Assembly (NCBI GenBank): GCA_036567345.1
Contig: DATCUQ010000020.1
Coordinates: forward strand, 48,742 to 112,741
DNA from: Lutibacter sp.
Lineage (GTDB): Bacteria; Bacteroidota; Bacteroidia; Flavobacteriales; Flavobacteriaceae
Direction: 5' to 3'
Length of the DNA: 64,000 bases
Each line of letters begins with the position of its first letter. Position 1 is the first letter of the stretch. Made by a program: the position numbers and the translations under genes. The notes beneath the pieces were generated by a model that had not been told where the DNA came from, ran no database searches, and worked only from the letters and a program-made list of their open reading frames with translations. Shown here one piece after another: positions 1-64,000 of this stretch.

Positions 1-216
1 TTTTTGGGTTTCGCCCGATTTAAATAAGTCGCCAATATCTTTTGAAAGTTTATTGGATTCGGCTAAAATAGCGTCCAGTTCTGTTTGAATTGCCCTTCTT
101 TCTTCATCAGCCAAAATAGTTTTATCAACCATTTCTTCGGCATTTTTAAAATTTCTTTTTGTCAAACCTTTTAAAACAGTTTCCCTGTTTTCTCTAATAA
201 ACGCTACTTGTAACAT
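1..216 (-). CDS. serS: seryl-tRNA synthetase, N-terminal 72 codons (gene runs off the window start)
   Basis: My own reverse-strand translation from ATG at 214-216 gives MLQVAFIRENRETVLKGLTKRNFKNAEEMVDKTILADEERRAIQTELDAILAESNKLSKDIGDLFKSGETQK. This is typical of the SerRS N-terminal arm. The frame is open to the window edge, and the ORF is absent from the track because it is truncated. Confidence 0.7.
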   Translation of the reverse strand, partial: MLQVAFIRENRETVLKGLTKRNFKNAEEMVDKTILADEERRAIQTELDAILAESNKLSKDIGDLFKSGETQK

Positions 217-269
217 GGGTTTTATCCTTTAATTAAGAGGCAAATTTAACAAATTGCAGTTAAAGGATG

Positions 270-800
270 TTAATTACTTTCATCTGTTTTTAAAGAAACG
301 GTTTCTTTGATAGCTGAAATGATTTGAGGCACTTCATCAATCTTAAAATTGAAGTCTATTTTAAAGGCTTTCTTAGAAACTTTTGAGATTTTAAAATTGC
401 CATTTTTAATGGGATAATAACCTGTTTGGCCTTTGCAAAAGCACAAACGGCCAAAGTGTAATTTTATGTTTTGAAGCGCTTCGTTGGTCAAGGTTTTTGC
501 TGAAATGGTTGAATCCAATTCGGCAAAAACGATTTCAGAATAATTGCTGTCTTGGGTATTTGGAATCGGATTTTTAGCATAAACATATTTAAAAATTGTT
601 TTATTTCCTTCAGAAATTACGGGATAAGAATTGCCAAATTCATCCTTTTTAAATTCCAAAGATTTGTTGGGCAGCAATTCAATGGTGCAAGTGCCATTTT
701 CGGGACAATTTAGAGTATCTACCAAAATGGCTTCATTTACTACAAAAGAAGATTTACAAGACACTATAACTAAAAATAACAATGGCAATAGATTTTTCAT
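270..800 (-). CDS. hypothetical lipoprotein
   Basis: 176-aa ORF with a signal peptide and lipobox-like LVIVSC. No recognisable catalytic motif. Confidence 0.6.
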   Translation of the reverse strand: MKNLLPLLFLVIVSCKSSFVVNEAILVDTLNCPENGTCTIELLPNKSLEFKKDEFGNSYPVISEGNKTIFKYVYAKNPIPNTQDSNYSEIVFAELDSTISAKTLTNEALQNIKLHFGRLCFCKGQTGYYPIKNGNFKISKVSKKAFKIDFNFKIDEVPQIISAIKETVSLKTDESN

Positions 801-818
801 TTGTGTAATTTAAGGTTT

Positions 819-1760
819 TTAAAGCTCAAAACGTGTGCCGTTTATAATTTCCAATGATTTTTGTTTGTCTGTTATCAATTGATTTTTCAGGGCTGAAACA
901 GAGTCAAATTTTTGTTCATCCCGTAAAAATTTCAACACATCAATTTGAATTTTTTTGCCGTATAAATCTTTGTTGAAGTTAAAAAAATGAATTTCAATGG
1001 TTTGGGTTTTTCCCTTTACCGTTGGGTTGTATCCGATATTCATCATGCCGTAAACGGTTTCATTTTCCATTTCACACTTTACAATGTAAGAGCCGGTTTT
1101 AGGCAATAATTTATAGGTTTCTTTTATTGACAGATTTGCGGTTGGGAAACCAATTTTCTCGCCCAAATTTTTACCTTCCACCACTTCGCCGGTCAGCATA
1201 AAATAGTATCCCAAATTGCGATTTGCTTCTTCAATATTGCCAAGTTCAATGGCTTTTCTGATTTTTGTGGAACTGATGGTGATGTTGTCAATTTCCTGCT
1301 GGGGAATTTTGCTCACTTCAAAACCAAAAGTTTTTCCGAAGGCGGTTAATTGTTCAAAATTTCCTTCCCTGTTTTTTCCGAAGCGATGGTCGTAACCAAT
1401 AATTAATTTTGATATTTTCAGGTTGTCAACCAACACATTTTTCACAAAATCCAAGGCAGTTTTTTCGGCAAAATCTTTTGTAAATTCATGAATCACCAAG
1501 GTGTTTAAGCCCGTTTTTTCCAACAACACAATTCGTTCATCAATCGTATTGATCAATTTGATACCCGTATCTTTCTGCAAAACCATTCTGGGATGCGGAA
1601 AAAAAGTTAACAATACCGCCGTGGCATTGTCCTTTTTCGCGCTATTGATAAGGTTCGACAAAACTTTTTGATGTCCAACATGCACGCCATCAAATGTACC
1701 AATGGTCACAAAAGTTTTGTTTTTTGAAGTGTAGTTAGATAAATCGGTATAAATTTTCAA
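819..1760 (-). CDS. ribF: bifunctional riboflavin kinase / FAD synthetase
   Basis: GTFDGVHVGHQ nucleotidyltransferase motif at the N-terminus and GFPTANL riboflavin-kinase motif at the C-terminus. 313 aa. The start codon is TTG. Confidence 0.9.
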   Translation of the reverse strand: MKIYTDLSNYTSKNKTFVTIGTFDGVHVGHQKVLSNLINSAKKDNATAVLLTFFPHPRMVLQKDTGIKLINTIDERIVLLEKTGLNTLVIHEFTKDFAEKTALDFVKNVLVDNLKISKLIIGYDHRFGKNREGNFEQLTAFGKTFGFEVSKIPQQEIDNITISSTKIRKAIELGNIEEANRNLGYYFMLTGEVVEGKNLGEKIGFPTANLSIKETYKLLPKTGSYIVKCEMENETVYGMMNIGYNPTVKGKTQTIEIHFFNFNKDLYGKKIQIDVLKFLRDEQKFDSVSALKNQLITDKQKSLEIINGTRFEL

Positions 1761-1791
1761 TTTGAAAATAGGTTTGGTTATTTATGGGTTA

Positions 1792-1799
1792 CAAAATTA
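1792..1799 (-). promoter_or_regulatory. Bacteroidetes -7 box (TAATTTTG) upstream of ribF
   Basis: The reverse complement of caaaatta matches the TAnnTTTG consensus. It lies 31 nt upstream of the ribF start. Confidence 0.35.
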
Positions 1800-1873
1800 C
1801 TTTAATTAATTAAAACGAGATTGATGTGTGAGATTAATTTGGCATTTAAATTGCGCACAAAAGAATATCATTC

Positions 1874-1881
1874 TATATTTG
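1874..1881 (+). promoter_or_regulatory. Bacteroidetes -7 box (TATATTTG) upstream of the metalloprotease gene
   Basis: Matches TAnnTTTG, 33 nt before the ATG at 1915. Confidence 0.45.
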
Positions 1882-1914
1882 TGATTTCGACACTTTCCAA
1901 CAGCAAAATGATTT

Positions 1915-4900
1915 ATGAAACAACATTATAAAAAACGGTTCTTCTTAACACTTTCTTTGTGTCTTCTATTTTTTGCTGTTTCAGCCCAAAATTCCGATGA
2001 ATTGTGGACAAAAAAAACTGATTTTGAGAAAAGCGCTTCAAAAAAATTAGCCAGAAAATCAATTCCAAATAAGTTTGAAACCTATCAGCTAAATATAAAT
2101 CTGTTCAAAAGCAGGTTAAATAATGCGCCAAAACGAAAAGTCAATTTAGAAAAATCGAATACGGTGATAAGTTTCCCCAATGAAAAAGGAAATTTAGAAA
2201 AATACCAAATTTTTGAAGCTTCAGTTTTGGATGAAAATCTTCAAAAACAATATCCAAATATCAGGTCTTATGTCGGTAAAGGAATTGACAATCCGGGTTC
2301 CGTAATAAGATTCAGCGTAACGCCACAAGGTTTGCATGCCATGGTTTTGCGAAATGCCGATGGAACCGTTTATATTGATCCATATACTGAAACCAACGAT
2401 TCCTACATCGTATATTCGAGTAAAAATTTGCCATCCACAGAACCGTTTGAATGTAAGTTTGATGAGGCAAACACTTCCCAAAAATCGAGTACGGCAACCG
2501 TTTCGGCTAAAGAAGATAATGCCAATGACGGAAAATTAAGAACTTTTAGGCTGGCTGTTGCCACCACCGCAGAATATTCACAGTTTCATTTGGACAGACA
2601 AAATATCAGTCCTTCGGCTACAGAAGCCGAAAAAAAAGCAGCAGTTTTATCGGCAATAGCGGTGACAATGACCAGAGTGAATGGACTTTTTGAAAGGGAT
2701 GTTTCGCTTACAATGCAACTGGTTGCCAATAACACGGCAATTATTTTTTTGGATGCAGCTACTGATGGTTTGTCAAATAACGATTCCAATACTTTAATAG
2801 ATGAAAGTCAAACGGTTATAGATTTTAATATAGGAACTGCAAATTATGACATTGGCCACACTTTTAGCACCGGCGGTGGCGGATTGGCGCAGCTAAATTC
2901 TCCCTGTGTCACCAATCAAAAGGCCAGAGGAATCACAGGTTTGCCAGCTCCAATAGGAGATGCTTATGACATAGATTACGTTACGCACGAAATGGGACAT
3001 CAATATGGTGCCCACCACACTTTTAACGGAGATGCCGGGAATTGCGCCGGCGACAACAGAAACTTAAGCACAGCGGTAGAGCCGGGAAGCGGGTCAACCA
3101 TTATGTCGTATTCAGGACTTTGTGCCCCGCAAAATGTGCAAAATCTGGCTGACCCTTATTTTCATTTGGTGAGCATCAGGGAAATGTGGGCAAACATTAC
3201 AATAGGAAGCAGCAGTACTTGTGCCGCTATAACCAACACAGGAAACAGTGCGCCAATTATAGGTGACCTGCCAAATAATTACACCATTCCAAAATCAACG
3301 CCTTTTATTTTAAATGCCAGCGCAACAGACAGCAATGGTGATAATTTAACATATACATGGGAACAGCTGGATACAGAAATTACGGCATATCCATTGGTTT
3401 CAACCGCTACTGAAGGTCCGGCTTTTAGGTCATTTCCTCCAAGCAACTCTTCAAGACGTTATTTTCCAAATCAAACAATTGTAAATGCAGGGAATTTGTC
3501 AGATACATACGAAGTATTGCCATCTGTTGGCAGGACTATGAAATTTGGCGTAAACGTGAGAGACAGTCGTGCCGGTGGCGGACAAACAGCCAGCAAGGAA
3601 ACTGTGGTCACTTTTGCCGGCGGAGCGGGTCCGTTTAAAGTTACTTCTCAATCTACCGATGTGATTTGGGACGCAGGAACGGCACAAACCATTACTTGGG
3701 ATATTGCCAACAGCAATTTGGCGCCGGTAAATTGTGCTTTTGTGAATATTCTTTTCTCTGCGGATGGAGGTTTAACATTTCCAACAACTTTAGCTTCAAA
3801 TGTGGCAAATGACGGGTCGCATGAAATTGTTGTCCCAAACAGTGCAACAACAACCGGACGGATTAAAGTAGAAAGTGCGGGGAATATTTTTTATTCGGTA
3901 AACGCCAAAAACATCACCATCCAAACTTCTGAATTTATTATGGATTTTGCGGCTTATTCGAAAAATGTGTGCATTCCAAGCAGCGCGGTTTATACGTTTA
4001 CCTACAATACTTTTTTAAATTTTAATGAAGTAACAACTTTTTCTGCCACCGGAAATCCTGTTGGTTCAAACGTTACCTTTAATCCGGCCACGGCAACAAG
4101 CAACAACACCAATGTTCAGGTTACCATTAGCGGAATTGCCGTTTCTGGAATTTATGATGTGTCAATAAAGGGAACATCGGCTTCGGTAACAAAAACAACT
4201 GTTGTAAATTTGGGCGTTTATAGCGCAACGGTTTTAGCGCCAACATTGGTTTCACCCGCCAATAATGAGATTGATGTTTTGAAACCCTTTTATTTAAATT
4301 GGAATGACGATTTGAATGCAACAAGTTATGATGTTCAAATCTCTGAAAACTCCAATTTCGGAATCATTTTAGAATCTGCCAATGTGAATGTAAGCGCTTA
4401 TTCCCCACAAAATTTACAGCCTAAAACAAGCTATTTTTGGCGTGTTAAATCAATAAATCAGTGTGGCGAGAGTGCCTTTTCTGCCACATTTAAATTCGTT
4501 ACTGAAAATGATGTTTGTGACACCAACAACTCTTTGGATACGCCAAAAAATATTCCGGATGACAATGCCACAGGCGTTTCTTCAACCATTGCGATATCCA
4601 CCAATAAAATCATAAGAGATGTCAATGTAACCGTGAACATCACACATGAATGGGTGGGCGATTTGGACCTGACTTTAATAAGTCCGAGTGGAAGACAGGT
4701 AATGTTATCTGCCAATAATGGAGATGAGGGAACGGGTTATATTAATACGGTTTTTGATGATAGCGCCCTAAACCCAATTAGTGCAGGAACAGCTCCATTT
4801 ACAGGCACCTTTAGGCCGGAAGGAACCTTGTCAAATTTTTATGATGAAGAATCATTCGGTAATTGGACATTAAAAGCTGTGGATTCTGGGCCAGTGGATA

Positions 4901-5748
4901 TTGGAACAATCAATAGTTGGAGTCTTGAAATTTGTGGGGTTCCGATTGTAATTGTTAATGACGATGACAATGATGGGGTTATGAATGATGTTGACCAATG
5001 TCCAAACACAACTCCGGGTTCATTGGTTGATGCTTTGGGTTGTTTCTCCTTGCCCGCAAATAATTTTACGGTTGAAACACTAAGTGAAACCTGTCCGGGA
5101 AAAAACAATGGGCAAGTCAAAATTACGGCAGCAGCTGCACTAAATTATACTACCACCATAAACGGAGTAAGTTATAATTTTACAAATGTAACCTCTGTTT
5201 CAACCCCAACAAATTTGGCTCCCGGAACATATAATTTCTGTATTGGGGTTATTGGAGAAACCTATCAGCAATGTTACACCGTTCAGGTGGCTGCAGGAAC
5301 AACGGTTTCAGGAAAATCGAGCCTAACTTCAGGCAAGGCTTCCGTAGAAATTGAGAAGGGAACTGCGCCATTTACGGTTTTTGTAAACGGACTAGAACAA
5401 TTTGAAACAAGTGCACCAATATTTTCTGTTGATGTAAAAAGCGGCGATATTTTGGAAGTAAAAACAGCCGTTTCCTGTGAGGGTGTCTATTCAAAAACCA
5501 TTGATGCTTTTGATAGTGTTTTTGCTTATCCGAATCCAACCCAAGGCGCTTTTGAAATCACGGTTCCAACTTCACAAACAGAAGTTGTGATTGAATTGTA
5601 CAACATTAATTCGCAATTGATTTCAACAAAAAAATATCCTGTTGTTTACGGAAAAGTGCAGTTAAGTTTAGCAAACAAACCAACAGGAGTATATTTTGCA
5701 AAAGTGAATTTAGACAAGCCTGTAACCCTGAAAATTATCAAACAATAA
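1915..5748 (+). CDS. T9SS-secreted zinc metalloprotease (reprolysin/M12B-like) with proprotein-convertase P-domain, FN3-like, TSP3 and SprB-like modules and a Por C-terminal sorting domain
   Basis: Signal peptide, HEMGHQYGAHH zinc motif, and a P-domain-like stretch GDLDLTLISPSGRQV...GNWTLKAVD. The C-terminal AYPNPTQGAFEI...VYFAKV matches the T9SS CTD pattern. Confidence 0.85.
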   Translation: MKQHYKKRFFLTLSLCLLFFAVSAQNSDELWTKKTDFEKSASKKLARKSIPNKFETYQLNINLFKSRLNNAPKRKVNLEKSNTVISFPNEKGNLEKYQIFEASVLDENLQKQYPNIRSYVGKGIDNPGSVIRFSVTPQGLHAMVLRNADGTVYIDPYTETNDSYIVYSSKNLPSTEPFECKFDEANTSQKSSTATVSAKEDNANDGKLRTFRLAVATTAEYSQFHLDRQNISPSATEAEKKAAVLSAIAVTMTRVNGLFERDVSLTMQLVANNTAIIFLDAATDGLSNNDSNTLIDESQTVIDFNIGTANYDIGHTFSTGGGGLAQLNSPCVTNQKARGITGLPAPIGDAYDIDYVTHEMGHQYGAHHTFNGDAGNCAGDNRNLSTAVEPGSGSTIMSYSGLCAPQNVQNLADPYFHLVSIREMWANITIGSSSTCAAITNTGNSAPIIGDLPNNYTIPKSTPFILNASATDSNGDNLTYTWEQLDTEITAYPLVSTATEGPAFRSFPPSNSSRRYFPNQTIVNAGNLSDTYEVLPSVGRTMKFGVNVRDSRAGGGQTASKETVVTFAGGAGPFKVTSQSTDVIWDAGTAQTITWDIANSNLAPVNCAFVNILFSADGGLTFPTTLASNVANDGSHEIVVPNSATTTGRIKVESAGNIFYSVNAKNITIQTSEFIMDFAAYSKNVCIPSSAVYTFTYNTFLNFNEVTTFSATGNPVGSNVTFNPATATSNNTNVQVTISGIAVSGIYDVSIKGTSASVTKTTVVNLGVYSATVLAPTLVSPANNEIDVLKPFYLNWNDDLNATSYDVQISENSNFGIILESANVNVSAYSPQNLQPKTSYFWRVKSINQCGESAFSATFKFVTENDVCDTNNSLDTPKNIPDDNATGVSSTIAISTNKIIRDVNVTVNITHEWVGDLDLTLISPSGRQVMLSANNGDEGTGYINTVFDDSALNPISAGTAPFTGTFRPEGTLSNFYDEESFGNWTLKAVDSGPVDIGTINSWSLEICGVPIVIVNDDDNDGVMNDVDQCPNTTPGSLVDALGCFSLPANNFTVETLSETCPGKNNGQVKITAAAALNYTTTINGVSYNFTNVTSVSTPTNLAPGTYNFCIGVIGETYQQCYTVQVAAGTTVSGKSSLTSGKASVEIEKGTAPFTVFVNGLEQFETSAPIFSVDVKSGDILEVKTAVSCEGVYSKTIDAFDSVFAYPNPTQGAFEITVPTSQTEVVIELYNINSQLISTKKYPVVYGKVQLSLANKPTGVYFAKVNLDKPVTLKIIKQ
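4960..5748 (+). repeat. Copy 1 of a ~0.79 kb shared 3' module (TSP3 unit + SprB-like domain + T9SS CTD)
   Basis: Near-identical at nucleotide level to 7977-8761. The last ~250 nt match almost base for base by eye. Confidence 0.9.
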
Positions 5749-5832
5749 TCCAATGAGAGAAATATTTTGATTATCACGAATTTTATAACCAAATAATAAT
5801 ATACACGACACTATTTTTATTTAATAAAACAA

Positions 5833-5840
5833 TAAATTTG
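5833..5840 (+). promoter_or_regulatory. Bacteroidetes -7 box (TAAATTTG) upstream of the nuclease gene
   Basis: Matches TAnnTTTG, 38 nt before the GTG start at 5879. Confidence 0.45.
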
Positions 5841-5878
5841 TAGTCCTAAAATTAATTTAACGAAAAACCCTGAAATTT

Positions 5879-8761
5879 GTGAAAAAACTACTTATCAATT
5901 TATTGCTATTGCTATTTGTTGTCCCTTTTTATGGACAAATTCAATCCTATTATAACGATTTAGATTTAACAAAAACGGGGAACGATTTGTTTTTGGAATT
6001 ATCAACCCGTTTGGCCGCTACACATACCGGAATTCCTTATACTGGCTCTCCAGTAGATATTTGGGATGCTTGTAAATTGGCAGATGAAGATCCCGATATC
6101 AACACAAATTTATTGCTAATTTACGGGTACAATGATACTGACGCAATTTCAGACAACGACAGAACAAGAAATAAAAGCTTACAAGATACAGGAAGCGGTG
6201 CTTCTGGCGTATGGAACAGAGAACATGTTTTTGCGCAATCATTGGCAATTCCTAATTTAAGCACTACTGAACCTGGACCAGGAACCGATGTGCATAATTT
6301 AAGACCGGCAGACAGGGACAGAAACACCCAAAGAAGCAACAGGCCATTTACTGATGGAAATGGTGATTCACATATTGTAACTGCCAACGGCGGTTGGTAT
6401 CCCGGAGATGAATGGAAAGGTGATATTGCGCGAATTGTGATGTATATGTACACGCGTTACCACGGAACAGGAACCCAAATTTCACAAACAAAATGTTTGC
6501 CCACAGCTGTAGGTATTGGAACAACTTTAACTGTTGATCCCAATATGATTGAGTTGTTTTTAAAATGGAATGCTGAAGATCCTGTTTCTACATTTGAAGC
6601 AAACAGGAACGAAAAACTTTCTGGGATTCAGATGAACAGAAACCCATATATCGACAATCCTTATTTGGCGACGGTAATTTGGGGAGGGTTGGAAGCAGAA
6701 GATAAATGGTGGTCCAGTGGCTCAACTGATACCCAAGCACCAACGGCACCAACAAATTTAACGCCATCAAATATTTTGGCCAAATCCTTTGATGTAAGTT
6801 GGAATGCTTCTGTTGATGATACTGGCGTTTATGATTATCTGATCTATTTAAATGGCGTTTATTTAAAATCAACAAATACAACCACAGTTTCCATTACCAA
6901 TTTAAGTCCGGATACAAGTTACAATGTAACAGTTAAAGCGCGTGATTTGGCATCAAATTATTCGGTTGTCAGCACGGCTTTAAATGTGAAAACATTGATT
7001 GGGCCAAAAATTTTATTGGAAGAATTTTTTGAGGATTGTGCAAATACAAAATTCTTTGTATATAATGAAGCCAGTGACAAAAATTGGTTATGTACGCCTC
7101 AATTTGGACAAAATAATTCGGGTTCTTATGGCATAAACGGACATCAGGAAAATGTTTTGAGCAAAGACTGGCTGATAACCAAAAACCCCATTAATTTTGA
7201 TGCAGAAACCGGTGAAAAATTGAGTTTTTATACCGATGCAGCTTATGGAACCAGCGTTTTGGAATTGGTATATTCGGCTGATTATAGTGGATCAGGAAAT
7301 CCTAGTGATTTTGAATGGATCCCGGTTCCAAACTTGACTATTCCTATTCATCCCAATGGAACTTCAACTGAAGTGGTTTTTACTTTTACCGATATAGATA
7401 TCACCTCTATTACAGGAACCGTTTATTTTGCTTTTAAATATTATTCAAACGGAGTTCCTACGCGTTGGACTGTTGATAATTTTGAAATTACCACAAATCA
7501 ACCAAGTTTTGATACTGATGAAGACGGTATTTTAGATGCGGCAGACAATTGCCCAACAGTTGCAAATGCTGACCAATTAGACACGGATGGCGATGGTGTT
7601 GGTGATGTTTGCGATTCATGTGCAAATACCCCAAATGGAGAAATTGTAAATGCCAACGGTTGTTCTCAAAGTCAGATAGATGATGACAATGATGGCGTGA
7701 TGAATAATGTTGATGCTTGTTCAAATACACCATCAGGGGAAACTGTAAATGCAAGCGGATGTTCAACTTCACAGACCGATGCTGATGCTGATGGCGTGAA
7801 AGACAACGTTGATATTTGTCCAAACACACCAAATGGAGAATCTGTAAATACCAACGGTTGTTCATCAAGTCAGTTAGATGATGACAACGATGGCTTGATG
7901 AATAATGCAGATTTATGTGCGAATACACCGGCAGGACAAACCGTAAATACCAATGGCTGTTCTCAAAGCCAATTGGACGATGACAACGATGGCGTTAAGA
8001 ACGACAAGGATTTCTGTCCAAATACATCAGCAGGCGCTTTGGTTGATGCAGCAGGTTGCTTTACATTGCCTGCCAACAATTTTACGGTTGAAACACTCGG
8101 TGAAACCTGCCCGGGAAAAAATAACGGACAAATTAAAATTACGGCGCAAACAGTTTTAAACTATAGCTTAAAAATTAACAATGTTGCTTATAATTTTACA
8201 ACAGCAACAACGTATAACTCTGCAAATTTAGCGCCGGGAACTTACAATGTGTGCATTGGCGTTACAGGACAAACCTATACACAATGTTACACCGTTCAGG
8301 TTGCTGCAGGAACAACGGTTTCAGGAAAATCGAGCGTAACTTCAGGCAAAGCTTCCGTAGAAATTGAAAAAGGAACTGCGCCTTATATTGTTTATGTAAA
8401 CGGAAAAGAACAATTTGAAACAAACGCTCCAATATTTTCTGTTGATGTAAATAGCGGCGATATCCTGGAAGTTAAAACGGCCGTTTCCTGCGAAGGAATC
8501 TATTCAAAAACCATTGATGCTTTTGATAGTGTTTTTGCTTATCCGAATCCAACCGAAGGCGCTTTTGAAATCACGGTTCCAACTTCACAAACAGAAGTTG
8601 TGATTGAATTGTACAACATTAATTCGCAATTGATTTCATCAAAAAAATATCCTGTTGTTTACGGTAAAGTGCAGTTAAGTTTAGCAAACAAACCAACAGG
8701 AGTATATTTTGCAAAAGTGAATTTAGCCGAACCAATTATTATAAAAATTATTAAACAATAA
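5879..8761 (+). CDS. T9SS-secreted extracellular endonuclease I family nuclease with FN3, beta-sandwich, thrombospondin type 3 repeats, SprB-like domain and Por CTD
   Basis: GTG start and a signal peptide. Endonuclease I motifs NREHVFAQS and DVHNLRPADRDRNTQRSN. FN3 segment (APTNLT...YNVTVKARD). DxDxDGxxD calcium-binding repeats. The CTD is identical in type to the upstream gene. Confidence 0.85.
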   Translation: MKKLLINLLLLLFVVPFYGQIQSYYNDLDLTKTGNDLFLELSTRLAATHTGIPYTGSPVDIWDACKLADEDPDINTNLLLIYGYNDTDAISDNDRTRNKSLQDTGSGASGVWNREHVFAQSLAIPNLSTTEPGPGTDVHNLRPADRDRNTQRSNRPFTDGNGDSHIVTANGGWYPGDEWKGDIARIVMYMYTRYHGTGTQISQTKCLPTAVGIGTTLTVDPNMIELFLKWNAEDPVSTFEANRNEKLSGIQMNRNPYIDNPYLATVIWGGLEAEDKWWSSGSTDTQAPTAPTNLTPSNILAKSFDVSWNASVDDTGVYDYLIYLNGVYLKSTNTTTVSITNLSPDTSYNVTVKARDLASNYSVVSTALNVKTLIGPKILLEEFFEDCANTKFFVYNEASDKNWLCTPQFGQNNSGSYGINGHQENVLSKDWLITKNPINFDAETGEKLSFYTDAAYGTSVLELVYSADYSGSGNPSDFEWIPVPNLTIPIHPNGTSTEVVFTFTDIDITSITGTVYFAFKYYSNGVPTRWTVDNFEITTNQPSFDTDEDGILDAADNCPTVANADQLDTDGDGVGDVCDSCANTPNGEIVNANGCSQSQIDDDNDGVMNNVDACSNTPSGETVNASGCSTSQTDADADGVKDNVDICPNTPNGESVNTNGCSSSQLDDDNDGLMNNADLCANTPAGQTVNTNGCSQSQLDDDNDGVKNDKDFCPNTSAGALVDAAGCFTLPANNFTVETLGETCPGKNNGQIKITAQTVLNYSLKINNVAYNFTTATTYNSANLAPGTYNVCIGVTGQTYTQCYTVQVAAGTTVSGKSSVTSGKASVEIEKGTAPYIVYVNGKEQFETNAPIFSVDVNSGDILEVKTAVSCEGIYSKTIDAFDSVFAYPNPTEGAFEITVPTSQTEVVIELYNINSQLISSKKYPVVYGKVQLSLANKPTGVYFAKVNLAEPIIIKIIKQ
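7619..8062 (+). repeat. Intragenic tandem repeat, 99 bp (33 aa) x ~4.5, thrombospondin type 3-like
   Basis: The unit C(A/P/S)NTPxGExVNxxGCSxSQxDDDNDGVxNxxDx recurs at 7619, 7718, 7817 and 7916, with a partial unit at 8015. Confidence 0.85.
7977..8761 (+). repeat. Copy 2 of the shared 3' module
   Basis: See 4960-5748. Confidence 0.9.
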
Positions 8762-8766
8762 TTCCA

Positions 8767-9468
8767 ATGAAAAATTATATATATATCGCAGCAATTAGTT
8801 TTAGTTTATGGTCTTGCGGCGGTGGCGGCGACGGAGACGAGCCAACACCTCCACCGGTTGTAAACACGGCGCCAACAGTTCCAACACTGACCTATCCCAC
8901 CAATAATTTATTGTGCATAGACAATGTGCTGAATTTTCAGTGGAACGCCTCAACCGATGCTGAAGGCGGTGTTATCACCTATCAAATTGAGGTTTCTAAA
9001 AACACGCAGTTTTCTCCATTGGCTCATAATGTAACTTCCACCACCGCCAGCAAATCAATTACGCTGGAAAAGGGAATTGCTTATTATTGGCGGGTAAAAG
9101 CGACAGACAGCAAAAGTGCATCAAGCAATTATTCAACAACTTTTAGTTTTTATACCGAAGGCGTTGGTGTTACAAACCACCTGCCATTTTCCCCGGTATT
9201 GGTAAGCCCAACTTTAAATTCGCTACAAACAACAGCCACCGTAAATTTGCAATGGACCGCAACCGATGTTGACGCAAGTGACACCTTAACGTATGATGTG
9301 TATTTTGGAGCTGTAAATCTGCCTTTAACAGCAACAACTCCTAACCATCCATCAACCAGTTTAAATGTTAACCTAAATCCCTCAACAACCTATTTCTGGA
9401 AAGTGGTGGTGAAAGATGGCAAAGGCGGGCAAACAATTGGGCAGGTTTGGAGTTTTACCACGGATTAG
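8767..9468 (+). CDS. lipoprotein with two FN3-like domains
   Basis: Lipobox LWSCGGGG. Two modules end in YYWRVKA and YFWKVVV, resembling the FN3-like module of the protease (SYFWRVKS). The start is 6 nt after the nuclease stop. Confidence 0.7.
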   Translation: MKNYIYIAAISFSLWSCGGGGDGDEPTPPPVVNTAPTVPTLTYPTNNLLCIDNVLNFQWNASTDAEGGVITYQIEVSKNTQFSPLAHNVTSTTASKSITLEKGIAYYWRVKATDSKSASSNYSTTFSFYTEGVGVTNHLPFSPVLVSPTLNSLQTTATVNLQWTATDVDASDTLTYDVYFGAVNLPLTATTPNHPSTSLNVNLNPSTTYFWKVVVKDGKGGQTIGQVWSFTTD

Positions 9469-9497
9469 GGATTATTAAGATAGTTTTTAAAAATAAT

Positions 9498-9537
9498 AAA
9501 ACGATGTTGTACTTAGAAAGTATAACATCGTTTTTTG
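9498..9537. terminator. bidirectional intrinsic terminator
   Basis: Hairpin AAAACGATGTTGT...ATAACATCGTTTTTT with an A-run before and a T-run after. It lies between convergent genes. Confidence 0.7.
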
Positions 9538-9555
9538 TGCTTATTTATAGGTTTG

Positions 9556-10215
9556 CTAACTTATTACAAATTTACCTAACGATTCTAAAAGTTGTGGTTT
9601 CTCTTCTAATGCAATCTTTGCAACTGCATAAAATTCACTCATCCAGTCGTCAATTTCTCTGAAGGCTTTGTCTTTTGACATTGTTGAATCTTGGCTTTCT
9701 CCTTTTTCCCTTAAATACTCGGTTCTGGCTGATGTTAATGCTGCTATTTCTGCAACTGCATTTGTTAAATCTGCCGATGTAACCTTTAATCTTAATAATT
9801 TAGTTTCAATTTCGGTGTTTCCAATTGCAACGCTGTAAAATTTCTTTACAACTTCCAACCATTTAATATATGATGTTGGTAAACCTCCGGTTAGTGCCAA
9901 TTTATTCAGAATATTAGGGTCGTTTCTAAAGATGACTTTTGCTTTTTTTCTGTGAAGTGTGTACGTTTTTGCTAAATTTTCTTTTGCAACTGTGAAATTG
10001 ATGTAAGTTTCTGAAGTTTCGTCATCTTCTTTTTTATTGAAGTCGTAAGCATCTCGTGTTTTTGTGTACAATGCTTTCCCTGCGGTAATTAATGCTTCAT
10101 CAAAACCAAATTCTGCCATTATTGCGGCAATTTCTGATTGATTTCCAACGTTTTCAAATGATACTCTGTACTGTTCCAAGGTCTCTGCCTCGGAAAGATG
10201 TTTTTTTCCTGCCAT
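9556..10215 (-). CDS. hypothetical protein (219 aa, soluble, no motif recognised)
   Basis: Clean ORF with an ATG start and AT-biased third codon positions. No TM segment or known motif seen. Confidence 0.7.
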   Translation of the reverse strand: MAGKKHLSEAETLEQYRVSFENVGNQSEIAAIMAEFGFDEALITAGKALYTKTRDAYDFNKKEDDETSETYINFTVAKENLAKTYTLHRKKAKVIFRNDPNILNKLALTGGLPTSYIKWLEVVKKFYSVAIGNTEIETKLLRLKVTSADLTNAVAEIAALTSARTEYLREKGESQDSTMSKDKAFREIDDWMSEFYAVAKIALEEKPQLLESLGKFVIS

Positions 10216-10241
10216 AATACAATTTTTATTTATTAATAATT

Positions 10242-10249
10242 CAAATTTA
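10242..10249 (-). promoter_or_regulatory. Bacteroidetes -7 box (TAAATTTG) upstream of the 219-aa gene
   Basis: The reverse complement of caaattta matches the consensus. It lies ~27 nt upstream of the ATG at 10215. Confidence 0.4.
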
Positions 10250-10291
10250 AACGCGCTATCCCTATGGATTTCCGCTTATTTCTTTGTTTGG

Positions 10292-10627
10292 TTATGCTCC
10301 TTACGGGTCTTTTTCAATGCCTTAAGGTTGTTTGTGCATTCCTCAACGTTGTTTTTCTGTTTCTGCGAGCTCTTGTTGTGTTGCTCCACGTTCTTTTTCA
10401 ATTCCTGCGAACTCTTGTTGTGCTCCTCCGTGTTCTCGTTGCATTCCTCCACGTTCTTGTTGTGCTCCTCCGTGTTGTTTTCCTATTCCTCCACGTTCTT
10501 GGTGCATTCCCGCACGACCTTGTTGCGTTCCCGCACGTTCTTGTTGTGCTCCTCCGTGTTGTTTTCCTATTCCTCCACGTTCTTGGTGCGTTCCTTGGTG
10601 TTCTTTTTCAATTTTTTGGGTTGTAGC
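10292..10627. repeat. Degenerate 21-bp tandem array, ~16 units, with an 84-bp higher-order duplication
   Basis: Units phase exactly every 21 nt from 10292 (plus-strand consensus TTGTGCTCCTCCACGTTCTTG). A 56-nt exact repeat occurs at 10450-10505 and 10534-10589. Four reading frames are open across it. Confidence 0.92.
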
Positions 10628-10642
10628 AATGCGAATATACAA
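10343..10642 (-). CDS. candidate Gly/Gln/Glu/Arg-rich heptad-repeat small protein encoded by the 21-bp array
   Basis: Among the open frames I checked in detail, this one has strongly A/T-biased third codon positions (CAA GAA CGT GGA GGA GCA CAA). Peptide repeat (Q/E)(E/R)(R/H)GG(A/I/M)(Q/G). TTG start 8 nt after the stop of the RM gene. No ATG at the 5' end. Confidence 0.4.
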   Translation of the reverse strand: MYIRIATTQKIEKEHQGTHQERGGIGKQHGGAQQERAGTQQGRAGMHQERGGIGKQHGGAQQERGGMQREHGGAQQEFAGIEKERGATQQELAETEKQR

Positions 10643-10650
10643 ATTTGAGG

Positions 10651-13600
10651 TTATTCCATGTCTATTTTATCAATTTCTTTCATGAGCCTGTTGGTTTCTG
10701 ACAGGGCAACAATAATTTTTTGATAATGTAAAATATCCTCAAAGTTTAAAGTTCTTCCTTTTCGGTCTTTCAGCCATTTTTGGGCAGGTTGATAACCTCC
10801 AATATAAAATTCCCAAGCAGCCAATGGCACATTTGAAAAATATTGAAGTTCTCCGTTTTCCGAATGGGTTGTTTTGTCGTAATTGATATAAACTTTGCCG
10901 ACCACCCCGCCCTGCGGGCATCCCTCCAATGGAGGGGAATTTACAAAGTGTGGTTTTCCCACCACATTATCGCCATTTATTGGATATTGGGTGATGTAAT
11001 CTTCCACAATTGGACTTTCCAATAAATGTATTTGACGAATTTCTCCGCCCAGTTTTACCAATTTCCAAAAAGTATTTGTGTCTTTTGGATAGGGTACACG
11101 CGGAAAATCTATTTTTAGAAATTCTTTGTATTTCTCTCTGTATGTTGGCGAATGTAAAACGGCATAGATATAATCTAAAATATCAATAGGAGCAAAGACC
11201 TCCCCTTGCCCCTCCGAAGGAGGGGAAACAGTATCTTCATAAATAAGGATTTTGTTTTTGCTGTCGAGCTTTTCCTTTACTTTTAGCATCACCAGTTCTG
11301 GATTTTTAAAAACTTCTTCATTTGTAAAACGAATCACTTCATAACCAAGATTATTTAATTTTTCGGTTCTTAACGCATCTTGTTCCTTTTGTTGTAAATG
11401 AATTTTTCCATCAATTTCAATGACTACGTTGCTGCTTAAACAAACAAAATCTGTAATAAAATTATCAATAATATGTTGCCTCCTTATTTTATGACCTGTT
11501 TTTTTATTTCTAAAATATTCCCATATTACTTTTTCAGCCTTCGTAGGTTCATCTTTTAAAATATCCCGCATCTCTTTTATTACCGGATAATTTTTAGGAT
11601 TTGCCGTAATGTACCCAGGCTGCGAAAGTCCCTCCTTTGGAGGGGTTGGAGAGGTCTTCTCGTTTGTAAATGTTAAGCCTAATTTATCAGCTATTTGCTT
11701 TACAATTTCAGCATTTAGGTTTGGTGTTCTTTCTAAATGCATGGGGGCAGATTGCAATGGAGCATGCTCCATTGTTTTTATGGTTTGTTGGTTGGTGGTT
11801 TCGGGATAGAGGTAAAGCTGAAAATGATAAGAACCTGTTGAACTTTCTGCTGTTTTCATTTCTGATAATGTATTAGAAATGAAAAAGTGATTAATTTCTC
11901 TGTTTTTAGTTTGTCTGCCTAAGATTAAGGAGTAATTTTTAAAGAATGAATGTTTTATTTGTGTGTGTCTATGTCGAACAACTAAATCTGTATCATAATA
12001 AATAAATCTGCTGTCAAATGGACGATAAATTATTGTTTTAAATTTTGATGGTGTAAATGAATAATTTGAATTTTCTGATGTTAGCAGATAGTTTTCTATT
12101 TGGCTTTTTAATTCGTTTGTATTAAAACCTATTACAATAGCATCGCGGTGAGTTTTAATTCCAGCTGCTTTAACCTGAAATAAATCATCAATTGAAAAAC
12201 CTTTTTTATAAGAGGATTCTCCCTCATAGCTCTTGTTGATGAAAAAGTAATTAGGCCCATTATTCTCAAGAGAATTCCACTTTAAAGTTCGTAAGTTATT
12301 ATCATTTAGAAAATCATACTTCATTTCTCGTTTTCCATATAAATCATAATGAAACACCTTTCCTAATTCATTGTTCTTCTTTTCTCCTGTTTTTATAAAA
12401 AGATTTATCGAAACACCTTGTTGAATATCAAACACATTTTGGTCAGCCGAGCCATCAGGACAAATTTCCTTTTTCTTTGTATTTCCGTGTAAATCCAAAA
12501 TGTAAATTTTATCAAAACACCCTAATAAATTTTTACGCATTTGGCGAAAAACAATGCCATCAATAAAGCTATTATTGGAAATATAGGCTAAAACACCACT
12601 TCCGTTTTTTTCAATATAGTGCTGACCATATCTTATAAATTTAACATAATCATCAGAAAGAGAATTGTAACTTTTTTCTTTCAAATCCTTTTTATAATCA
12701 GTGGTTAATTTTTCAATCCAAGGTGATTTATTAGAACTACTTACTGAATACGGCGGATTTCCAATAACACACATTACGGGCGTATCGCGTTTTATATGGT
12801 TTGCTTCGTTGGCTTCGGTACTTAACCAATTGGCAAATAATGTACCGGTATCTGGGTGAAATTCTTCTAAACTGTTGGTTAAATAAATGCGTGTTCGTTG
12901 ACCACCCCGTCCTGCGGACACCCCTCCGGTTGGAGGGGAATTTTTGTAACCGGTTTGTTTTAACAATAAATCGATTTGTAAATGTGCCATGGCGTAACTT
13001 GCCATCAACAACTCAAAACCATTTAAACGAGGGAGCAAATCATTTTCAACATAACTGCTCCAAATGCCTTCTTGTCCTTTAAACTTTTTGTGTACGTGTT
13101 TAATTACTTCGGCCAAAAACGTTCCCGTGCCCGTTGCAGGATCTAAAATTTGTACTTTGTGTACCTCTTGTTCGCCAAGGGGTTTAAACCCCTTGTTGGT
13201 TTGTACATTTACTTTTATTTTGGTTTTGGAAGTGTCTGCCAAACCTTGCGGTAAATCAAACTCGGTTTTTAAAATATCATCTACGGCACGCACAATAAAA
13301 TTAACCACTGGCGCAGGCGTGTACCAAACACCGCGAGCTTTTCTTAATTTAGGGTCGTACTCACTTAAAAAGGTTTCGTAAAAATGGATGATTGGGTCTT
13401 CCATTTTTGTGGACTTACCGTAGTTTTTTAAGATTTCTTCAACGTTGCACGCCAAAAATATTTCGGTTAAGTTATCTACAATCCATTTAATGCGGTCATC
13501 AATATCGGGACCTGCGATATAACCGAACAGTTTTCTTAAAAACGGATTGGATTTTGGAATAAGTTCGGCGGCTTCCTGACGGCTAAAAGTTTTTAAAGTT

Positions 13601-14292
13601 GGGTCGTGCAAACGCGCTGCAAACATACCGTAAGCGATGGTTTGTGCATAAACATCGGCAAATCCTTTGGGCGTAATATCGTGTATTAAAATTTCCTTAA
13701 AAGCAATCATTTGCTCTTTAAGTGTGCTATTTTCCTGGTTAATTTGGTCGCTGGTCAACGCTTTCCCAATAACATCAGAAAGAAGTCGGGCTTTGCCCGC
13801 CATCATTTCTGCTAATTTTTTGGAACTTTTAATGGTTTGGCTAATATGCGTGCAAAAATCTTTGATTAAGTTTTCAAACGCCACAAAATTCTCGGGAATA
13901 GGTTTAATTCCTTTTTCGGTGATTTCAGCAATTGCAATTTTGGTGACGAACTCGCCATCGTGGTATAAATGAAAATCTAAATAGTCGGTGAAAATCAGAT
14001 TATTCAATGATGCTTTGTATCTGTCGAATTGTTCTTTGTTTCCGGTTTTCTTTTTTCCTTCTAAATCTTTGTCGCCAATATCTTTCGCCTCAATAAATCC
14101 AACGGGAATGTCTTTTTTTGTCAGGATGTAATCGGGAGCGCCGCAAGATTGTCGTTTTGGTTCGTTGGTTGCTCTAATTGTTGGCACTAAACTTTCAATA
14201 AGTTGTTCTAAACTTCCACGAAAAGTGTGTTCAGTTGCGTTTCCTAAAAGGTAGCGTTGGTTTATGTTTTCAAGATATTTTTCTATGGTCAT
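10651..14292 (-). CDS. single-chain type IIG / type-ISP-like restriction-modification enzyme (N-terminal PD-(D/E)xK nuclease + gamma-class N6-adenine methyltransferase + C-terminal specificity region), carrying four in-frame palindromic insertions and a DUF559 cassette
   Basis: GAPDYILTKKDIPVGFIEAKD (PD..ExK). ILDPATGTGTFL (SAM motif I). VIGNPPYS (motif IV). The C-terminal FYIGGYQPAQKWLKDRKGRTL is typical of the Type-ISP/IIG C-terminal domain. The ATG at 14292 (MTIEKYLENI) is preferred; the track ORF extends to a TTG at 14319. Confidence 0.85.
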   Translation of the reverse strand: MTIEKYLENINQRYLLGNATEHTFRGSLEQLIESLVPTIRATNEPKRQSCGAPDYILTKKDIPVGFIEAKDIGDKDLEGKKKTGNKEQFDRYKASLNNLIFTDYLDFHLYHDGEFVTKIAIAEITEKGIKPIPENFVAFENLIKDFCTHISQTIKSSKKLAEMMAGKARLLSDVIGKALTSDQINQENSTLKEQMIAFKEILIHDITPKGFADVYAQTIAYGMFAARLHDPTLKTFSRQEAAELIPKSNPFLRKLFGYIAGPDIDDRIKWIVDNLTEIFLACNVEEILKNYGKSTKMEDPIIHFYETFLSEYDPKLRKARGVWYTPAPVVNFIVRAVDDILKTEFDLPQGLADTSKTKIKVNVQTNKGFKPLGEQEVHKVQILDPATGTGTFLAEVIKHVHKKFKGQEGIWSSYVENDLLPRLNGFELLMASYAMAHLQIDLLLKQTGYKNSPPTGGVSAGRGGQRTRIYLTNSLEEFHPDTGTLFANWLSTEANEANHIKRDTPVMCVIGNPPYSVSSSNKSPWIEKLTTDYKKDLKEKSYNSLSDDYVKFIRYGQHYIEKNGSGVLAYISNNSFIDGIVFRQMRKNLLGCFDKIYILDLHGNTKKKEICPDGSADQNVFDIQQGVSINLFIKTGEKKNNELGKVFHYDLYGKREMKYDFLNDNNLRTLKWNSLENNGPNYFFINKSYEGESSYKKGFSIDDLFQVKAAGIKTHRDAIVIGFNTNELKSQIENYLLTSENSNYSFTPSKFKTIIYRPFDSRFIYYDTDLVVRHRHTQIKHSFFKNYSLILGRQTKNREINHFFISNTLSEMKTAESSTGSYHFQLYLYPETTNQQTIKTMEHAPLQSAPMHLERTPNLNAEIVKQIADKLGLTFTNEKTSPTPPKEGLSQPGYITANPKNYPVIKEMRDILKDEPTKAEKVIWEYFRNKKTGHKIRRQHIIDNFITDFVCLSSNVVIEIDGKIHLQQKEQDALRTEKLNNLGYEVIRFTNEEVFKNPELVMLKVKEKLDSKNKILIYEDTVSPPSEGQGEVFAPIDILDYIYAVLHSPTYREKYKEFLKIDFPRVPYPKDTNTFWKLVKLGGEIRQIHLLESPIVEDYITQYPINGDNVVGKPHFVNSPPLEGCPQGGVVGKVYINYDKTTHSENGELQYFSNVPLAAWEFYIGGYQPAQKWLKDRKGRTLNFEDILHYQKIIVALSETNRLMKEIDKIDME
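10900..10942 (-). repeat. GC-rich palindromic element copy A (in frame in the RM gene, peptide NSPPLEGCPQGGVV)
   Basis: GACCACCCCGCCCTGCGGGCATCCCTCCAATGGAGGGGAATTT. It matches 12900-12943 at 38 of 44 positions by eye. Confidence 0.8.
11195..11224. repeat. GC-rich palindromic element copy C, right inverted repeat of the DUF559 cassette (peptide VSPPSEGQGEV)
   Basis: AAGACCTCCCCTTGCCCCTCCGAAGGAGGG. This is an inverted copy of 11630-11658. Confidence 0.75.
11630..11658. repeat. GC-rich palindromic element copy D, left inverted repeat of the DUF559 cassette (peptide TSPTPPKEGLSQ)
   Basis: Its reverse complement AAGACCTCTCCAACCCCTCCAAAGGAGGG aligns to copy C at 25 of 29 positions plus a 1-nt gap (by eye). 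Confidence 0.75.
12900..12943 (-). repeat. GC-rich palindromic element copy B (in frame in the RM gene, peptide NSPPTGGVSAGRGGQ)
   Basis: GACCACCCCGTCCTGCGGACACCCCTCCGGTTGGAGGGGAATTT, in the same orientation as copy A. It lies between MTase motifs I and IV. Confidence 0.8.
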
Positions 14293-14511
14293 TTTTGTTT
14301 TCTCAATTTTTTTATTCAAAGCGTATGCTAAAATAGGGCTTTTGTTTTAAGCATGGGATAAAGAATTGGAAAAAAACAAATGTGCTATTTGTGCGGCTGG
14401 CTATTTGAGCAGGATTTTTTTTCGGCTTGCGTACAACGAGTTTTTAAAAGATTAAGCACTATGCATTAAGTTTAAATTGCGCAGTGTTTTTATAGGGCGA
14501 TTTATTAAACT

Positions 14512-14539
14512 AAAAAACCTCCCAATTGGGAGGTTTTAA
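14512..14539 (-). terminator. intrinsic terminator after the lipoprotein gene
   Basis: AACCTCCCAATTGGGAGGTT hairpin, followed by a T-run on the minus strand. Confidence 0.75.
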
Positions 14540-14562
14540 ATAATTTAAATGATTAAAGCTTG

Positions 14563-16377
14563 TTAATTTCTAACATAACTGCCTCCCGTAAGGATGTAAT
14601 TGATTGTGCTGTTATGTGATGAACCGTCATAAACATAGATGGTAACCGCAAATTTTTGACCTTCTGCCATTCCTGGGAAATTATGCATTAAAACTGCACC
14701 TATCGCTGCGTCAATTTGAGCAGGTGTCCAGTTAAAAGTGCTAATATTGCCATAACTGGATAAGTTGGCAACTGCACCAGCAAATGTGGCATCACCAGCA
14801 AATGTGGCAACGATATAATCGTAATCAGCTTTTACAAACTCATATTTGATTGTATTGTCAGGCACCCATGTTGTTCCGTCATGTCCAAATTGCAAAGTTG
14901 TGTCAATAGTTGATTTATAACTTACCCAAACACCATCGGTTACAGTATATAAATTACCACGTGTTTGTGATCCACTTGAACTAGAGAAATAATTATACAT
15001 TACATCTAATTGATCACCTTCTTGTGCGTATGGAAATTTTATACCTAAAAATGTTGGTAAGTAATTTTCTGGTGGCGTTGAACTTCCAAAAGATGTAAGA
15101 CCCATAGAAGCAAAATCTGCATCAGTTAAAGAATAAAAGTTTTCAGATGGTGACTTCCAAACTCCATCTGCATAGGTAAAGAATTTTTCTTTAGCAGTTT
15201 TATTTCCTATTACTTCAACAGGTAGTGTAGCATCACTCATAATAGATGACCAAGTGTTTGCAACACGAACACCATCTATTGTGGCTGTTGGACCACCACT
15301 AGCCTGACGGATTCCGATAGCTTCAACGGTTGTGCCAGCAATTCCAGTATCTGTTACTTCTGGTGTTACAGGTTCAGTAGCAGCAGCTGTTGTTAATACA
15401 TATAGATTAGACATACCAGTTGCTATATCATAAGAAGCTACCAAAAGATACGTAGTATTTAAATCAAATGATGTTGTGCCATAAGCTAAAGTACTTGAGC
15501 TAGTGGCAATACCAAATAAAATTTTTCCTGTGCCATTATCCTTTGCCCCAACCCTTGCTCTAAATTGAGCGTAAGGCAGCGTATTAGCAGCTTCCATTAA
15601 GTGGAAAAAATAAGTTCCGGTTCCAACAGTACTTAAATTTACTAAAGCACTGAAATATACTTTTCCAGCAGTTTTAGCAGCGAATGTTTTATTAACATCT
15701 TCAGCTCCAGCACCAGAAATTGTTGCAGAACCTCCTACTGCTGTGCTAGGGTAAGATGTCATTGCCAAACTTGTTGGAGCATAACCTACAAATTTAGATC
15801 CTGCACCAGAATGTGCTGTCCAATCTGTAGTGATTTCAGTTAAATTCCCTGCTGTTGAACCAAAATCAAAATTTTCCTTTAAAGAAACTGTAGGTGTAAC
15901 ATTATATGCACTTCCAGTAAATTGGAAATATTTTGCCAAGGTATAATCTCCTTCCTTAGGACTACTAACATTAGTAGTAACAATATCGGTTAAATAATCT
16001 TCAGGAGTTGCATCAAATTGAAAACCTAATAAATCACTTCCGCTTAAAGCATAATCTTCTTGTTTTAAATTATAAGTTGTAAGTTTAAAAGCATTGCCAA
16101 CATATAGTTTAAAGCCTGCTGTAATTGAAGAACCTTTCCCCCAAACTGGATATTTATCAGCAAAGAAATCAGGTAGTTTAGATTTTGCGTCATCGAGATT
16201 GCTGAAACTTCCATAAGTTAATTCTAAATCACTATAGTCCTCATCAGTAAGTACGTATGTTGCATCACCAACTATTTGGTTTTCTTGCGCATCAATATCG
16301 TCATAGATATCATCCATTGGGTTACAAGCTGAAAATAGCAAGCCCAATCCCATTATTAAATAAATTAATTTTTTCAT
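14563..16377 (-). CDS. surface lipoprotein partnered with the TonB-dependent receptor (function unknown)
   Basis: Lipobox LLFSAC. 604 aa, rich in beta-strand-favouring residues. 11-nt spacing to the upstream TBDR gene. Confidence 0.7.
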   Translation of the reverse strand: MKKLIYLIMGLGLLFSACNPMDDIYDDIDAQENQIVGDATYVLTDEDYSDLELTYGSFSNLDDAKSKLPDFFADKYPVWGKGSSITAGFKLYVGNAFKLTTYNLKQEDYALSGSDLLGFQFDATPEDYLTDIVTTNVSSPKEGDYTLAKYFQFTGSAYNVTPTVSLKENFDFGSTAGNLTEITTDWTAHSGAGSKFVGYAPTSLAMTSYPSTAVGGSATISGAGAEDVNKTFAAKTAGKVYFSALVNLSTVGTGTYFFHLMEAANTLPYAQFRARVGAKDNGTGKILFGIATSSSTLAYGTTSFDLNTTYLLVASYDIATGMSNLYVLTTAAATEPVTPEVTDTGIAGTTVEAIGIRQASGGPTATIDGVRVANTWSSIMSDATLPVEVIGNKTAKEKFFTYADGVWKSPSENFYSLTDADFASMGLTSFGSSTPPENYLPTFLGIKFPYAQEGDQLDVMYNYFSSSSGSQTRGNLYTVTDGVWVSYKSTIDTTLQFGHDGTTWVPDNTIKYEFVKADYDYIVATFAGDATFAGAVANLSSYGNISTFNWTPAQIDAAIGAVLMHNFPGMAEGQKFAVTIYVYDGSSHNSTINYILTGGSYVRN

Positions 16378-16388
16378 TTTATATATTT

Positions 16389-18917
16389 TTAAAATTTAAT
16401 TTTTGCACTGATATTAAATGTTCTTCCAAAACCGAACCAAACCAAAGCCGAATCAGCGTCGTTAGTTTGTCCATCTAAAGCATCCGCTACATATTCAGTA
16501 TCAAAAACATTGTTCATTCTTGCTATAAGCGTAGTGTCTAAGTCACCAATTTTGAATCCGTATCTCACACTTGCATCAAAAGTTCCATAATCTGGCACTT
16601 TCCAAGGTTGCGGTGTGCCAGGTGTAGTTCTGCTGTCAGGATTATAATCTGCATATAAATCTGCATAGTAGTTATAATCTACCGTAAAATGTGCTTTAGG
16701 CATTAATTCATAGTCAAAACCTAATGCCGCAGTAGTTTGGGCTGCATCAGAAACTTTTAAACCTTCAATAAATAAATTGTATGGATTTCCAATAGGGTTT
16801 TGGGCATCATCATAAACCTGAACATTTTCAATATTATTATTCCATTTCCAGTCACCTAAAGAAAGCATACCAATTACAGTTAATTTATCTGAAGGTTGGT
16901 AATTAAAGTCAAATTCAACTCCTTGATGAAGCGCATTAACTCCTAATAAGTTGGCAAAATAGGTAACGTTATTATTTCTAATTGATCGGGTAAAAGTCCT
17001 GTCATTCCATTCAGTTCTGTAAACGTTTAAGTTTGCAGCAAATTTTTCACCTCTAAATCCGTAGCCTAATTCTGCACTGAATATTTTTTGATTTTCAGCC
17101 TTATCATTAATTCTTACGTTGTCATTATTTGGAAAAACAGCTTGAAAGCCTGGGGCTTTTTCAAAATACCCAATATTTGCGAAAATGTTTTGAGTATCAG
17201 TTAAGTTATAATTTGCACCACCTTTTACACTATATCCTTCAAAATTATAGGTATCAGTTTTTCGTAAAGGATCATTGTCTAAATATAAAAAATAATCAAT
17301 TCTTTGGTATGACGTATTGGAACCGGCAACAGAAACGAAGGCAGATAAATTGTCTTTAGAATACTCCAATTGGGTAAACAATCCTTGCCATCCCACTTTT
17401 CCATCATTGTTATAGCTATATTTATCACCAACTTTTAGCGCTCTATTAGGATTGTTGATGTCGCTGTTGTCTATTACAAATGCACCACCCAATAAATCTG
17501 TTAATTCGGTAAAGTGTTTACCTGTATAGGTTCTTAAGTCAATTCCAGCGATAAAATCTAAATTATCATTTAAGGCAGTTTTGAAAGTTGATAATGCACC
17601 AAACCAGCTATGATCATTTCTGGAGGCTCTTAGCCAAGATATAGCGCCTAATTGACCATTTTCTCTGTTAATATCAACAATATTATCTAAATCTACCGGT
17701 TGGTCACTTCCGCCCAATCTTACATTAAATAACCCATAGTCACCGGCAATTCCGCCGCCACCTCCTGTACCCCAAGAAGCATAAAGCGCAGTTGATAAAT
17801 TGGTCTTATCACTAATTGTCCAATAATGATTTAAGGAAGATTGAGATTTATGATAAAAGTTATCTTCAAAACTTAAAATCTCTCCATTTTTAATACCCCA
17901 GTCTGGATTAAATTTATTGCCGCTTTCCGCGTTTCTAAATGTTGCAATCGTGCTTCTGTTGGCTCTTTGTCCATGCCATTGAGGCGCGCCAAAAGTGGTA
18001 AAAGACAATTTATGGTTGGCATTTAACTGATTGGAAATGTTTAAAAAGTAATTATAACCTTCAAATTGTGTTCCGTCAACATAGCCATCTCCTTTAGTTT
18101 TGGATGCAGAAGCAGTTACCGCGAAACCATTTTCTAATAAACCTGTTGACACTGTAGCTCCATATTTTTGGTAACCATCATTACCGGTAGAAACAAATAT
18201 GTTACCGCCTTTTTCTACATCAGTAGTTTTTGATAAAATATTAATTGTTCCACCAATAGAAGGCACTGCTACTTTTGATGCTCCTAAACCTCTTTGCACC
18301 TGCATAGCGCTTGTAACATCACTTAAACCAGCCCAGTTACTCCAGTAAACTCTTCCGTTTTCCATATCATTAACAGGTACACCGTTAATCATTACGGCTA
18401 CGTTTTCAGAGTTAAAACCTCTTAGGTTTAATCTTCCATCACCGAAACCACCTCCAGATTTAGTTGCATATACACCGGGCGTAGATTTTAATATTTCCGG
18501 AAATTCTTGAGATCCTAGTTTGTTTTCAATAATATCTGCTTTAATTGTGGAAACAGCTACAGGTGTTTTTCTTTCAATAGCAAACGATGTTGCCGTAATC
18601 ACTATTTCATCCAAAGTTTCAGCCGAAGGTTTTAAGGCAATTGTCCCTAAATTGGCACTTCCTTTAAAAGTTACCGATGTTGTTTCATAGCCAACAAATG
18701 AAACTTGTAAAATACCGCCAGAAACAGAAGTTTCAAAAGTAAAATTTCCATCAAAATCTGTAGTAGTACCTGCTTTAGTGCCTTTAACAATTAAAGTAGC
18801 GCCAGGTAGTGGCTGATTTGATTCGTCAACAACCTTACCCGTAAGCTTGGTTTGGGCGAAAATAGCAGTTGAACTAATAAATAGCACTGCGATTAACAAA
18901 TTTTTAAATTTTCTCAT
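16389..18917 (-). CDS. TonB-dependent outer-membrane receptor with N-terminal carboxypeptidase-regulatory-like domain
   Basis: KLTGKVVDESNQPLPGATLIVKGT (CarbopepD_reg-like), plug and barrel regions, and a C-terminal aromatic residue (..AKIKF). Confidence 0.9.
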   Translation of the reverse strand: MRKFKNLLIAVLFISSTAIFAQTKLTGKVVDESNQPLPGATLIVKGTKAGTTTDFDGNFTFETSVSGGILQVSFVGYETTSVTFKGSANLGTIALKPSAETLDEIVITATSFAIERKTPVAVSTIKADIIENKLGSQEFPEILKSTPGVYATKSGGGFGDGRLNLRGFNSENVAVMINGVPVNDMENGRVYWSNWAGLSDVTSAMQVQRGLGASKVAVPSIGGTINILSKTTDVEKGGNIFVSTGNDGYQKYGATVSTGLLENGFAVTASASKTKGDGYVDGTQFEGYNYFLNISNQLNANHKLSFTTFGAPQWHGQRANRSTIATFRNAESGNKFNPDWGIKNGEILSFEDNFYHKSQSSLNHYWTISDKTNLSTALYASWGTGGGGGIAGDYGLFNVRLGGSDQPVDLDNIVDINRENGQLGAISWLRASRNDHSWFGALSTFKTALNDNLDFIAGIDLRTYTGKHFTELTDLLGGAFVIDNSDINNPNRALKVGDKYSYNNDGKVGWQGLFTQLEYSKDNLSAFVSVAGSNTSYQRIDYFLYLDNDPLRKTDTYNFEGYSVKGGANYNLTDTQNIFANIGYFEKAPGFQAVFPNNDNVRINDKAENQKIFSAELGYGFRGEKFAANLNVYRTEWNDRTFTRSIRNNNVTYFANLLGVNALHQGVEFDFNYQPSDKLTVIGMLSLGDWKWNNNIENVQVYDDAQNPIGNPYNLFIEGLKVSDAAQTTAALGFDYELMPKAHFTVDYNYYADLYADYNPDSRTTPGTPQPWKVPDYGTFDASVRYGFKIGDLDTTLIARMNNVFDTEYVADALDGQTNDADSALVWFGFGRTFNISAKIKF

Positions 18918-19355
18918 TGTTTAATTTGAATTTGAGTTAAATGTTTGTGCAAAAATGGTCATTTTTACCAAATGAATCATTAATAAATTGTTAATTTTTA
19001 ACAAAAAATTAAGACAAATAAATGTAGTAAAAAACACCTTTAAAACTGATTTGCATTAATTTATATATTAACAGTTTATTAACAGATGTTAAATTTTGGC
19101 ATAGGTTGCTTAAAGAATAAAAACAATAATGGACCAAATAGGAGATTGAAGCTCTTACAGTTTGAAGGACATTTAGTTAGACGGAAATAATATGTTTAGA
19201 TTTTTTCACAAAAAAACGGCATCATTAATTAAAAATCAGCCGTTTCTGTTTGAAAGTTAAAAATGAAATATTTTAAGCCGCTGTTCAAAAAAATGAGGAT
19301 AGTTTCATCGCGTTATTATTTGCTCAAAATTTCAATCATTGCCTATTGGCAATAA

Positions 19356-20918
19356 TTATTTTTGAAGATATTTATTGGCCAATTCTTTTCCAAGTTCAAC
19401 GCCGAATTGGTCGAAGCTGAAAATGTTCCATATAATTCCTTGCATAAATATTTTGTGTTCATAAAAAGCAATGAGGCTTCCCAATGTTTTAGGCGTTAGT
19501 TTGGTAATTAAAATAGAGGTGCTTGGTTTATTTCCTTCAAAAACTTTATAAGGCAACAAGGTTTCTATTTCGTCCATTTTGCCTTGCATTTTTAAATCCA
19601 AATGCGCTTCTTCTTTCGTTTTTCCTTCGGCCAATGCTTGGGTTTGCGCATAAAAATTGGCCATTAATTTGGTATGATGCTCGGTGTTTCCGTAAAGGGA
19701 TTCTTTAAATCCTATAAAATCAGCAGGAATTAATTTGGTTCCCTGATGCAATAATTGCATAAAGGCATGTTGGGCGTTTGTGCCCGTGCTTCCCCAAATA
19801 ATATTTCCTGTTTGGTAAGTTACCCGTTTTCCATTTCTGTCGATACTTTTACCATTACTCTCCATAATGGCTTGTTGCAGGTATGGCGCAAATTTGCTTA
19901 AATACTGCGTATAAGGCAAAATAACTTCGGTTTCCGCGTTAAAAAAATTGGTGTACCAAATACCTATCAAGCTTAAAACTACCGGCGCATTGTTTTTAAA
20001 TGGCGTGTTTTTAAAATGTTCGTCCATTTCATAAGCGCCAATCAGCAATTCTTTAAAATTATTGAAGCCAACAGCCAAACTTATGGTTAAACCAACGGTG
20101 CTCCATAATGAAAATCGGCCGCCAACCCAATCCCACATAGGGAAAATATTTTCCGTGTCAATGCCAAAATTATTCGCTGCGGTTAAGTTTGTGGATACGG
20201 CCACAAAATGTTTTGCAACATCATTTTCTGAAGCAGTTTGCAAAAACCATTTTTTTATGGTGGTTGAATTGGTCAACGTTTCTTGCGTGGTAAATGTTTT
20301 AGAAACAATGACAAACAAGGTGGTTTCCGGATTTAAGGTTTTAATCACTTCCTGAACATGGTCGCCGTCAACATTTGAAACAAAATGGACGTTTAAATGG
20401 TTTTTGTAATATTTTAAAGACTCAACCACCATATCCGGACCTAAATCAGAGCCGCCAATCCCAATATTTACAACATCTGTGATTGATTTGTTTGTATATC
20501 CTTTCCAGTTTCCAGAAACAATTTTATTGGTAAAAGACTCCATTTTATTTAAGGCATCTTTTATGTCAATCATAATGTTTTTTCCTTCAAGAAAAATAGG
20601 TTCATTTGATTGATTTCTTAACGCGGTGTGCAATACCGCCCTATTTTCGGTTTTATTGATTTTTTCTCCAGAAAAATAAGCTTTTATCGCACTTTCCAAA
20701 TCAACTTCATGGGCCAATTCCAATAAATATTTCAGGGTTTCTTCCGTAATCCTGTTTTTTGAATAGTCAAATTCAAAATCGTTGAAATTGATGGTGAATT
20801 TCTTTTTTCGATCAGCATCATTATTAAACAATGATTTTAAATGAACTGATTGTAAAGTTTTATAATGAGAAGTTAGCGATTGCCAAGCTTTTGTTTCTGT
20901 TGGGTTGATGTTCTTCAT
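19356..20918 (-). CDS. pgi: glucose-6-phosphate isomerase
   Basis: 520 aa. The N-terminal [15 protein letters not shown] and GIGGSDLGP motifs are typical of PGI. Confidence 0.92.
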
Positions 20919-20946
20919 GGTCTTGATTTAAGAAATTAGTGCTTCA

Positions 20947-22185
20947 TTAAAGATGAAAAATGGAATTTTTTTCGGGATATGCTATTGAATCTAACTGAAC
21001 TTTAAGTGGTTCAATAAATTTTTTATAGGCAGGTATTTTAGCTTTTTTCATAGGTTCAGAATTTGGAAATTTTTGTCTTAAAGGGTCAACCTGCACCCCG
21101 TTTTTCCAAAAACGATAACACACATGCGGCCCGGCAGTGTTTCCCGTCATCCCAATATAACCAATAACTTCCCCTTGTTTTACATATTCTCCAACTTTCA
21201 CAGCACGTTTGCTCATATGCAAATATTGCGTGCTGTAAGTGCCGTTATGACGTATTTTAACGTAGTTTCCATTACCTCCGGCATAACGAGATTCAGTTAC
21301 GGTGCCGTTGGCTGTAGCCTCAATTGGAGTTCCAATTGGCGCCGCATAATCTGTGCCTTTATGCGCCCTAATTTTGTTTCCGTAATAGGCAATACGTCTT
21401 TTTAAATTGTATTTTGAAGACAATCTTCCGAATTTTATAGGCATTTTTAAAAATTGCCGACGTAAAATATTGGCTTTGTCATCGTAATACTCTGAAGCTT
21501 TCTTGGTTGAATCCACAACATAATTAAATGCGTAAAATGGTTTTTCATCATGCTCAAAATAGGCGGCTTTTATTTTCCCAATTCCAACTGGAATAGTGTC
21601 TTCAATATAAAACTGCTCGTATATTAATTTGAATTTATCATTTTTTTGAAGTTTGGAAAAATCGATGGCCCAAGCAAAAACCTCATCCGCCATTTTATAG
21701 GTTAAATAGGAACTTAAGCCTTGACTTTGGATGGCATGTGAAAGACTGCTTGTTATAACACCTGAAGCCGTTTCAATTTTTGTTTTGATAGGCCTTTTTC
21801 CATTATATATGGTGATAACAGAGTCCTGAAAATCGATAACTGAGTAAAGAATTTTCGACTGTCTATAAAAAAATACTTGTGCTTGTTGGGTTGAATCGTT
21901 TTTAGCCAAAATGGTATAAGGTATTCCGGCTTTAAGACTTCTAATATTGAAAGAATCTTTTATTACAGTGACAATCTCATGTATTTTTGAGTTGTCAATA
22001 TGATGTCTGGTCAATATTTCACTAAAATTCTCTCCAGACCGAATGGTGTCATGTATTACCTTATAATCGTTAAGTCTATAACCAAATTCAAAAACAATTT
22101 TTGGTTTAGGAATTATGATTTCTGGTTTTTCATCTTTACAGGAAATACTTAAAACAACAAATAGAAGGGCAAATAATTTTTTCAA
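20947..22185 (-). CDS. M23 family metallopeptidase (lipoprotein)
   Basis: HKGTDYAAPIGTP...GNYVKIRH...GMTGNTAGPHVCYRF zinc-site pattern. Lipobox LSISC. Confidence 0.85.
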   Translation of the reverse strand: MKKLFALLFVVLSISCKDEKPEIIIPKPKIVFEFGYRLNDYKVIHDTIRSGENFSEILTRHHIDNSKIHEIVTVIKDSFNIRSLKAGIPYTILAKNDSTQQAQVFFYRQSKILYSVIDFQDSVITIYNGKRPIKTKIETASGVITSSLSHAIQSQGLSSYLTYKMADEVFAWAIDFSKLQKNDKFKLIYEQFYIEDTIPVGIGKIKAAYFEHDEKPFYAFNYVVDSTKKASEYYDDKANILRRQFLKMPIKFGRLSSKYNLKRRIAYYGNKIRAHKGTDYAAPIGTPIEATANGTVTESRYAGGNGNYVKIRHNGTYSTQYLHMSKRAVKVGEYVKQGEVIGYIGMTGNTAGPHVCYRFWKNGVQVDPLRQKFPNSEPMKKAKIPAYKKFIEPLKVQLDSIAYPEKNSIFHL

Positions 22186-22247
22186 TATAGGCTATTTTAA
22201 CAATTAAATCTGATTGAACAAATGAATTGCGAAAATACGATTTAATT

Positions 22248-23078
22248 TCAAAAAATTATGTTAAAAGGGTGTGCTAAACCTTTATATTCATCTAAATCTG
22301 CTCGCAGAGAGCCCACAGCAAGTGAAGCTTTAATTAGTAGCGGAATTTTATTTTCGTCATCACTAATCCAAATAGTAAGGCTTTCCTGTTCTTTAAAAAC
22401 ACGTCCTGCCTGGACCATTGGTTTAAATTTTAAGGCTTTAACTTTGCCAAATTTGGTTTTTACCACTTCTTTTCCTAAAAAATGAAGTTGAAAATTTGTG
22501 GTTTCCTGGTCAAGGAACATTTTTAATTCAATTTTATCACCAGCTTTCAAATTGGTTAAATTTTGATTTCTCAAATAGTATAAAGAAGAAAGTAAATCCT
22601 GTATGTCATCACCAATAGGATGTTTATTTACCGTATTGTGTTTGTGGTTTTTTACGGTAGCTTCATTTTTGTCATGATTGAATAAAATTTCTTCATCTTT
22701 GGTATATCCGCCTTCATCAATTTTTCTGATGAATCGATACGGCAACAAAGATTCTTTGTACATAAAGGTTTGATAATCGTCTTTTACATTAAAAAACAAA
22801 CTTACAATTCCTGTTGAGGTTCCTTTCCCAAGAATATGGAACGCTGCTTTTTGGTTATTTGTAGTTTCCCGTACTTCCATGGTTGAAAAACCTGCATTTA
22901 AAAAATTGCTGTAGCTCATTTTAAACTTTAGCCACTCTCCTTTTTGAAAAGCAAACACTTGCGGGGAATCTTTTGTTTTTGATGCAGCTTCAAATGATTT
23001 TTCATTCATTTTTTGAACGGATTGCCCAATGGAAGTAAATGCAATTAAAAAAATAAAAATGTGTAATATGTTTTTCAT
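22248..23078 (-). CDS. DUF3108-like secreted protein
   Basis: Signal peptide. The family call rests on recollection of the conserved flavobacterial family pattern (FQKGEWLKFKMSY...). Confidence 0.55.
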   Translation of the reverse strand: MKNILHIFIFLIAFTSIGQSVQKMNEKSFEAASKTKDSPQVFAFQKGEWLKFKMSYSNFLNAGFSTMEVRETTNNQKAAFHILGKGTSTGIVSLFFNVKDDYQTFMYKESLLPYRFIRKIDEGGYTKDEEILFNHDKNEATVKNHKHNTVNKHPIGDDIQDLLSSLYYLRNQNLTNLKAGDKIELKMFLDQETTNFQLHFLGKEVVKTKFGKVKALKFKPMVQAGRVFKEQESLTIWISDDENKIPLLIKASLAVGSLRADLDEYKGLAHPFNIIF

Positions 23079-23135
23079 GTATTGTTTTTTAACTAATTGT
23101 TTTTGTAAAAATACAATTATCGCGCCAAAATTAAT

Positions 23136-23166
23136 AAAAGCTTAACATATATGCCGTTAAGCTTTT
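23136..23166 (-). terminator. intrinsic terminator after hppD
   Basis: AAAAGCTTAAC...GTTAAGCTTTT hairpin with a T-rich tail on the minus strand. Confidence 0.6.
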
Positions 23167-23183
23167 ATTAAATGTGAATAAAA

Positions 23184-24341
23184 TTACAACGTTCCTCTGC
23201 GCTCCTGTTCAGCTTCTATTGATTCAAACAAGGCTTTAAAATTTCCTTTTCCAAACGATTGCGCGCCTTTTCTTTGAATAATTTCAAAAAAAAGTGTCGG
23301 TCTGTCAGTTACGGGTTTGGTGAAAATTTGCAATAAATAACCTTCATCATCCCTGTCAACCAAAATTCCGAGATCTTTTAATGCTGCCAAATCTTCATCA
23401 ATTTCACCAACTCTGTCCAATACGGTGTCATAATAAGAGCCGGGAACATGCAAAAATTCAACGCCGCGTTCGGTCAATGCTTTTACGGTTTCCAAAATAT
23501 TGTTGGTGGCAACGGCGATATGTTGCACACCTGAACCATTGTAAAAGTCTAAATATTCTTCAATTTGTGATTTTTTTGTGCCTTCGGCCGGTTCATTAAT
23601 GGGAAATTTAACGCGTCCGTTGCCGTTGGTCATCACTTTGCTCATTAACGCCGTATATTTTGTTGAAATATCTTTGTCGTCAAAAGTAATCAGGTTGGCA
23701 AATCCCATCACTTCATTATAAAATTTTGCCCAAACATTCATTTCGTTCCAGCCTACATTCCCAACCATATGGTCAATATAACGCAAACCGACATCAGCTG
23801 GATTATGGCTCGAATTCCATTTCACAAACTTTGGCAAAAACAGGCCGTTGTAATTTTTTCGTTCCACAAAAATGTGAACGGTGTCACCGTAAGTGTGAAT
23901 TCCGGAACGAATAACTTCTCCGTTTTCATCGCTTTCTTTGGTAGGCTTCATGAACGATTTTGCGCCCCGTTTGGTGGTTTCTTCCCAAGCTTTTGTGGCA
24001 TCTTCCACCCAAAGCGCCACAACTTTTACGCCATCACCATGTTTTTGAATGTGGTCAAAAATTTCCTTGTTATTTTTGTTTGGCATTGGTGTGGTGAGTA
24101 CCAATTTTATTTTATCCTGAACCAAAACGTAACTTGTTCTGTCTGTTAAACCTGTTTCCAATCCGGCATAAGCCAACGATTGAAATCCGAATGCGGTTTT
24201 ATAATAATGTGCTGCCTGTTTGGCGTTTCCAACATACATTTCCACATAATCAGTTCCCAATAATGGCAAGAAATCTTGCGCTTCAGGAAATATTTTTTCC
24301 AGTCCGTAGTTGAAATTTTGTGTATTTTTTAGATTTGACAT
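23184..24341 (-). CDS. hppD: 4-hydroxyphenylpyruvate dioxygenase
   Basis: 385 aa with two VOC-fold halves. The motifs GVQHIAVAT and LLQIFTKP are typical of HPPD. Confidence 0.9.
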   Translation of the reverse strand: MSNLKNTQNFNYGLEKIFPEAQDFLPLLGTDYVEMYVGNAKQAAHYYKTAFGFQSLAYAGLETGLTDRTSYVLVQDKIKLVLTTPMPNKNNKEIFDHIQKHGDGVKVVALWVEDATKAWEETTKRGAKSFMKPTKESDENGEVIRSGIHTYGDTVHIFVERKNYNGLFLPKFVKWNSSHNPADVGLRYIDHMVGNVGWNEMNVWAKFYNEVMGFANLITFDDKDISTKYTALMSKVMTNGNGRVKFPINEPAEGTKKSQIEEYLDFYNGSGVQHIAVATNNILETVKALTERGVEFLHVPGSYYDTVLDRVGEIDEDLAALKDLGILVDRDDEGYLLQIFTKPVTDRPTLFFEIIQRKGAQSFGKGNFKALFESIEAEQERRGTL

Positions 24342-24351
24342 TTTTTAATAT

Positions 24352-25512
24352 TTATTCAGTTATCCAAGATTTATAATAATCGTCTACTTGCAAATTCATG
24401 GCTTCTTCGGTAATCATCATCGGTTTAAAAGGATCAATCATCACAGCCAATTCTTCGGTGAATTTTTTCCCGACACTTCTCTCGATAGCGCCCGGATGCG
24501 GTCCGTGCGGAATTCCACCGGGATGCAGGGTGATTTGTCCTTTTTCAATATTGTTCCGGCTCATAAAATCACCATCTACATAATACAATATTTCTTCTGA
24601 ATCGATATTGCTGTGGTGGTAAGGTGCCGGAATTGATTTCGGATGGTAATCGTACATTCTTGGCACGAAAGAACAAACCACAAATCCGGAAGCTTCCCAA
24701 GTTTGGTGAATTGGCGGCGGCATATGAATGCGCCCTGTAATTGGTTCAAAATCGTGGATGGAAAAAGCATACGGATAATTAAATCCGTCCCAGCCAACAG
24801 CATCAAAAGGATGATTTTTGTAGTTATATTCCCAAAGCATGCCTTGTTTTTTAATATAAATTTTGAAGTTGCCTTTTTCATCGTGGGTTTCTAAATTGCT
24901 CGGCAATTTGAAATCTCGTTCGCAAAAAGGCGAAGTTTCCAACAATTGCCCGAAATTATTTCGATAGCGTTTTGGCGTTAGGATCGGACTAAATGATTCA
25001 ATGTAAAGCAATCGGTTTTCTTGCGTGTCAAAGTCAATTTGATAAACAGTTCCTCTTGGAATAATCACATAATCGCCATATTTAAAAGCGATATTTCCAT
25101 ACATCGTTTTTAAGGTGCCGGAGCCAACGTGCACAAAAAGCATTTCATCGGCATCGGCATTTTTATAAAAGTAGGAAGAAGAAAATGCTGTGGGGGCGGC
25201 CAAACCGATATGCAAATCGCTGTTTACAAATACAGTTTTTCTGCTTTCCAGATAATCGGCCTCTGGTTTTAAGGAAAATCCTTTAAAACTGAGCGCTTTC
25301 ATATTTTTGTCGATGGCAATTTTTGGAGTTACATCTTTCACTTTTTTGATTTCCGTAACCACGGTGGGCGGATTCAAATGGTAGATTAATGAAGACATTC
25401 CTGCAAAACCCGCGGTACCGAAAAGCTCTTCCTGATACAATCCGCCTGTTGGTTTTTCAAAAGTGGTGTGACGTTTTGGCGGAATTTTACCCAATGAATA
25501 ATATCTAGGCAT
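24352..25512 (-). CDS. hmgA: homogentisate 1,2-dioxygenase
   Basis: 386 aa of the short bacteroidete type. It lies directly upstream of hppD with a 10-nt gap. Confidence 0.85.
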   Translation of the reverse strand: MPRYYSLGKIPPKRHTTFEKPTGGLYQEELFGTAGFAGMSSLIYHLNPPTVVTEIKKVKDVTPKIAIDKNMKALSFKGFSLKPEADYLESRKTVFVNSDLHIGLAAPTAFSSSYFYKNADADEMLFVHVGSGTLKTMYGNIAFKYGDYVIIPRGTVYQIDFDTQENRLLYIESFSPILTPKRYRNNFGQLLETSPFCERDFKLPSNLETHDEKGNFKIYIKKQGMLWEYNYKNHPFDAVGWDGFNYPYAFSIHDFEPITGRIHMPPPIHQTWEASGFVVCSFVPRMYDYHPKSIPAPYHHSNIDSEEILYYVDGDFMSRNNIEKGQITLHPGGIPHGPHPGAIERSVGKKFTEELAVMIDPFKPMMITEEAMNLQVDDYYKSWITE

Positions 25513-25764
25513 AATTGTATATTTTTTTAGTTATGAATTCCCTAAAAAAGGGTTTGTAGTAATTTTATGAATTATGTCCAATAATTTAATCATTTTGGAC
25601 GGAATCATAACATTAAAGTTACAAAATTTTTAGTTTGAAACTTTAACCATGAAGATTTTCATTCAGGATTTCTCTTGATTAAGAACTTTAGAAGTATCAA
25701 TAATTCTGTCCAAGCTGTTTGCATATCTTACAAAGATAAAAATATTTTTGACTATTTAATGAAA

Positions 25765-25795
25765 TAAAAAAGAGCACTTTAGGTGCTCTTTTTTA
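25765..25795. terminator. bidirectional intrinsic terminator
   Basis: AAAAAAGAGCAC TTTAG GTGCTCTTTTTT. Confidence 0.75.
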
Positions 25796-25812
25796 TGTCA
25801 TTATTTTATAAG

Positions 25813-26061
25813 CTAAAAAGCAATTCCGTTTACTTCAATCACTTGTAAAATTTGGGGAGCGTGCCTTTTGATGGTGGCTTCAACCCCATTTTTTAAAGTC
25901 ATCTGGTTTACGGAGCAACCCAAACAATTGCCTTCAAGCTGAACACTCACAATATTGTCCTGTATTTCAACCAATGTAATGTTTCCGCCATCAGCCTGTA
26001 AAAAAGGCCTGATTTCCTGCAAAGCATTTTCAACAATATTTTTAAGTTCTTCAGCTTCCAT
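25813..26061 (-). CDS. NifU-like Fe-S cluster assembly protein (C-terminal NifU domain)
   Basis: GGNITLVEI...GNCLGCSV CxxC motif. The ATG at 26061 avoids overlap with mrp; the track ORF extends to 26085. Confidence 0.8.
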   Translation of the reverse strand: MEAEELKNIVENALQEIRPFLQADGGNITLVEIQDNIVSVQLEGNCLGCSVNQMTLKNGVEATIKRHAPQILQVIEVNGIAF

Positions 26062-26066
26062 GGTTT

Positions 26067-27194
26067 TTATTTTTTTGTGCTGCAACCGCTCATTGTGGTA
26101 ATTCTAACAATTTCAGTAGGCGGCAAATCGTTGTTTCTTTTCACCAATTGCGACAAGGCGTTTTTGGTAATTTCTGAAAAGGCAATTTCTAAAGGCGTGT
26201 TGTCCTGAAGTGCCACCGGATGTCCAACATCGCCCGATTCCCGAATGCTTTGCACCAAAGGTATTTCACCTAAAAAGGCCACATCAATGTCTTTTGCCAG
26301 GTTTTTTGCGCCGTCTTGCCCAAAAATATAGTATTTGTTAGTTGGAAGTTCAGCAGGCGTGAAATAACTCATATTTTCAACAATGCCCAAAACAGGAACA
26401 TTGATGCTTTCTTGTTGAAACATCGCCACGCCTTTTTTGGCATCGGCCAAAGCGATATTTTGAGGCGTACTCACAATGATGGCGCCTGTAACAGGAACTG
26501 CCTGTACAATTGACAAGTGAATATCGCCGGTTCCCGGAGGCAAATCAATCAATAAAAAATCAAGTTCGCCCCAATTTGCATCAAAAATCAATTGGTTTAA
26601 TGCTTTACCTGCCATTGCACCACGCCAAATAACAGCTTGGTTGGCATCAACAAAAAACCCAATCGACAATATTTTTACGCCGTAGCTTTCAACAGGTTGC
26701 ATTTTTGAGGTGCCGTCAACTTCAATCGACAATGGTTTTGCATGCGCCACATCAAACATTAAGTGAATGGAAGGACCATAAACGTCGGCATCTAAAATAC
26801 CCACTTTAAAGCCCATTTTTTGCAATGAAATTGCGATGTTGGCGGTAATGGTCGATTTTCCTACACCACCTTTTCCTGAAGCTACTGCAATAATGTTTTG
26901 AATACCGGGAACTTTAGGGACAGTTTTTTCAGCTGGTTTGTCAGAAACGGTAGTGGTTACATTTACTTTTACATCAGCTTTTACATCCACATGTTGGTGG
27001 ATTGCCTTCATAATTTCAACTTCCATTTTCTTTTTGGCCTGTAACGTTGGATTTCCGATAGCTACATCAACAATAACTTCTTTGTCGAAAGTTACAATAT
27101 TTTTAACAGCGCCGCTTTCAATTAAATTTGTCCCTTCACCAGGCGCAGTAATGGTTTCGAGTGCTTTTGAGATGTCTTTTTTTGTATATGCCAT
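26067..27194 (-). CDS. apbC: Mrp/NBP35 family Fe-S cluster carrier ATPase
   Basis: SGKGGVGKST P-loop with an N-terminal DUF59-like domain. Confidence 0.9.
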   Translation of the reverse strand: MAYTKKDISKALETITAPGEGTNLIESGAVKNIVTFDKEVIVDVAIGNPTLQAKKKMEVEIMKAIHQHVDVKADVKVNVTTTVSDKPAEKTVPKVPGIQNIIAVASGKGGVGKSTITANIAISLQKMGFKVGILDADVYGPSIHLMFDVAHAKPLSIEVDGTSKMQPVESYGVKILSIGFFVDANQAVIWRGAMAGKALNQLIFDANWGELDFLLIDLPPGTGDIHLSIVQAVPVTGAIIVSTPQNIALADAKKGVAMFQQESINVPVLGIVENMSYFTPAELPTNKYYIFGQDGAKNLAKDIDVAFLGEIPLVQSIRESGDVGHPVALQDNTPLEIAFSEITKNALSQLVKRNNDLPPTEIVRITTMSGCSTKK

Positions 27195-27245
27195 GTTGTT
27201 TATATAAAATCATTCTAAACAACAAAGATACAGATTTAAATGAAT

Positions 27246-27270
27246 TCACAAAGTCACAAAGTTACAAAAG
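27246..27270. repeat. short tandem 'CACAAAG' word repeat
   Basis: TCACAAAGTCACAAAGTTACAAAAG. It belongs to the same word family as the CGCAAAG repeats near mscL. Confidence 0.5.
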
Positions 27271-27328
27271 CCCACCAACTCATATTGGGAATAAAAAAAT
27301 CCAAAATCTAAAATTCAGAATCCTAATA

Positions 27329-27664
27329 TTATACTAACTCTTTAAACGGATCCCAAAAAACTTGATTGAAGTTCTGGATTTGATTTTCTATCACAACAAT
27401 TCCTTCATTTTCAAGTAGTTGTTGCATTAAATTGGTGCCGTCAAAATGGAATTTTCCGGTTAACAATCCGTTTCTGTTTACAACCCTGTGTGCAGGAATA
27501 TCCGCATTATTGTGAGAAGCATTCATCGCCCAGCCTACCATGCGTGCCGATTTGGCCGTACCGAGATATTTTGCGATGGCGCCATAGCTGGTAACCCGGC
27601 CAAAAGGAATTTGTTTTGCAATTTCATACACTTTTTCAAAAAAATTACCGGAAGTTTCCATCAA
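27329..27664 (-). CDS. alkyltransferase-like protein (MGMT DNA-binding domain lacking the acceptor Cys)
   Basis: IPAHRVVNRNG replaces the canonical PCHR(V/I). 111 aa, a single domain. Confidence 0.8.
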   Translation of the reverse strand: MMETSGNFFEKVYEIAKQIPFGRVTSYGAIAKYLGTAKSARMVGWAMNASHNNADIPAHRVVNRNGLLTGKFHFDGTNLMQQLLENEGIVVIENQIQNFNQVFWDPFKELV

Positions 27665-27683
27665 TCAAAAAAGTTAAAAGTAG

Positions 27684-27703
27684 GGACAGGTCGCGACCTG
27701 TCC
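27684..27703. repeat. perfect 20-bp GC-rich palindrome
   Basis: GGACAGGTCGCGACCTGTCC in an AT-rich spacer upstream of the ATL gene. Confidence 0.7.
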
Positions 27704-27770
27704 GTTCTAAAAGTTATTTGTTGTTTGTTATTTGTTTAATTTTTTAACGTATAACGTATAACATTTTTTT

Positions 27771-27797
27771 AATTCCCCCTTCGGGGGCTAGGGGGCT
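27771..27797. repeat. GC-rich hairpin element (CCCCC-GAAG-GGGGG type)
   Basis: AATTCCCCCTTCGGGGGCTAGGGGGCT. Its reverse complement matches 40978-41004 at 25 of 27 positions by eye. It abuts the trmB stop codon. Confidence 0.75.
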
Positions 27798-28469
27798 TTA
27801 ATATCGAAGCCTGAATTTTATGTAAGTTATCGGTTTTCCTATTTCCAAATACTGACTTTCATAAAAAGTCTGGGTTGAAGTCACTTCTTCTGGCGCATGG
27901 TAATTTTTATATATATCGTGGTGTGCGTAAATAATTTCATGTCCTTCGCCGTGAAGCAAACCCAACGTGTAACCGTGCATAAATTCACTGTCTGTTTTTA
28001 AATGAACAATGCCTTCAGGTTTTAAAATATGACGGTATTTTTTTAAAAACTCCGTATTGGTGAGTCGGTGTTTGGTTCGCGTGTATTTAATTTGCGGATC
28101 GGGAAAAGTGATCCATATTTCGGCAACTTCGTGTTGGTTAAAAAGCAAGTCAATAAGCTCAATTTGGGATCTTAAAAAAGCCACGTTGGTTAAATTTTCT
28201 TCCAAAGCTATTTTGGCGCCGCGCCAAAAACGCGCTCCTTTTATGTCAACGCCAATATAATTGATGTTCGGATTTTTGCGGGCAAGCGCAATGGTGTATT
28301 CGCCTTTTCCGCAGCCCAATTCAAGCACAATGGGATTGCTGTTGTTAAAAAGTGTGTGCCAATTTCCTTTTTGGGAGAAACCATCAATAACTTCTTTTCG
28401 TGTTGGTTGAATGACATTGGAAAATGTTTCGTTTTCACGAAATCTTTTGAGTTTATTTTTGCTTCCCAC
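27798..28469 (-). CDS. trmB: tRNA (guanine46-N7)-methyltransferase
   Basis: VLELGCGKGEYT SAM motif. 223 aa. Confidence 0.9.
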   Translation of the reverse strand: MGSKNKLKRFRENETFSNVIQPTRKEVIDGFSQKGNWHTLFNNSNPIVLELGCGKGEYTIALARKNPNINYIGVDIKGARFWRGAKIALEENLTNVAFLRSQIELIDLLFNQHEVAEIWITFPDPQIKYTRTKHRLTNTEFLKKYRHILKPEGIVHLKTDSEFMHGYTLGLLHGEGHEIIYAHHDIYKNYHAPEEVTSTQTFYESQYLEIGKPITYIKFRLRY

Positions 28470-28525
28470 AGGATTTGCGTTTCGTTAAAAAAAGGAAAAA
28501 ATATTAAATGAATTTAAATAAGAAA

Positions 28526-28723
28526 TTATTCGTTTCCTGCTTTTTTGTATTTTTTTAACTGTCCTAACCAGTAGAATAAAGCAATAAATAAAATGACAAC
28601 AAAAATCCAGCTAACGATGTTTTGTAGCCACCAATTGTCCATAGCACGTATGCTATTGTGAGGCGCAAATAAAACATTTTGACAAAATTCACCTATCGCT
28701 CTAAAAATATTGTTTGCAATCAT
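28526..28723 (-). CDS. small membrane protein
   Basis: 65 aa with one clear TM helix (IVSWIFVVILFIALFYWL). Confidence 0.5.
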   Translation of the reverse strand: MIANNIFRAIGEFCQNVLFAPHNSIRAMDNWWLQNIVSWIFVVILFIALFYWLGQLKKYKKAGNE

Positions 28724-28763
28724 AACTTATTTATATTTACAGGCAAAAGTATAAAATATAGTA

Positions 28764-29687
28764 ATGATAGCAAATTTTTTCAATAAAACTAAACCGGCAA
28801 CTATTTTTATTATAGCCGCGCTGCTGTTTGTCTATTATTTTACGGCCACTTTTTTGCTTCATTCTGCTGAACTTTCCATCCAATTTTTGATTAAAAGAAT
28901 TGGTTTTTTCATTTGGCTTGGCTTATTTCTGCTGATTGTAAATTTTATTGTTAGAAAAAACAAGCTAACAAAAGACAATTTATACGCATTACTTTTAATT
29001 GTTTTTTTGTTGGGAACTTTTCCTGAAGCAATGTTCTCCTATTCCATTGTTTTGGCAAATATGGCCTTGATTTTTGGTTTTAGGAAAATTTACAGTTTAA
29101 GATCTGGGCTCGACACCAAATTGAAGCTTTTTGATGCCTGTTTTTGGATCGGCATTGCTACAATAATTTATTCGTGGAGTATTTTTTATTTGTTATTGGT
29201 GTACGTTGCCATGATTATACATCAAAAGCTCACCATTAAAAATTTATTTATTCCTATTGTTGGTTTTGTGGCGCCTATGCTGATTTATTTTACGTATTGC
29301 CTTTATTTTGAAGATGCCGCTTTTTTTTACAATAAGTTTAATTATGGAATTAACTTGGATTTTAGTTCTTATGCTTCATTAAAACTAGTAATTCCAGTGA
29401 TATTTTTGTCGATGGTTTTGTTGTGGAGTCTTGTGAAGGTAACGCCCAAAGTTGTTTCTGTAAGAAATAATTTTAAATTTTCTTGGGATATATTGATCAA
29501 TCATTTGTTAATTTCGGCGGTAATCGTTCTTTTGGCGCCAACTAAAAATGGTTCGGAATTATTTTTTCTTATTTTTCCTTCCGCAGTGATCATTTCAAAT
29601 TTAGTGCAGCTCACCAAATCTAAAATTTTTAGAAATTTGATTTTATATGTTTTTTTGCTGATTTCGGTTTTTGTCTATTTTTTATAG
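28764..29687 (+). CDS. polytopic membrane protein of unknown function
   Basis: 307 aa with ~8 hydrophobic segments. Confidence 0.65.
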   Translation: MIANFFNKTKPATIFIIAALLFVYYFTATFLLHSAELSIQFLIKRIGFFIWLGLFLLIVNFIVRKNKLTKDNLYALLLIVFLLGTFPEAMFSYSIVLANMALIFGFRKIYSLRSGLDTKLKLFDACFWIGIATIIYSWSIFYLLLVYVAMIIHQKLTIKNLFIPIVGFVAPMLIYFTYCLYFEDAAFFYNKFNYGINLDFSSYASLKLVIPVIFLSMVLLWSLVKVTPKVVSVRNNFKFSWDILINHLLISAVIVLLAPTKNGSELFFLIFPSAVIISNLVQLTKSKIFRNLILYVFLLISVFVYFL

Positions 29688-30332
29688 CTTAATCCCAAAA
29701 GACAAATCTCCTGCATCGCCCAAACCGGGAACAATGTAACCTTTTTCGTTTAAATGTTCATCAACTGTGGCAATCCATAATTTGGTGGTTGGCGGAAAAT
29801 GATTTTTAATGTATTCAATGCCTTCTTTTGCGCCAATCACGCAGGCCAAATGAATTTTTTTTGGCGTTCCATGTTTTTTCAATCCTTCATAAACGGTTGC
29901 CAAAGATTGTCCGGTTGCCAACATTGGGTCGGCTAAAATTAACGTTTTTCCGTCTAAATTTGGGGAAGCAAAATATTCCACTTTAATTTCAAATTCGGTT
30001 TCGGTAATGTGTTTTCTATAGGCAGAAATGAATGCATTTTCCGCATCGTCAAAAAAGTTTAAAAGTCCGCTGTGCAAAGGCAAACCAGCCCTTAAAATTG
30101 AACAGACCACAATGTCTTTTTGCGGAACGGACACAATTTTAGTGCCTAAAGGCGTTGAGACAATTTTGTTTTGAAAATCTAACGTTTGACTTATTTCATA
30201 AGCAATAATTTCACCAATTCTTTCAATATTTCGTCGAAATCGCATACTGTCTTTTTGAATTTCGGCATCTCTAATTTCAGAGATAAATTTATTTAATATT
30301 GAATTTTTTTGATCTAAAACGTTGACAATCAT
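29682..30332 (-). CDS. upp: uracil phosphoribosyltransferase
   Basis: ILRAGLPL and LILADPMLATG PRPP motifs. Confidence 0.92.
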   Translation of the reverse strand: MIVNVLDQKNSILNKFISEIRDAEIQKDSMRFRRNIERIGEIIAYEISQTLDFQNKIVSTPLGTKIVSVPQKDIVVCSILRAGLPLHSGLLNFFDDAENAFISAYRKHITETEFEIKVEYFASPNLDGKTLILADPMLATGQSLATVYEGLKKHGTPKKIHLACVIGAKEGIEYIKNHFPPTTKLWIATVDEHLNEKGYIVPGLGDAGDLSFGIKL

Positions 30333-30427
30333 AAGAGCTTATTTGTCACAAAAATAAGCTATAATAATGATAAAATAGGCAAGTTTGCAGGTAAATTTTA
30401 GAAAATGAAAATGGCGTGAATTAGCCA

Positions 30428-31504
30428 TTAATTTAAAGTATCCAAAACTTTTTTGATGATGGTTTTTGGCGAAATGCTTCGCATAACATTTTCATAGCCC
30501 TCGCAAACTTTATTGCCATAAATGGAACAGGGAATGTTGGGGTATTTCTTCAAATCGGGTAAAATGGCATTTTCCAAAGGCTGGTTAAAAGGAGCGAAGC
30601 CGGCAAAAGGATGTGTAATTCCCCAAATGGTGATGGTATTTATTCCAAGCATCGCCGCAAAATGCGCGTTTCCAGAATCCATGCTTACCATAAGTTCTAA
30701 ATTTGAAATAAGCGTCAGCTCTTGGTTTAATTTAAGTTTTCCGGCAACATTTAGGGTATTTGGAAACTTTTTCGCCAGGTTTTCCAACAATTCAATTTCT
30801 TTTTTGCCGCCGCCAAAAAGGATTATTTTTATTTGTTTTTGGGACAATTCGGCAATAACTTCCTCCATTAAATCCAATGGATACATTTTAGAATTGTAAG
30901 TTGCAAAAGGCGCAATGCCAATCCATTTTGTGCTTTTTACACCAGTAATTTCAAGAATTTCTTCACTTAGTTCTTTTTTCGGCAGAAATTCAGGAGCTGA
31001 AAGGTCCAAATTAAATCCCAAATTTCTAAAAACATCGGCATATCTTTCGTGGGTAGATTTCAGTTGTTTAAAAACCTTATTTTTAGATTGTGTCAATGCA
31101 CGCTTTTCACTTCGGCCTTTATCGACAAAAGCCACTTTAGCCGATGCAAGTTTAAAAAAAGTTCTTAAAATTTTGGAACGCAAAACGTTGTGCAAATCGG
31201 CTACGGCATCTATATTTAACGATTTTAATTCCTTGAAAAGTTTATAAATTCCGAAAAAACCTTTGTGTTTTCGGTCAACTTCTGCAGCATAAAAAGCCAC
31301 ATTATTCAGTCCGTCAAACAACGGTTTCAAAAATGGTTTTGAAAGCACTGTAATTTTTACGCTTGGATATTGTTTTTCCAAAGCCATTAAAACAGGAACT
31401 GCCATGGCAACATCGCCCATAGCCGAAAGCCGGATAACTAATAAATGCTGTGTTTTTGTCAAAATAAATTTGAATTGTTGGTTATTGCAAACAAAAGTAC
31501 ACAA
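30428..31504 (-). CDS. glycosyltransferase family 9 (heptosyltransferase-like)
   Basis: LLVIRLSAMGDVAM N-terminal motif. The start is uncertain: TTG at 31504 or TTG at 31462. Confidence 0.8.
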   Translation of the reverse strand: MCTFVCNNQQFKFILTKTQHLLVIRLSAMGDVAMAVPVLMALEKQYPSVKITVLSKPFLKPLFDGLNNVAFYAAEVDRKHKGFFGIYKLFKELKSLNIDAVADLHNVLRSKILRTFFKLASAKVAFVDKGRSEKRALTQSKNKVFKQLKSTHERYADVFRNLGFNLDLSAPEFLPKKELSEEILEITGVKSTKWIGIAPFATYNSKMYPLDLMEEVIAELSQKQIKIILFGGGKKEIELLENLAKKFPNTLNVAGKLKLNQELTLISNLELMVSMDSGNAHFAAMLGINTITIWGITHPFAGFAPFNQPLENAILPDLKKYPNIPCSIYGNKVCEGYENVMRSISPKTIIKKVLDTLN

Positions 31505-31570
31505 TAGTTTTAGTACAAAAAATACCTGCCAATTAGTATTAAAAATTAATATTACAAACCATAAAATGCG

Positions 31571-31578
31571 TAAATTTG
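31571..31578 (+). promoter_or_regulatory. Bacteroidetes -7 box (TAAATTTG) upstream of yicC
   Basis: 18 nt before the ATG at 31597. Confidence 0.45.
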
Positions 31579-31596
31579 TTTAAATTTTAAGATTAA

Positions 31597-32454
31597 ATGA
31601 TACATTCAATGACCGGTTACGGTAAAACCGTACTGCAGCTTCCTACAAAAAAAATTACGATTGAATTGAAATCGTTAAACAGCAAAAACTTAGATTTAAA
31701 TGTTCGCGTTCCTGGCTACTACAGAGAAAAGGAGCTGGATATTCGCAAACAACTGGCTACAGAACTGGTTAGGGGAAAAATAGATTTCTCCATTTATATT
31801 GAAGAAAATGGAGGGGAATTTTCTTCGAAAATAAATGAAAAAATGGTGAAAGAGTATATGACCCAATTGAGAGGTATTGTGGATTCTGATGAAATTGAAT
31901 TGCTGAAAATGGCCATTCGCCTTCCCGATGCTTTTAAATCGCAAAGAGAAGAATTGGATGAGCAGGAATGGAATCAAATTGAGAATGGCATACTTGAAAC
32001 CATTGAAAAAATAAATGAATACCGTATTGACGAGGGAAAAGCGCTGCATGCCGATTTTGTGTTGCGAATTTCCATTATTGAAATATTGCTGGAAAGAGTT
32101 GTGGAAATGGATCCGTTGCGCATTGAACAGGTTAAGGACAAACTTAGAAAATCAATTGCCGAACTGGAAACAAAAATTGACGAGAGCAGGTTTGAGCAGG
32201 AACTTATTTACTACATTGAAAAACTCGACATTACCGAAGAAAAAGTGCGTTTAAAAAATCATTTGGAATATTTTATCAAAGAGCTGAATGAAGATGTTTC
32301 AAACGGCAAAAAATTGGCGTTTATTACCCAGGAAATTGGCAGGGAAATTAATACCATCGGTTCAAAATCTAATTTGGCCAATATGCAAAAATTGGTTGTT
32401 CAAATGAAAGATGAGCTTGAAAAAATTAAAGAGCAAAACTTAAATGTATTGTAA
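31597..32454 (+). CDS. yicC: YicC family stress-induced protein
   Basis: MIHSMTGYGK N-terminus. 285 aa. Confidence 0.85.
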   Translation: MIHSMTGYGKTVLQLPTKKITIELKSLNSKNLDLNVRVPGYYREKELDIRKQLATELVRGKIDFSIYIEENGGEFSSKINEKMVKEYMTQLRGIVDSDEIELLKMAIRLPDAFKSQREELDEQEWNQIENGILETIEKINEYRIDEGKALHADFVLRISIIEILLERVVEMDPLRIEQVKDKLRKSIAELETKIDESRFEQELIYYIEKLDITEEKVRLKNHLEYFIKELNEDVSNGKKLAFITQEIGREINTIGSKSNLANMQKLVVQMKDELEKIKEQNLNVL

Positions 32455-32492
32455 TAAAAAGGGAACATCAACCATTTATAAATTTTAAAGCA

Positions 32493-33065
32493 GTGAAAAA
32501 AGAGGGAAAACTCATTGTTTTTTCGGCACCTTCAGGCTCTGGTAAAACGACTATTGTACACCATTTATTAAGAAAATCTGAATTAAATTTAGATTTCTCC
32601 ATTTCGGCAACGTCACGTGAAAAAAGAGGAAAGGAAATAGAGGGAAAAGACTATTATTTTCTGTCCTTAAAAGAATTCCAAAAACATGTGGAAAAAGGCG
32701 ATTTTATTGAATGGGAAGAGGTTTACGAAAATAATTATTACGGCACATTAAAAAAGGAAGTTGAACGTATTTGGGCATCGGGAAAAAATGTAATTTTTGA
32801 CATTGATGTGGTTGGAGGGCTAAGCATTAAACATAAATTTCCTGAGCAAACACTGGCTATTTTTGTGCAAAGTCCGTCAATTGATGAAATGGAGCGCCGC
32901 CTTAGACACCGGAACACAGATTGTGAAGAAAAAATTAAAGAACGTGTGGCAAAAGCTGAAAAAGAGCTAAAATTCGCCAAAGATTTCGATATTATTTTGG
33001 TGAATGACAATTTGGAAAAAGCGCAAGATGAAGCCTATAATTTGGTGAAAAAGTTTTTGGAGTAG
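32493..33065 (+). CDS. gmk: guanylate kinase
   Basis: SAPSGSGKTT P-loop, with a GTG start. Confidence 0.92.
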   Translation: MKKEGKLIVFSAPSGSGKTTIVHHLLRKSELNLDFSISATSREKRGKEIEGKDYYFLSLKEFQKHVEKGDFIEWEEVYENNYYGTLKKEVERIWASGKNVIFDIDVVGGLSIKHKFPEQTLAIFVQSPSIDEMERRLRHRNTDCEEKIKERVAKAEKELKFAKDFDIILVNDNLEKAQDEAYNLVKKFLE

Positions 33066-33083
33066 ATGTGCGATTTATTATCC

Positions 33084-33116
33084 TATCCCCAGCCCTTTCC
33101 GAAGGAAAGGGAGTTT
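33084..33116. repeat. GC-rich hairpin element (CCCTTTCC-GAA-GGAAAGGG)
   Basis: TATCCCCAGCCCTTTCCGAAGGAAAGGGAG, just after the gmk stop. It has the same C-box + hairpin architecture as the other elements. Confidence 0.6.
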
Positions 33117-33155
33117 GATATGGGTACAAAAAGAAATTTATAACTTCAAACTTAA

Positions 33156-33737
33156 ATGAAAATCGGATTATTTTTTGGCACTTTTAACCCAATTCATATC
33201 GGGCATATGATTATTGCCAATTATATGGTTGAATTTTCTGATTTGGAGGAAGTTTGGTTTGTGGTAACGCCAAGAAGTCCGTTTAAACTAAAAGAAACGC
33301 TGTTAAGCAACCATCACCGGTTGGCCATCGCAAATATTGCCGTTGAAAATTATCCGAAATTAAAAACATCTGATGTTGAATTTAATCTTCCGCAGCCAAA
33401 TTACACCATAAACACGCTTGTTCATATTGAAGAGAAATTCCCGAATCATCAATTTTGTTTGCTGTTGGGCGAAGATAATTTGAAAGGATTTCAGAAATGG
33501 AAAAATTTCGAAACCATCCTAAAAAATTACGAGTTGTACGTTTATCCAAGAATTTCTGAAGAAAAAGTTGCGCCCGAATTTTTAAATCATCCTAAAATTC
33601 ATCGTGTAAATGCACCAATCGTTCAAATTTCATCTACATTTATCAGAAATGCGATTAAAGACAAAAAAGACATCAGCACCATGCTGCCATTTAATGTTTG
33701 GAAATATATTGATGAAATGAACTTTTATAAATCATAA
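33156..33737 (+). CDS. nadD: nicotinate-nucleotide adenylyltransferase
   Basis: GTFNPIHIGH motif. Confidence 0.9.
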   Translation: MKIGLFFGTFNPIHIGHMIIANYMVEFSDLEEVWFVVTPRSPFKLKETLLSNHHRLAIANIAVENYPKLKTSDVEFNLPQPNYTINTLVHIEEKFPNHQFCLLLGEDNLKGFQKWKNFETILKNYELYVYPRISEEKVAPEFLNHPKIHRVNAPIVQISSTFIRNAIKDKKDISTMLPFNVWKYIDEMNFYKS

Positions 33738-33821
33738 CTTTATAAAAGTTTTAACACTTCTAAATAAGTAGTTTAATATTAATTATATAAAATTCGCTTT
33801 TATATTTTTTGAAGCAGCATT

Positions 33822-34691
33822 ATGGCAAAAAAACTTAGAAAAAGGGTCAGATTCAAACAGAAATTAATTAATAAATACCGTTTGGTTATTTTAAATGAGG
33901 ATACTTTTGAAGAAAAATTATCATTTAAATTAACAATAATGAATGTGTTTGTTTTTGGAACTTTATTTTCTGTTCTGTTAATTGTTGGCACCATTTTTTT
34001 AATTTCATTTACTTCTTTAAGAGAATACATTCCGGGATATTCTTCCACCAAATTAAAAAGAGAGGCCACGCAGTTGGTGTATAAAGCAGATTCCTTGAAT
34101 CAGGTATTGGAAATGAACAATCTCTACATTCAAAAAGTAAAGGAGTTATTAACAGGCAAAATTACGGAAGTTCAGTTCGACAAGGATTCGGTCTTAAATG
34201 CCATGAAATTTGATAAAGATTCTATGAATTTTAGTCCTTCAGACATTGATTTGGAATTTAGGCTGGATGTTGAAAGTACCGACAGATTTAGTGTTTTTAG
34301 GGAAGCAATAAAAAGTGCCGATGTTGTCTTTTTTTCGCCAGTTAAAGGAATTGTGACCGATGGATACAGTCTTAAAAATAAACATTTTGCCATTGATATT
34401 GCTGTTGAAAAGGGAACTCCGGTAAAATCTGTAGCCGACGGAACGGTAATTTTTGCCGAATGGACCGCTGAAACCGGCCATGTGATTATTGTTGAGCACA
34501 GCGCCGGATTTATTTCCATTTACAAGCACAATACTTCTTTGCACAAGGAGCAAGGAGATTTGGTGAAATCGGGGGAAGTGATTGCTTCGGCAGGAGATAC
34601 AGGTGAATTTAGCACTGGACCGCACCTGCATTTTGAATTATGGAATGAAGGATATCCGGTGAATCCGGTTAATTATATCGATTTTGAATAG
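33822..34691 (+). CDS. M23 family metallopeptidase, membrane anchored
   Basis: HFAIDIA...GHVIIVEH...GDTGEFSTGPHLHFELW. Confidence 0.85.
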   Translation: MAKKLRKRVRFKQKLINKYRLVILNEDTFEEKLSFKLTIMNVFVFGTLFSVLLIVGTIFLISFTSLREYIPGYSSTKLKREATQLVYKADSLNQVLEMNNLYIQKVKELLTGKITEVQFDKDSVLNAMKFDKDSMNFSPSDIDLEFRLDVESTDRFSVFREAIKSADVVFFSPVKGIVTDGYSLKNKHFAIDIAVEKGTPVKSVADGTVIFAEWTAETGHVIIVEHSAGFISIYKHNTSLHKEQGDLVKSGEVIASAGDTGEFSTGPHLHFELWNEGYPVNPVNYIDFE

Positions 34692-34692
34692 T

Positions 34693-36189
34693 ATGAACAT
34701 AAAATCAATTTTAGCAAAACCATTTGCAAAACGCATTGCAGCAAGAATATATAAACAAAGCAAAAATGCGGTAAAAGTGCAGCAAAATGTTTTTAAAAAC
34801 TTAATTGCCCAGGCGCAAAACACCACTTTTGGCAAAGACCATAATTTTAGTGAAATTAAGTCTTACGAAGATTTTAAAAAGCAAGTTCCCATTCGGGATT
34901 ATGAGGCGTTGAAACCTTATATTGAAAAGGTTATTGCAGGTGAATCGGATGTTTTGTGGAAAGGAAAACCAATTTATTTCGCAAAAACTTCTGGCACCAC
35001 CTCGGGCGTAAAATACATTCCGCTCACCAAAGAATCGATGCCCATGCACATCAGCGCGGCGCGAAATGCCTTGTTGCTGTATATTGCCGAAACCAAAAAA
35101 GCCGATTTTGTCAACGGAAAAATGATTTTTTTGCAGGGAAGTCCGGAATTGGATGAAAAAAATGGCATCAAAACAGGACGGCTTTCGGGTATTGCCGCAC
35201 ATTATGTTCCTAAATATTTAACCAAAAACCGATTGCCGAGTTGGGAAACCAATTGCATAGAAGACTGGGAAACCAAAATTGAAGCGATTGTTGATGAAAC
35301 CATCAATGAAAATATGACATTGATTAGCGGAATTCCTTCCTGGGTGCAAATGTATTTTGAAAAACTGGTGGAACGCACCGGAAAAAAAGTGGGCGATATT
35401 TTCCCAAATTTCAACCTGTTTGTATATGGCGGCGTAAATTTTGAGCCATATCGCAACAAGTTTGAAGATTTAATCGGAAGAAAAGTGGATACGATTGAGT
35501 TGTTTCCGGCTTCCGAAGGATTTTTCGCCTATCAGGATTCCCAAAATGAAAAAGGAATGTTGTTGCTGGTTGATAACGGAATGTTTTATGAATTTATTCC
35601 TTCCGAAGAATTTTTTCATGAAAATCCTACCCGAATTTCTTTGGCTGATGTTAAAATTGGTGTCAATTATGTACTTATTTTAAACACCAATGCCGGACTT
35701 TGGGGTTACGATATTGGCGACACTGTTGAGTTTGTTTCCATAAATCCGCCAAGAATTAAAGTTACGGGAAGAATCAAACATTTTATTTCTGCATTTGGCG
35801 AACACGTGATTGGCAGTGAAGTGGAAAATGCCATAAATAGCCAAACCGCAGGAACAACTATTGCCATCAATGAATTTACGGTCGCTCCGCAAATTACGCC
35901 AGAAAACGGATTGCCTTATCACGAATGGTTTATTGAATTTGACAGCAAGCCAGAAGATTTAGACGATTTTGCGATTAAAATTGATGCTGCTTTGCAACAG
36001 CAAAACAGTTATTATTTTGATTTAATCAACGGAAAAATATTGAGGCCTTTAAAAATTACTTTGATTGAAAAAGGCGGATTTAATAAATATATGAAGTCGA
36101 TTGGTAAATTGGGCGGACAAAATAAAGTGCCTCGCTTGTCCAACGACCGAAAAATTGCGGACGAACTTTTAAAATTTGAAGAAAAATGA
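34693..36189 (+). CDS. GH3 (auxin-responsive promoter) family acyl-adenylate-forming protein
   Basis: AKTSGTTSG nucleotide-binding motif. The ATG at 34693 follows the upstream stop; the track TTG is at 34684. Confidence 0.85.
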   Translation: MNIKSILAKPFAKRIAARIYKQSKNAVKVQQNVFKNLIAQAQNTTFGKDHNFSEIKSYEDFKKQVPIRDYEALKPYIEKVIAGESDVLWKGKPIYFAKTSGTTSGVKYIPLTKESMPMHISAARNALLLYIAETKKADFVNGKMIFLQGSPELDEKNGIKTGRLSGIAAHYVPKYLTKNRLPSWETNCIEDWETKIEAIVDETINENMTLISGIPSWVQMYFEKLVERTGKKVGDIFPNFNLFVYGGVNFEPYRNKFEDLIGRKVDTIELFPASEGFFAYQDSQNEKGMLLLVDNGMFYEFIPSEEFFHENPTRISLADVKIGVNYVLILNTNAGLWGYDIGDTVEFVSINPPRIKVTGRIKHFISAFGEHVIGSEVENAINSQTAGTTIAINEFTVAPQITPENGLPYHEWFIEFDSKPEDLDDFAIKIDAALQQQNSYYFDLINGKILRPLKITLIEKGGFNKYMKSIGKLGGQNKVPRLSNDRKIADELLKFEEK

Positions 36190-36728
36190 AAGTAATTTCT
36201 GTAAATCTTGGCGAGCGAAAAGTACTGAATTACAAAGGAAAAATTGTGGAAACCGGTATTTTTAAGTATCCTGTAAATCAACCAATTTTTTTGGGAACGG
36301 AGGATGTTGAAAACGATGCGGTCATCGACAGAAAATATCACGGCGGAATTGAGAAAGCGGTTTATGGGTATTCCCAAAATCATTATGAATATTGGAAGGG
36401 ATTATATCCGAATTTAGACTGGAATTATGGGATGTTTGGCGAGAATTTAACCATTTCAGATTTAGAAGAATCCGAAATATTTGTTGGAAATACTTATAAA
36501 TTGGGAGAAGTTTTGTTGGAAGTGACCAAGCCGAGAGAGCCTTGTTATAAATTGGGAATTCGATTTGGAACCCAGAAAATTTTAAAACAATTTTGGAATT
36601 CAACCAAAAGCGGCATTTATTTTAAAGTGCTTCAAACAGGAAATGTTAGCGTTGGCGATGAACTGATTCTTGTTAATAAAGCTGAGAATTCACCAACAAT
36701 AGCCGAAGTTTACGAAACAAAAAAGTAA
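36186..36728 (+). CDS. MOSC domain protein
   Basis: DRKYHGG...KPREPCYKLG pattern. ATGA overlap with the GH3 gene. Confidence 0.8.
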   Translation: MKVISVNLGERKVLNYKGKIVETGIFKYPVNQPIFLGTEDVENDAVIDRKYHGGIEKAVYGYSQNHYEYWKGLYPNLDWNYGMFGENLTISDLEESEIFVGNTYKLGEVLLEVTKPREPCYKLGIRFGTQKILKQFWNSTKSGIYFKVLQTGNVSVGDELILVNKAENSPTIAEVYETKK

Positions 36729-36758
36729 GTAAAAAAAAGGGATTATCTAAAAAGTTGG

Positions 36759-36844
36759 TTTAACAGCAAAGTTCGCAAAGTGTTAACTTATTGAAGCATT
36801 ACTTTGCGTTCCTTGCGAAAAGCTTTGCGTCCCTTGCGGTTAAA
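36759..36844. repeat. inverted array of CGCAAAG-type word repeats
   Basis: TTTAACAGCAAAGTTCGCAAAGTG faces ACTTTGCGTTCCTTGCGAAAAGCTTTGCGTCCCTTGCGGTTAAA. Confidence 0.65.
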
Positions 36845-36894
36845 AAATGAGGGCTTTTAAACAATCTCTATTAATTTATAAAAAGCTAAGTTTT

Positions 36895-37305
36895 TTATTT
36901 TTTTGCCAATAAATCTCTAATTTGAATCAATAATTCTTCTTGAGACGGACCTTTTGGCGCTTCAGGCGCAGGAACTTCTTTCTTTTTCATACGGTTAATT
37001 GCTTTAATCATCATAAACATGACAGCCGCAACAATGATAAAATCGACAAGGTTTGTTAAAAAGTCTCCGTAAAGCACGGCAACTTCACCAACTACTTCTC
37101 CGGTTTCATTGGCAACGCCTTCATTAATAACCCATTTCAGGCCTTTAAAGTCTGATTGAAAAATTAAACCTACCAAAGGTGAAACAATACCGCCGGTAAA
37201 TGATGACACAATTTTGTTGAAAGCGGCACCCATTACAAAACCTACTGCAATGTCAACAAGGTTTCCCTTCATTGCAAATTCCTTGAATTCTTTTAACATT
37301 CCCAT
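36895..37305 (-). CDS. mscL: large-conductance mechanosensitive channel
   Basis: EFKEFAMKGNLVDIAVGFVMGAAF signature. Confidence 0.92.
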   Translation of the reverse strand: MGMLKEFKEFAMKGNLVDIAVGFVMGAAFNKIVSSFTGGIVSPLVGLIFQSDFKGLKWVINEGVANETGEVVGEVAVLYGDFLTNLVDFIIVAAVMFMMIKAINRMKKKEVPAPEAPKGPSQEELLIQIRDLLAKK

Positions 37306-37374
37306 TTTATTAGCATTTTTAGTTAATGATTAGTGTAGCTAATATAATAAAAAAATTAATTCAATTGAAATTCA

Positions 37375-37420
37375 TTTAACCGCAAAGACCGCAAAGAAAA
37401 TACGCGAAGTGCGCAAAAAA
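37375..37420. repeat. CGCAAAG-type word repeat block
   Basis: TTTAACCGCAAAGACCGCAAAGAAAATACGCGAAGTGCGCAAAAAA. Confidence 0.6.
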
Positions 37421-37434
37421 TTTGTCAGTATTTT

Positions 37435-37455
37435 AAAATCGTAAATCAAAAATCG
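37435..37455. repeat. 21-nt exact dispersed repeat
   Basis: AAAATCGTAAATCAAAAATCG, identical to 41028-41048. Confidence 0.85.
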
Positions 37456-37480
37456 GAGATTGTAAATTAATTTGCATTAG

Positions 37481-37589
37481 GGGTTGCAGTGGAAATCCTT
37501 TTTTGAGGTTTTTCGCCGAAAAAAAGATTGCAGCGAAAAACCCGACCCGAAGGGGAATGCCCACCAAAAAGGCAGGCAGGCCCAAATTA
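37481..37589. repeat. ~110-bp GC-rich dispersed element (TTGCAGTGGAAATCC ... GATTGCAGCG...GCCCAAATT)
   Basis: It shares both end motifs and an internal hairpin layout with 53195-53319. Confidence 0.55.
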
Positions 37590-37624
37590 TAAGGAAAAAT
37601 ACGATATTTATTGTGTTGAAAAGG

Positions 37625-38728
37625 CTATTTAACCACTCTTTTTATGCGCTGCGAGATGGCGGTAAGCAATTCGTAAGGAATGGTATTTGTGCGCTTTGCC
37701 AAATCTTCTATATGAATTTGATCTTTGAAAATAAGGACTTCATCGCCTTCTTGGCATTCGATGTTTGTGACATTCACCATCATCATATCCATACAAACAT
37801 TGCCAACAATGGGCGCTTTTTTGTTATTGATGTAAACATAGCCAACGCCATTGCCTAATTGTCGCGAAATTCCGTCGGCGTGGCCAATAGGGATGGTGGC
37901 GGTTTTAACGGTTTCTGTCGCTTTAAAAGCACGGTTATAGCCAACGGTTTCCCCATTTTCAACGGTTTGAATTTGGGAAATAACCGATTTTAAAGTAATT
38001 ACATTTTGCAATTTTGCGGTTTCGGCTTCGTCATTTGCAAATCCGTATAAACCGATTCCCAAACGCACCAACTCAAATTGCGCTTCTTCAGCATAATTGA
38101 TAATGCCCGAAGTGTTTAACATATGCCGAAAAGGTTTTGTTGGCAATTGCGGAATAAGTTGGGTTGAAATTTCTTTAAAAGTGTTGATTTGCTGTAACGT
38201 AAATTCCTGTTCGTTTAAATCTTCACTGGCGGCAATATGCGAAAAAACAGAAGCAACCCTGATTTCCTGTTGATTTTTAACCATTTCCAGAATTTCGGGA
38301 ATGTCTTTTTTTGTGAAACCCAATCGGTTTAAACCCGTGTTGAATTTTATATGAATGGGATAATTTTGAACTTTTAAATTTCTTGCTGATTCAATAACTG
38401 CTTTTAATAAAGTGATGGAATAAACGTTTGGCTCCAGATTGAATTTTATAATTTGCTCCAGATTGATTTTTTGCGGATGCAGCACCAAAATAGGCGTTTT
38501 AATTCCGGATTCTCTTAACGCGGCGCCTTCGTCCAAATAAGCCACGGCAAAATAGGCAACTTTTGGTTCCAGAAACTTGGCAACTTCAACCGAACTGCTG
38601 CCGTAACCAAAAGCTTTAACCACGGCCAAAACTTTTGTTTCGGGATGTAGTTTTGATTTAAAATAACTTAAATTGTGATCAATGGCGTTTAAATCTATCT
38701 CAAGCACCGTAACGTGACTATTTCCCAT
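37625..38728 (-). CDS. alr: alanine racemase
   Basis: [12 protein letters not shown]-lysine motif. 367 aa. Confidence 0.9.
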
Positions 38729-39332
38729 TTTTTTCTTCGGCTTTTTTTATTTTTGCTTCCGTCATAGCTTTAAAGTAGGCGGAACGGCTTAACGGCTCAT
38801 ATTCTTGGGTTTCGCCCAGCAAAACAAGTTCGTCGCCGGCGGCGGTTCTATGACTGTAATGTGCCAAATTTCCTGTTCTTGTGCAAACTGCATGAACTTT
38901 GGTCACATATTCCGCAGTTGCCATAAGCGCCGGCATCGGGCCAAACGGATTGCCTTTAAAATCCATATCCAAACCCGCAACGATCACTCGAACGCCACGG
39001 TTTGCCAAATCGTTGCAAACGGCCACAATTTCCTCATCAAAAAACTGGGCTTCATCAATCCCGACAACGTCAACATCACTGGCTAAAAGTCTGATATTTG
39101 CCGATGAAGGAACAGGCGTGGACCTAATTTCATTGGCATCGTGCGAAACTACTTTTTCCACGTCATAACGCACATCAATGGCAGGTTTAAAAATCTCCAC
39201 TTTTTGTTTTGCAAATTGGGCTCTTTTCAGTCTGCGGATCAGTTCTTCGGTTTTACCGGAAAACATAGAGCCGCAAATTACTTCAATCCAGCCAAATTGT
39301 TCGTTATGATTTACTGTATTTTCAAGAAACAT
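38718..39332 (-). CDS. tdk: thymidine kinase
   Basis: [12 protein letters not shown]-loop with a C-terminal zinc-ribbon region. Confidence 0.92.
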
Positions 39333-39503
39333 TTTGTAATTTCACGCTTGAAAGGTTATTGTATTTTTTTAAAATAAATGCAATGAAAATCTTGTTAAAT
39401 TTTTTTACATTCGTTTTTGTAAAATCATTTCGTAATTTACGATTTTGATATGATACAAATTTATTAAAAATTAATCAGCAACACTCATTTAACACGTCAA
39501 CTT

Positions 39504-40277
39504 ATGCACAAAAAATTAGAAGCCGAATTGGTAAGTCTGGCAAACAGCATTTTGCAAATGAAAAACAAGGATGATGTAAATGCATTGCATAAAAAAGCAC
39601 GAGATATTTACGAAAAACTCACGGTGTTGCGATTTGTGGAAGATTATGTTGAAAAATCACCAAACCTTTCCGATACGGAAGAAGAAACTATAAGCACGAA
39701 GCAGCAGGAATACGTTGAAGAGGAAGTTTTTGAAAGTAAAATGGTTGTTGATGATGTGGAGTTTGAAAGCAAAATGGCTGTTGAAATTCCTGAAGAAGCT
39801 GAAAAAAAAGAGGCGTTTTTGGAAGCAAAAATAGAAGAATTGTTTAATGAAGGCGATACCATCGTAAAAGAGACGGCGAAAAAAAGTTACGCGCTTCAAA
39901 TCTCCTTGGAAGATGAGTTTAAAGATGCCATTTCATCTGATATTGCAACCAATTTATTTGAAAGGGCAACCAAAGAAAATCCCATTATTAAAGAAGAAAT
40001 TGCAGAAAAACAAGAGATTAAACCGCGTTCATTAAACGACGCTTTGTTTAAAAATAACATACAGGTTGGCCTGAATGACCGTATCGCTTTTGTGAATCAA
40101 CTATTCGACGGAAGCCAGCAGGATTTTAACAGGGTTGTCTCTCAGTTAAATTCTTTTAAAACGGAAGAGGAAGCCAAAAATTTCATTTACGAATTTGTAA
40201 AACCTGATTACGATTGGAGCAATAAAGAAGAGTTTGAGCAACGGTTAATCAACTTAATTGAGCGTAAGTTTTTGTAA
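39504..40277 (+). CDS. acidic hypothetical protein
   Basis: 257-aa ORF with a Glu-rich central region. Confidence 0.65.
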   Translation: MHKKLEAELVSLANSILQMKNKDDVNALHKKARDIYEKLTVLRFVEDYVEKSPNLSDTEEETISTKQQEYVEEEVFESKMVVDDVEFESKMAVEIPEEAEKKEAFLEAKIEELFNEGDTIVKETAKKSYALQISLEDEFKDAISSDIATNLFERATKENPIIKEEIAEKQEIKPRSLNDALFKNNIQVGLNDRIAFVNQLFDGSQQDFNRVVSQLNSFKTEEEAKNFIYEFVKPDYDWSNKEEFEQRLINLIERKFL

Positions 40278-40344
40278 TTACGTTGCGAAATTGCCTGCCA
40301 GTGGCAGGTGCAAGCGCAGAAAACTTTTCTTATAATCACAAGCT

Positions 40345-40986
40345 ATGAATTATCTTTTGCTGGAAGCAGCACTTAAAAAAAGAACAAAACTCGACTATTT
40401 TTGGGGCAGAAAGCAGGACGATGAATTTGACAAACAGACCAATTTTATCTACAAAACGACCTCCTTTGAGTCTCTTTTGGAAACGATAGAAATCTACTTT
40501 AAAGACAACCCAAAATACAATGACTTAAAGAATTACGCCTTAAACCGATGGTTTAATTTTTGGTCGGCAAAAGCTGTTGAAAGCATTTTTTGCGAACATG
40601 AAAACGTCAAACCGCATTTAGATTCTTATAACAAATTCACCGATTTTTATATCCAAAACATTCCTTTTGACCATAAAACCACTGTTTTCCCAAAAGGGTT
40701 TGGGAAATCGGTTCCTTACGGAATTTTGCATAAAAGCGAATTGATTGCATGGCTGTATGAAAACCAGAGCCAGCAACAACGTAAACATCACAAAAACAGG
40801 CTTTTTATTGTTTTGGTAAATTATCAGGAAGAAGACGGACATTGGAAATTAAAATCGGAAATTGGCTGGCTCAAAGAAATAATCTCAGCTTATTTGCTTA
40901 ATTTTGACCGGTCAAAGCTTCACAGCTTTACTTTTGAAAACACCACCGTTTATGCCGATATTATTTGGGCAATAAAGGCCCCCTAA
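40345..40986 (+). CDS. hypothetical protein, candidate type II restriction endonuclease partner of the downstream methylase
   Basis: 213-aa ORF on the same strand, directly upstream of the MTase. There is a possible D..(D/E)xK-like DFYIQNIPFDHK. Function is inferred from context only. The last codons and the stop lie inside a GC-rich hairpin element. Confidence 0.4.
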   Translation: MNYLLLEAALKKRTKLDYFWGRKQDDEFDKQTNFIYKTTSFESLLETIEIYFKDNPKYNDLKNYALNRWFNFWSAKAVESIFCEHENVKPHLDSYNKFTDFYIQNIPFDHKTTVFPKGFGKSVPYGILHKSELIAWLYENQSQQQRKHHKNRLFIVLVNYQEEDGHWKLKSEIGWLKEIISAYLLNFDRSKLHSFTFENTTVYADIIWAIKAP

Positions 40987-41004
40987 CCCCCGAAGGGGGA
41001 ATTT
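40978..41004. repeat. GC-rich hairpin element (CCCCC-GAAG-GGGGG type)
   Basis: GGCCCCCTAACCCCCGAAGGGGGAATT. It contains the TAA stop of ORF 40345-40986. Confidence 0.75.
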
Positions 41005-41010
41005 AAAAAA

Positions 41011-41073
41011 GTTAAAAGTTAAAAGTTAAAATCGTAAATCAAAAATCGTCATCCTGAGCGCAGTCGAAGGGCG
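41011..41073. repeat. mosaic of short dispersed repeats between the R and M genes
   Basis: (GTTAAAA)x3 at 41011-41031. Exact 21-mer AAAATCGTAAATCAAAAATCG at 41028-41048. TCATCCTGAGCGCAGTCGAAGGGCG at 41049-41073. Confidence 0.7.
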
Positions 41074-41085
41074 TAAATCAAAACA

Positions 41086-42087
41086 GTGAATTATATAGGT
41101 TCTAAACATAAATTATCTTCTTTTATAAAAAATGCGGTTACAGAAACTGTTGGAACGGATTTGTCGAACCTGGTGTTTTGCGATTTGTTTGCGGGAACCG
41201 GCAGTGTCGGACGCACTTTTAAGCCTTTAGTGAAACAAGTCATCGCCAACGATGTTGAATTTTACAGCTATGTGTTGAATCGGAATTACATAGGAAACCA
41301 TCAAGAATTAATGTTTGAAGAACATCTCAGTTTCTTAAATAATTTAAAGGAATCGGAAGGATTTATATTTCACAATTACAGCGAAAACGGGAAGGAGGGA
41401 CGCTTGTATTTTTCTGCAGAAAACGGAAAAAAAATCGATGCCATCAGGCAGCAAATTGAAATCTGGAAAAAATCCGAAGAAATCTCGGATGATGACTACT
41501 TTTTTTTACTGGCTTCCTTAATTGAAAGTGCCGATAAAGTGGCAAATACCGCATCGGTTTATGGCGCGTATTTAAAACAACTGAAGAAATCGGCCCAAAA
41601 AGAATTGATTTTAAAACCTGCGTTATTTACGCTGAACAGCAACAAACACCAAGTTTTTAATACAGACAGCAACGCATTGATTAAAGAAATAAAAGGCGAT
41701 ATTTTGTATTTGGACCCGCCTTATAATAAGCGGCAATACGGGTCAAATTATCATTTGTTAAACACCATTGCAAAATATGATTCGTTTGTGCCACAGGGAA
41801 AAACGGGTTTGCGAACCTATTATCGATCTGATTATTGCAAAAAAAGTGAAGTCAAAAATTCATTCGAGGAATTGATAAAAAATGCTAACTTTAAATACAT
41901 CTTCTTAAGTTACAACAATGAAGGTTTAATGACGGAAGACGAAGTGAAAAGCGTGATGTCAACCTACGGAAAATATAGTTTGAAAACAACCAGTTATCAG
42001 CGTTTCAAAGCCGATAAAACAGAAAACAGAAACCATAAAGCAACTTCAACAGTTGAATATTTACACATTTTAGAAAAACAAATATGA
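41086..42087 (+). CDS. alpha-class N6-adenine DNA methyltransferase (D12/Dam-superfamily, FokI/NlaIII-like)
   Basis: NYIGSKHKL N-terminus, DLFAGTGSVG (motif I) preceding LYLDPPYNKRQYGSNYHLL (motif IV). GTG start. Confidence 0.85.
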   Translation: MNYIGSKHKLSSFIKNAVTETVGTDLSNLVFCDLFAGTGSVGRTFKPLVKQVIANDVEFYSYVLNRNYIGNHQELMFEEHLSFLNNLKESEGFIFHNYSENGKEGRLYFSAENGKKIDAIRQQIEIWKKSEEISDDDYFFLLASLIESADKVANTASVYGAYLKQLKKSAQKELILKPALFTLNSNKHQVFNTDSNALIKEIKGDILYLDPPYNKRQYGSNYHLLNTIAKYDSFVPQGKTGLRTYYRSDYCKKSEVKNSFEELIKNANFKYIFLSYNNEGLMTEDEVKSVMSTYGKYSLKTTSYQRFKADKTENRNHKATSTVEYLHILEKQI

Positions 42088-42683
42088 AAGCAGCCCAGTA
42101 CAACCAACTTTTTGATGAAACAATAAAAAAATACCACATTATTGATGAGGTGGATCAGCCGTTTGTAAATCCGTTTGATTCCAAGTCTTTTGAACATTTA
42201 TTGTACAGAAAAAATTGGATTGATACCGTGCAATGGCATTATGAAGATATTATTCGTTTGCCCAATATTGATCCGGTTGAAGCTTTGGTGTTGAAACGAA
42301 AAATTGACGCTTCCAATCAGGACAGAACAGACATGGTTGAATATATCGACAGCTATTTTTTGGAAAAATTTAAAAATGTAACCGTAAAAGAAGGCGCTAA
42401 AATAAATTCTGAAACGCCTGCTTGGGCAATTGACCGGCTGTCTATATTGGCCTTAAAAATATACCATATGCGTGAAGAAGCCACGCGCGAAACGGCTTCC
42501 GAAGAACACAGGGCAAAATGTCAGGAAAAATTGAACGTTTTGCTGGAGCAAAGAGTGGATTTATCCACCGCAATTGACGATTTGTTGCATGATTTTGCCA
42601 CCGGAGAAAAATACGTTAAAGTTTACAAACAAATGAAAATGTATAATGATGCGGACACCAACCCAATGTTGTATAAAAAATAA
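42084..42683 (+). CDS. DUF4254-like protein
   Basis: 199 aa. WIDTVQWHYEDIIR and WAIDRLSILALKIYHM match my recollection of the DUF4254 family. ATGA overlap with the MTase stop. Confidence 0.65.
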   Translation: MKAAQYNQLFDETIKKYHIIDEVDQPFVNPFDSKSFEHLLYRKNWIDTVQWHYEDIIRLPNIDPVEALVLKRKIDASNQDRTDMVEYIDSYFLEKFKNVTVKEGAKINSETPAWAIDRLSILALKIYHMREEATRETASEEHRAKCQEKLNVLLEQRVDLSTAIDDLLHDFATGEKYVKVYKQMKMYNDADTNPMLYKK

Positions 42684-43728
42684 TGGGCTTGTTAAAAAAC
42701 GCCTGATTGGTATTAAAATAGCATTGTTTTTTTTAACGCTTGTTGTTTTAAGTAGCTGTAAAAGTGCTTTGGCGCCAACTTTTTCCGCGCAGCAGCAACC
42801 GGCAGTCCCAAATTATGAGAATGCGGCAACCTGGGCTGTTTTGCCCGATTCCTATCCAGAAAATTTGAAACACTGGCAAACAAACACAACAGATTTAGAT
42901 GCCGATATCTTCTATATTTATCCTACCTTAAATATTGAAAAAAAAGATGTAAGATGGAACGTTCCGGTAACCGATTCAATTCAAAATGTTAAGGTGATTG
43001 ACATGGCGGTTTATTTTCAGGCATCTGCGTTTTTAAACGCCGGGAAATTGTATGTTCCTTATTACCGGCAGGCACATTTAAGGTCTTATACCAGTTATGA
43101 AAACGGCGGAAAAGAAGCGTTAAATTTGGCTTACAGTGATGTTAAAGAGGCTTTTAAAACCTATCTGGAAAAGTACAACAATAACAGGCCAATCATTATT
43201 GCATCCCACAGTCAGGGAACCACCCATGCAATCCGTATTTTAAAGGAATTTTTCGACGGAAAACCATTGCAAAACCAATTGGTGGCTGCTTATTTGCCGG
43301 GAATTGGCATCAAGAAAAATGAGTTTGAATATTTAAAGAGGATGACAAATCCAGCGGAAATTGGTGGATTTGTTAGCTGGAACACCTTCAAAAAAGGCCA
43401 TTATCCGAAAGCTTATAATAAATGGTTTAAAGGCGCTGAAGTTTCCAATCCTGTCGATTGGGACAACAGCAATGAATCTGAGCGTCCAGACCATAAAGGA
43501 TTTTTATTTACCAACGATAAAGTATATAAACAGGCATTACAAGTTTATGTAAAAGATGGACTTTTGTGGATTAGCCTGCCCCATTTTCCATACCGTTTAT
43601 TGGTGCTGGGCAAAAAGAGATACCACGCAGGCGACATCAATTTATTTTGGGAAGACATAAGTGAAAATGCAGTTTTACGTGTAGCATCTTACCTGAAAAA
43701 TCAAATGATTTCCGAAAACAAGAATTGA
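42646..43728 (+). CDS. alpha/beta-hydrolase-like lipoprotein (DUF3089-like)
   Basis: Lipobox VVLSSC and the nucleophile-elbow-like IIASHSQGT. Confidence 0.6.
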   Translation: MMRTPTQCCIKNNGLVKKRLIGIKIALFFLTLVVLSSCKSALAPTFSAQQQPAVPNYENAATWAVLPDSYPENLKHWQTNTTDLDADIFYIYPTLNIEKKDVRWNVPVTDSIQNVKVIDMAVYFQASAFLNAGKLYVPYYRQAHLRSYTSYENGGKEALNLAYSDVKEAFKTYLEKYNNNRPIIIASHSQGTTHAIRILKEFFDGKPLQNQLVAAYLPGIGIKKNEFEYLKRMTNPAEIGGFVSWNTFKKGHYPKAYNKWFKGAEVSNPVDWDNSNESERPDHKGFLFTNDKVYKQALQVYVKDGLLWISLPHFPYRLLVLGKKRYHAGDINLFWEDISENAVLRVASYLKNQMISENKN

Positions 43729-43742
43729 TTTGTTTTTCCATC

Positions 43743-44081
43743 TTACTTTTGAAAAATATCCACTCTTTTTTTAGTGTTTCCCACATAAACTTCATGGCCG
43801 TTAACAATAACGGGACGCTTTAAAAAAGTGTATTCGTCCAAAATCAATTGCCGATAGTCTTTTTCAGTTAATTGCTGATTTTTCAAATCCATTTCTTTAT
43901 ATTTTTTGGCGCTTCTGCTAAACAACACTTCATAGTTTTTTGTGAGTGCATACAACTCTTCCAACTGCTTTACGGTAATGGGTTCGGTTTTAATTTCCTG
44001 TAAAATATAGCCCGAAGTGTCCATTTCCTTTAAAATTCGTCTGCAGGTGTCGCAGGTTTTTAGGTGGTATATTTTTTTCAT
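43743..44081 (-). CDS. ArsC/Spx family protein
   Basis: MKKIYHLKTCDTCRR N-terminal CxxC-type motif. 112 aa. Confidence 0.8.
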   Translation of the reverse strand: MKKIYHLKTCDTCRRILKEMDTSGYILQEIKTEPITVKQLEELYALTKNYEVLFSRSAKKYKEMDLKNQQLTEKDYRQLILDEYTFLKRPVIVNGHEVYVGNTKKRVDIFQK

Positions 44082-44158
44082 TTTTTAAATGATGTTAATC
44101 CGTAAAATTAATGCGTTTTTGCTTTAAATTTGAAAACTATAAACAAAAAATCAACAGC

Positions 44159-44614
44159 ATGCAAAAACACTTTGATATCCTTATTAAAACTAGACAGCTT
44201 CTTTTAAAAATTACCGAACACCTTTCTATGGAGCAATTGAATAAAATTCCGCAGGGATTTAAAAACAACATCGCCTGGAATATTGCGCATTTGGCGGTGA
44301 CACAACAAATTTTATGTTATAAATTGTCGGGATTGAATTGCTTGGTTTCCGAAGAAATGATTGCCGGTTTCCAAAAGGGAACAGCGCCAAACCAACCCAT
44401 TTCAAAAGAAGAATTTGAAGCAATAAAAGCGCAATTTTTGCAGTTGCCTTTACAGTTGGAAGAAGATTACAAGAAGGGAATTTTCAAAAATTACAGTGAA
44501 TACAAAACGAGTGTAAATATCACCTTAAATTCTGTTGATGACGCCATTATGTTTAACACGTATCACGAAGGAATTCACCTTGGAATCATCCTTCAATTGA
44601 TGAAATTTGTTTAA
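44159..44614 (+). CDS. DinB family protein
   Basis: Four-helix DinB-like pattern (NIAWNIAHLAVTQQ ... YHEGIHLG). The ATG at 44159 is preferred over the track start at 44111. Confidence 0.65.
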   Translation: MQKHFDILIKTRQLLLKITEHLSMEQLNKIPQGFKNNIAWNIAHLAVTQQILCYKLSGLNCLVSEEMIAGFQKGTAPNQPISKEEFEAIKAQFLQLPLQLEEDYKKGIFKNYSEYKTSVNITLNSVDDAIMFNTYHEGIHLGIILQLMKFV

Positions 44615-44686
44615 AATTTTAGAATGATGAATAAATCCAAAACCAAAGATTATCAGTCTTTTTGCTGAAAATGAGCTTAAATATAA

Positions 44687-44694
44687 TACTTTTG
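44687..44694 (+). promoter_or_regulatory. Bacteroidetes -7 box (TACTTTTG), only 4 nt before the ATG
   Basis: Matches TAnnTTTG. The spacing implies a very short or absent leader. Confidence 0.35.
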
Positions 44695-44698
44695 TAAA

Positions 44699-45844
44699 AT
44701 GAAATTTAACACAAAAACAATCCACGGAAACCAAGCGCACGACCCTTCAACCGGAGCGGTTATGCCACCGATATATCAAACATCAACCTATGCGCAAACT
44801 TCACCTGGCGTTCATAAAGGTTACGAATATTCAAGAACTGCGAACCCAACGCGTACCGCGGTCGAAAATGCTTTTGCGAGTATTGAAAACGGGGAATTCG
44901 GACTTGCATTTGGTTCGGGTTTGGCAGCCATTGATTGCGTGATGAAATTATTGAGTCCCGGAGATGAGGTGATTTCAACCAACGATCTTTACGGTGGTTC
45001 CTACAGAATTTTTACAAAAATATTTGAGAATTACGGCATTAAGTTTCATTTTACAGGAATGGAAAATGCAGGCAATATTGAACAACATATTACTAAAAAA
45101 ACAAAATTGATTTGGGTTGAGACGCCGACCAATCCGATGATGAACATCATTGATATTGCAGCGGTTTCAGCAGTTGCCAAAAAACATCAAATTTTATTGG
45201 CGGTGGACAATACTTTTGCGACGCCTTATTTGCAAAATCCGTTGGATTTGGGTGCTGACATTGTAATGCATTCGGCCACAAAATATTTGGGCGGACATTC
45301 GGATGTGGTGATGGGCGCTTTAATTGTGAATGATAAAGCGCTGGCTGATAAACTGTATTTTATTCAAAATGCCTGCGGCGCCGTTTGCGGACCGATGGAC
45401 AGTTTTTTAGTGTTGCGAGGCATAAAAACCTTGCATGTGCGTATGCAACGCCATTGTGAAAACGGTAAAGCGGTGGCTGAATATTTGGCAAAACACCCAA
45501 AAATTGAAAAAGTATATTGGCCCGGATTTACAAGTCATCCAAACCACGAAATCGCCAAAAGGCAAATGAAAGATTTTGGCGGCATGGTTTCGTTTGTCAC
45601 CAAAGGCAACGACCTTAAAGACGCTTTTAAAATACTGGAAAACTTAAAACTGTTCACCTTGGCCGAATCTTTGGGCGGCGTTGAATCTTTGTCAGGCCAT
45701 CCGGCAAGTATGACGCATGCGTCTATTCCAAAAGCGGAACGCGAAAAAACTGGCGTGGTGGATTCTTTGATACGTTTAAGCGTAGGAATTGAAGATATTG
45801 AAGATTTATTGTCCGATTTAGACCAAGCCTTAAGTTTAGTTTAG
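44699..45844 (+). CDS. PLP-dependent cystathionine gamma-synthase / beta- or gamma-lyase family enzyme
   Basis: HSATKYLGGHSD PLP-lysine motif. 381 aa. Confidence 0.88.
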   Translation: MKFNTKTIHGNQAHDPSTGAVMPPIYQTSTYAQTSPGVHKGYEYSRTANPTRTAVENAFASIENGEFGLAFGSGLAAIDCVMKLLSPGDEVISTNDLYGGSYRIFTKIFENYGIKFHFTGMENAGNIEQHITKKTKLIWVETPTNPMMNIIDIAAVSAVAKKHQILLAVDNTFATPYLQNPLDLGADIVMHSATKYLGGHSDVVMGALIVNDKALADKLYFIQNACGAVCGPMDSFLVLRGIKTLHVRMQRHCENGKAVAEYLAKHPKIEKVYWPGFTSHPNHEIAKRQMKDFGGMVSFVTKGNDLKDAFKILENLKLFTLAESLGGVESLSGHPASMTHASIPKAEREKTGVVDSLIRLSVGIEDIEDLLSDLDQALSLV

Positions 45845-46645
45845 GTAGTAAACATAACCGATATGAACCCATAAAAGCCAATCATTAAATTTATTGGCCG
45901 GGTCATTTTTGGCGTTTAATCCATCTACATAGTTAGAAAAGAAATATTGCCAGCGGGATTCTATGAGTAAATCTGAATATTCGCCCAATTTATAACGTGT
46001 TCCAACACCGAAAGTGGCCGACATAGTAATGCCTGCTTCATCTTTAGTGGCGCCCGGATATAGGTTGTTGTCCCATTTTGGAAATAAAACACCTGGATCT
46101 CTCCAGTCACCGGTTCCGTAAGTTGATTTGATTGAGGGGTTATAATAATCAACAAAAGCGCCGGCACTTATGTAAGGTGACCAATGTAAATCCGGAATTC
46201 TTCTGGAACCGAAATCTACAATATCAACCCAATGAAATTCCATTTGTGCGCCTAAATTCAATAAATATGTTTTTCCGGTATGCGCTCGCAAGCGGTCTCC
46301 CCATTCTCCCGGACTTTCTGCATATTCCCCAAAGTGTTCTAATTCGGCCGACATGTAAGATGCTTCTGCCCGAACACGAAAATGTTCTGCAAAATAACCG
46401 GTACGCTGGTTCCAACGATACCGATAATCGGTAAAATTTAAATAATAGATTACGCCAATACCAACACCCACATTTCCGCCAACGTTGGCCCTGAAATTAT
46501 TTCGCTGCCCGTAGTCTGTCGTAAAAGACGCGGAACCTGATATAATACCAATTTCATGACTCTTTTCACTTTGGGCACTCAAGTTTAAAGTGAGAATTAA
46601 AAACAGTATTGAGGTTGTTATTTTTATTGATTTAGTCAAAAACAT
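45836..46645 (-). CDS. outer-membrane beta-barrel protein
   Basis: Signal peptide, alternating aromatic/Gly beta-strand pattern, and a C-terminal YVYYLN. Confidence 0.6.
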   Translation of the reverse strand: MFLTKSIKITTSILFLILTLNLSAQSEKSHEIGIISGSASFTTDYGQRNNFRANVGGNVGVGIGVIYYLNFTDYRYRWNQRTGYFAEHFRVRAEASYMSAELEHFGEYAESPGEWGDRLRAHTGKTYLLNLGAQMEFHWVDIVDFGSRRIPDLHWSPYISAGAFVDYYNPSIKSTYGTGDWRDPGVLFPKWDNNLYPGATKDEAGITMSATFGVGTRYKLGEYSDLLIESRWQYFFSNYVDGLNAKNDPANKFNDWLLWVHIGYVYYLN

Positions 46646-46703
46646 AAAAATTTAGTTGATTCAAATGTAATAAAAACTTCATTAATCACAAGACTAATTA
46701 AAT

Positions 46704-48305
46704 TTAATCTAGGTTAAACGGTTCATTCACATCCCAGTTCGCCCTTAATTCAATTAATTTGTCAAAATATTTTACAACTTCAGGTTGCCGTCTATTTAAA
46801 AAACTTCCCGTGTCCCAAACGCCGTTATTATTTTCATCAAAAGTGACCCTTAGGCCATAATTTCCGGGAGACAACATAGAAAATATCACTTTTTGGGGTT
46901 TGTCTATTCTCGCCAATCTTATTAAAACGTCTTTTTCATTTAACAATTCCACAATAAAAGCGATGTTTTTTTCACTGACCAAATCAACGTTAATGCTGCC
47001 ATAATCTTCAGGCGATTTTGTGGTTAATTTAAATGACAATGAATCGTTTGAAACGCCAAAAATATTTGTAATTGTTTTAGGCAATAACTCAAAATTGTAT
47101 TCTGTATTGTGTTTTTTCTCAAAATCCAGGGTTAATTTCGTTTTGGATTTTGACAAAGTTTCCTTAAAGTCAACAAATGTCGAGTCTTTTTCTGTTATTT
47201 TAATGAGTGACCTGTCAAAATTTATAATGGGTATATTGGTTGAAATTGAAAAAGTATCCAATAAATGCAGAATTCCTGTGGCACTTTTTATTACTGTTAA
47301 AGAATCGGATTTCGAAATTCGTGGTTTTACGGTGAATTTTTCAGAATAATTATTTTTTGAAACTAAAAAACTTAAAGAATCTGCTTCAAAAGGCGTGTAC
47401 CAGTAATTGAGGGTGTCCTTTTCTTTTTCAAAAACAATTTCCGATTTAAAATCGGCTGGTTTTTCCGATAAAAGTTCAATATTTAAATCCTTTGCGTCGC
47501 CTTCAAATCCAAAAATTAGATGTCCTTTATTAACTTCTTTCGGTCTAATGACTTTTAATTCAGGAACTTCTTTAAAAATGGTAAAATTATATTTTTTGTC
47601 GGTTGGCAAGGTTAAGGTGTCTTTTATAAATCCGATTTTATCAATTTCCGGATTGTAAATTTTATTGTTATTGGCGTCTTTTAGCGCAATAAGTAAATAT
47701 TTGCCGGCACGTAAATTGGTTAATTCAAACAAAGTGCTGTCCAAAGTATTTGCAATATATCGTGGTTTTTGTTTGTAAATAACAGAATCGGTATAGGAAG
47801 CGTTATATTCGTACAGCATCACATCGATTCCTTTCGTTATTTTTTTCACCAAAGGGTCAGTCACTTCTCCAGCTACATTTAGGGAGTCGATATAAGTTCC
47901 TGTTGAAAATACATATTTAAAGTTTCCCAATTTATTTTCTTCATTATTGTCAACAATGCTGTTTCCAAAATTAAAGGTGTAAGTGGTATTTGCATCTAAG
48001 GTATCTAGAATTTTTATGCTGATAAATTTACTGGCTGTTCCAACAGGGGTGATAATTGGATCAGTTTTTTGGGGCGGGGAAATCACCAAATTTTTATTGG
48101 CATCTTTTAGTTTGATATACTCATCAAAATATATTTTTATTCTGTCCGACTTAAAATTAATGGATTCAGCTTCAGGAATGGCTTTAATTAAAACCGGCGG
48201 AATGGTATCTTTTGGACCGCCGGTGGGCGTGCCTCTTCTGGCGCAGTCAAAAAATGCGCTTGCAATCATTAAAATCAATAAAAACTTTACTAAAGAATCC
48301 CTCAT
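46704..48305 (-). CDS. Ig-like domain lipoprotein
   Basis: Lipobox AFFDC. The family call rests on recollection of the N-terminal TPTGGPKDTIPP pattern conserved in flavobacteria. Confidence 0.6.
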   Translation of the reverse strand: MRDSLVKFLLILMIASAFFDCARRGTPTGGPKDTIPPVLIKAIPEAESINFKSDRIKIYFDEYIKLKDANKNLVISPPQKTDPIITPVGTASKFISIKILDTLDANTTYTFNFGNSIVDNNEENKLGNFKYVFSTGTYIDSLNVAGEVTDPLVKKITKGIDVMLYEYNASYTDSVIYKQKPRYIANTLDSTLFELTNLRAGKYLLIALKDANNNKIYNPEIDKIGFIKDTLTLPTDKKYNFTIFKEVPELKVIRPKEVNKGHLIFGFEGDAKDLNIELLSEKPADFKSEIVFEKEKDTLNYWYTPFEADSLSFLVSKNNYSEKFTVKPRISKSDSLTVIKSATGILHLLDTFSISTNIPIINFDRSLIKITEKDSTFVDFKETLSKSKTKLTLDFEKKHNTEYNFELLPKTITNIFGVSNDSLSFKLTTKSPEDYGSINVDLVSEKNIAFIVELLNEKDVLIRLARIDKPQKVIFSMLSPGNYGLRVTFDENNNGVWDTGSFLNRRQPEVVKYFDKLIELRANWDVNEPFNLD

Positions 48306-48387
48306 ACTATTTTATTAAAAATACAAAATAACAATTATTTTATCAAAAAAACGCATTAAAATAAGCAGTCGTTCAATATTAACTATT

Positions 48388-49074
48388 TTATTTTGTGTAA
48401 GCCATGCAAGCGATGCTAATTTTTAAGTTTTTTGTATGGCTAAGCGCATCATAACAAGCTTCAAGGGTGGCTCCGGTTGTAATCACATCGTCTATTAATA
48501 AGATATGTTTGTTTTCTAGCGTAGAATTATTTTGGACATGAAATAATTCCTGCACATTTTTCCAGCGTTCCAGACGTAATTTTTTGGTTTGCGTTTTTGT
48601 GGAAGAAATCCTGGTTAAAATAGTTGAATAGTAGGGAATAGCCAGTTTTTTGGCCAAACTTTCGCCAAAAGTGGTTACTTGATTGTAACCGCGTTTTTTA
48701 AGTTTTTTTGGATGAAGCGGTACAGGTATGATGCAATCTATGGTTGAAAACCGATTGCTTTCAACAAGTTGTTCGCCAAGCCAATCACCAATAAAAGTCC
48801 CAACTTGCTGTTGTTTGTTGTATTTAAGTTCATGAATTAATCGTTGTACATTTCCTTTTTTGAAGAAGTAAAACAAGGAAGTGGCGTTTTCAAGAGGAAT
48901 TCTTCCGTAAAATGATTTTTCAATTAAATTATTTTCTTCAAAACTGAAATTGGTCAGTGGCAAATCATGCCGGCAGGTTAAACAAATTACAAATTCGTTG
49001 GTTGCCAAATATTCATTGCAGCATAAACATACTTCAGGAAAAAAAATAGCAAAAATGTCTTTCAAAATTTTCAT
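48388..49074 (-). CDS. comF: ComF family phosphoribosyltransferase-domain protein
   Basis: N-terminal CxxC...CxxC zinc finger and the C-terminal LLIDDVITTGAT PRT motif. Confidence 0.8.
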   Translation of the reverse strand: MKILKDIFAIFFPEVCLCCNEYLATNEFVICLTCRHDLPLTNFSFEENNLIEKSFYGRIPLENATSLFYFFKKGNVQRLIHELKYNKQQQVGTFIGDWLGEQLVESNRFSTIDCIIPVPLHPKKLKKRGYNQVTTFGESLAKKLAIPYYSTILTRISSTKTQTKKLRLERWKNVQELFHVQNNSTLENKHILLIDDVITTGATLEACYDALSHTKNLKISIACMAYTK

Positions 49075-49219
49075 TGCGGTTCTTTTTTTAAATATACATT
49101 TTTAATTTAAATAAATTTAGGGTGAAAAAAAGTCGAAAAATCGAGTGTTTTCGTGGAATTTTAAGATGTCATAATCACTAATGCATTCAAAAAAAGTGAT
49201 TTACGCATAATTTATTATG

Positions 49220-49227
49220 TAATTTTG
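49220..49227 (+). promoter_or_regulatory. Bacteroidetes -7 box (TAATTTTG)
   Basis: 31 nt before the ATG at 49259. Confidence 0.45.
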
Positions 49228-49258
49228 CGTTTTATAAGTACAATTTAATAATTAAAAG

Positions 49259-50143
49259 ATGGAAGAAAATAAAAAATCAAATACCAAGCTGATAATCATA
49301 GCATTAGCAGTTTTATTATTGGGCGCATTGATATATGCTATTTATATCAACAGAGAACATAAAAAGTTAACCAATGATTATGAAGTTGAAAAACTTGAAA
49401 TTGAGCAAAATTTAGACAGCATGATCGTTAGATATGAAGATGCTATTGCCGAAAAAACATCAATGTCTGGTGAATTGATACTTGAAAGAGACAGAATCAT
49501 TGCTTTAAGAGATTCAATTAAAGATTTGAAAGTTGTAAATTACAGTATGTTGCGCCGTTATAAAGGTGAAATTTCTAAATTGGAGGAATCAAATAAAAAA
49601 TTATTTTTATTGAATGAATCCTTAGCAAGTTCAAATCAATTGTTAACAACCAATTTAGACAGTGCCAATGTTAAAATTACGAAGCAAATTGCTAAAAACG
49701 ATACGTTAACATACCAAAATAAAACGTTGGCCCAAAAAGTTGCCATTGGATCTGAACTAAAAGTCGGCACCGCAAAAGTGATGGCGATGAAGGAGCGCAG
49801 TAACGGGAAATTGGTAGAAACTACTAGAGCAAATAATACAGATGCCCTTAGAATTAACCTTACCATCATTAAAAATGAAATCGCCGAACCGGGCGATCGC
49901 CAGGTTTATATCCAAATAGTGGATGCCAAAGGAATAACTGTTGCGCCAAAAGGCCAGTTTTTGCTTTACGACAATACCCAGGTAAGTTATAGCGATCTTT
50001 CAATTGTAAATTATTTGAATGATGCCATAGATCTAATTTCATTGGTTGAAGTGAATAGAGATGTCATGAAAACCGGACTTTATACCGTAAATATTTATAT
50101 CGACAATAAATTTGTTGGAGCAACTAAAATTGCATTGAAGTAA
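49259..50143 (+). CDS. membrane-anchored coiled-coil hypothetical protein
   Basis: N-terminal TM helix (LIIIALAVLLLGALIYAIYI), heptad-rich middle region, and a beta-rich C-terminus. Confidence 0.65.
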   Translation: MEENKKSNTKLIIIALAVLLLGALIYAIYINREHKKLTNDYEVEKLEIEQNLDSMIVRYEDAIAEKTSMSGELILERDRIIALRDSIKDLKVVNYSMLRRYKGEISKLEESNKKLFLLNESLASSNQLLTTNLDSANVKITKQIAKNDTLTYQNKTLAQKVAIGSELKVGTAKVMAMKERSNGKLVETTRANNTDALRINLTIIKNEIAEPGDRQVYIQIVDAKGITVAPKGQFLLYDNTQVSYSDLSIVNYLNDAIDLISLVEVNRDVMKTGLYTVNIYIDNKFVGATKIALK

Positions 50144-50181
50144 AAATGTAAACCAAATCAAGATTATTTAATATTTAATGG

Positions 50182-50216
50182 GTGGAAATAGTTTAGGCTA
50201 TTTCCACTTTTTTATT
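50182..50216 (+). terminator. intrinsic terminator
   Basis: GTGGAAATAG...CTATTTCCAC followed by TTTTTTATTTTTT. Confidence 0.75.
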
Positions 50217-50237
50217 TTTTAGTGTTAAAAGCTTTAC

Positions 50238-50245
50238 TATTTTTG
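50238..50245 (+). promoter_or_regulatory. Bacteroidetes -7 box (TATTTTTG), only 4 nt before the glyQS ATG
   Basis: Matches TAnnTTTG. Confidence 0.35.
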
Positions 50246-50249
50246 CAGC

Positions 50250-51791
50250 ATGGCAAATCAAGATGATCAATTTAAAAAAGTAGTTTCACATGCAAAGGAA
50301 TACGGTTTTGTATTTCAATCCAGTGAAATTTATGATGGTTTGAGCGCAGTTTACGATTATGCTCAAAACGGCGTAGAATTAAAGAAAAATATCAGGGAAT
50401 ATTGGTGGAAAGCCATGGTGCAAATGAATGAAAATATTGTTGGTTTGGATGCAGCAATTTTTATGCACCCAACCACTTGGAAAGCTTCCGGCCATGTCGA
50501 TGCTTTTAACGACCCTTTAATTGACAATAAAGATTCCAAAAAAAGATACAGAGCCGATGTTTTAATTGAAGATTACGTGGCTAGATTGGATGATAAAATT
50601 GAAAAGGAGGTTGAAAAAGCGGCAAAACGTTTTGGGGACACTTTTGATAAAGACCAATTTTTGGCAACCAATGAAAGAGTATTGGGCTATAAAGAAAAAG
50701 GCGAAACCATTTTAAAACGAATGGGAAAATCTTTGGCCGAAGAAAATTTGGCCGATGTAAAAGCCCTAATCGAAGAATTGGAGATTGTTTGTCCGTTGTC
50801 AGGTTCAAAAAACTGGACAGAAGTGAAACAGTTCAACTTAATGTTTGGCACCAAAATAGGCGCTTCTGCTGATGCTTCCATGGATTTATATTTACGTCCT
50901 GAAACTGCCCAGGGAATTTTTGTGAATTTCTCGAATGTGCAAAAATCTGGACGAATGAAAATTCCTTTCGGAATTGCCCAAACAGGAAAAGCCTTCAGAA
51001 ATGAAATAGTGGCGCGGCAGTTTATTTTCCGTATGAGAGAATTTGAACAAATGGAAATGCAATTTTTTGTGCGTCCGGGAACCCAAAAAGAATGGTATGA
51101 AGCATGGAAACAAGCCCGTTTAAAATGGCATTTATCTTTGGGATTGGGCAAGGAAAATTACCGTTTTCATGACCACGATAAATTAGCGCATTATGCAGAT
51201 GCCGCTTCAGACATTGAATTTAAATTTCCTTTCGGGTTTAAAGAATTGGAAGGAATTCATTCGCGAACCGATTTTGATTTATCGAGTCACGAAAAATTTT
51301 CGGGCAAAAAATTACAGTATTTTGATCCTGAATTAAATGAACATTACATTCCTTACGTAGTGGAAACTTCCGTTGGATTAGACCGATTGTTTTTGGCAGT
51401 TTTCTCACATTCTTTACAAGAAGAAGATTTGGAAAACGGCACCACGCGAACCGTATTAAGGCTGCCGGCATTGTTGGCGCCAACAAAAGCGGCTATTTTA
51501 CCTTTGGTTAAAAAAGATGGTTTGCCTGAAATAGCCCGTAAAATTATGGACGATTTAAAATGGGATTTTAGCGTGGATTATGATGAAAAAGATGCGGTGG
51601 GCCGAAGATACAGAAGGCAAGATGCCGTTGGTACGCCATTTTGCATTACCGTTGACCATGAAACCCTGGAAAATGACACTGTAACCATTCGTTACAGAGA
51701 TACCATGGCGCAAAATCGCGTGAAAATCTCGGAACTTCACGACATCATTAAAGAAGAAGTTGATGTTAAAAAATGGTTGATGAAAATGTAA
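50250..51791 (+). CDS. glyQS: glycine--tRNA ligase (homodimeric type)
   Basis: VVSHAKEYGFVFQSSEIYDGL N-terminus and class II motifs. 513 aa. Confidence 0.93.
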   Translation: MANQDDQFKKVVSHAKEYGFVFQSSEIYDGLSAVYDYAQNGVELKKNIREYWWKAMVQMNENIVGLDAAIFMHPTTWKASGHVDAFNDPLIDNKDSKKRYRADVLIEDYVARLDDKIEKEVEKAAKRFGDTFDKDQFLATNERVLGYKEKGETILKRMGKSLAEENLADVKALIEELEIVCPLSGSKNWTEVKQFNLMFGTKIGASADASMDLYLRPETAQGIFVNFSNVQKSGRMKIPFGIAQTGKAFRNEIVARQFIFRMREFEQMEMQFFVRPGTQKEWYEAWKQARLKWHLSLGLGKENYRFHDHDKLAHYADAASDIEFKFPFGFKELEGIHSRTDFDLSSHEKFSGKKLQYFDPELNEHYIPYVVETSVGLDRLFLAVFSHSLQEEDLENGTTRTVLRLPALLAPTKAAILPLVKKDGLPEIARKIMDDLKWDFSVDYDEKDAVGRRYRRQDAVGTPFCITVDHETLENDTVTIRYRDTMAQNRVKISELHDIIKEEVDVKKWLMKM

Positions 51792-51814
51792 ACTGAAAAA
51801 ATAACAGACATAAC

Positions 51815-51856
51815 AAAAAACTCCATAGCTGTTTCAACTACGGAGTTTTTTGTTTT
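51815..51856. terminator. bidirectional intrinsic terminator between glyQS and ogt
   Basis: AAAAAACTCCATAG...CTACGGAGTTTTTTG. Confidence 0.7.
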
Positions 51857-52339
51857 TTAAAATAATGATTTTTGTGTTGAAGGGTTTTCGTGTTCCAACA
51901 ACCATTTTTTGCGCCAAATTCCTCCGGCATAACCTGTTAGCGAACCGTCGCTTCCAATAATTCTGTGGCAGGGAATGACAATCCAAATGGGATTTTTGCC
52001 ATTTGCGGAAGCCACCGCCCTTATGGCTTTTACATCGCCCAATTGTTTTGACTGCTGCAAATAAGTGAGGGTTTTTCCATAAGGAACCAACAACAATTTC
52101 TTCCAAACACGCTTTTGAAAATCGGTTCCTTGCGGATTCAGCTTTAAATTGAATTGTTTTCTCGTACCGTTAAAATATTCATCCAATTGTTGCACGCAAT
52201 CCTGTAAAATTTCAGGAATTTCTGCTGAAATTTCTATTGCGCCATCAATTACGGTTACAGCAATAATACCATTTTCATCACCCACAATTTTTGCGGTTCC
52301 AATGGGTGTTTTATAATATGTGGTTACACTATTTCCCAA
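51857..52339 (-). CDS. ogt: methylated-DNA--protein-cysteine methyltransferase
   Basis: Canonical IPCHRIIGSDGSLTGYAGG active site. Confidence 0.88.
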   Translation of the reverse strand: MGNSVTTYYKTPIGTAKIVGDENGIIAVTVIDGAIEISAEIPEILQDCVQQLDEYFNGTRKQFNLKLNPQGTDFQKRVWKKLLLVPYGKTLTYLQQSKQLGDVKAIRAVASANGKNPIWIVIPCHRIIGSDGSLTGYAGGIWRKKWLLEHENPSTQKSLF

Positions 52340-53096
52340 AGATTTTTTTTGAGTTTTGAGTGGTTATTTCTGCAATTTCTGTTGAAGTCAGGTTATAAAT
52401 TTCAGACAATTTATCCAATACTTTTGTAATATAACCGCTTTCGTTTCTTTTTCCGCGGAAAGGTGCCGGCGCCAAATAAGGCGAATCGGTTTCCAATACA
52501 ATATTTTCTAAAGGAATTTCATGTAAAAACTGGTCTATTTTTCCGTTTTTAAAGGTGACTACGCCGCCAATTCCCAATTTCATATTGTAGGAAATGGCTT
52601 TTTTTGCTTGTTCTAAATTTCCGCTAAAACAATGAAAAATGCCAAAAAGCTGGTCATCATTTACTTCTTCCAGAACTTCAAAAATTTCATCAAAAGCATC
52701 TCTGCAATGAATGATGATAGGAAGATTTTTTTCTTTGGCCCAGGCAATTTGGGTTTTAAAAGCAATTTGTTGCTGTTTCAGCGATGTTTTATCCCAATAC
52801 AAATCGATGCCAATTTCGCCAACGGCATAAAAATTTCGTTTATCCAACCAATGTTTTACAAAAGCCAATTCTTCTTCAAAATTTTCTTTCACATGCGTTG
52901 GATGCAAACCCATCATTAAAAAGATATTTTCGGGAAATGATTTTTCCAAATCCAACATGGCATTTAAATAAGTTGAATCAATGGCGGGAACAAAAAATCG
53001 GGAAACACCGGCATCTAAAGCACGCTGAATCATCTCAGTTCTGTCAGCTTCAAATTGTTCACTGTATAAATGTGTGTGCGTATCGGTAATTATCAT
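52329..53096 (-). CDS. TatD family metal-dependent hydrolase
   Basis: ITDTHTHLY N-terminal motif. 255 aa. Confidence 0.88.
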   Translation of the reverse strand: MIITDTHTHLYSEQFEADRTEMIQRALDAGVSRFFVPAIDSTYLNAMLDLEKSFPENIFLMMGLHPTHVKENFEEELAFVKHWLDKRNFYAVGEIGIDLYWDKTSLKQQQIAFKTQIAWAKEKNLPIIIHCRDAFDEIFEVLEEVNDDQLFGIFHCFSGNLEQAKKAISYNMKLGIGGVVTFKNGKIDQFLHEIPLENIVLETDSPYLAPAPFRGKRNESGYITKVLDKLSEIYNLTSTEIAEITTQNSKKIFGK

Positions 53097-53194
53097 AGGA
53101 CAAAAGTAAACAAAGTTTGAAAGATGAAAAATTTAGTTTTGTAAATGGTTGTCAATTTTGGCAGATGAGTCTTCATTAATTTTAAGCTGCGTTA

Positions 53195-53319
53195 GTGTTT
53201 GAAGCGGAAATCCCGGCTTTGCGAGCTTTTGTGACAAGAAGTTCAACAGATTGCTGCGCTCGCCAAGACGGATTGCAGCGCAAAGCACGCCCGCCTTTTC
53301 GGCGGGAACGCCCAAATTT
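53195..53319. repeat. ~125-bp GC-rich dispersed element, second copy of the family at 37481-37589
   Basis: TTGAAGCGGAAATCC ... GATTGCAGCGCAAAGCACGCCCGCCTTTTCGGCGGGAACGCCCAAATTT. Confidence 0.55.
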
Positions 53320-53531
53320 TCTTTAACAATTTTCTTTTATTTTTTGAGCTTATTTTTTAATGGCAAAACATTGTATCGAAGCGAAAAAAGTTGTAACTTT
53401 AATGTGATAAATACCTTGCAAGATATTGCTGCCTTAAAAATTTCTTGTGTATTAATTTCTTGCATTATAAGTTACGCTGTTTAAAAACAGTTTTATTTAA
53501 TTGTTCTTGTTTCACTTATAACAAGGTTCTC

Positions 53532-54263
53532 ATGCAAGTAAAAAAATATCCAAACGCAATTCTTGAAAATTACAGTAGAATGTTAATTCAATTAGGTTTT
53601 GTACTGTCATTATTTCTCGTTTATGAATTTTTAACAATGAAATCTTATCCCCGACAAGTTAAAGAGGTGAGCGGCGTAGCCATAAATATTGATGATATTG
53701 ACAAACTCATTGAAGTTAAGCCGTTAGAGATGGAAGCGAAGCCTGAAACCAAGGTGGCACTTCCTGAAAAAATTTTAAAAGTGGAGGATGATGTAGATAT
53801 CAAAGAGACGGTTATAGAATCTACCGAAACCAATGAATTTGATGCGGTTTCCGTTAATGTGGAAAAAGAATTTGTTGCAGTTGTGGAAGAGGAAGAAGTA
53901 GTGGAGGATGTTGCGTTTGTAGTGATTGAAAATGTTCCGATTTATCCGGGATGTAAAGGGGACAATACGGAATTGAGGGCTTGTTTTTCAGATCAAATTA
54001 CGAAATTTGTGGCAGAACATTTTGATATTGAATTGGCTGCCGATTTAGGTTTGGTGCCGGGAAGTATCCAAAAAATATTTGTGGTATTTAAAATTGATAA
54101 AAATGGCGATATTACAGATATAAATGCAAGAGCTCCCCATAAAAAATTGCAGGATGAAGCAATAAGAGTCATTAATTTACTGCCAAAAATGACCCCGGGA
54201 AGGCAACGCGGCAAGCCTGTTGGCGTAAAATACGGATTGCCAATTGTTTTTAAGGTTGAATAA
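53532..54263 (+). CDS. energy transducer TonB-like protein
   Basis: N-terminal TM helix, acidic linker, and the C-terminal TonB_C-like IYPGCKG...GKPVGVKYGLPIVF. The ATG at 53532 is preferred. Confidence 0.7.
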   Translation: MQVKKYPNAILENYSRMLIQLGFVLSLFLVYEFLTMKSYPRQVKEVSGVAINIDDIDKLIEVKPLEMEAKPETKVALPEKILKVEDDVDIKETVIESTETNEFDAVSVNVEKEFVAVVEEEEVVEDVAFVVIENVPIYPGCKGDNTELRACFSDQITKFVAEHFDIELAADLGLVPGSIQKIFVVFKIDKNGDITDINARAPHKKLQDEAIRVINLLPKMTPGRQRGKPVGVKYGLPIVFKVE

Positions 54264-54278
54264 AATAAGTAAGATTAT

Positions 54279-54307
54279 AAAAAATCCCGCAATTGCGGGA
54301 TTTTTTG
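54279..54307 (+). terminator. intrinsic terminator
   Basis: AAAATCCCGCAATTGCGGGATTTTTTG. Confidence 0.8.
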
Positions 54308-54375
54308 TAACTAATGGTTATTAATAGGAGAGAGTTGTTAAGTAAATTAGTATTTTCGTAAAATAATATACAACA

Positions 54376-55119
54376 ATGAACATCAACCAATATTTAGATT
54401 CAACCTATTTAAAAACAGCCGAACAAGCCGGTATTTCTGAAACTGAAACAGAAAATAAAGTAAAAGAACTGGTGAAAGAGGCCATCGAAAACAATTTTAA
54501 GCTGGCAATGATTCGTCCGAAATTCGTTGCGATGGCGCGTAAAATGGTAAATGAAGCAAAATCGGAAACATTAATAGGAACCGTTATTGGGTTTCATGAA
54601 GGAACAAATGACATAGCGAAAAAGTTAGCGGAAGCGCAACAAGCAATTGATGATGGTGCTGATGAATTGGATTATGTGGTAAATTATGGGGCTTTTAAGG
54701 AAGGGAAAATCAATTTGGTGAAGTCGGAAGTTTTTAAAGGAACAAAATTGGGCTTGGACAATGACAAGGCGGTAAAATGGATTATAGAAATTGCGGCACT
54801 TGCCAATGATGAAATTATAGGTTTGTCGCAATCGATTCGCGATGTGGTGCTTGATAATTTTGGCGAAGAAAATGCACAAAACGTTTTTGTGAAATCATCT
54901 ACAGGATTTTTTAAAACCGAAGAAGGCAAACCCAACGGCGCCACTTTTGAAGCGATGGAACTGATTGTTGAAAATTCAAAACCCCTGCAGGCAAAGGCTG
55001 CCGGAGGTGTAAGAAATTATGATGATGCCGTAAAAATGGTAAAAATGGGCGTTACAAGAATAGGAACATCAGCTGCAAAATTAATTGCAGATGGCGGAAA
55101 ATCAAATGAAGCATATTAA
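54376..55119 (+). CDS. deoC: deoxyribose-phosphate aldolase family protein
   Basis: FVKSSTGF Schiff-base lysine region and AAGGVR. Confidence 0.8.
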   Translation: MNINQYLDSTYLKTAEQAGISETETENKVKELVKEAIENNFKLAMIRPKFVAMARKMVNEAKSETLIGTVIGFHEGTNDIAKKLAEAQQAIDDGADELDYVVNYGAFKEGKINLVKSEVFKGTKLGLDNDKAVKWIIEIAALANDEIIGLSQSIRDVVLDNFGEENAQNVFVKSSTGFFKTEEGKPNGATFEAMELIVENSKPLQAKAAGGVRNYDDAVKMVKMGVTRIGTSAAKLIADGGKSNEAY

Positions 55120-55699
55120 AATGGAAGATTATTTCGCACATGAAACGGCTGTTATAGATGAGGGCTGTGAAATTGGAAAAGGCACCAAAATATGGCATTT
55201 CAGCCATATTATGCCCAATTCTAAAATTGGCGAAAACTGTAATATTGGCCAAAATGTAGTTGTTTCACCTCGCGTGGTTTTAGGCAAAAACGTAAAAGTC
55301 CAAAACAATGTTTCCATTTATTCGGGCGTTATTTGTGAAGATGATGTTTTTTTGGGTCCGAGTATGGTATTTACCAATGTCATAAATCCGAGAAGTGCCA
55401 TCATTCGAAAAGATGAATATCAGGAAACTTTGGTAAAAAAAGGAGCAAGCATTGGCGCAAATGCCACCATTATTTGCGGTAATGAAATTGGCGAATATGC
55501 CTTAATTGGTGCCGGCGCCGTGGTTACAAAACCGGTGTTGCCCTACGCCTTGGTTGTTGGGAATCCTTCAAAACAAATTGGCTGGATCAGTGAATACGGA
55601 CATCGTTTAAATTTTGATGAAAACGGATTCGCAACTTGTGTTGAAAGCGGCGAGAAGTACCAATTAAAAAATAATAAAGTTCAAAAAATCTCGAAATAA
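55106..55699 (+). CDS. hexapeptide-repeat N-acetyltransferase (WbpD/WlbB-like)
   Basis: Left-handed beta-helix repeats (IGKGTKIWHFSHI, IGENCNIGQNV, ...). The start is uncertain: ATG at 55106 or 55121, with the track TTG at 55085. Confidence 0.78.
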   Translation: MKHIKMEDYFAHETAVIDEGCEIGKGTKIWHFSHIMPNSKIGENCNIGQNVVVSPRVVLGKNVKVQNNVSIYSGVICEDDVFLGPSMVFTNVINPRSAIIRKDEYQETLVKKGASIGANATIICGNEIGEYALIGAGAVVTKPVLPYALVVGNPSKQIGWISEYGHRLNFDENGFATCVESGEKYQLKNNKVQKISK

Positions 55700-55705
55700 T
55701 TTATA

Positions 55706-57775
55706 ATGAACAAACTATTTTTAAGTTTTCTGCTGTTGCTTACTTCCATTTCCGGATTTTCCCAAATAGAAAAATACCCTGTTTTTGAAGTATGCGACAC
55801 CGCTGTTATTGCTGAATTGCAGACTTGTTTCAGAAATCAGCTCAAAAATGCGGTGATTGCAGAATTCAAGATTCCTGAAACTTTAAATAAAGACCAATAT
55901 AAAGCAACCACCAATATTATTTTTTTAGTGGATGCAACAGGAAATTTTAAAGTTATCTATGTAAATTCTCCCTACAAGGAATTAAAGACCGAAGTTGAAC
56001 GTGTTTTTGCGACACTCCCAACAATTACACCGGCAAAATATAACAACCACGCAATAGAAATGCAGTTTGTTTTTCCTTTAAAAATTCCTTTGGAAGACAA
56101 TTCGGAAGATGAAATTACCCAAAAAGAAGTTATTGTGGCAGAAGCACTTCCTAAGAAACAGGAAGATTTAACGCTTGATGAACCAAAAATCACGTTGTTT
56201 CCAGAGCACAAAAGCGAATTACAAATTCCTTTTACGCATACAACTTACAATGAATACGACGCATATTTAAATAATGCCGACAATTCTCATACGGCCGTAA
56301 AGCCGTATTTGTACAATGAAGTTCGCGAATATGTGGATTTGGATGCATTGAAAAACAAGTTAATCACGCCAAAATCGACTTGGTTTGGCCGCAAATTGTT
56401 CAATGAACATATGGTGTATATTCAGGGAAAAGATTTTTGGTTTACCATCAACCCAATGGTCGATTTGCAATTGGGGAAAGACAGTGAAGGCGTTAAAACG
56501 TACAACAACACACGTGCCATTCAGGTAAACGGCGCAATTGGCAAAACGCTAAGTTTTTCAACGAGTTTTTATGAAAGTCAGGGCCGGTTTGCCAATTATG
56601 TAAACGAATATGCCGAATCCATAAAACCTTCCGGCGGAAATCCGGCAATCATTCCCGGACGCGGTATTGCCAAACCATTTCAGGAAGATGCTTATGATTA
56701 TCCGGTCGCGGAAGCTTATATTTCCTATACGCCGAGCAATCATTTTAACTTTCAGTTTGGTCGCGGCAAAAACTTTATAGGCGATGGATATCGTTCTTTA
56801 TTTTTGTCCGATGTGGCATCACCTTATCCGTATTTTAAAATTTCCACCAATTTTTGGAAGATTAAATACACCAATTTTTTTATGTGGATGCAGGACGTAA
56901 GACCTGAATTGACGGTTGACGGCGCTTACAAACAAAAATATATGGCGATGCATTATTTGGATTGGAACGTCACAAAAAAATTCAATATCGGATTGTTTGA
57001 AGCGGTTATTTGGGATGATGCAAACGACAGAGGTTTCGATATCACTTATGTAAATCCGCTCATCTTTTATTCCGCAGTGGAGTTTGCCACTGGTTCAAGA
57101 GCGGGAAATACAACGCTCGGACTTAGTTTAAAATACAAAATGAAAGCGATTACATTTTATTCCCAATTTTTGCTAGACGATTTTAGGGTAAGCGAAATGA
57201 CCAGCAGCAACGGCTGGTGGGCCAATAAATTTGGCGCGCAGTTTGGCGTAAAATATTACAATGCATTTCATGTGGAAAATTTATTCCTGCAGGCCGAATT
57301 CAATGCGGTGCGCCCTTATACCTATTCCCATGATGAATTGAATTATAATTTTGGACATAACAACCAACCGTTGGCGCATTTATGGGGCGCTAATTTTAGG
57401 GAAGCGGTCGGAATTATGAATTACACCAAAAACCGCTGGTTTGCAAACGCAAAAATAGTGGTTGGCAAAAAAGGATTTGATTTTGCTGACGGAACAGATA
57501 CAAAAAGTTATGGCGGCGATATTTTTGCTGATAATGATGATCGGGTTTCAGATTATGGCAATAAGATTGGTCAGGGAAATGTAGCCAATGTTTTTATAGG
57601 CGATTTGCAGTTGGGTTATTTGGTGAATCCTGCCACCAATTTAAAATTATTTGGCGGTTTAAACTATAGAAAATTTGATCCAACAGCGCCGGCCAAAGGT
57701 TTTTCGGCATCAAATTCCACCTGGATTTCCTTCGGATTGAAAACCGATGTATTCAATTGGTATTTTGATTTTTAA
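55706..57775 (+). CDS. outer-membrane beta-barrel protein with N-terminal TonB_C-like domain (Wzi/RemB-like, tentative)
   Basis: Signal peptide. The C-terminal half has an alternating beta-strand pattern and ends in WYFDF. Confidence 0.5.
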   Translation: MNKLFLSFLLLLTSISGFSQIEKYPVFEVCDTAVIAELQTCFRNQLKNAVIAEFKIPETLNKDQYKATTNIIFLVDATGNFKVIYVNSPYKELKTEVERVFATLPTITPAKYNNHAIEMQFVFPLKIPLEDNSEDEITQKEVIVAEALPKKQEDLTLDEPKITLFPEHKSELQIPFTHTTYNEYDAYLNNADNSHTAVKPYLYNEVREYVDLDALKNKLITPKSTWFGRKLFNEHMVYIQGKDFWFTINPMVDLQLGKDSEGVKTYNNTRAIQVNGAIGKTLSFSTSFYESQGRFANYVNEYAESIKPSGGNPAIIPGRGIAKPFQEDAYDYPVAEAYISYTPSNHFNFQFGRGKNFIGDGYRSLFLSDVASPYPYFKISTNFWKIKYTNFFMWMQDVRPELTVDGAYKQKYMAMHYLDWNVTKKFNIGLFEAVIWDDANDRGFDITYVNPLIFYSAVEFATGSRAGNTTLGLSLKYKMKAITFYSQFLLDDFRVSEMTSSNGWWANKFGAQFGVKYYNAFHVENLFLQAEFNAVRPYTYSHDELNYNFGHNNQPLAHLWGANFREAVGIMNYTKNRWFANAKIVVGKKGFDFADGTDTKSYGGDIFADNDDRVSDYGNKIGQGNVANVFIGDLQLGYLVNPATNLKLFGGLNYRKFDPTAPAKGFSASNSTWISFGLKTDVFNWYFDF

Positions 57776-57796
57776 GACGATCATACAAAATCAAAT

Positions 57797-57840
57797 CAAA
57801 AAAAAACCGGAATTTCTATAATTGAAATCCCGACTTTTTT
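57797..57840. terminator. weak bidirectional hairpin
   Basis: AAAAAAAACCGGAATTTC...GAAATCCCGACTTTTTT, with an imperfect stem. Confidence 0.35.
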
Positions 57841-57857
57841 CGTCTTTGGGTTATTTT

Positions 57858-59135
57858 TTACATTCCGGTGGTTTCAAAAAATTCTTTTTCAATGGCTTCC
57901 CTATGATCGGGATGCGCAATTTTTACCAGTTCTTTTACCCGTTGTTTAATGGTTTTTCCATATAAATTGGCAACGCCATATTCGCTAACAATATATTGAA
58001 CGTGTGCTCTGGTGGTTACAACTCCCGCACCTTTATTTAAAAATGGCACAATGCGGCTAATTCCATTTTGGGTCATTGACGGTATGGCGATAATGGCTTT
58101 TCCGCCTTCGCTTAAACTGGCGCCTCTTATAAAATCCATTTGTCCGCCAACGCCTGAATACAATCTTGTTCCAATAGAATCGGCACAAACTTGTCCGGTT
58201 AAATCAACTTGAATTGCCGAATTTATCGAAATCATTCTTGGGTTTTGCTTGATTACGGAAACATCATTCACGTAATTGCATGATCGCAATTCAACAAACG
58301 GATTGTCATCCACATAATCGTACAACCGTTTGGATCCCATTAAAAATGTGGCCAAGGCCCTGCCGGCATTTACGCCTTTATAATTGCCGTTAATTACATT
58401 TTTTAAAATCAAATCAATAACGCCATCGGAAAACATTTCGGTGTGCAAGCCTAAATCCTTATGATTGCCCAATTTGTGCAAAACAGCATTTGGAATGCTT
58501 CCAATACCCATTTGCAAGGTACTTCTGTCTTCAATCAATTCAGCAATAAAACCGCCAATTTTATCTTCTGTGGGTGTTGGTTCTGCCAAAGTATGCTGGT
58601 GAATGGGCAGATTTACTTCAACAAAAGTGTCCAGTTCAGAAATATGAATGATGCCTTCGCCGTGAACCCGCGGCATTTGCTCGTTTATTTGGGCAATTAC
58701 GTGCTTTGCATTGTCTATAACCGCCAAAGTGGCTTCCAGCGAAACCCCAAGAGAACAATAACCGTGCTTGTCGGGTGTAGAAACCTGAATCAGGGCTACA
58801 TCAACAGGAAGGATATTTCGTTTAAATAAATTGGGAACTTCACTTAAAAATACCGGCGTGTAGGAACCATTTCCGGCTTTAAGGGTATGGCGCACGTTTG
58901 CGCCGATAAAAAGCGAATTAACGTGAAAACTGTCTTTGTATTTTGGGTCGGCGTAAGGCGCTTCGCCTTCGGTGTGCAAGTGACAAACTTCTACGCCACG
59001 AAGTTCTTCGTGTCGCGCCGCCATGGCATTAATCAATTCTTGTGGTGCTGCGGCTGCCGCTTGAATATATATTCTGTCGTGTGATTTTATAACTTTTACA
59101 GCTTCTGCTGCGCTAACGGCTTTATAGATAAACAT
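57858..59135 (-). CDS. acetyl-CoA hydrolase/transferase family protein
   Basis: Family-typical two-domain layout. The ATG at 59135 is preferred; the track start is 59156. Confidence 0.85.
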   Translation of the reverse strand: MFIYKAVSAAEAVKVIKSHDRIYIQAAAAAPQELINAMAARHEELRGVEVCHLHTEGEAPYADPKYKDSFHVNSLFIGANVRHTLKAGNGSYTPVFLSEVPNLFKRNILPVDVALIQVSTPDKHGYCSLGVSLEATLAVIDNAKHVIAQINEQMPRVHGEGIIHISELDTFVEVNLPIHQHTLAEPTPTEDKIGGFIAELIEDRSTLQMGIGSIPNAVLHKLGNHKDLGLHTEMFSDGVIDLILKNVINGNYKGVNAGRALATFLMGSKRLYDYVDDNPFVELRSCNYVNDVSVIKQNPRMISINSAIQVDLTGQVCADSIGTRLYSGVGGQMDFIRGASLSEGGKAIIAIPSMTQNGISRIVPFLNKGAGVVTTRAHVQYIVSEYGVANLYGKTIKQRVKELVKIAHPDHREAIEKEFFETTGM

Positions 59136-59264
59136 AAGTCGAATAATTTTCGCCAAATGTACAATTGATTTTAGCTAAAAAAACTGTTTTAAATCATTTT
59201 TTAGACTATTTTTTGATGAGGGGTTTTTTCAGAAAAATCAAGTATAAAAATTATTTTTTTGAAG

Positions 59265-59272
59265 TACCTTTG
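59265..59272 (+). promoter_or_regulatory. Bacteroidetes -7 box (TACCTTTG) upstream of map
   Basis: 21 nt before the ATG at 59294. It supports the shorter map start. Confidence 0.45.
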
Positions 59273-59293
59273 CAGCATAAATTTTATGATAAA

Positions 59294-60103
59294 ATGATAA
59301 AACTTAAAACGAGAGCCGAAATTGAACTGATGCGTGAAAGCGCCCTGATCGTGTCAAAAACTTTAGGGATTTTGGCCAAAGAAGTAAAACCAGGCGTTAG
59401 CACTTTATATTTAGATAAATTGGCCGACGAGTTTATAAGAGACCAAGGTGCTTTTCCAGGTTTTTTAGGAATGTACGGTTTTCCAAATGCTTTATGCATG
59501 AGTCCGAATGCCCAAATTGTTCACGGAATTCCAAATGATAAACCATTGCAGGAAGGCGATATTATTTCCATTGATTGCGGTGCTTTAAAAAACGGATTTT
59601 ACGGTGATCACGCCTATACTTTTGAAGTTGGGGAAGTGGCCGATGAAACCAAAAAATTGTTGAAAATAACCAAAGAAAGTCTGTATATGGGAATCCGTGA
59701 GTTTAAAGCCGGTAACAGGGTTGGTGATGTGGGTTATGCCATTCAACATTATTGTGAAAAGCACGGTTACGGAATTGTTAGGGAATTGGTTGGCCATGGT
59801 TTAGGGAAAGCAATGCATGAAGATCCCGAAATGCCAAATTATGGATTCAGGGGAAGAGGTAAAAAATTTACGGAAGGAATGGTGGTTGCCATAGAACCTA
59901 TGGTGAATTTGGGAACGCACCAAATTAATCAATTAAAAGATGGCTGGACCATTTTAACTAAAGACGGCAAACCAAGTGCGCATTTTGAGCACGATGTTGC
60001 CATTATAAACGGAAAACCTGAATTACTTTCTACTTTCAGCTATATTTATGAGGCTTTGGGAATTGAAAGTGATGAAGAAAATGAGTTTAAACAGAAAATT
60101 TAG
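59294..60103 (+). CDS. map: type I methionine aminopeptidase
   Basis: MIKLKTRAEIELMRES start, with DCGALKNGFYGDHAYTF and HGLG metal-ligand motifs. Confidence 0.92.
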   Translation: MIKLKTRAEIELMRESALIVSKTLGILAKEVKPGVSTLYLDKLADEFIRDQGAFPGFLGMYGFPNALCMSPNAQIVHGIPNDKPLQEGDIISIDCGALKNGFYGDHAYTFEVGEVADETKKLLKITKESLYMGIREFKAGNRVGDVGYAIQHYCEKHGYGIVRELVGHGLGKAMHEDPEMPNYGFRGRGKKFTEGMVVAIEPMVNLGTHQINQLKDGWTILTKDGKPSAHFEHDVAIINGKPELLSTFSYIYEALGIESDEENEFKQKI

Positions 60104-60108
60104 GTCAA

Positions 60109-60426
60109 ATGATTCAGGATATTTCCAAAATTGAACAGAAAGAAATCATCAAAGGTTTTAACGGGCGCTTTTTTCACACAAACAGTTTCACCATTGCTTT
60201 TTGGGAGATAGAAGAAGGTTCCATTTTACCCGAACATTCACATATTCACGAGCAATCAACCCAAGTAATTGAGGGAAAACTGGAAATGCTTATTAATGGT
60301 GTCACTACAGTTTTGGAAGCGGGAATGATTGCCAACATTCCTTCAAATGTTATTCATAGCGGCAAGGCGTTAACAAATTGCAAAGTGACTGACGTTTTTT
60401 CTCCAACTAGGGAAGACTATAAATAA
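60109..60426 (+). CDS. cupin domain protein
   Basis: 105 aa with the HSHIHEQ..V.EG cupin motif. Confidence 0.75.
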   Translation: MIQDISKIEQKEIIKGFNGRFFHTNSFTIAFWEIEEGSILPEHSHIHEQSTQVIEGKLEMLINGVTTVLEAGMIANIPSNVIHSGKALTNCKVTDVFSPTREDYK

Positions 60427-61191
60427 GTGGAAGGATTATTCAAATTCATACTCAATAAAATACCGCGACCAATACTTATAAAAGTGAGTTATTGGGTAAG
60501 TCCGTTCTTGGCAATTTACTTAAAAGGTTCTCGCTTTACCGATCCAATTGACGGCAAAAGTTTCAGAAAGTTTTTGCCTTATGGCTACGGAAAGCAGCGT
60601 AAAAACGCGTTGGCGCCGGGCACGCTTTCATTGGAGCGGCACAGATTGTTGTGGCTGTATATAAAAAATGAAACCGATTTTTTTACGGCACCAAAAAAGG
60701 TTTTGCATATTGCGCCCGAGCAATGTTTTTTAAAACGGTTTAAAAACCTTGAGAATTTAGATTATTTAACAGCCGATTTATATTCTCCCATTGTTGATGT
60801 AAAAGCGGATATCTGTGATTTGCCTTTTGATGAAAATACCTTTGATGTCATTTTTTGCAACCATGTTTTGGAGCATATTGAGGATGATAAAAAAGCAATG
60901 AGCGAATTGTACCGAGTTTTAAAACCCGGCGGAATGGGGATTTTTCAAATTCCGCAAGATTTAGGCCGAGAAAAAACCTATGAAGATTTTTCTATTACCA
61001 ATCCTGAAGAGCGCACCAAACATTTTGGGCAATATGACCACGTTCGTGTTTATGGCAAAGATTATTTTGACCGTTTGCGTGCCGTTGGTTTTAAGGTGGA
61101 AGAAGTAAATTATTCAGAAAAAATTTCTTCGGAACTTATTGAAAAATACTGTTTAACGAAAAACGAAATTTTGCCTGTTTGTTATAAATAA
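60427..61191 (+). CDS. class I SAM-dependent methyltransferase
   Basis: VLHIAPE...FDVIFCNHVLEHI...LKPGG pattern. GTG start. Confidence 0.8.
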   Translation: MEGLFKFILNKIPRPILIKVSYWVSPFLAIYLKGSRFTDPIDGKSFRKFLPYGYGKQRKNALAPGTLSLERHRLLWLYIKNETDFFTAPKKVLHIAPEQCFLKRFKNLENLDYLTADLYSPIVDVKADICDLPFDENTFDVIFCNHVLEHIEDDKKAMSELYRVLKPGGMGIFQIPQDLGREKTYEDFSITNPEERTKHFGQYDHVRVYGKDYFDRLRAVGFKVEEVNYSEKISSELIEKYCLTKNEILPVCYK

Positions 61192-61263
61192 ATTAATTGT
61201 TATAATTAATCAAGCCTTGAATTTGGAATGTTTAGAGTTGTTTTAATTTAACTCACTTTAAAA

Positions 61264-61303
61264 ACTTTAGCGCACTTTAGGCACTCCAAGTACTTTAGGC
61301 ACT
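61264..61303. repeat. CTTTAGGCAC-type word repeat
   Basis: ACTTTAGCGCACTTTAGGCACTCCAAGTACTTTAGGCAC, abutting the apbE stop. Confidence 0.55.
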
Positions 61304-61305
61304 AC

Positions 61306-62298
61306 TTATTTGTCGAAATTGTCGGATTTATAAGTCTGCATTTCACCTTTATCATCTACATAAATCAGAAAGGCTTTTAATTCTGGATGGCTTTTTAAAA
61401 ATATTTTGGATTTCTCAAATCCCATTTCCATAAAAGCCGTTGCGTAAGCGTCAACATCGGCACAATCCGATTTTGAAATTACTGATGCGCTCAGCAAATT
61501 GCTCTCTTTGGCATAGCCTGTTTTCGGATTTATGGTGTGCACATATTTTGTGCCGTCTTCTTTAACTTTGAATTTCCGGTAATTTCCGGAAGTGGCAATG
61601 GATTCATTTTTAAGTTCAATAACGGTGGCAAAAGAACGGCTTCCGTCTGTATTCGGATTTTCAATGGCTATTTTCCAAGGCAATCCTTTTTCATTTTTGC
61701 CTCTTGCCCTAATTTCGCCGCCAATTTCAACCATATAATTTGCGACGCCGTTTTTTTCAAACATTCGGCTCACCATATCAACCAGGTAACCTTTTGCGAT
61801 GGCATTAAAATCCAAATAAATTTCCGGATATAATTTTTTTATTTTCCCGTTTTCGAGCCGTACTTTGTCATAACCAACAAAATTTAAGAGTGCCGCTACT
61901 GTTACGGAATCCATATTTTCAATGGGTTTTTCTGGACCAAATCCCCAGGCATTCACTAAAATGCCAACTGTTGGATCGAAAGCGCCTTCAGTTTCTTTGT
62001 AAATTTTTTCCGATTTTATGAATACCTCCTGTAAATTGGCATCTGCAAAAACAGTTGTGTCGCCTATATTTATTTTTGAAAGATCTGAAGTTGGGATATA
62101 AGTGGAAGCCGATTTGTTTATGGCAGCAATTAAACTGTCTATTTTGGTTTCATAATTATGGGCTCCAGCATCCAAATAACGGATTGTAAATGTGGTTCCA
62201 ATCGCATTTCCTTCAATTATTTTTAAGTCGGTTTTGGTGTCTTCACAAGATGAAAATGCGACAAAAAGTAAAATAATCAGATAATTTTTCATGGTCAT
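61306..62298 (-). CDS. apbE: FAD:protein FMN transferase (ApbE) lipoprotein
   Basis: Lipobox AFSSC with the family-typical AIAKGY and SGNYRKF motifs. It lies near nqrF. Confidence 0.88.
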   Translation of the reverse strand: MTMKNYLIILLFVAFSSCEDTKTDLKIIEGNAIGTTFTIRYLDAGAHNYETKIDSLIAAINKSASTYIPTSDLSKINIGDTTVFADANLQEVFIKSEKIYKETEGAFDPTVGILVNAWGFGPEKPIENMDSVTVAALLNFVGYDKVRLENGKIKKLYPEIYLDFNAIAKGYLVDMVSRMFEKNGVANYMVEIGGEIRARGKNEKGLPWKIAIENPNTDGSRSFATVIELKNESIATSGNYRKFKVKEDGTKYVHTINPKTGYAKESNLLSASVISKSDCADVDAYATAFMEMGFEKSKIFLKSHPELKAFLIYVDDKGEMQTYKSDNFDK

Positions 62299-62396
62299 AT
62301 TTTAAGTTATAATTGGAGGTGTAAATATAAAACATATTATATCTTAATAAAATCATAAAATCCCCAAAAATGAAATAGAGGCGTTGGTTTTTTTTT

Positions 62397-62404
62397 TATA
62401 TTTG
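62397..62404 (+). promoter_or_regulatory. Bacteroidetes -7 box (TATATTTG)
   Basis: 24 nt before the ATG at 62429. Confidence 0.45.
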
Positions 62405-62428
62405 TTCTTACACTAAATCAATTAAATT

Positions 62429-63268
62429 ATGAGAAAAATAGGAGTAATGATGTTAGTAGCATCTGTTGTTTTAAGTTCATGTGTATCACAAAAGAAATAT
62501 ACTGAATTGGAAAACAACTTTAACAAAACAAGTTCAGAATTGGTTGACACCAAAGCCGATTTAATGAAATGCAGAATTGAAAGTGAAAGCAGATTGAATG
62601 CTTTGAACCAACAAGTGGAAGATTTAAGAAAAGACAAAGAAAAAACATTGGAATATGTTGAAAACTTAACTGTTTTATCTAAATCCGCTTCGGAAAGCAT
62701 CAAAGAAACATTGACTCAAATGGGGAAAAAAGATGAATATATTCAATATATTCAAAAAGCGATTACCCAAAGAGACTCTATGAATTTGGCTTTAGGCTTC
62801 AAATTAAAAAGTGTGTTGAAAGATGGATTTAGCGATGAAGACATTCAAGTTGATGTTGAGAAAACGGTTGTTTATATCTCAATTGCCGACAGATTGTTAT
62901 TTAAAAGCGGAAGCCATGTGATTTCAAATGATGCGAAAAGAGTATTGAAAAAAGTTGCTGACGTTATCGCTGCACAACCTGAATTAGAGGTTATGGTCGA
63001 GGGATATACAGATAATATGCCTATCAATACTTCTGATATGAAAGACAACTGGGATTTAAGTGTAAAACGTTCAACTTCCGTAATTAGAGTTTTACAAAAA
63101 GACTTTAATATTGAACCAAGCCGTTTGATTGCTGCCGGAAGAAGCGAATATATGCCATTACAATCTAATGCCACAGCTGATGGTAGAGCAAGAAACAGAA
63201 GAACACGTATCGTTTTAATGCCTAAATTAGATCAGTTTTTCAAATTACTGGAAAGTAAAGTTGAATAA
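62429..63268 (+). CDS. OmpA/MotB-domain lipoprotein with N-terminal coiled coil
   Basis: Lipobox VLSSC and the C-terminal NWDLSVKRSTSV...GRARNRRTRIVL. Confidence 0.85.
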   Translation: MRKIGVMMLVASVVLSSCVSQKKYTELENNFNKTSSELVDTKADLMKCRIESESRLNALNQQVEDLRKDKEKTLEYVENLTVLSKSASESIKETLTQMGKKDEYIQYIQKAITQRDSMNLALGFKLKSVLKDGFSDEDIQVDVEKTVVYISIADRLLFKSGSHVISNDAKRVLKKVADVIAAQPELEVMVEGYTDNMPINTSDMKDNWDLSVKRSTSVIRVLQKDFNIEPSRLIAAGRSEYMPLQSNATADGRARNRRTRIVLMPKLDQFFKLLESKVE

Positions 63269-63288
63269 TTAACAATATAATTTATTAG

Positions 63289-63318
63289 AAAAAAACACGC
63301 CAAAGGCGTGTTTTTTTG
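63289..63318. terminator. bidirectional intrinsic terminator
   Basis: AAAAAACACGCCAAAGGCGTGTTTTTTTG. Confidence 0.8.
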
Positions 63319-63342
63319 TTTTGTAAATGAGGGGAAATAAGT

Positions 63343-63720
63343 TTAGTTTAATTCCACATCCAATACTTGTAAACCTTCATACTGGAGCAAGTATTCTTCG
63401 TTTAAATGAGGAGCTGAGCCGGGATTGCTTGCCTTGCCCAAACCCACATTTGCAAACAGCACTTTGGCCTTGTTTTTTTGGGCATGCAGTTTAATGGTTT
63501 CCATCCAAATAACATCATAAGGAATATGGTATTCAGAGATTGCGACCACTTTTACGACCACAAAATAACGTATGCTCATTTTATCAATACACACAAACTG
63601 CGGATTCATTTTTAACTGGCTGTTAATGGCAATAAATTCATAGCCTTTGGCCTCCAAGTCTTTGCCAACGATATTCATCGCCAAATTATGCATTTCTTGG
63701 TTTGTAAGTGGTCTGCTCAT
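63343..63720 (-). CDS. hypothetical protein
   Basis: 125-aa ORF downstream of nqrF. No motif recognised. Confidence 0.6.
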   Translation of the reverse strand: MSRPLTNQEMHNLAMNIVGKDLEAKGYEFIAINSQLKMNPQFVCIDKMSIRYFVVVKVVAISEYHIPYDVIWMETIKLHAQKNKAKVLFANVGLGKASNPGSAPHLNEEYLLQYEGLQVLDVELN

Positions 63721-63739
63721 ATTTTAAATGGATTATATA

Positions 63740-63776
63740 AAAAAATCCGACACAAAGGTATCGGATTTAGTTTTTT
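63740..63776 (-). terminator. intrinsic terminator after nqrF
   Basis: ATCCGA...TCGGAT hairpin followed by a T-run on the minus strand. Confidence 0.6.
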
Positions 63777-63796
63777 TGTTTTTTTGATTTTCCGGA

Positions 63797-64000
63797 TTAA
63801 CCTCCAAAGTCATCAAATCTTATATTTTCATCAGCCAAACCAAAATCCTGACCCATTTTTTGAACAGCTTGGTTCATTAACGGCGGTCCGCAAAAATACA
63901 ATTCAATATCTTCAGGAGTTTCGTGTTTTGATAAGTATTCATTAATTACGGCATTGTGCACAAAACCTGTAAATCCGTCTCCTTCACTGTCGTTTATATC
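63797..64000 (-). CDS. nqrF: Na+-translocating NADH:quinone oxidoreductase subunit F, C-terminal 67 codons (gene runs off the window end)
   Basis: My own translation gives ...[56 protein letters not shown]. The ...DDFGG ending matches the NqrF C-terminus as I recall it. Confidence 0.8.

What the first reader, a model, noticed from the sequence alone, without database searches (positions are those of the whole stretch)
10900..12943. Four GC-rich palindromic elements all inserted in frame in one ORF (RPE-like behaviour in a flavobacterium)
Besides the inverted pair around DUF559, two direct copies of a 43/44-nt element lie at 10900-10942 and 12900-12943 (GACCACCCCG.CCTGCGG.CA.CCCTCC-loop-GGAGGGGAATTT; 38 of 44 identical by eye). 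The second copy lies between MTase motif I and the NPPY motif. The first lies in the C-terminal specificity region. Because of a 1-nt loop difference, part of each copy is read in a different phase (NSPPLEGCPQGGVV vs NSPPTGGVSAGRGGQ), yet the ORF stays open in both cases. Elements with related architecture (C-box + CCCCC/GAAG/GGGGG hairpin + AATT) sit in intergenic DNA at 27771-27797, 33084-33116 and 40978-41004. Frame-preserving palindromic insertions into proteins are well known for Rickettsia palindromic elements. I am not aware of a description for Flavobacteriia. One defence gene carrying four of them is a striking concentration.
Basis: partly seen in the sequence, partly recalled or inferred. 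Interest (0 to 1): 0.7.

Follow-up and report, generated by a model that had tools for sequence, protein, structure and literature searches.

The report
In-frame triplex-motif repeats and nuclease cassette
An intact restriction-modification gene of a Lutibacter carries, inside its reading frame, two solo copies of a GC-rich repeat found across many bacterial phyla plus a small endonuclease (DUF559) gene bracketed by two more such repeats, which suggests that this long-known but unexplained repeat class (BoxC/PIT "triplex motifs") travels with a nuclease and can lodge inside proteins without breaking them.

Summary
All four CCCTCC-loop-GGAGGG hairpins in the 64-kb window lie in one 1213-aa Type IIG restriction-modification ORF (10651-14292, minus strand); none are expected by chance. 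About half of 120 orthologs, 60-85% identical, lack each insertion, so these are insertions and not ancestral peptides. All four share one architecture: C-rich arm, loop, complementary G-arm, spacer, mirror-repeat G-arm. That is the known BoxC/PIT/TM "intrastrand triplex" repeat class (Holder 2015), previously reported as intergenic and with no mobility gene. The two outer copies are a ~44-nt long form in which a covarying 12-nt hairpin replaces the spacer. Near-identical copies occur in many phyla and in viral contigs. The two inner copies are the inverted termini of a 460-bp cassette encoding a DUF559 (Vsr-like PD-(D/E)XK) nuclease. Related DUF559 cassettes with cognate repeats sit in frame in HsdR, HsdS, HsdM, QueA, LeuRS, MetRS, IleRS and MetH. 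They also occur as standalone ORFs, including E. coli ycjD next to a BoxC element. My best reading is a selfish nuclease-plus-repeat element tolerated in surface loops. The link between repeat and nuclease is shown; the mobilisation mechanism is inferred. I found no prior description of that link.

The parts
10651..14292 (-). Host gene: an intact Type IIG (MmeI / Type ISP-like) restriction-modification enzyme of 1213 aa from the ATG at 14292 (an alternative TTG lies at 14319). It has an N-terminal PD..EAK nuclease motif, an N6-adenine MTase (DPATGTGTF, NPPY) and a Type_ISP_C specificity domain.
   Evidence: ORF. Pfam Type_ISP_C 1.8e-72, N6_Mtase, Eco57I and MmeI_Mtase. PADLOC REase_MTase_IIG at 1122 bits. 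PDB LlaGI 5FFJ and LlaBIII 4XQK. Identical to P0001, 'type ISP restriction/modification enzyme [Lutibacter sp.]'.
12900..12943 (-). Solo long-form triplex-motif element (site A, between MTase motif I and NPPY). Sense strand: AATT-CCCCTCC-AACC-GGAGGGG-T-GTCC-GCA-GGAC-GGGGTGG-TC. It encodes NSPPTGGVSAGRGG.
   Evidence: Absent from about 77 of 117 orthologs. Empty in the P0008 DNA and present in the P0007 DNA. AF2 pLDDT is 24-32, coil.
10900..10942 (-). Solo long-form triplex-motif element (site D, a beta-hairpin loop of the C-terminal specificity domain). It encodes NSPPLEGCPQGGVV.
   Evidence: The baseline is KPKYQDGKVYIN in most orthologs, and some carry 1-4 tandem copies or whole DUF559 cassettes here. 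It forms a loop between two predicted strands.
11197..11656 (-). The whole DUF559 cassette (460 bp), inserted in frame. It replaces the 6-aa loop ETTENT between NEK and FAPID.
   Evidence: Comparison with empty orthologs at the protein level and the DNA level. The same junctions are used by four DUF559 subfamilies.
11630..11656 (+). Upstream terminus of the cassette: a short-form triplex-motif element, CCCTCC-TTT-GGAGGGG-TT-GGAGAGG-TC. In the gene's frame it is read antisense as TSPTPPKEG.
   Evidence: (I12). pLDDT is 30-40, coil.
11197..11225 (-). Downstream terminus of the cassette: a short-form element whose sense strand is CCCCTCC-TTC-GGAGGGG-CAA-GGGGAGG-TC, with an exact mirror third arm. 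It encodes SPPSEGQGEV.
   Evidence: The same ~30-nt sequence is about 90% conserved next to DUF559-A copies whose third codon positions are only 36-60% identical, and it lies outside the ORF in standalone copies.
11266..11559 (-). DUF559 (Vsr-like PD-(D/E)XK endonuclease) domain, subfamily 'A'.
   Evidence: Pfam PF04480 2.5e-28. PDB 3HRL 8e-17. dN/dS of 0.03-0.2 against relatives. AF2 pLDDT of 73-94, an independent folded domain.
11765..11784 (.). A possible fifth small insertion: the perfect 20-nt palindrome CAATGGAGCATGCTCCATTG, inside an 11-13-aa expansion (MEHAPLQSAPMHL) that most orthologs lack.
   Evidence: It lies at the right edge of a diverged middle block relative to P0007.
27773..27796 (+). 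Intergenic short triplex-motif variant, TTCCCCC-TTC-GGGGG-CTA-GGGGGC.
40978..41001 (-). Second copy of the same intergenic variant, TTCCCCC-TTC-GGGGG-TTA-GGGGGC.

Best explanation
The gene is a working Type IIG R-M enzyme whose surface loops have been colonised by a selfish DNA family. That family consists of (a) GC-rich three-block repeats (C-arm, loop, G-arm, spacer or extra hairpin, mirror G-arm; the BoxC/PIT/TM class) and (b) a small DUF559 (Vsr-like PD-(D/E)XK) endonuclease ORF bracketed by two such repeats. Shown: the repeats and the cassette are insertions. They recur at the same permissive loops of this gene family independently of host phylogeny. The same cassette subfamilies occur in unrelated genes and as standalone ORFs. 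The repeats are conserved at the nucleotide and structure level, and the nuclease is under purifying selection. Inferred: the DUF559 nuclease recognises its cognate repeat and mobilises or copies cassettes and solo repeats, probably by cleavage followed by host repair or template switching rather than by classical transposition. Because the repeat rarely contains a stop codon in any frame and encodes Pro/Gly/Ser-rich flexible linkers, insertions whose length is a multiple of three are tolerated in loops. An in-frame cassette also gets its nuclease translated as a passenger domain of the host protein.
For: Empty sites in orthologs. Cross-phylum near-identical copies with sharp boundaries and unrelated flanks. 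In stem 2, 151/160 copies have a Watson-Crick pair of four types against 85.7 expected, and the loops are hypervariable. In 20 of 137 element loci a DUF559 ORF lies beside the element, within about 140 nt and usually within about 70 nt. Terminal repeats are significant in 28/99 cassettes against 1/99 shuffled controls, and each DUF559 lineage has its own arm sequence. DUF559 sits in frame in HsdR, HsdS, HsdM and QueA and in LeuRS, MetH, MetRS, IleRS, HsdS and HsdM, and standalone copies have their own ATG. Host identity is about 84-87% whichever cassette type is present, while the cassette types are only 28-55% identical to each other. DUF559 dN/dS is 0.03-0.2. The terminus is about 90% conserved while synonymous sites are saturated, also when untranslated. 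Near-identical genes differ in tandem copy number of the repeat. In the AF2 model the repeat peptides are low-confidence coil and DUF559 is a confident separate domain. E. coli ycjD (DUF559) lies 168 nt from a perfect BoxC/TMECO element, with 0 expected in the 10-kb region.
Against: No nuclease or transposition activity has been shown for any DUF559 protein. No clear target-site duplication was found. PD-(D/E)XK nucleases cannot by themselves do strand transfer. 85% of sampled long-form copies have no adjacent DUF559, and the window contains no type B/C DUF559 cognate to its two solo long-form copies. Repeat orientation relative to DUF559 is not fixed: it is inverted in both polarities and sometimes direct. 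Precise reuse of the same junction by four cassette types could reflect cassette exchange by recombination rather than independent insertion.
Confidence: 0.65

Rival explanations
1. The repeats are host-beneficial recombination hot spots rather than purely selfish DNA. Triplex or hairpin-forming repeats placed at domain boundaries of R-M genes would promote exchange of specificity modules and generate new restriction specificities. DUF559 would be an accessory or unrelated passenger.
For: Holder et al. 2015 (PMC4666352) link TM repeats to local genomic instability. R-M genes (HsdR, HsdS, HsdM, Type IIG) make up at least 13 of about 40 host ORFs. The window gene and P0007 are 92-100% identical at both ends but 50-70% identical in a middle MTase-TRD block. 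The right edge of that block is at the site-E palindrome and the left edge lies about 100 nt from site A. P0011 and P0022 are about 99% identical except for a swapped TRD segment and the repeat copy number.
Against: The same elements and cassettes sit in LeuRS, MetRS, IleRS, MetH and QueA, where module shuffling has no obvious value. Most copies are intergenic. The left breakpoint does not coincide with the element. The two ideas are not exclusive.
Confidence: 0.15
2. DUF559 acts as a classical homing endonuclease that targets the conserved host-gene sequence at each insertion site, like an intein or intron homing gene without a splicing element. The flanking repeats would be only linkers or insulation and not recognition sites.
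For: The cassettes sit in highly conserved genes (aaRS, MetH, R-M genes that are 84-87% identical across hosts) at the same codon junctions in different lineages. Vsr-like nucleases are an established homing endonuclease family, for example I-Bth0305I (PMC3239194, PMC2677866).
Against: Each cassette subfamily occurs in several unrelated host genes and in intergenic sites, which a single long recognition site cannot explain. The repeats are conserved at the nucleotide level even when untranslated. Solo repeats are far more numerous than cassettes.
Confidence: 0.12
3. The peptides and the DUF559 domain are ancestral, functional parts of this enzyme family (linkers and a second nuclease domain), and the shorter orthologs have lost them.
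For: The ORF is intact and DUF559 is under purifying selection. Many orthologs (57/120) carry a DUF559 at this site.
Against: Four DUF559 subfamilies only 28-55% identical occupy one junction in hosts that are 84-87% identical, with no partition by host similarity. The same subfamilies and repeats occur in unrelated proteins and in intergenic DNA. The same DNA is read in six frames. Element-coded peptides are predicted to be disordered.
Confidence: 0.03

Closest known systems
BoxC / PIT (potential intrastrand triplex) / TM elements (Bachellier 1990s; Hoyne & Maher 2000; Holder et al. 2015, PMC4666352)
   Same: Both have the three-block architecture: a C-rich arm, a 3-6-nt loop, a complementary G-arm, a short spacer and a mirror-repeat G-arm. 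Stems are conserved and loops variable. Both are interspersed multi-copy repeats in distantly related bacteria, including cyanobacteria, and both are associated with variable loci. The E. coli DUF559 gene ycjD sits beside one.
   Different: The arms are 6-7 nt (CCCCTCC), not the 9-nt TMECO consensus, which has 0 matches in the window. In the long form a covarying 12-nt hairpin replaces the N3 spacer. TMECO was reported as always intergenic in E. coli MG1655 and without any mobility gene, whereas these copies are translated in frame and bracket a nuclease ORF.
Rickettsia palindromic elements (RPE; Ogata 2000/2002, Claverie & Ogata 2003, as cited in PMC3733652 and PMC10969869)
   Same: Both are palindromic repeats inserted in frame in genes that stay open. 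Both are absent from orthologs and located in places compatible with the fold.
   Different: RPEs are about 100-150 bp, restricted to Rickettsia, and have no known associated enzyme. The elements here are 27-45 nt, found across phyla, and physically linked to DUF559.
REP / RAYT systems (REPtrons, REPINs)
   Same: Both are short hairpin repeats scattered through genomes with a single-domain nuclease gene flanked by inverted copies. Solo repeats greatly outnumber the gene.
   Different: RAYT is an HUH/Y1 transposase and REPs carry a GTAG or CGTC tag. Here the protein is a PD-(D/E)XK Vsr-like nuclease, the tag is absent, and the cassettes are often translated inside host proteins.
Inteins and Vsr-like homing endonucleases (I-Bth0305I family; PMC2677866, PMC3239194)
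   Same: Both are in-frame selfish insertions carrying an endonuclease inside conserved housekeeping and DNA-metabolism genes, and the nuclease has a Vsr-like fold.
   Different: No Hint or splicing domain and no splice-junction residues are present. The insert apparently stays in the mature protein. It sits in permissive loops rather than active sites and is flanked by repeats.

Membership tests
BoxC / PIT / TM intrastrand-triplex repeats | Three consecutive blocks: a C-rich arm, a complementary G-rich arm, and a second G-rich arm in mirror symmetry to the first, separated by short loops. | tested here: met
   Direct reading of all four copies. The short form is CCCCTCC/GGAGGGG/GGGGAGG. The long form is CCCCTCC/GGAGGGG/GGGGTGG with a 12-nt hairpin as the second loop, seen in 160 copies.
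BoxC / PIT / TM intrastrand-triplex repeats | Match to the TMECO consensus CCCTCNCCC-N3-6-GGGNGAGGG-N3-GGGNGAGGG. | tested here: not met
   0 matches in the window, against 1 match beside E. coli ycjD. This is therefore a different subfamily of the class.
BoxC / PIT / TM intrastrand-triplex repeats | Interspersed multi-copy repeats with conserved stems and variable loops. | tested here: met
BoxC / PIT / TM intrastrand-triplex repeats | Intergenic location (as reported for E. coli). | tested here: not met
   All four lie inside the ORF. About one third of sampled copies lie deep inside long ORFs.
BoxC / PIT / TM intrastrand-triplex repeats | Forms an intramolecular triplex in vitro. | not testable with these tools
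   Only hairpin folding could be computed. CD or NMR would be needed.
Rickettsia palindromic elements | In-frame insertion in otherwise conserved ORFs, absent from orthologs. | tested here: met
Rickettsia palindromic elements | Palindromic unit of about 100-150 bp belonging to the RPE sequence families of Rickettsia. | tested here: not met
   The elements are 27-45 nt and the host is Lutibacter. Sequence comparison with RPE families was not run.
REP / RAYT | Hairpin repeat tagged by GTAG or CGTC, with an associated HUH/Y1 transposase flanked by inverted repeats. | tested here: not met
   No tag is seen on direct reading. The associated protein is DUF559 by Pfam. Only the flanking arrangement is analogous.
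MITE | Terminal inverted repeats plus a target-site duplication, non-coding, mobilised in trans. | tested here: inconclusive
   Terminal repeats are present around cassettes. The TSD signal is weak: 41 observed 4-mers against a control mean of 27 and a control maximum of 38.
Intein | A Hint domain, with Cys/Ser at the N-junction and His-Asn plus Cys/Ser/Thr at the C-junction. | tested here: not met
   No Hint or intein Pfam hit. The junctions are NEK|TSP and GEV|FAP.
Group I / II intron or other known RNA element | Match to an Rfam covariance model. | tested here: not met
   No relevant hit at E<=10 over 10500-13200, and none at gathering threshold in 10 element-rich loci.
Type IIG restriction-modification enzyme (host gene) | A single polypeptide with a PD-(D/E)XK nuclease, a gamma-class N6A MTase (motif I, NPPY) and a C-terminal specificity domain. 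| tested here: met
DUF559 / Vsr-like PD-(D/E)XK nuclease | PF04480 profile match and similarity to the solved DUF559 structure. | tested here: met
   Pfam 2.5e-28 and 3HRL 8e-17. Catalytic activity was not tested.

The most novel reading that the evidence does not exclude
BoxC/PIT/TM-type repeats, unexplained for about 30 years, may be the cognate ends or recognition sites of a pan-bacterial family of DUF559 (Vsr-like) endonuclease cassettes. This would be a new class of mobile element that behaves like REP/RAYT in intergenic DNA and like an intein without splicing inside proteins. It would be translated as a passenger domain between self-encoded flexible linkers, with a preference for R-M genes and aminoacyl-tRNA synthetases. 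E. coli ycjD plus BoxC would be a directly testable instance.
Probability: 0.4. Interest if true: 0.9.

Novelty: new variant of a known kind. Interest (0 to 1): 0.75.

Why it matters
If the link holds, it gives a candidate enzyme and mechanism for a repeat class (BoxC/PIT/TM) whose origin and spread have had no explanation. It identifies a function for a large 'domain of unknown function' family (DUF559, thousands of proteins). It would also mean that many annotated 'fusions' of DUF559 to R-M enzymes, tRNA synthetases and methionine synthase are parasitic in-frame insertions, which matters for annotation and domain-architecture inference. The repeats mark permissive loops and provide natural flexible linkers, which is useful for protein engineering. 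They may also drive specificity shuffling in R-M systems.

Tried and rejected
- Rfam, at E-value and gathering thresholds: no known RNA family.
- BLAST of the 42-nt consensus against the plasmid and phage collections, and tblastn of a type-B cassette against plasmids: no matches. The nucleotide queries were probably removed by the low-complexity filter, so this is uninformative.
- RNA and DNA folding z-scores of single copies: not distinguishable from shuffles at this GC content. Covariation across copies was the informative test.
- Target-site duplication search: no convincing signal.
- Intein, intron and CRISPR-repeat readings: rejected. There is no Hint domain or splice residues, no Rfam hit and no arrays.
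- An ancestral-linker reading: rejected because all six frames are used and cassette type is incongruent with host similarity.
- Literature searches for DUF559, ycjD, element sequence strings, in-frame palindromes in Bacteroidetes, and nuclease insertions in LeuRS: no description of the nuclease-repeat association. The library lacks most subscription-journal papers, for example Hoyne & Maher 2000.
Full report
**Observation**

A single ORF on the minus strand (10651-14292 from the ATG; 1213 aa) reads through four GC-rich hairpins.
- The pattern CCCTCC-N2-6-GGAGGG occurs four times in the 64-kb window, all inside this ORF, against zero in 100 dinucleotide-preserving shuffles.
- The 18-nt box GACCACCCCGYCCTGCGG occurs only at 10900 and 12900.
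- Only ten perfect GC-rich 6-bp hairpins exist in the whole window (36% GC), and four of them are in this gene.
- The two outer copies are 38/44 identical. A 1-nt difference in loop length shifts the frame inside the element, giving NSPPLEGCPQGGVV versus NSPPTGGVSAGRGG.

**The host gene**

Pfam finds N6_Mtase, Eco57I and MmeI_Mtase, plus a Type_ISP_C specificity domain split by a DUF559 domain at aa 912-1009. PADLOC calls it a Type IIG REase-MTase at 1122 bits. The closest solved structures are LlaGI and LlaBIII. The protein is identical to a database entry from a Lutibacter MAG. The PD..EAK, DPATGTGTF and NPPY motifs are intact. Comparison with the cassette-free ortholog P0008 gives dN/dS of 0.06. 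There is no sign of a pseudogene, but transcription could not be tested.

**Evidence that these are insertions**

I aligned the 120 best homologs, which are 60-85% identical.
- At site A (DNA 12900-12943) most orthologs read GYKPT-xN-QR. Others carry one to three copies of NSPPTGGVSAGRGG, FPSSGGVSAGRGG, LPSFGGVGGG or TTPSSGHPSNGGE.
- At site D (10900-10942) the baseline is KPKYQDGKVYIN. Others carry one to four tandem NSPPLEGCPQGGVV units, other small GC-rich repeats, or whole DUF559 cassettes.
- At the DUF559 site, 63 orthologs carry no cassette and most of these read NEK-ETTENT-FAPID. The other 57 carry a DUF559 cassette of one of four subfamilies: A 33, B 8, C 8 and D 8.
- DNA comparison with an empty ortholog (P0008) and with a close relative that shares both solo copies but lacks the cassette (P0007) confirms this.
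- Host N-terminal identity is about 84-87% whichever cassette type is present, or none. The cassette subfamilies are only 28-55% identical to each other. Cassette content is therefore not inherited with the gene.
- Four elements in one gene is typical for this family. About two thirds of the orthologs have at least one expanded loop, and some carry up to nine element-derived peptides.

**What the element is**

Exact-pattern scans found the long form in 17 viral-contig stretches. Hits include Verrucomicrobiota, Kiritimatiellota, Lentisphaerae, cyanobacteria, Flavobacteriaceae, Bacteroidales, Pedobacter, Serratia, Pseudomonadales, Desulfobulbaceae, Oscillospiraceae, Thermotogaceae, Chthonomonas and others.
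- The copies have sharp ends and unrelated flanks. The consensus is (A)ATT-CCCCTCC-N3-GGAGGGG-T-GNCC-GNA-GGNC-GGGGTGG-(G/T)T.
- The one freely varying pair of the second stem is Watson-Crick in 151 of 160 distinct copies (C-G 112, G-C 26, T-A 12, A-T 1), against 85.7 expected. There are 7 G-T pairs, 0 T-G pairs and 2 mismatches. Both loops are hypervariable.
- No Rfam family matches.
- The third block (GGGGTGG, or GGGGAGG in the short form) is the mirror image of the second (GGAGGGG). This architecture of C-arm, G-arm and mirror G-arm is that of the BoxC / PIT / 'TM' intrastrand-triplex repeats.
- Holder et al. 2015 (PMC4666352) give the E. coli consensus CCCTCNCCC-N3-6-GGGNGAGGG-N3-GGGNGAGGG and found 3610 copies in 262 proteobacterial genomes. 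They report it as always intergenic in MG1655, with no promoter or terminator activity, associated with local genomic variability, and with no transposase or integrase nearby.
- The window's elements belong to that class by architecture but not to the TMECO sequence subfamily. In the long form a 12-nt hairpin takes the place of the 3-nt second loop.

**The nuclease link**

Of 137 loci retrieved by the long-form pattern, 20 have a DUF559 ORF beside the element, within about 140 nt and usually within about 70 nt. Typically one copy lies on each side in inverted orientation.
- A gapless inverted-repeat score of at least 14 is reached by 28 of 99 cassettes, against 1 of 99 shuffled controls.
- Each DUF559 lineage has its own arm sequence. 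Type A has CCCCTCC in the short form. Types B and C have CCCCTCC in the long form. The LeuRS lineage has CCTCCCC, the MetH lineage has CCTTCCC/CCTCCCC, and E. coli YcjD has CCCTCNCCC.
- The window's cassette (11197-11656) is type A. Its termini are GACCTCYCC-NN-NCCCTCC-NAA-GGAGGG on both sides in inverted orientation.
- Against relatives, DUF559-A has dN/dS of 0.03-0.2 and third-position identity of only 0.36-0.60. The ~30-nt downstream terminus is about 90% conserved, including in standalone copies where it lies after the stop codon. It is therefore a DNA-level feature of the element and not a protein linker under amino-acid selection.
- Among 45 long-form copies deep inside long ORFs, all six reading frames are used: 13, 11, 7, 6, 6 and 2.

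**Host range of in-frame copies**

Pfam confirms DUF559 cassettes or solo repeats in frame in the following genes:
- Type I HsdR.
- Six HsdS genes.
- HsdM.
- A helicase.
- QueA.
- Leucyl-tRNA synthetase (ten loci).
- Methionyl-tRNA synthetase and isoleucyl-tRNA synthetase.
- Cobalamin-dependent methionine synthase (six loci).

Standalone DUF559 ORFs with their own start codon are common, several of them at the 3' ends of hsdS genes. R-M genes make up at least 13 of about 40 host ORFs in the long-form sample. That sample is an arbitrary subset, so the enrichment is indicative only.

**Structure**

An AlphaFold2 model of residues 165-1213 was built with a 105-sequence alignment (mean pLDDT 68). 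It places every element-coded peptide in low-confidence coil.
- Site A: pLDDT 24-32.
- Upstream terminus: pLDDT 30-40.
- Downstream terminus: pLDDT 37.
- Site D: a loop between two strands, pLDDT 69-74.
- The DUF559 core: a confident separate domain, pLDDT 73-94.

This fits insertion in permissive loops, with the repeats acting as Pro/Gly-rich linkers.

**Dynamics**

P0011 and P0022 are about 99% identical over most of their length and 100% identical in DUF559. They differ by one versus five tandem copies of the downstream terminus, by a 3-aa indel in the site-A element, and by a swapped specificity segment. The window gene and P0007 are 92-100% identical at both ends. Over gene nt ~1500-2557 they are only 50-70% identical. 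The right edge of that block falls at a further small palindromic insertion (11765-11784), and the left edge lies about 100 nt from site A.

**E. coli**

The only NCBIfam model hit by these domains is the YcjD family. In K-12, ycjD (b1289) has a degenerate triplex motif overlapping its stop codon. A duplicated fragment of its own 3' end follows, and then a perfect TMECO element 168 nt downstream on the same strand.
- That 56-nt element has a median of 18 copies per genome in 5426 complete E. coli genomes.
- ycjD is present in 3378 of those genomes.
- A recent study reports ycjD in place of the eefRABCD operon between fabI and sapF in phylogroups A, B1 and C (PMC12817139).
- None of the papers retrievable for DUF559 or ycjD links them to BoxC.

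**Interpretation and limits**

Shown:
- The four elements are insertions of a repeat class conserved at the nucleotide and structure level.
- Two of them are the termini of a DUF559 cassette.
- Cassettes and repeats recur in unrelated genes and phyla.

Inferred:
- DUF559 is the enzyme that mobilises or copies them.
- In-frame location benefits the element through translation of the nuclease, as well as being what the host tolerates.

The transposition chemistry is unknown. I found no clear target-site duplication, and a PD-(D/E)XK nuclease alone suggests cleavage plus host repair rather than strand transfer. A role for the repeats as recombination hot spots in R-M genes is a live complementary idea. 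The literature library lacks many subscription papers, so prior description cannot be excluded.

Noticed in passing
window 10339-10607: A 21-nt (also 42- and 84-nt) tandem repeat array of about 12 copies lies immediately downstream of the R-M gene's stop codon. ORFs are open on both strands (120 aa on plus, 99 aa on minus) and have no Pfam match.
   Followed up: partly
window 11765-11784: A perfect 20-nt palindrome, CAATGGAGCATGCTCCATTG, lies inside an 11-13-aa expansion (MEHAPLQSAPMHL) that most orthologs lack. It may be a fifth, unrelated palindromic insertion in the same gene. It is predicted to be disordered.
   Followed up: partly
window 10651-14292 versus L002 10001-13282: Mosaic relationship with the closest relative, P0007: 92-100% nt identity at both ends and 50-70% over gene nt ~1500-2557 (MTase C-terminal part plus specificity domain). 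This suggests a module swap. The right edge coincides with the site-E palindrome, and the flanking genes of the two loci differ.
   Followed up: partly
L228 5206-5761 (E. coli K-12 NC_000913.3 1351205-1351760): The E. coli DUF559 gene ycjD is followed by a duplicated fragment of its own 3' end and a perfect BoxC/TMECO element. ycjD is present in only 62% of complete E. coli genomes, while the repeat is present in all of them (1-32 copies).
   Followed up: partly
orthologs P0012, P0018, P0030, P0032, P0050, P0072, P0075, P0078, P0098, P0112 at the same loops: Other small repeat-like peptides recur at the same insertion sites, for example FDSAQRDDKKG / PFDSAQGATEAERSR, DTSTSSVQGR and LTGFGNLSGL. 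The same loops therefore seem to accept several unrelated short GC-rich elements.
   Followed up: no
L041, L048, L072, L079, L109, L110, L121 (Nodosilinea/Leptolyngbya) and L034, L085, L132 (a Pseudomonadales MAG): In these genomes the long-form element has conserved flanks on both sides (for example CCTCAGTTCGGGATAAYGCCGTC-element-GTCAAAAC...). It is therefore embedded in a larger repeat unit there.
   Followed up: no
window 33084-33116: A hairpin, CCCTTTCC-GAAG-GGAAAGGG, preceded by CCCCAG, in intergenic DNA. It resembles the three-block architecture only loosely and is a single copy in the window.
   Followed up: no
window 14514-14537: AAAACCTCCCAATTGGGAGGTTTT, a perfect palindrome flanked by A and T runs between the R-M gene and the next ORF. 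It looks like a bidirectional intrinsic terminator and not a member of the repeat family.
   Followed up: no
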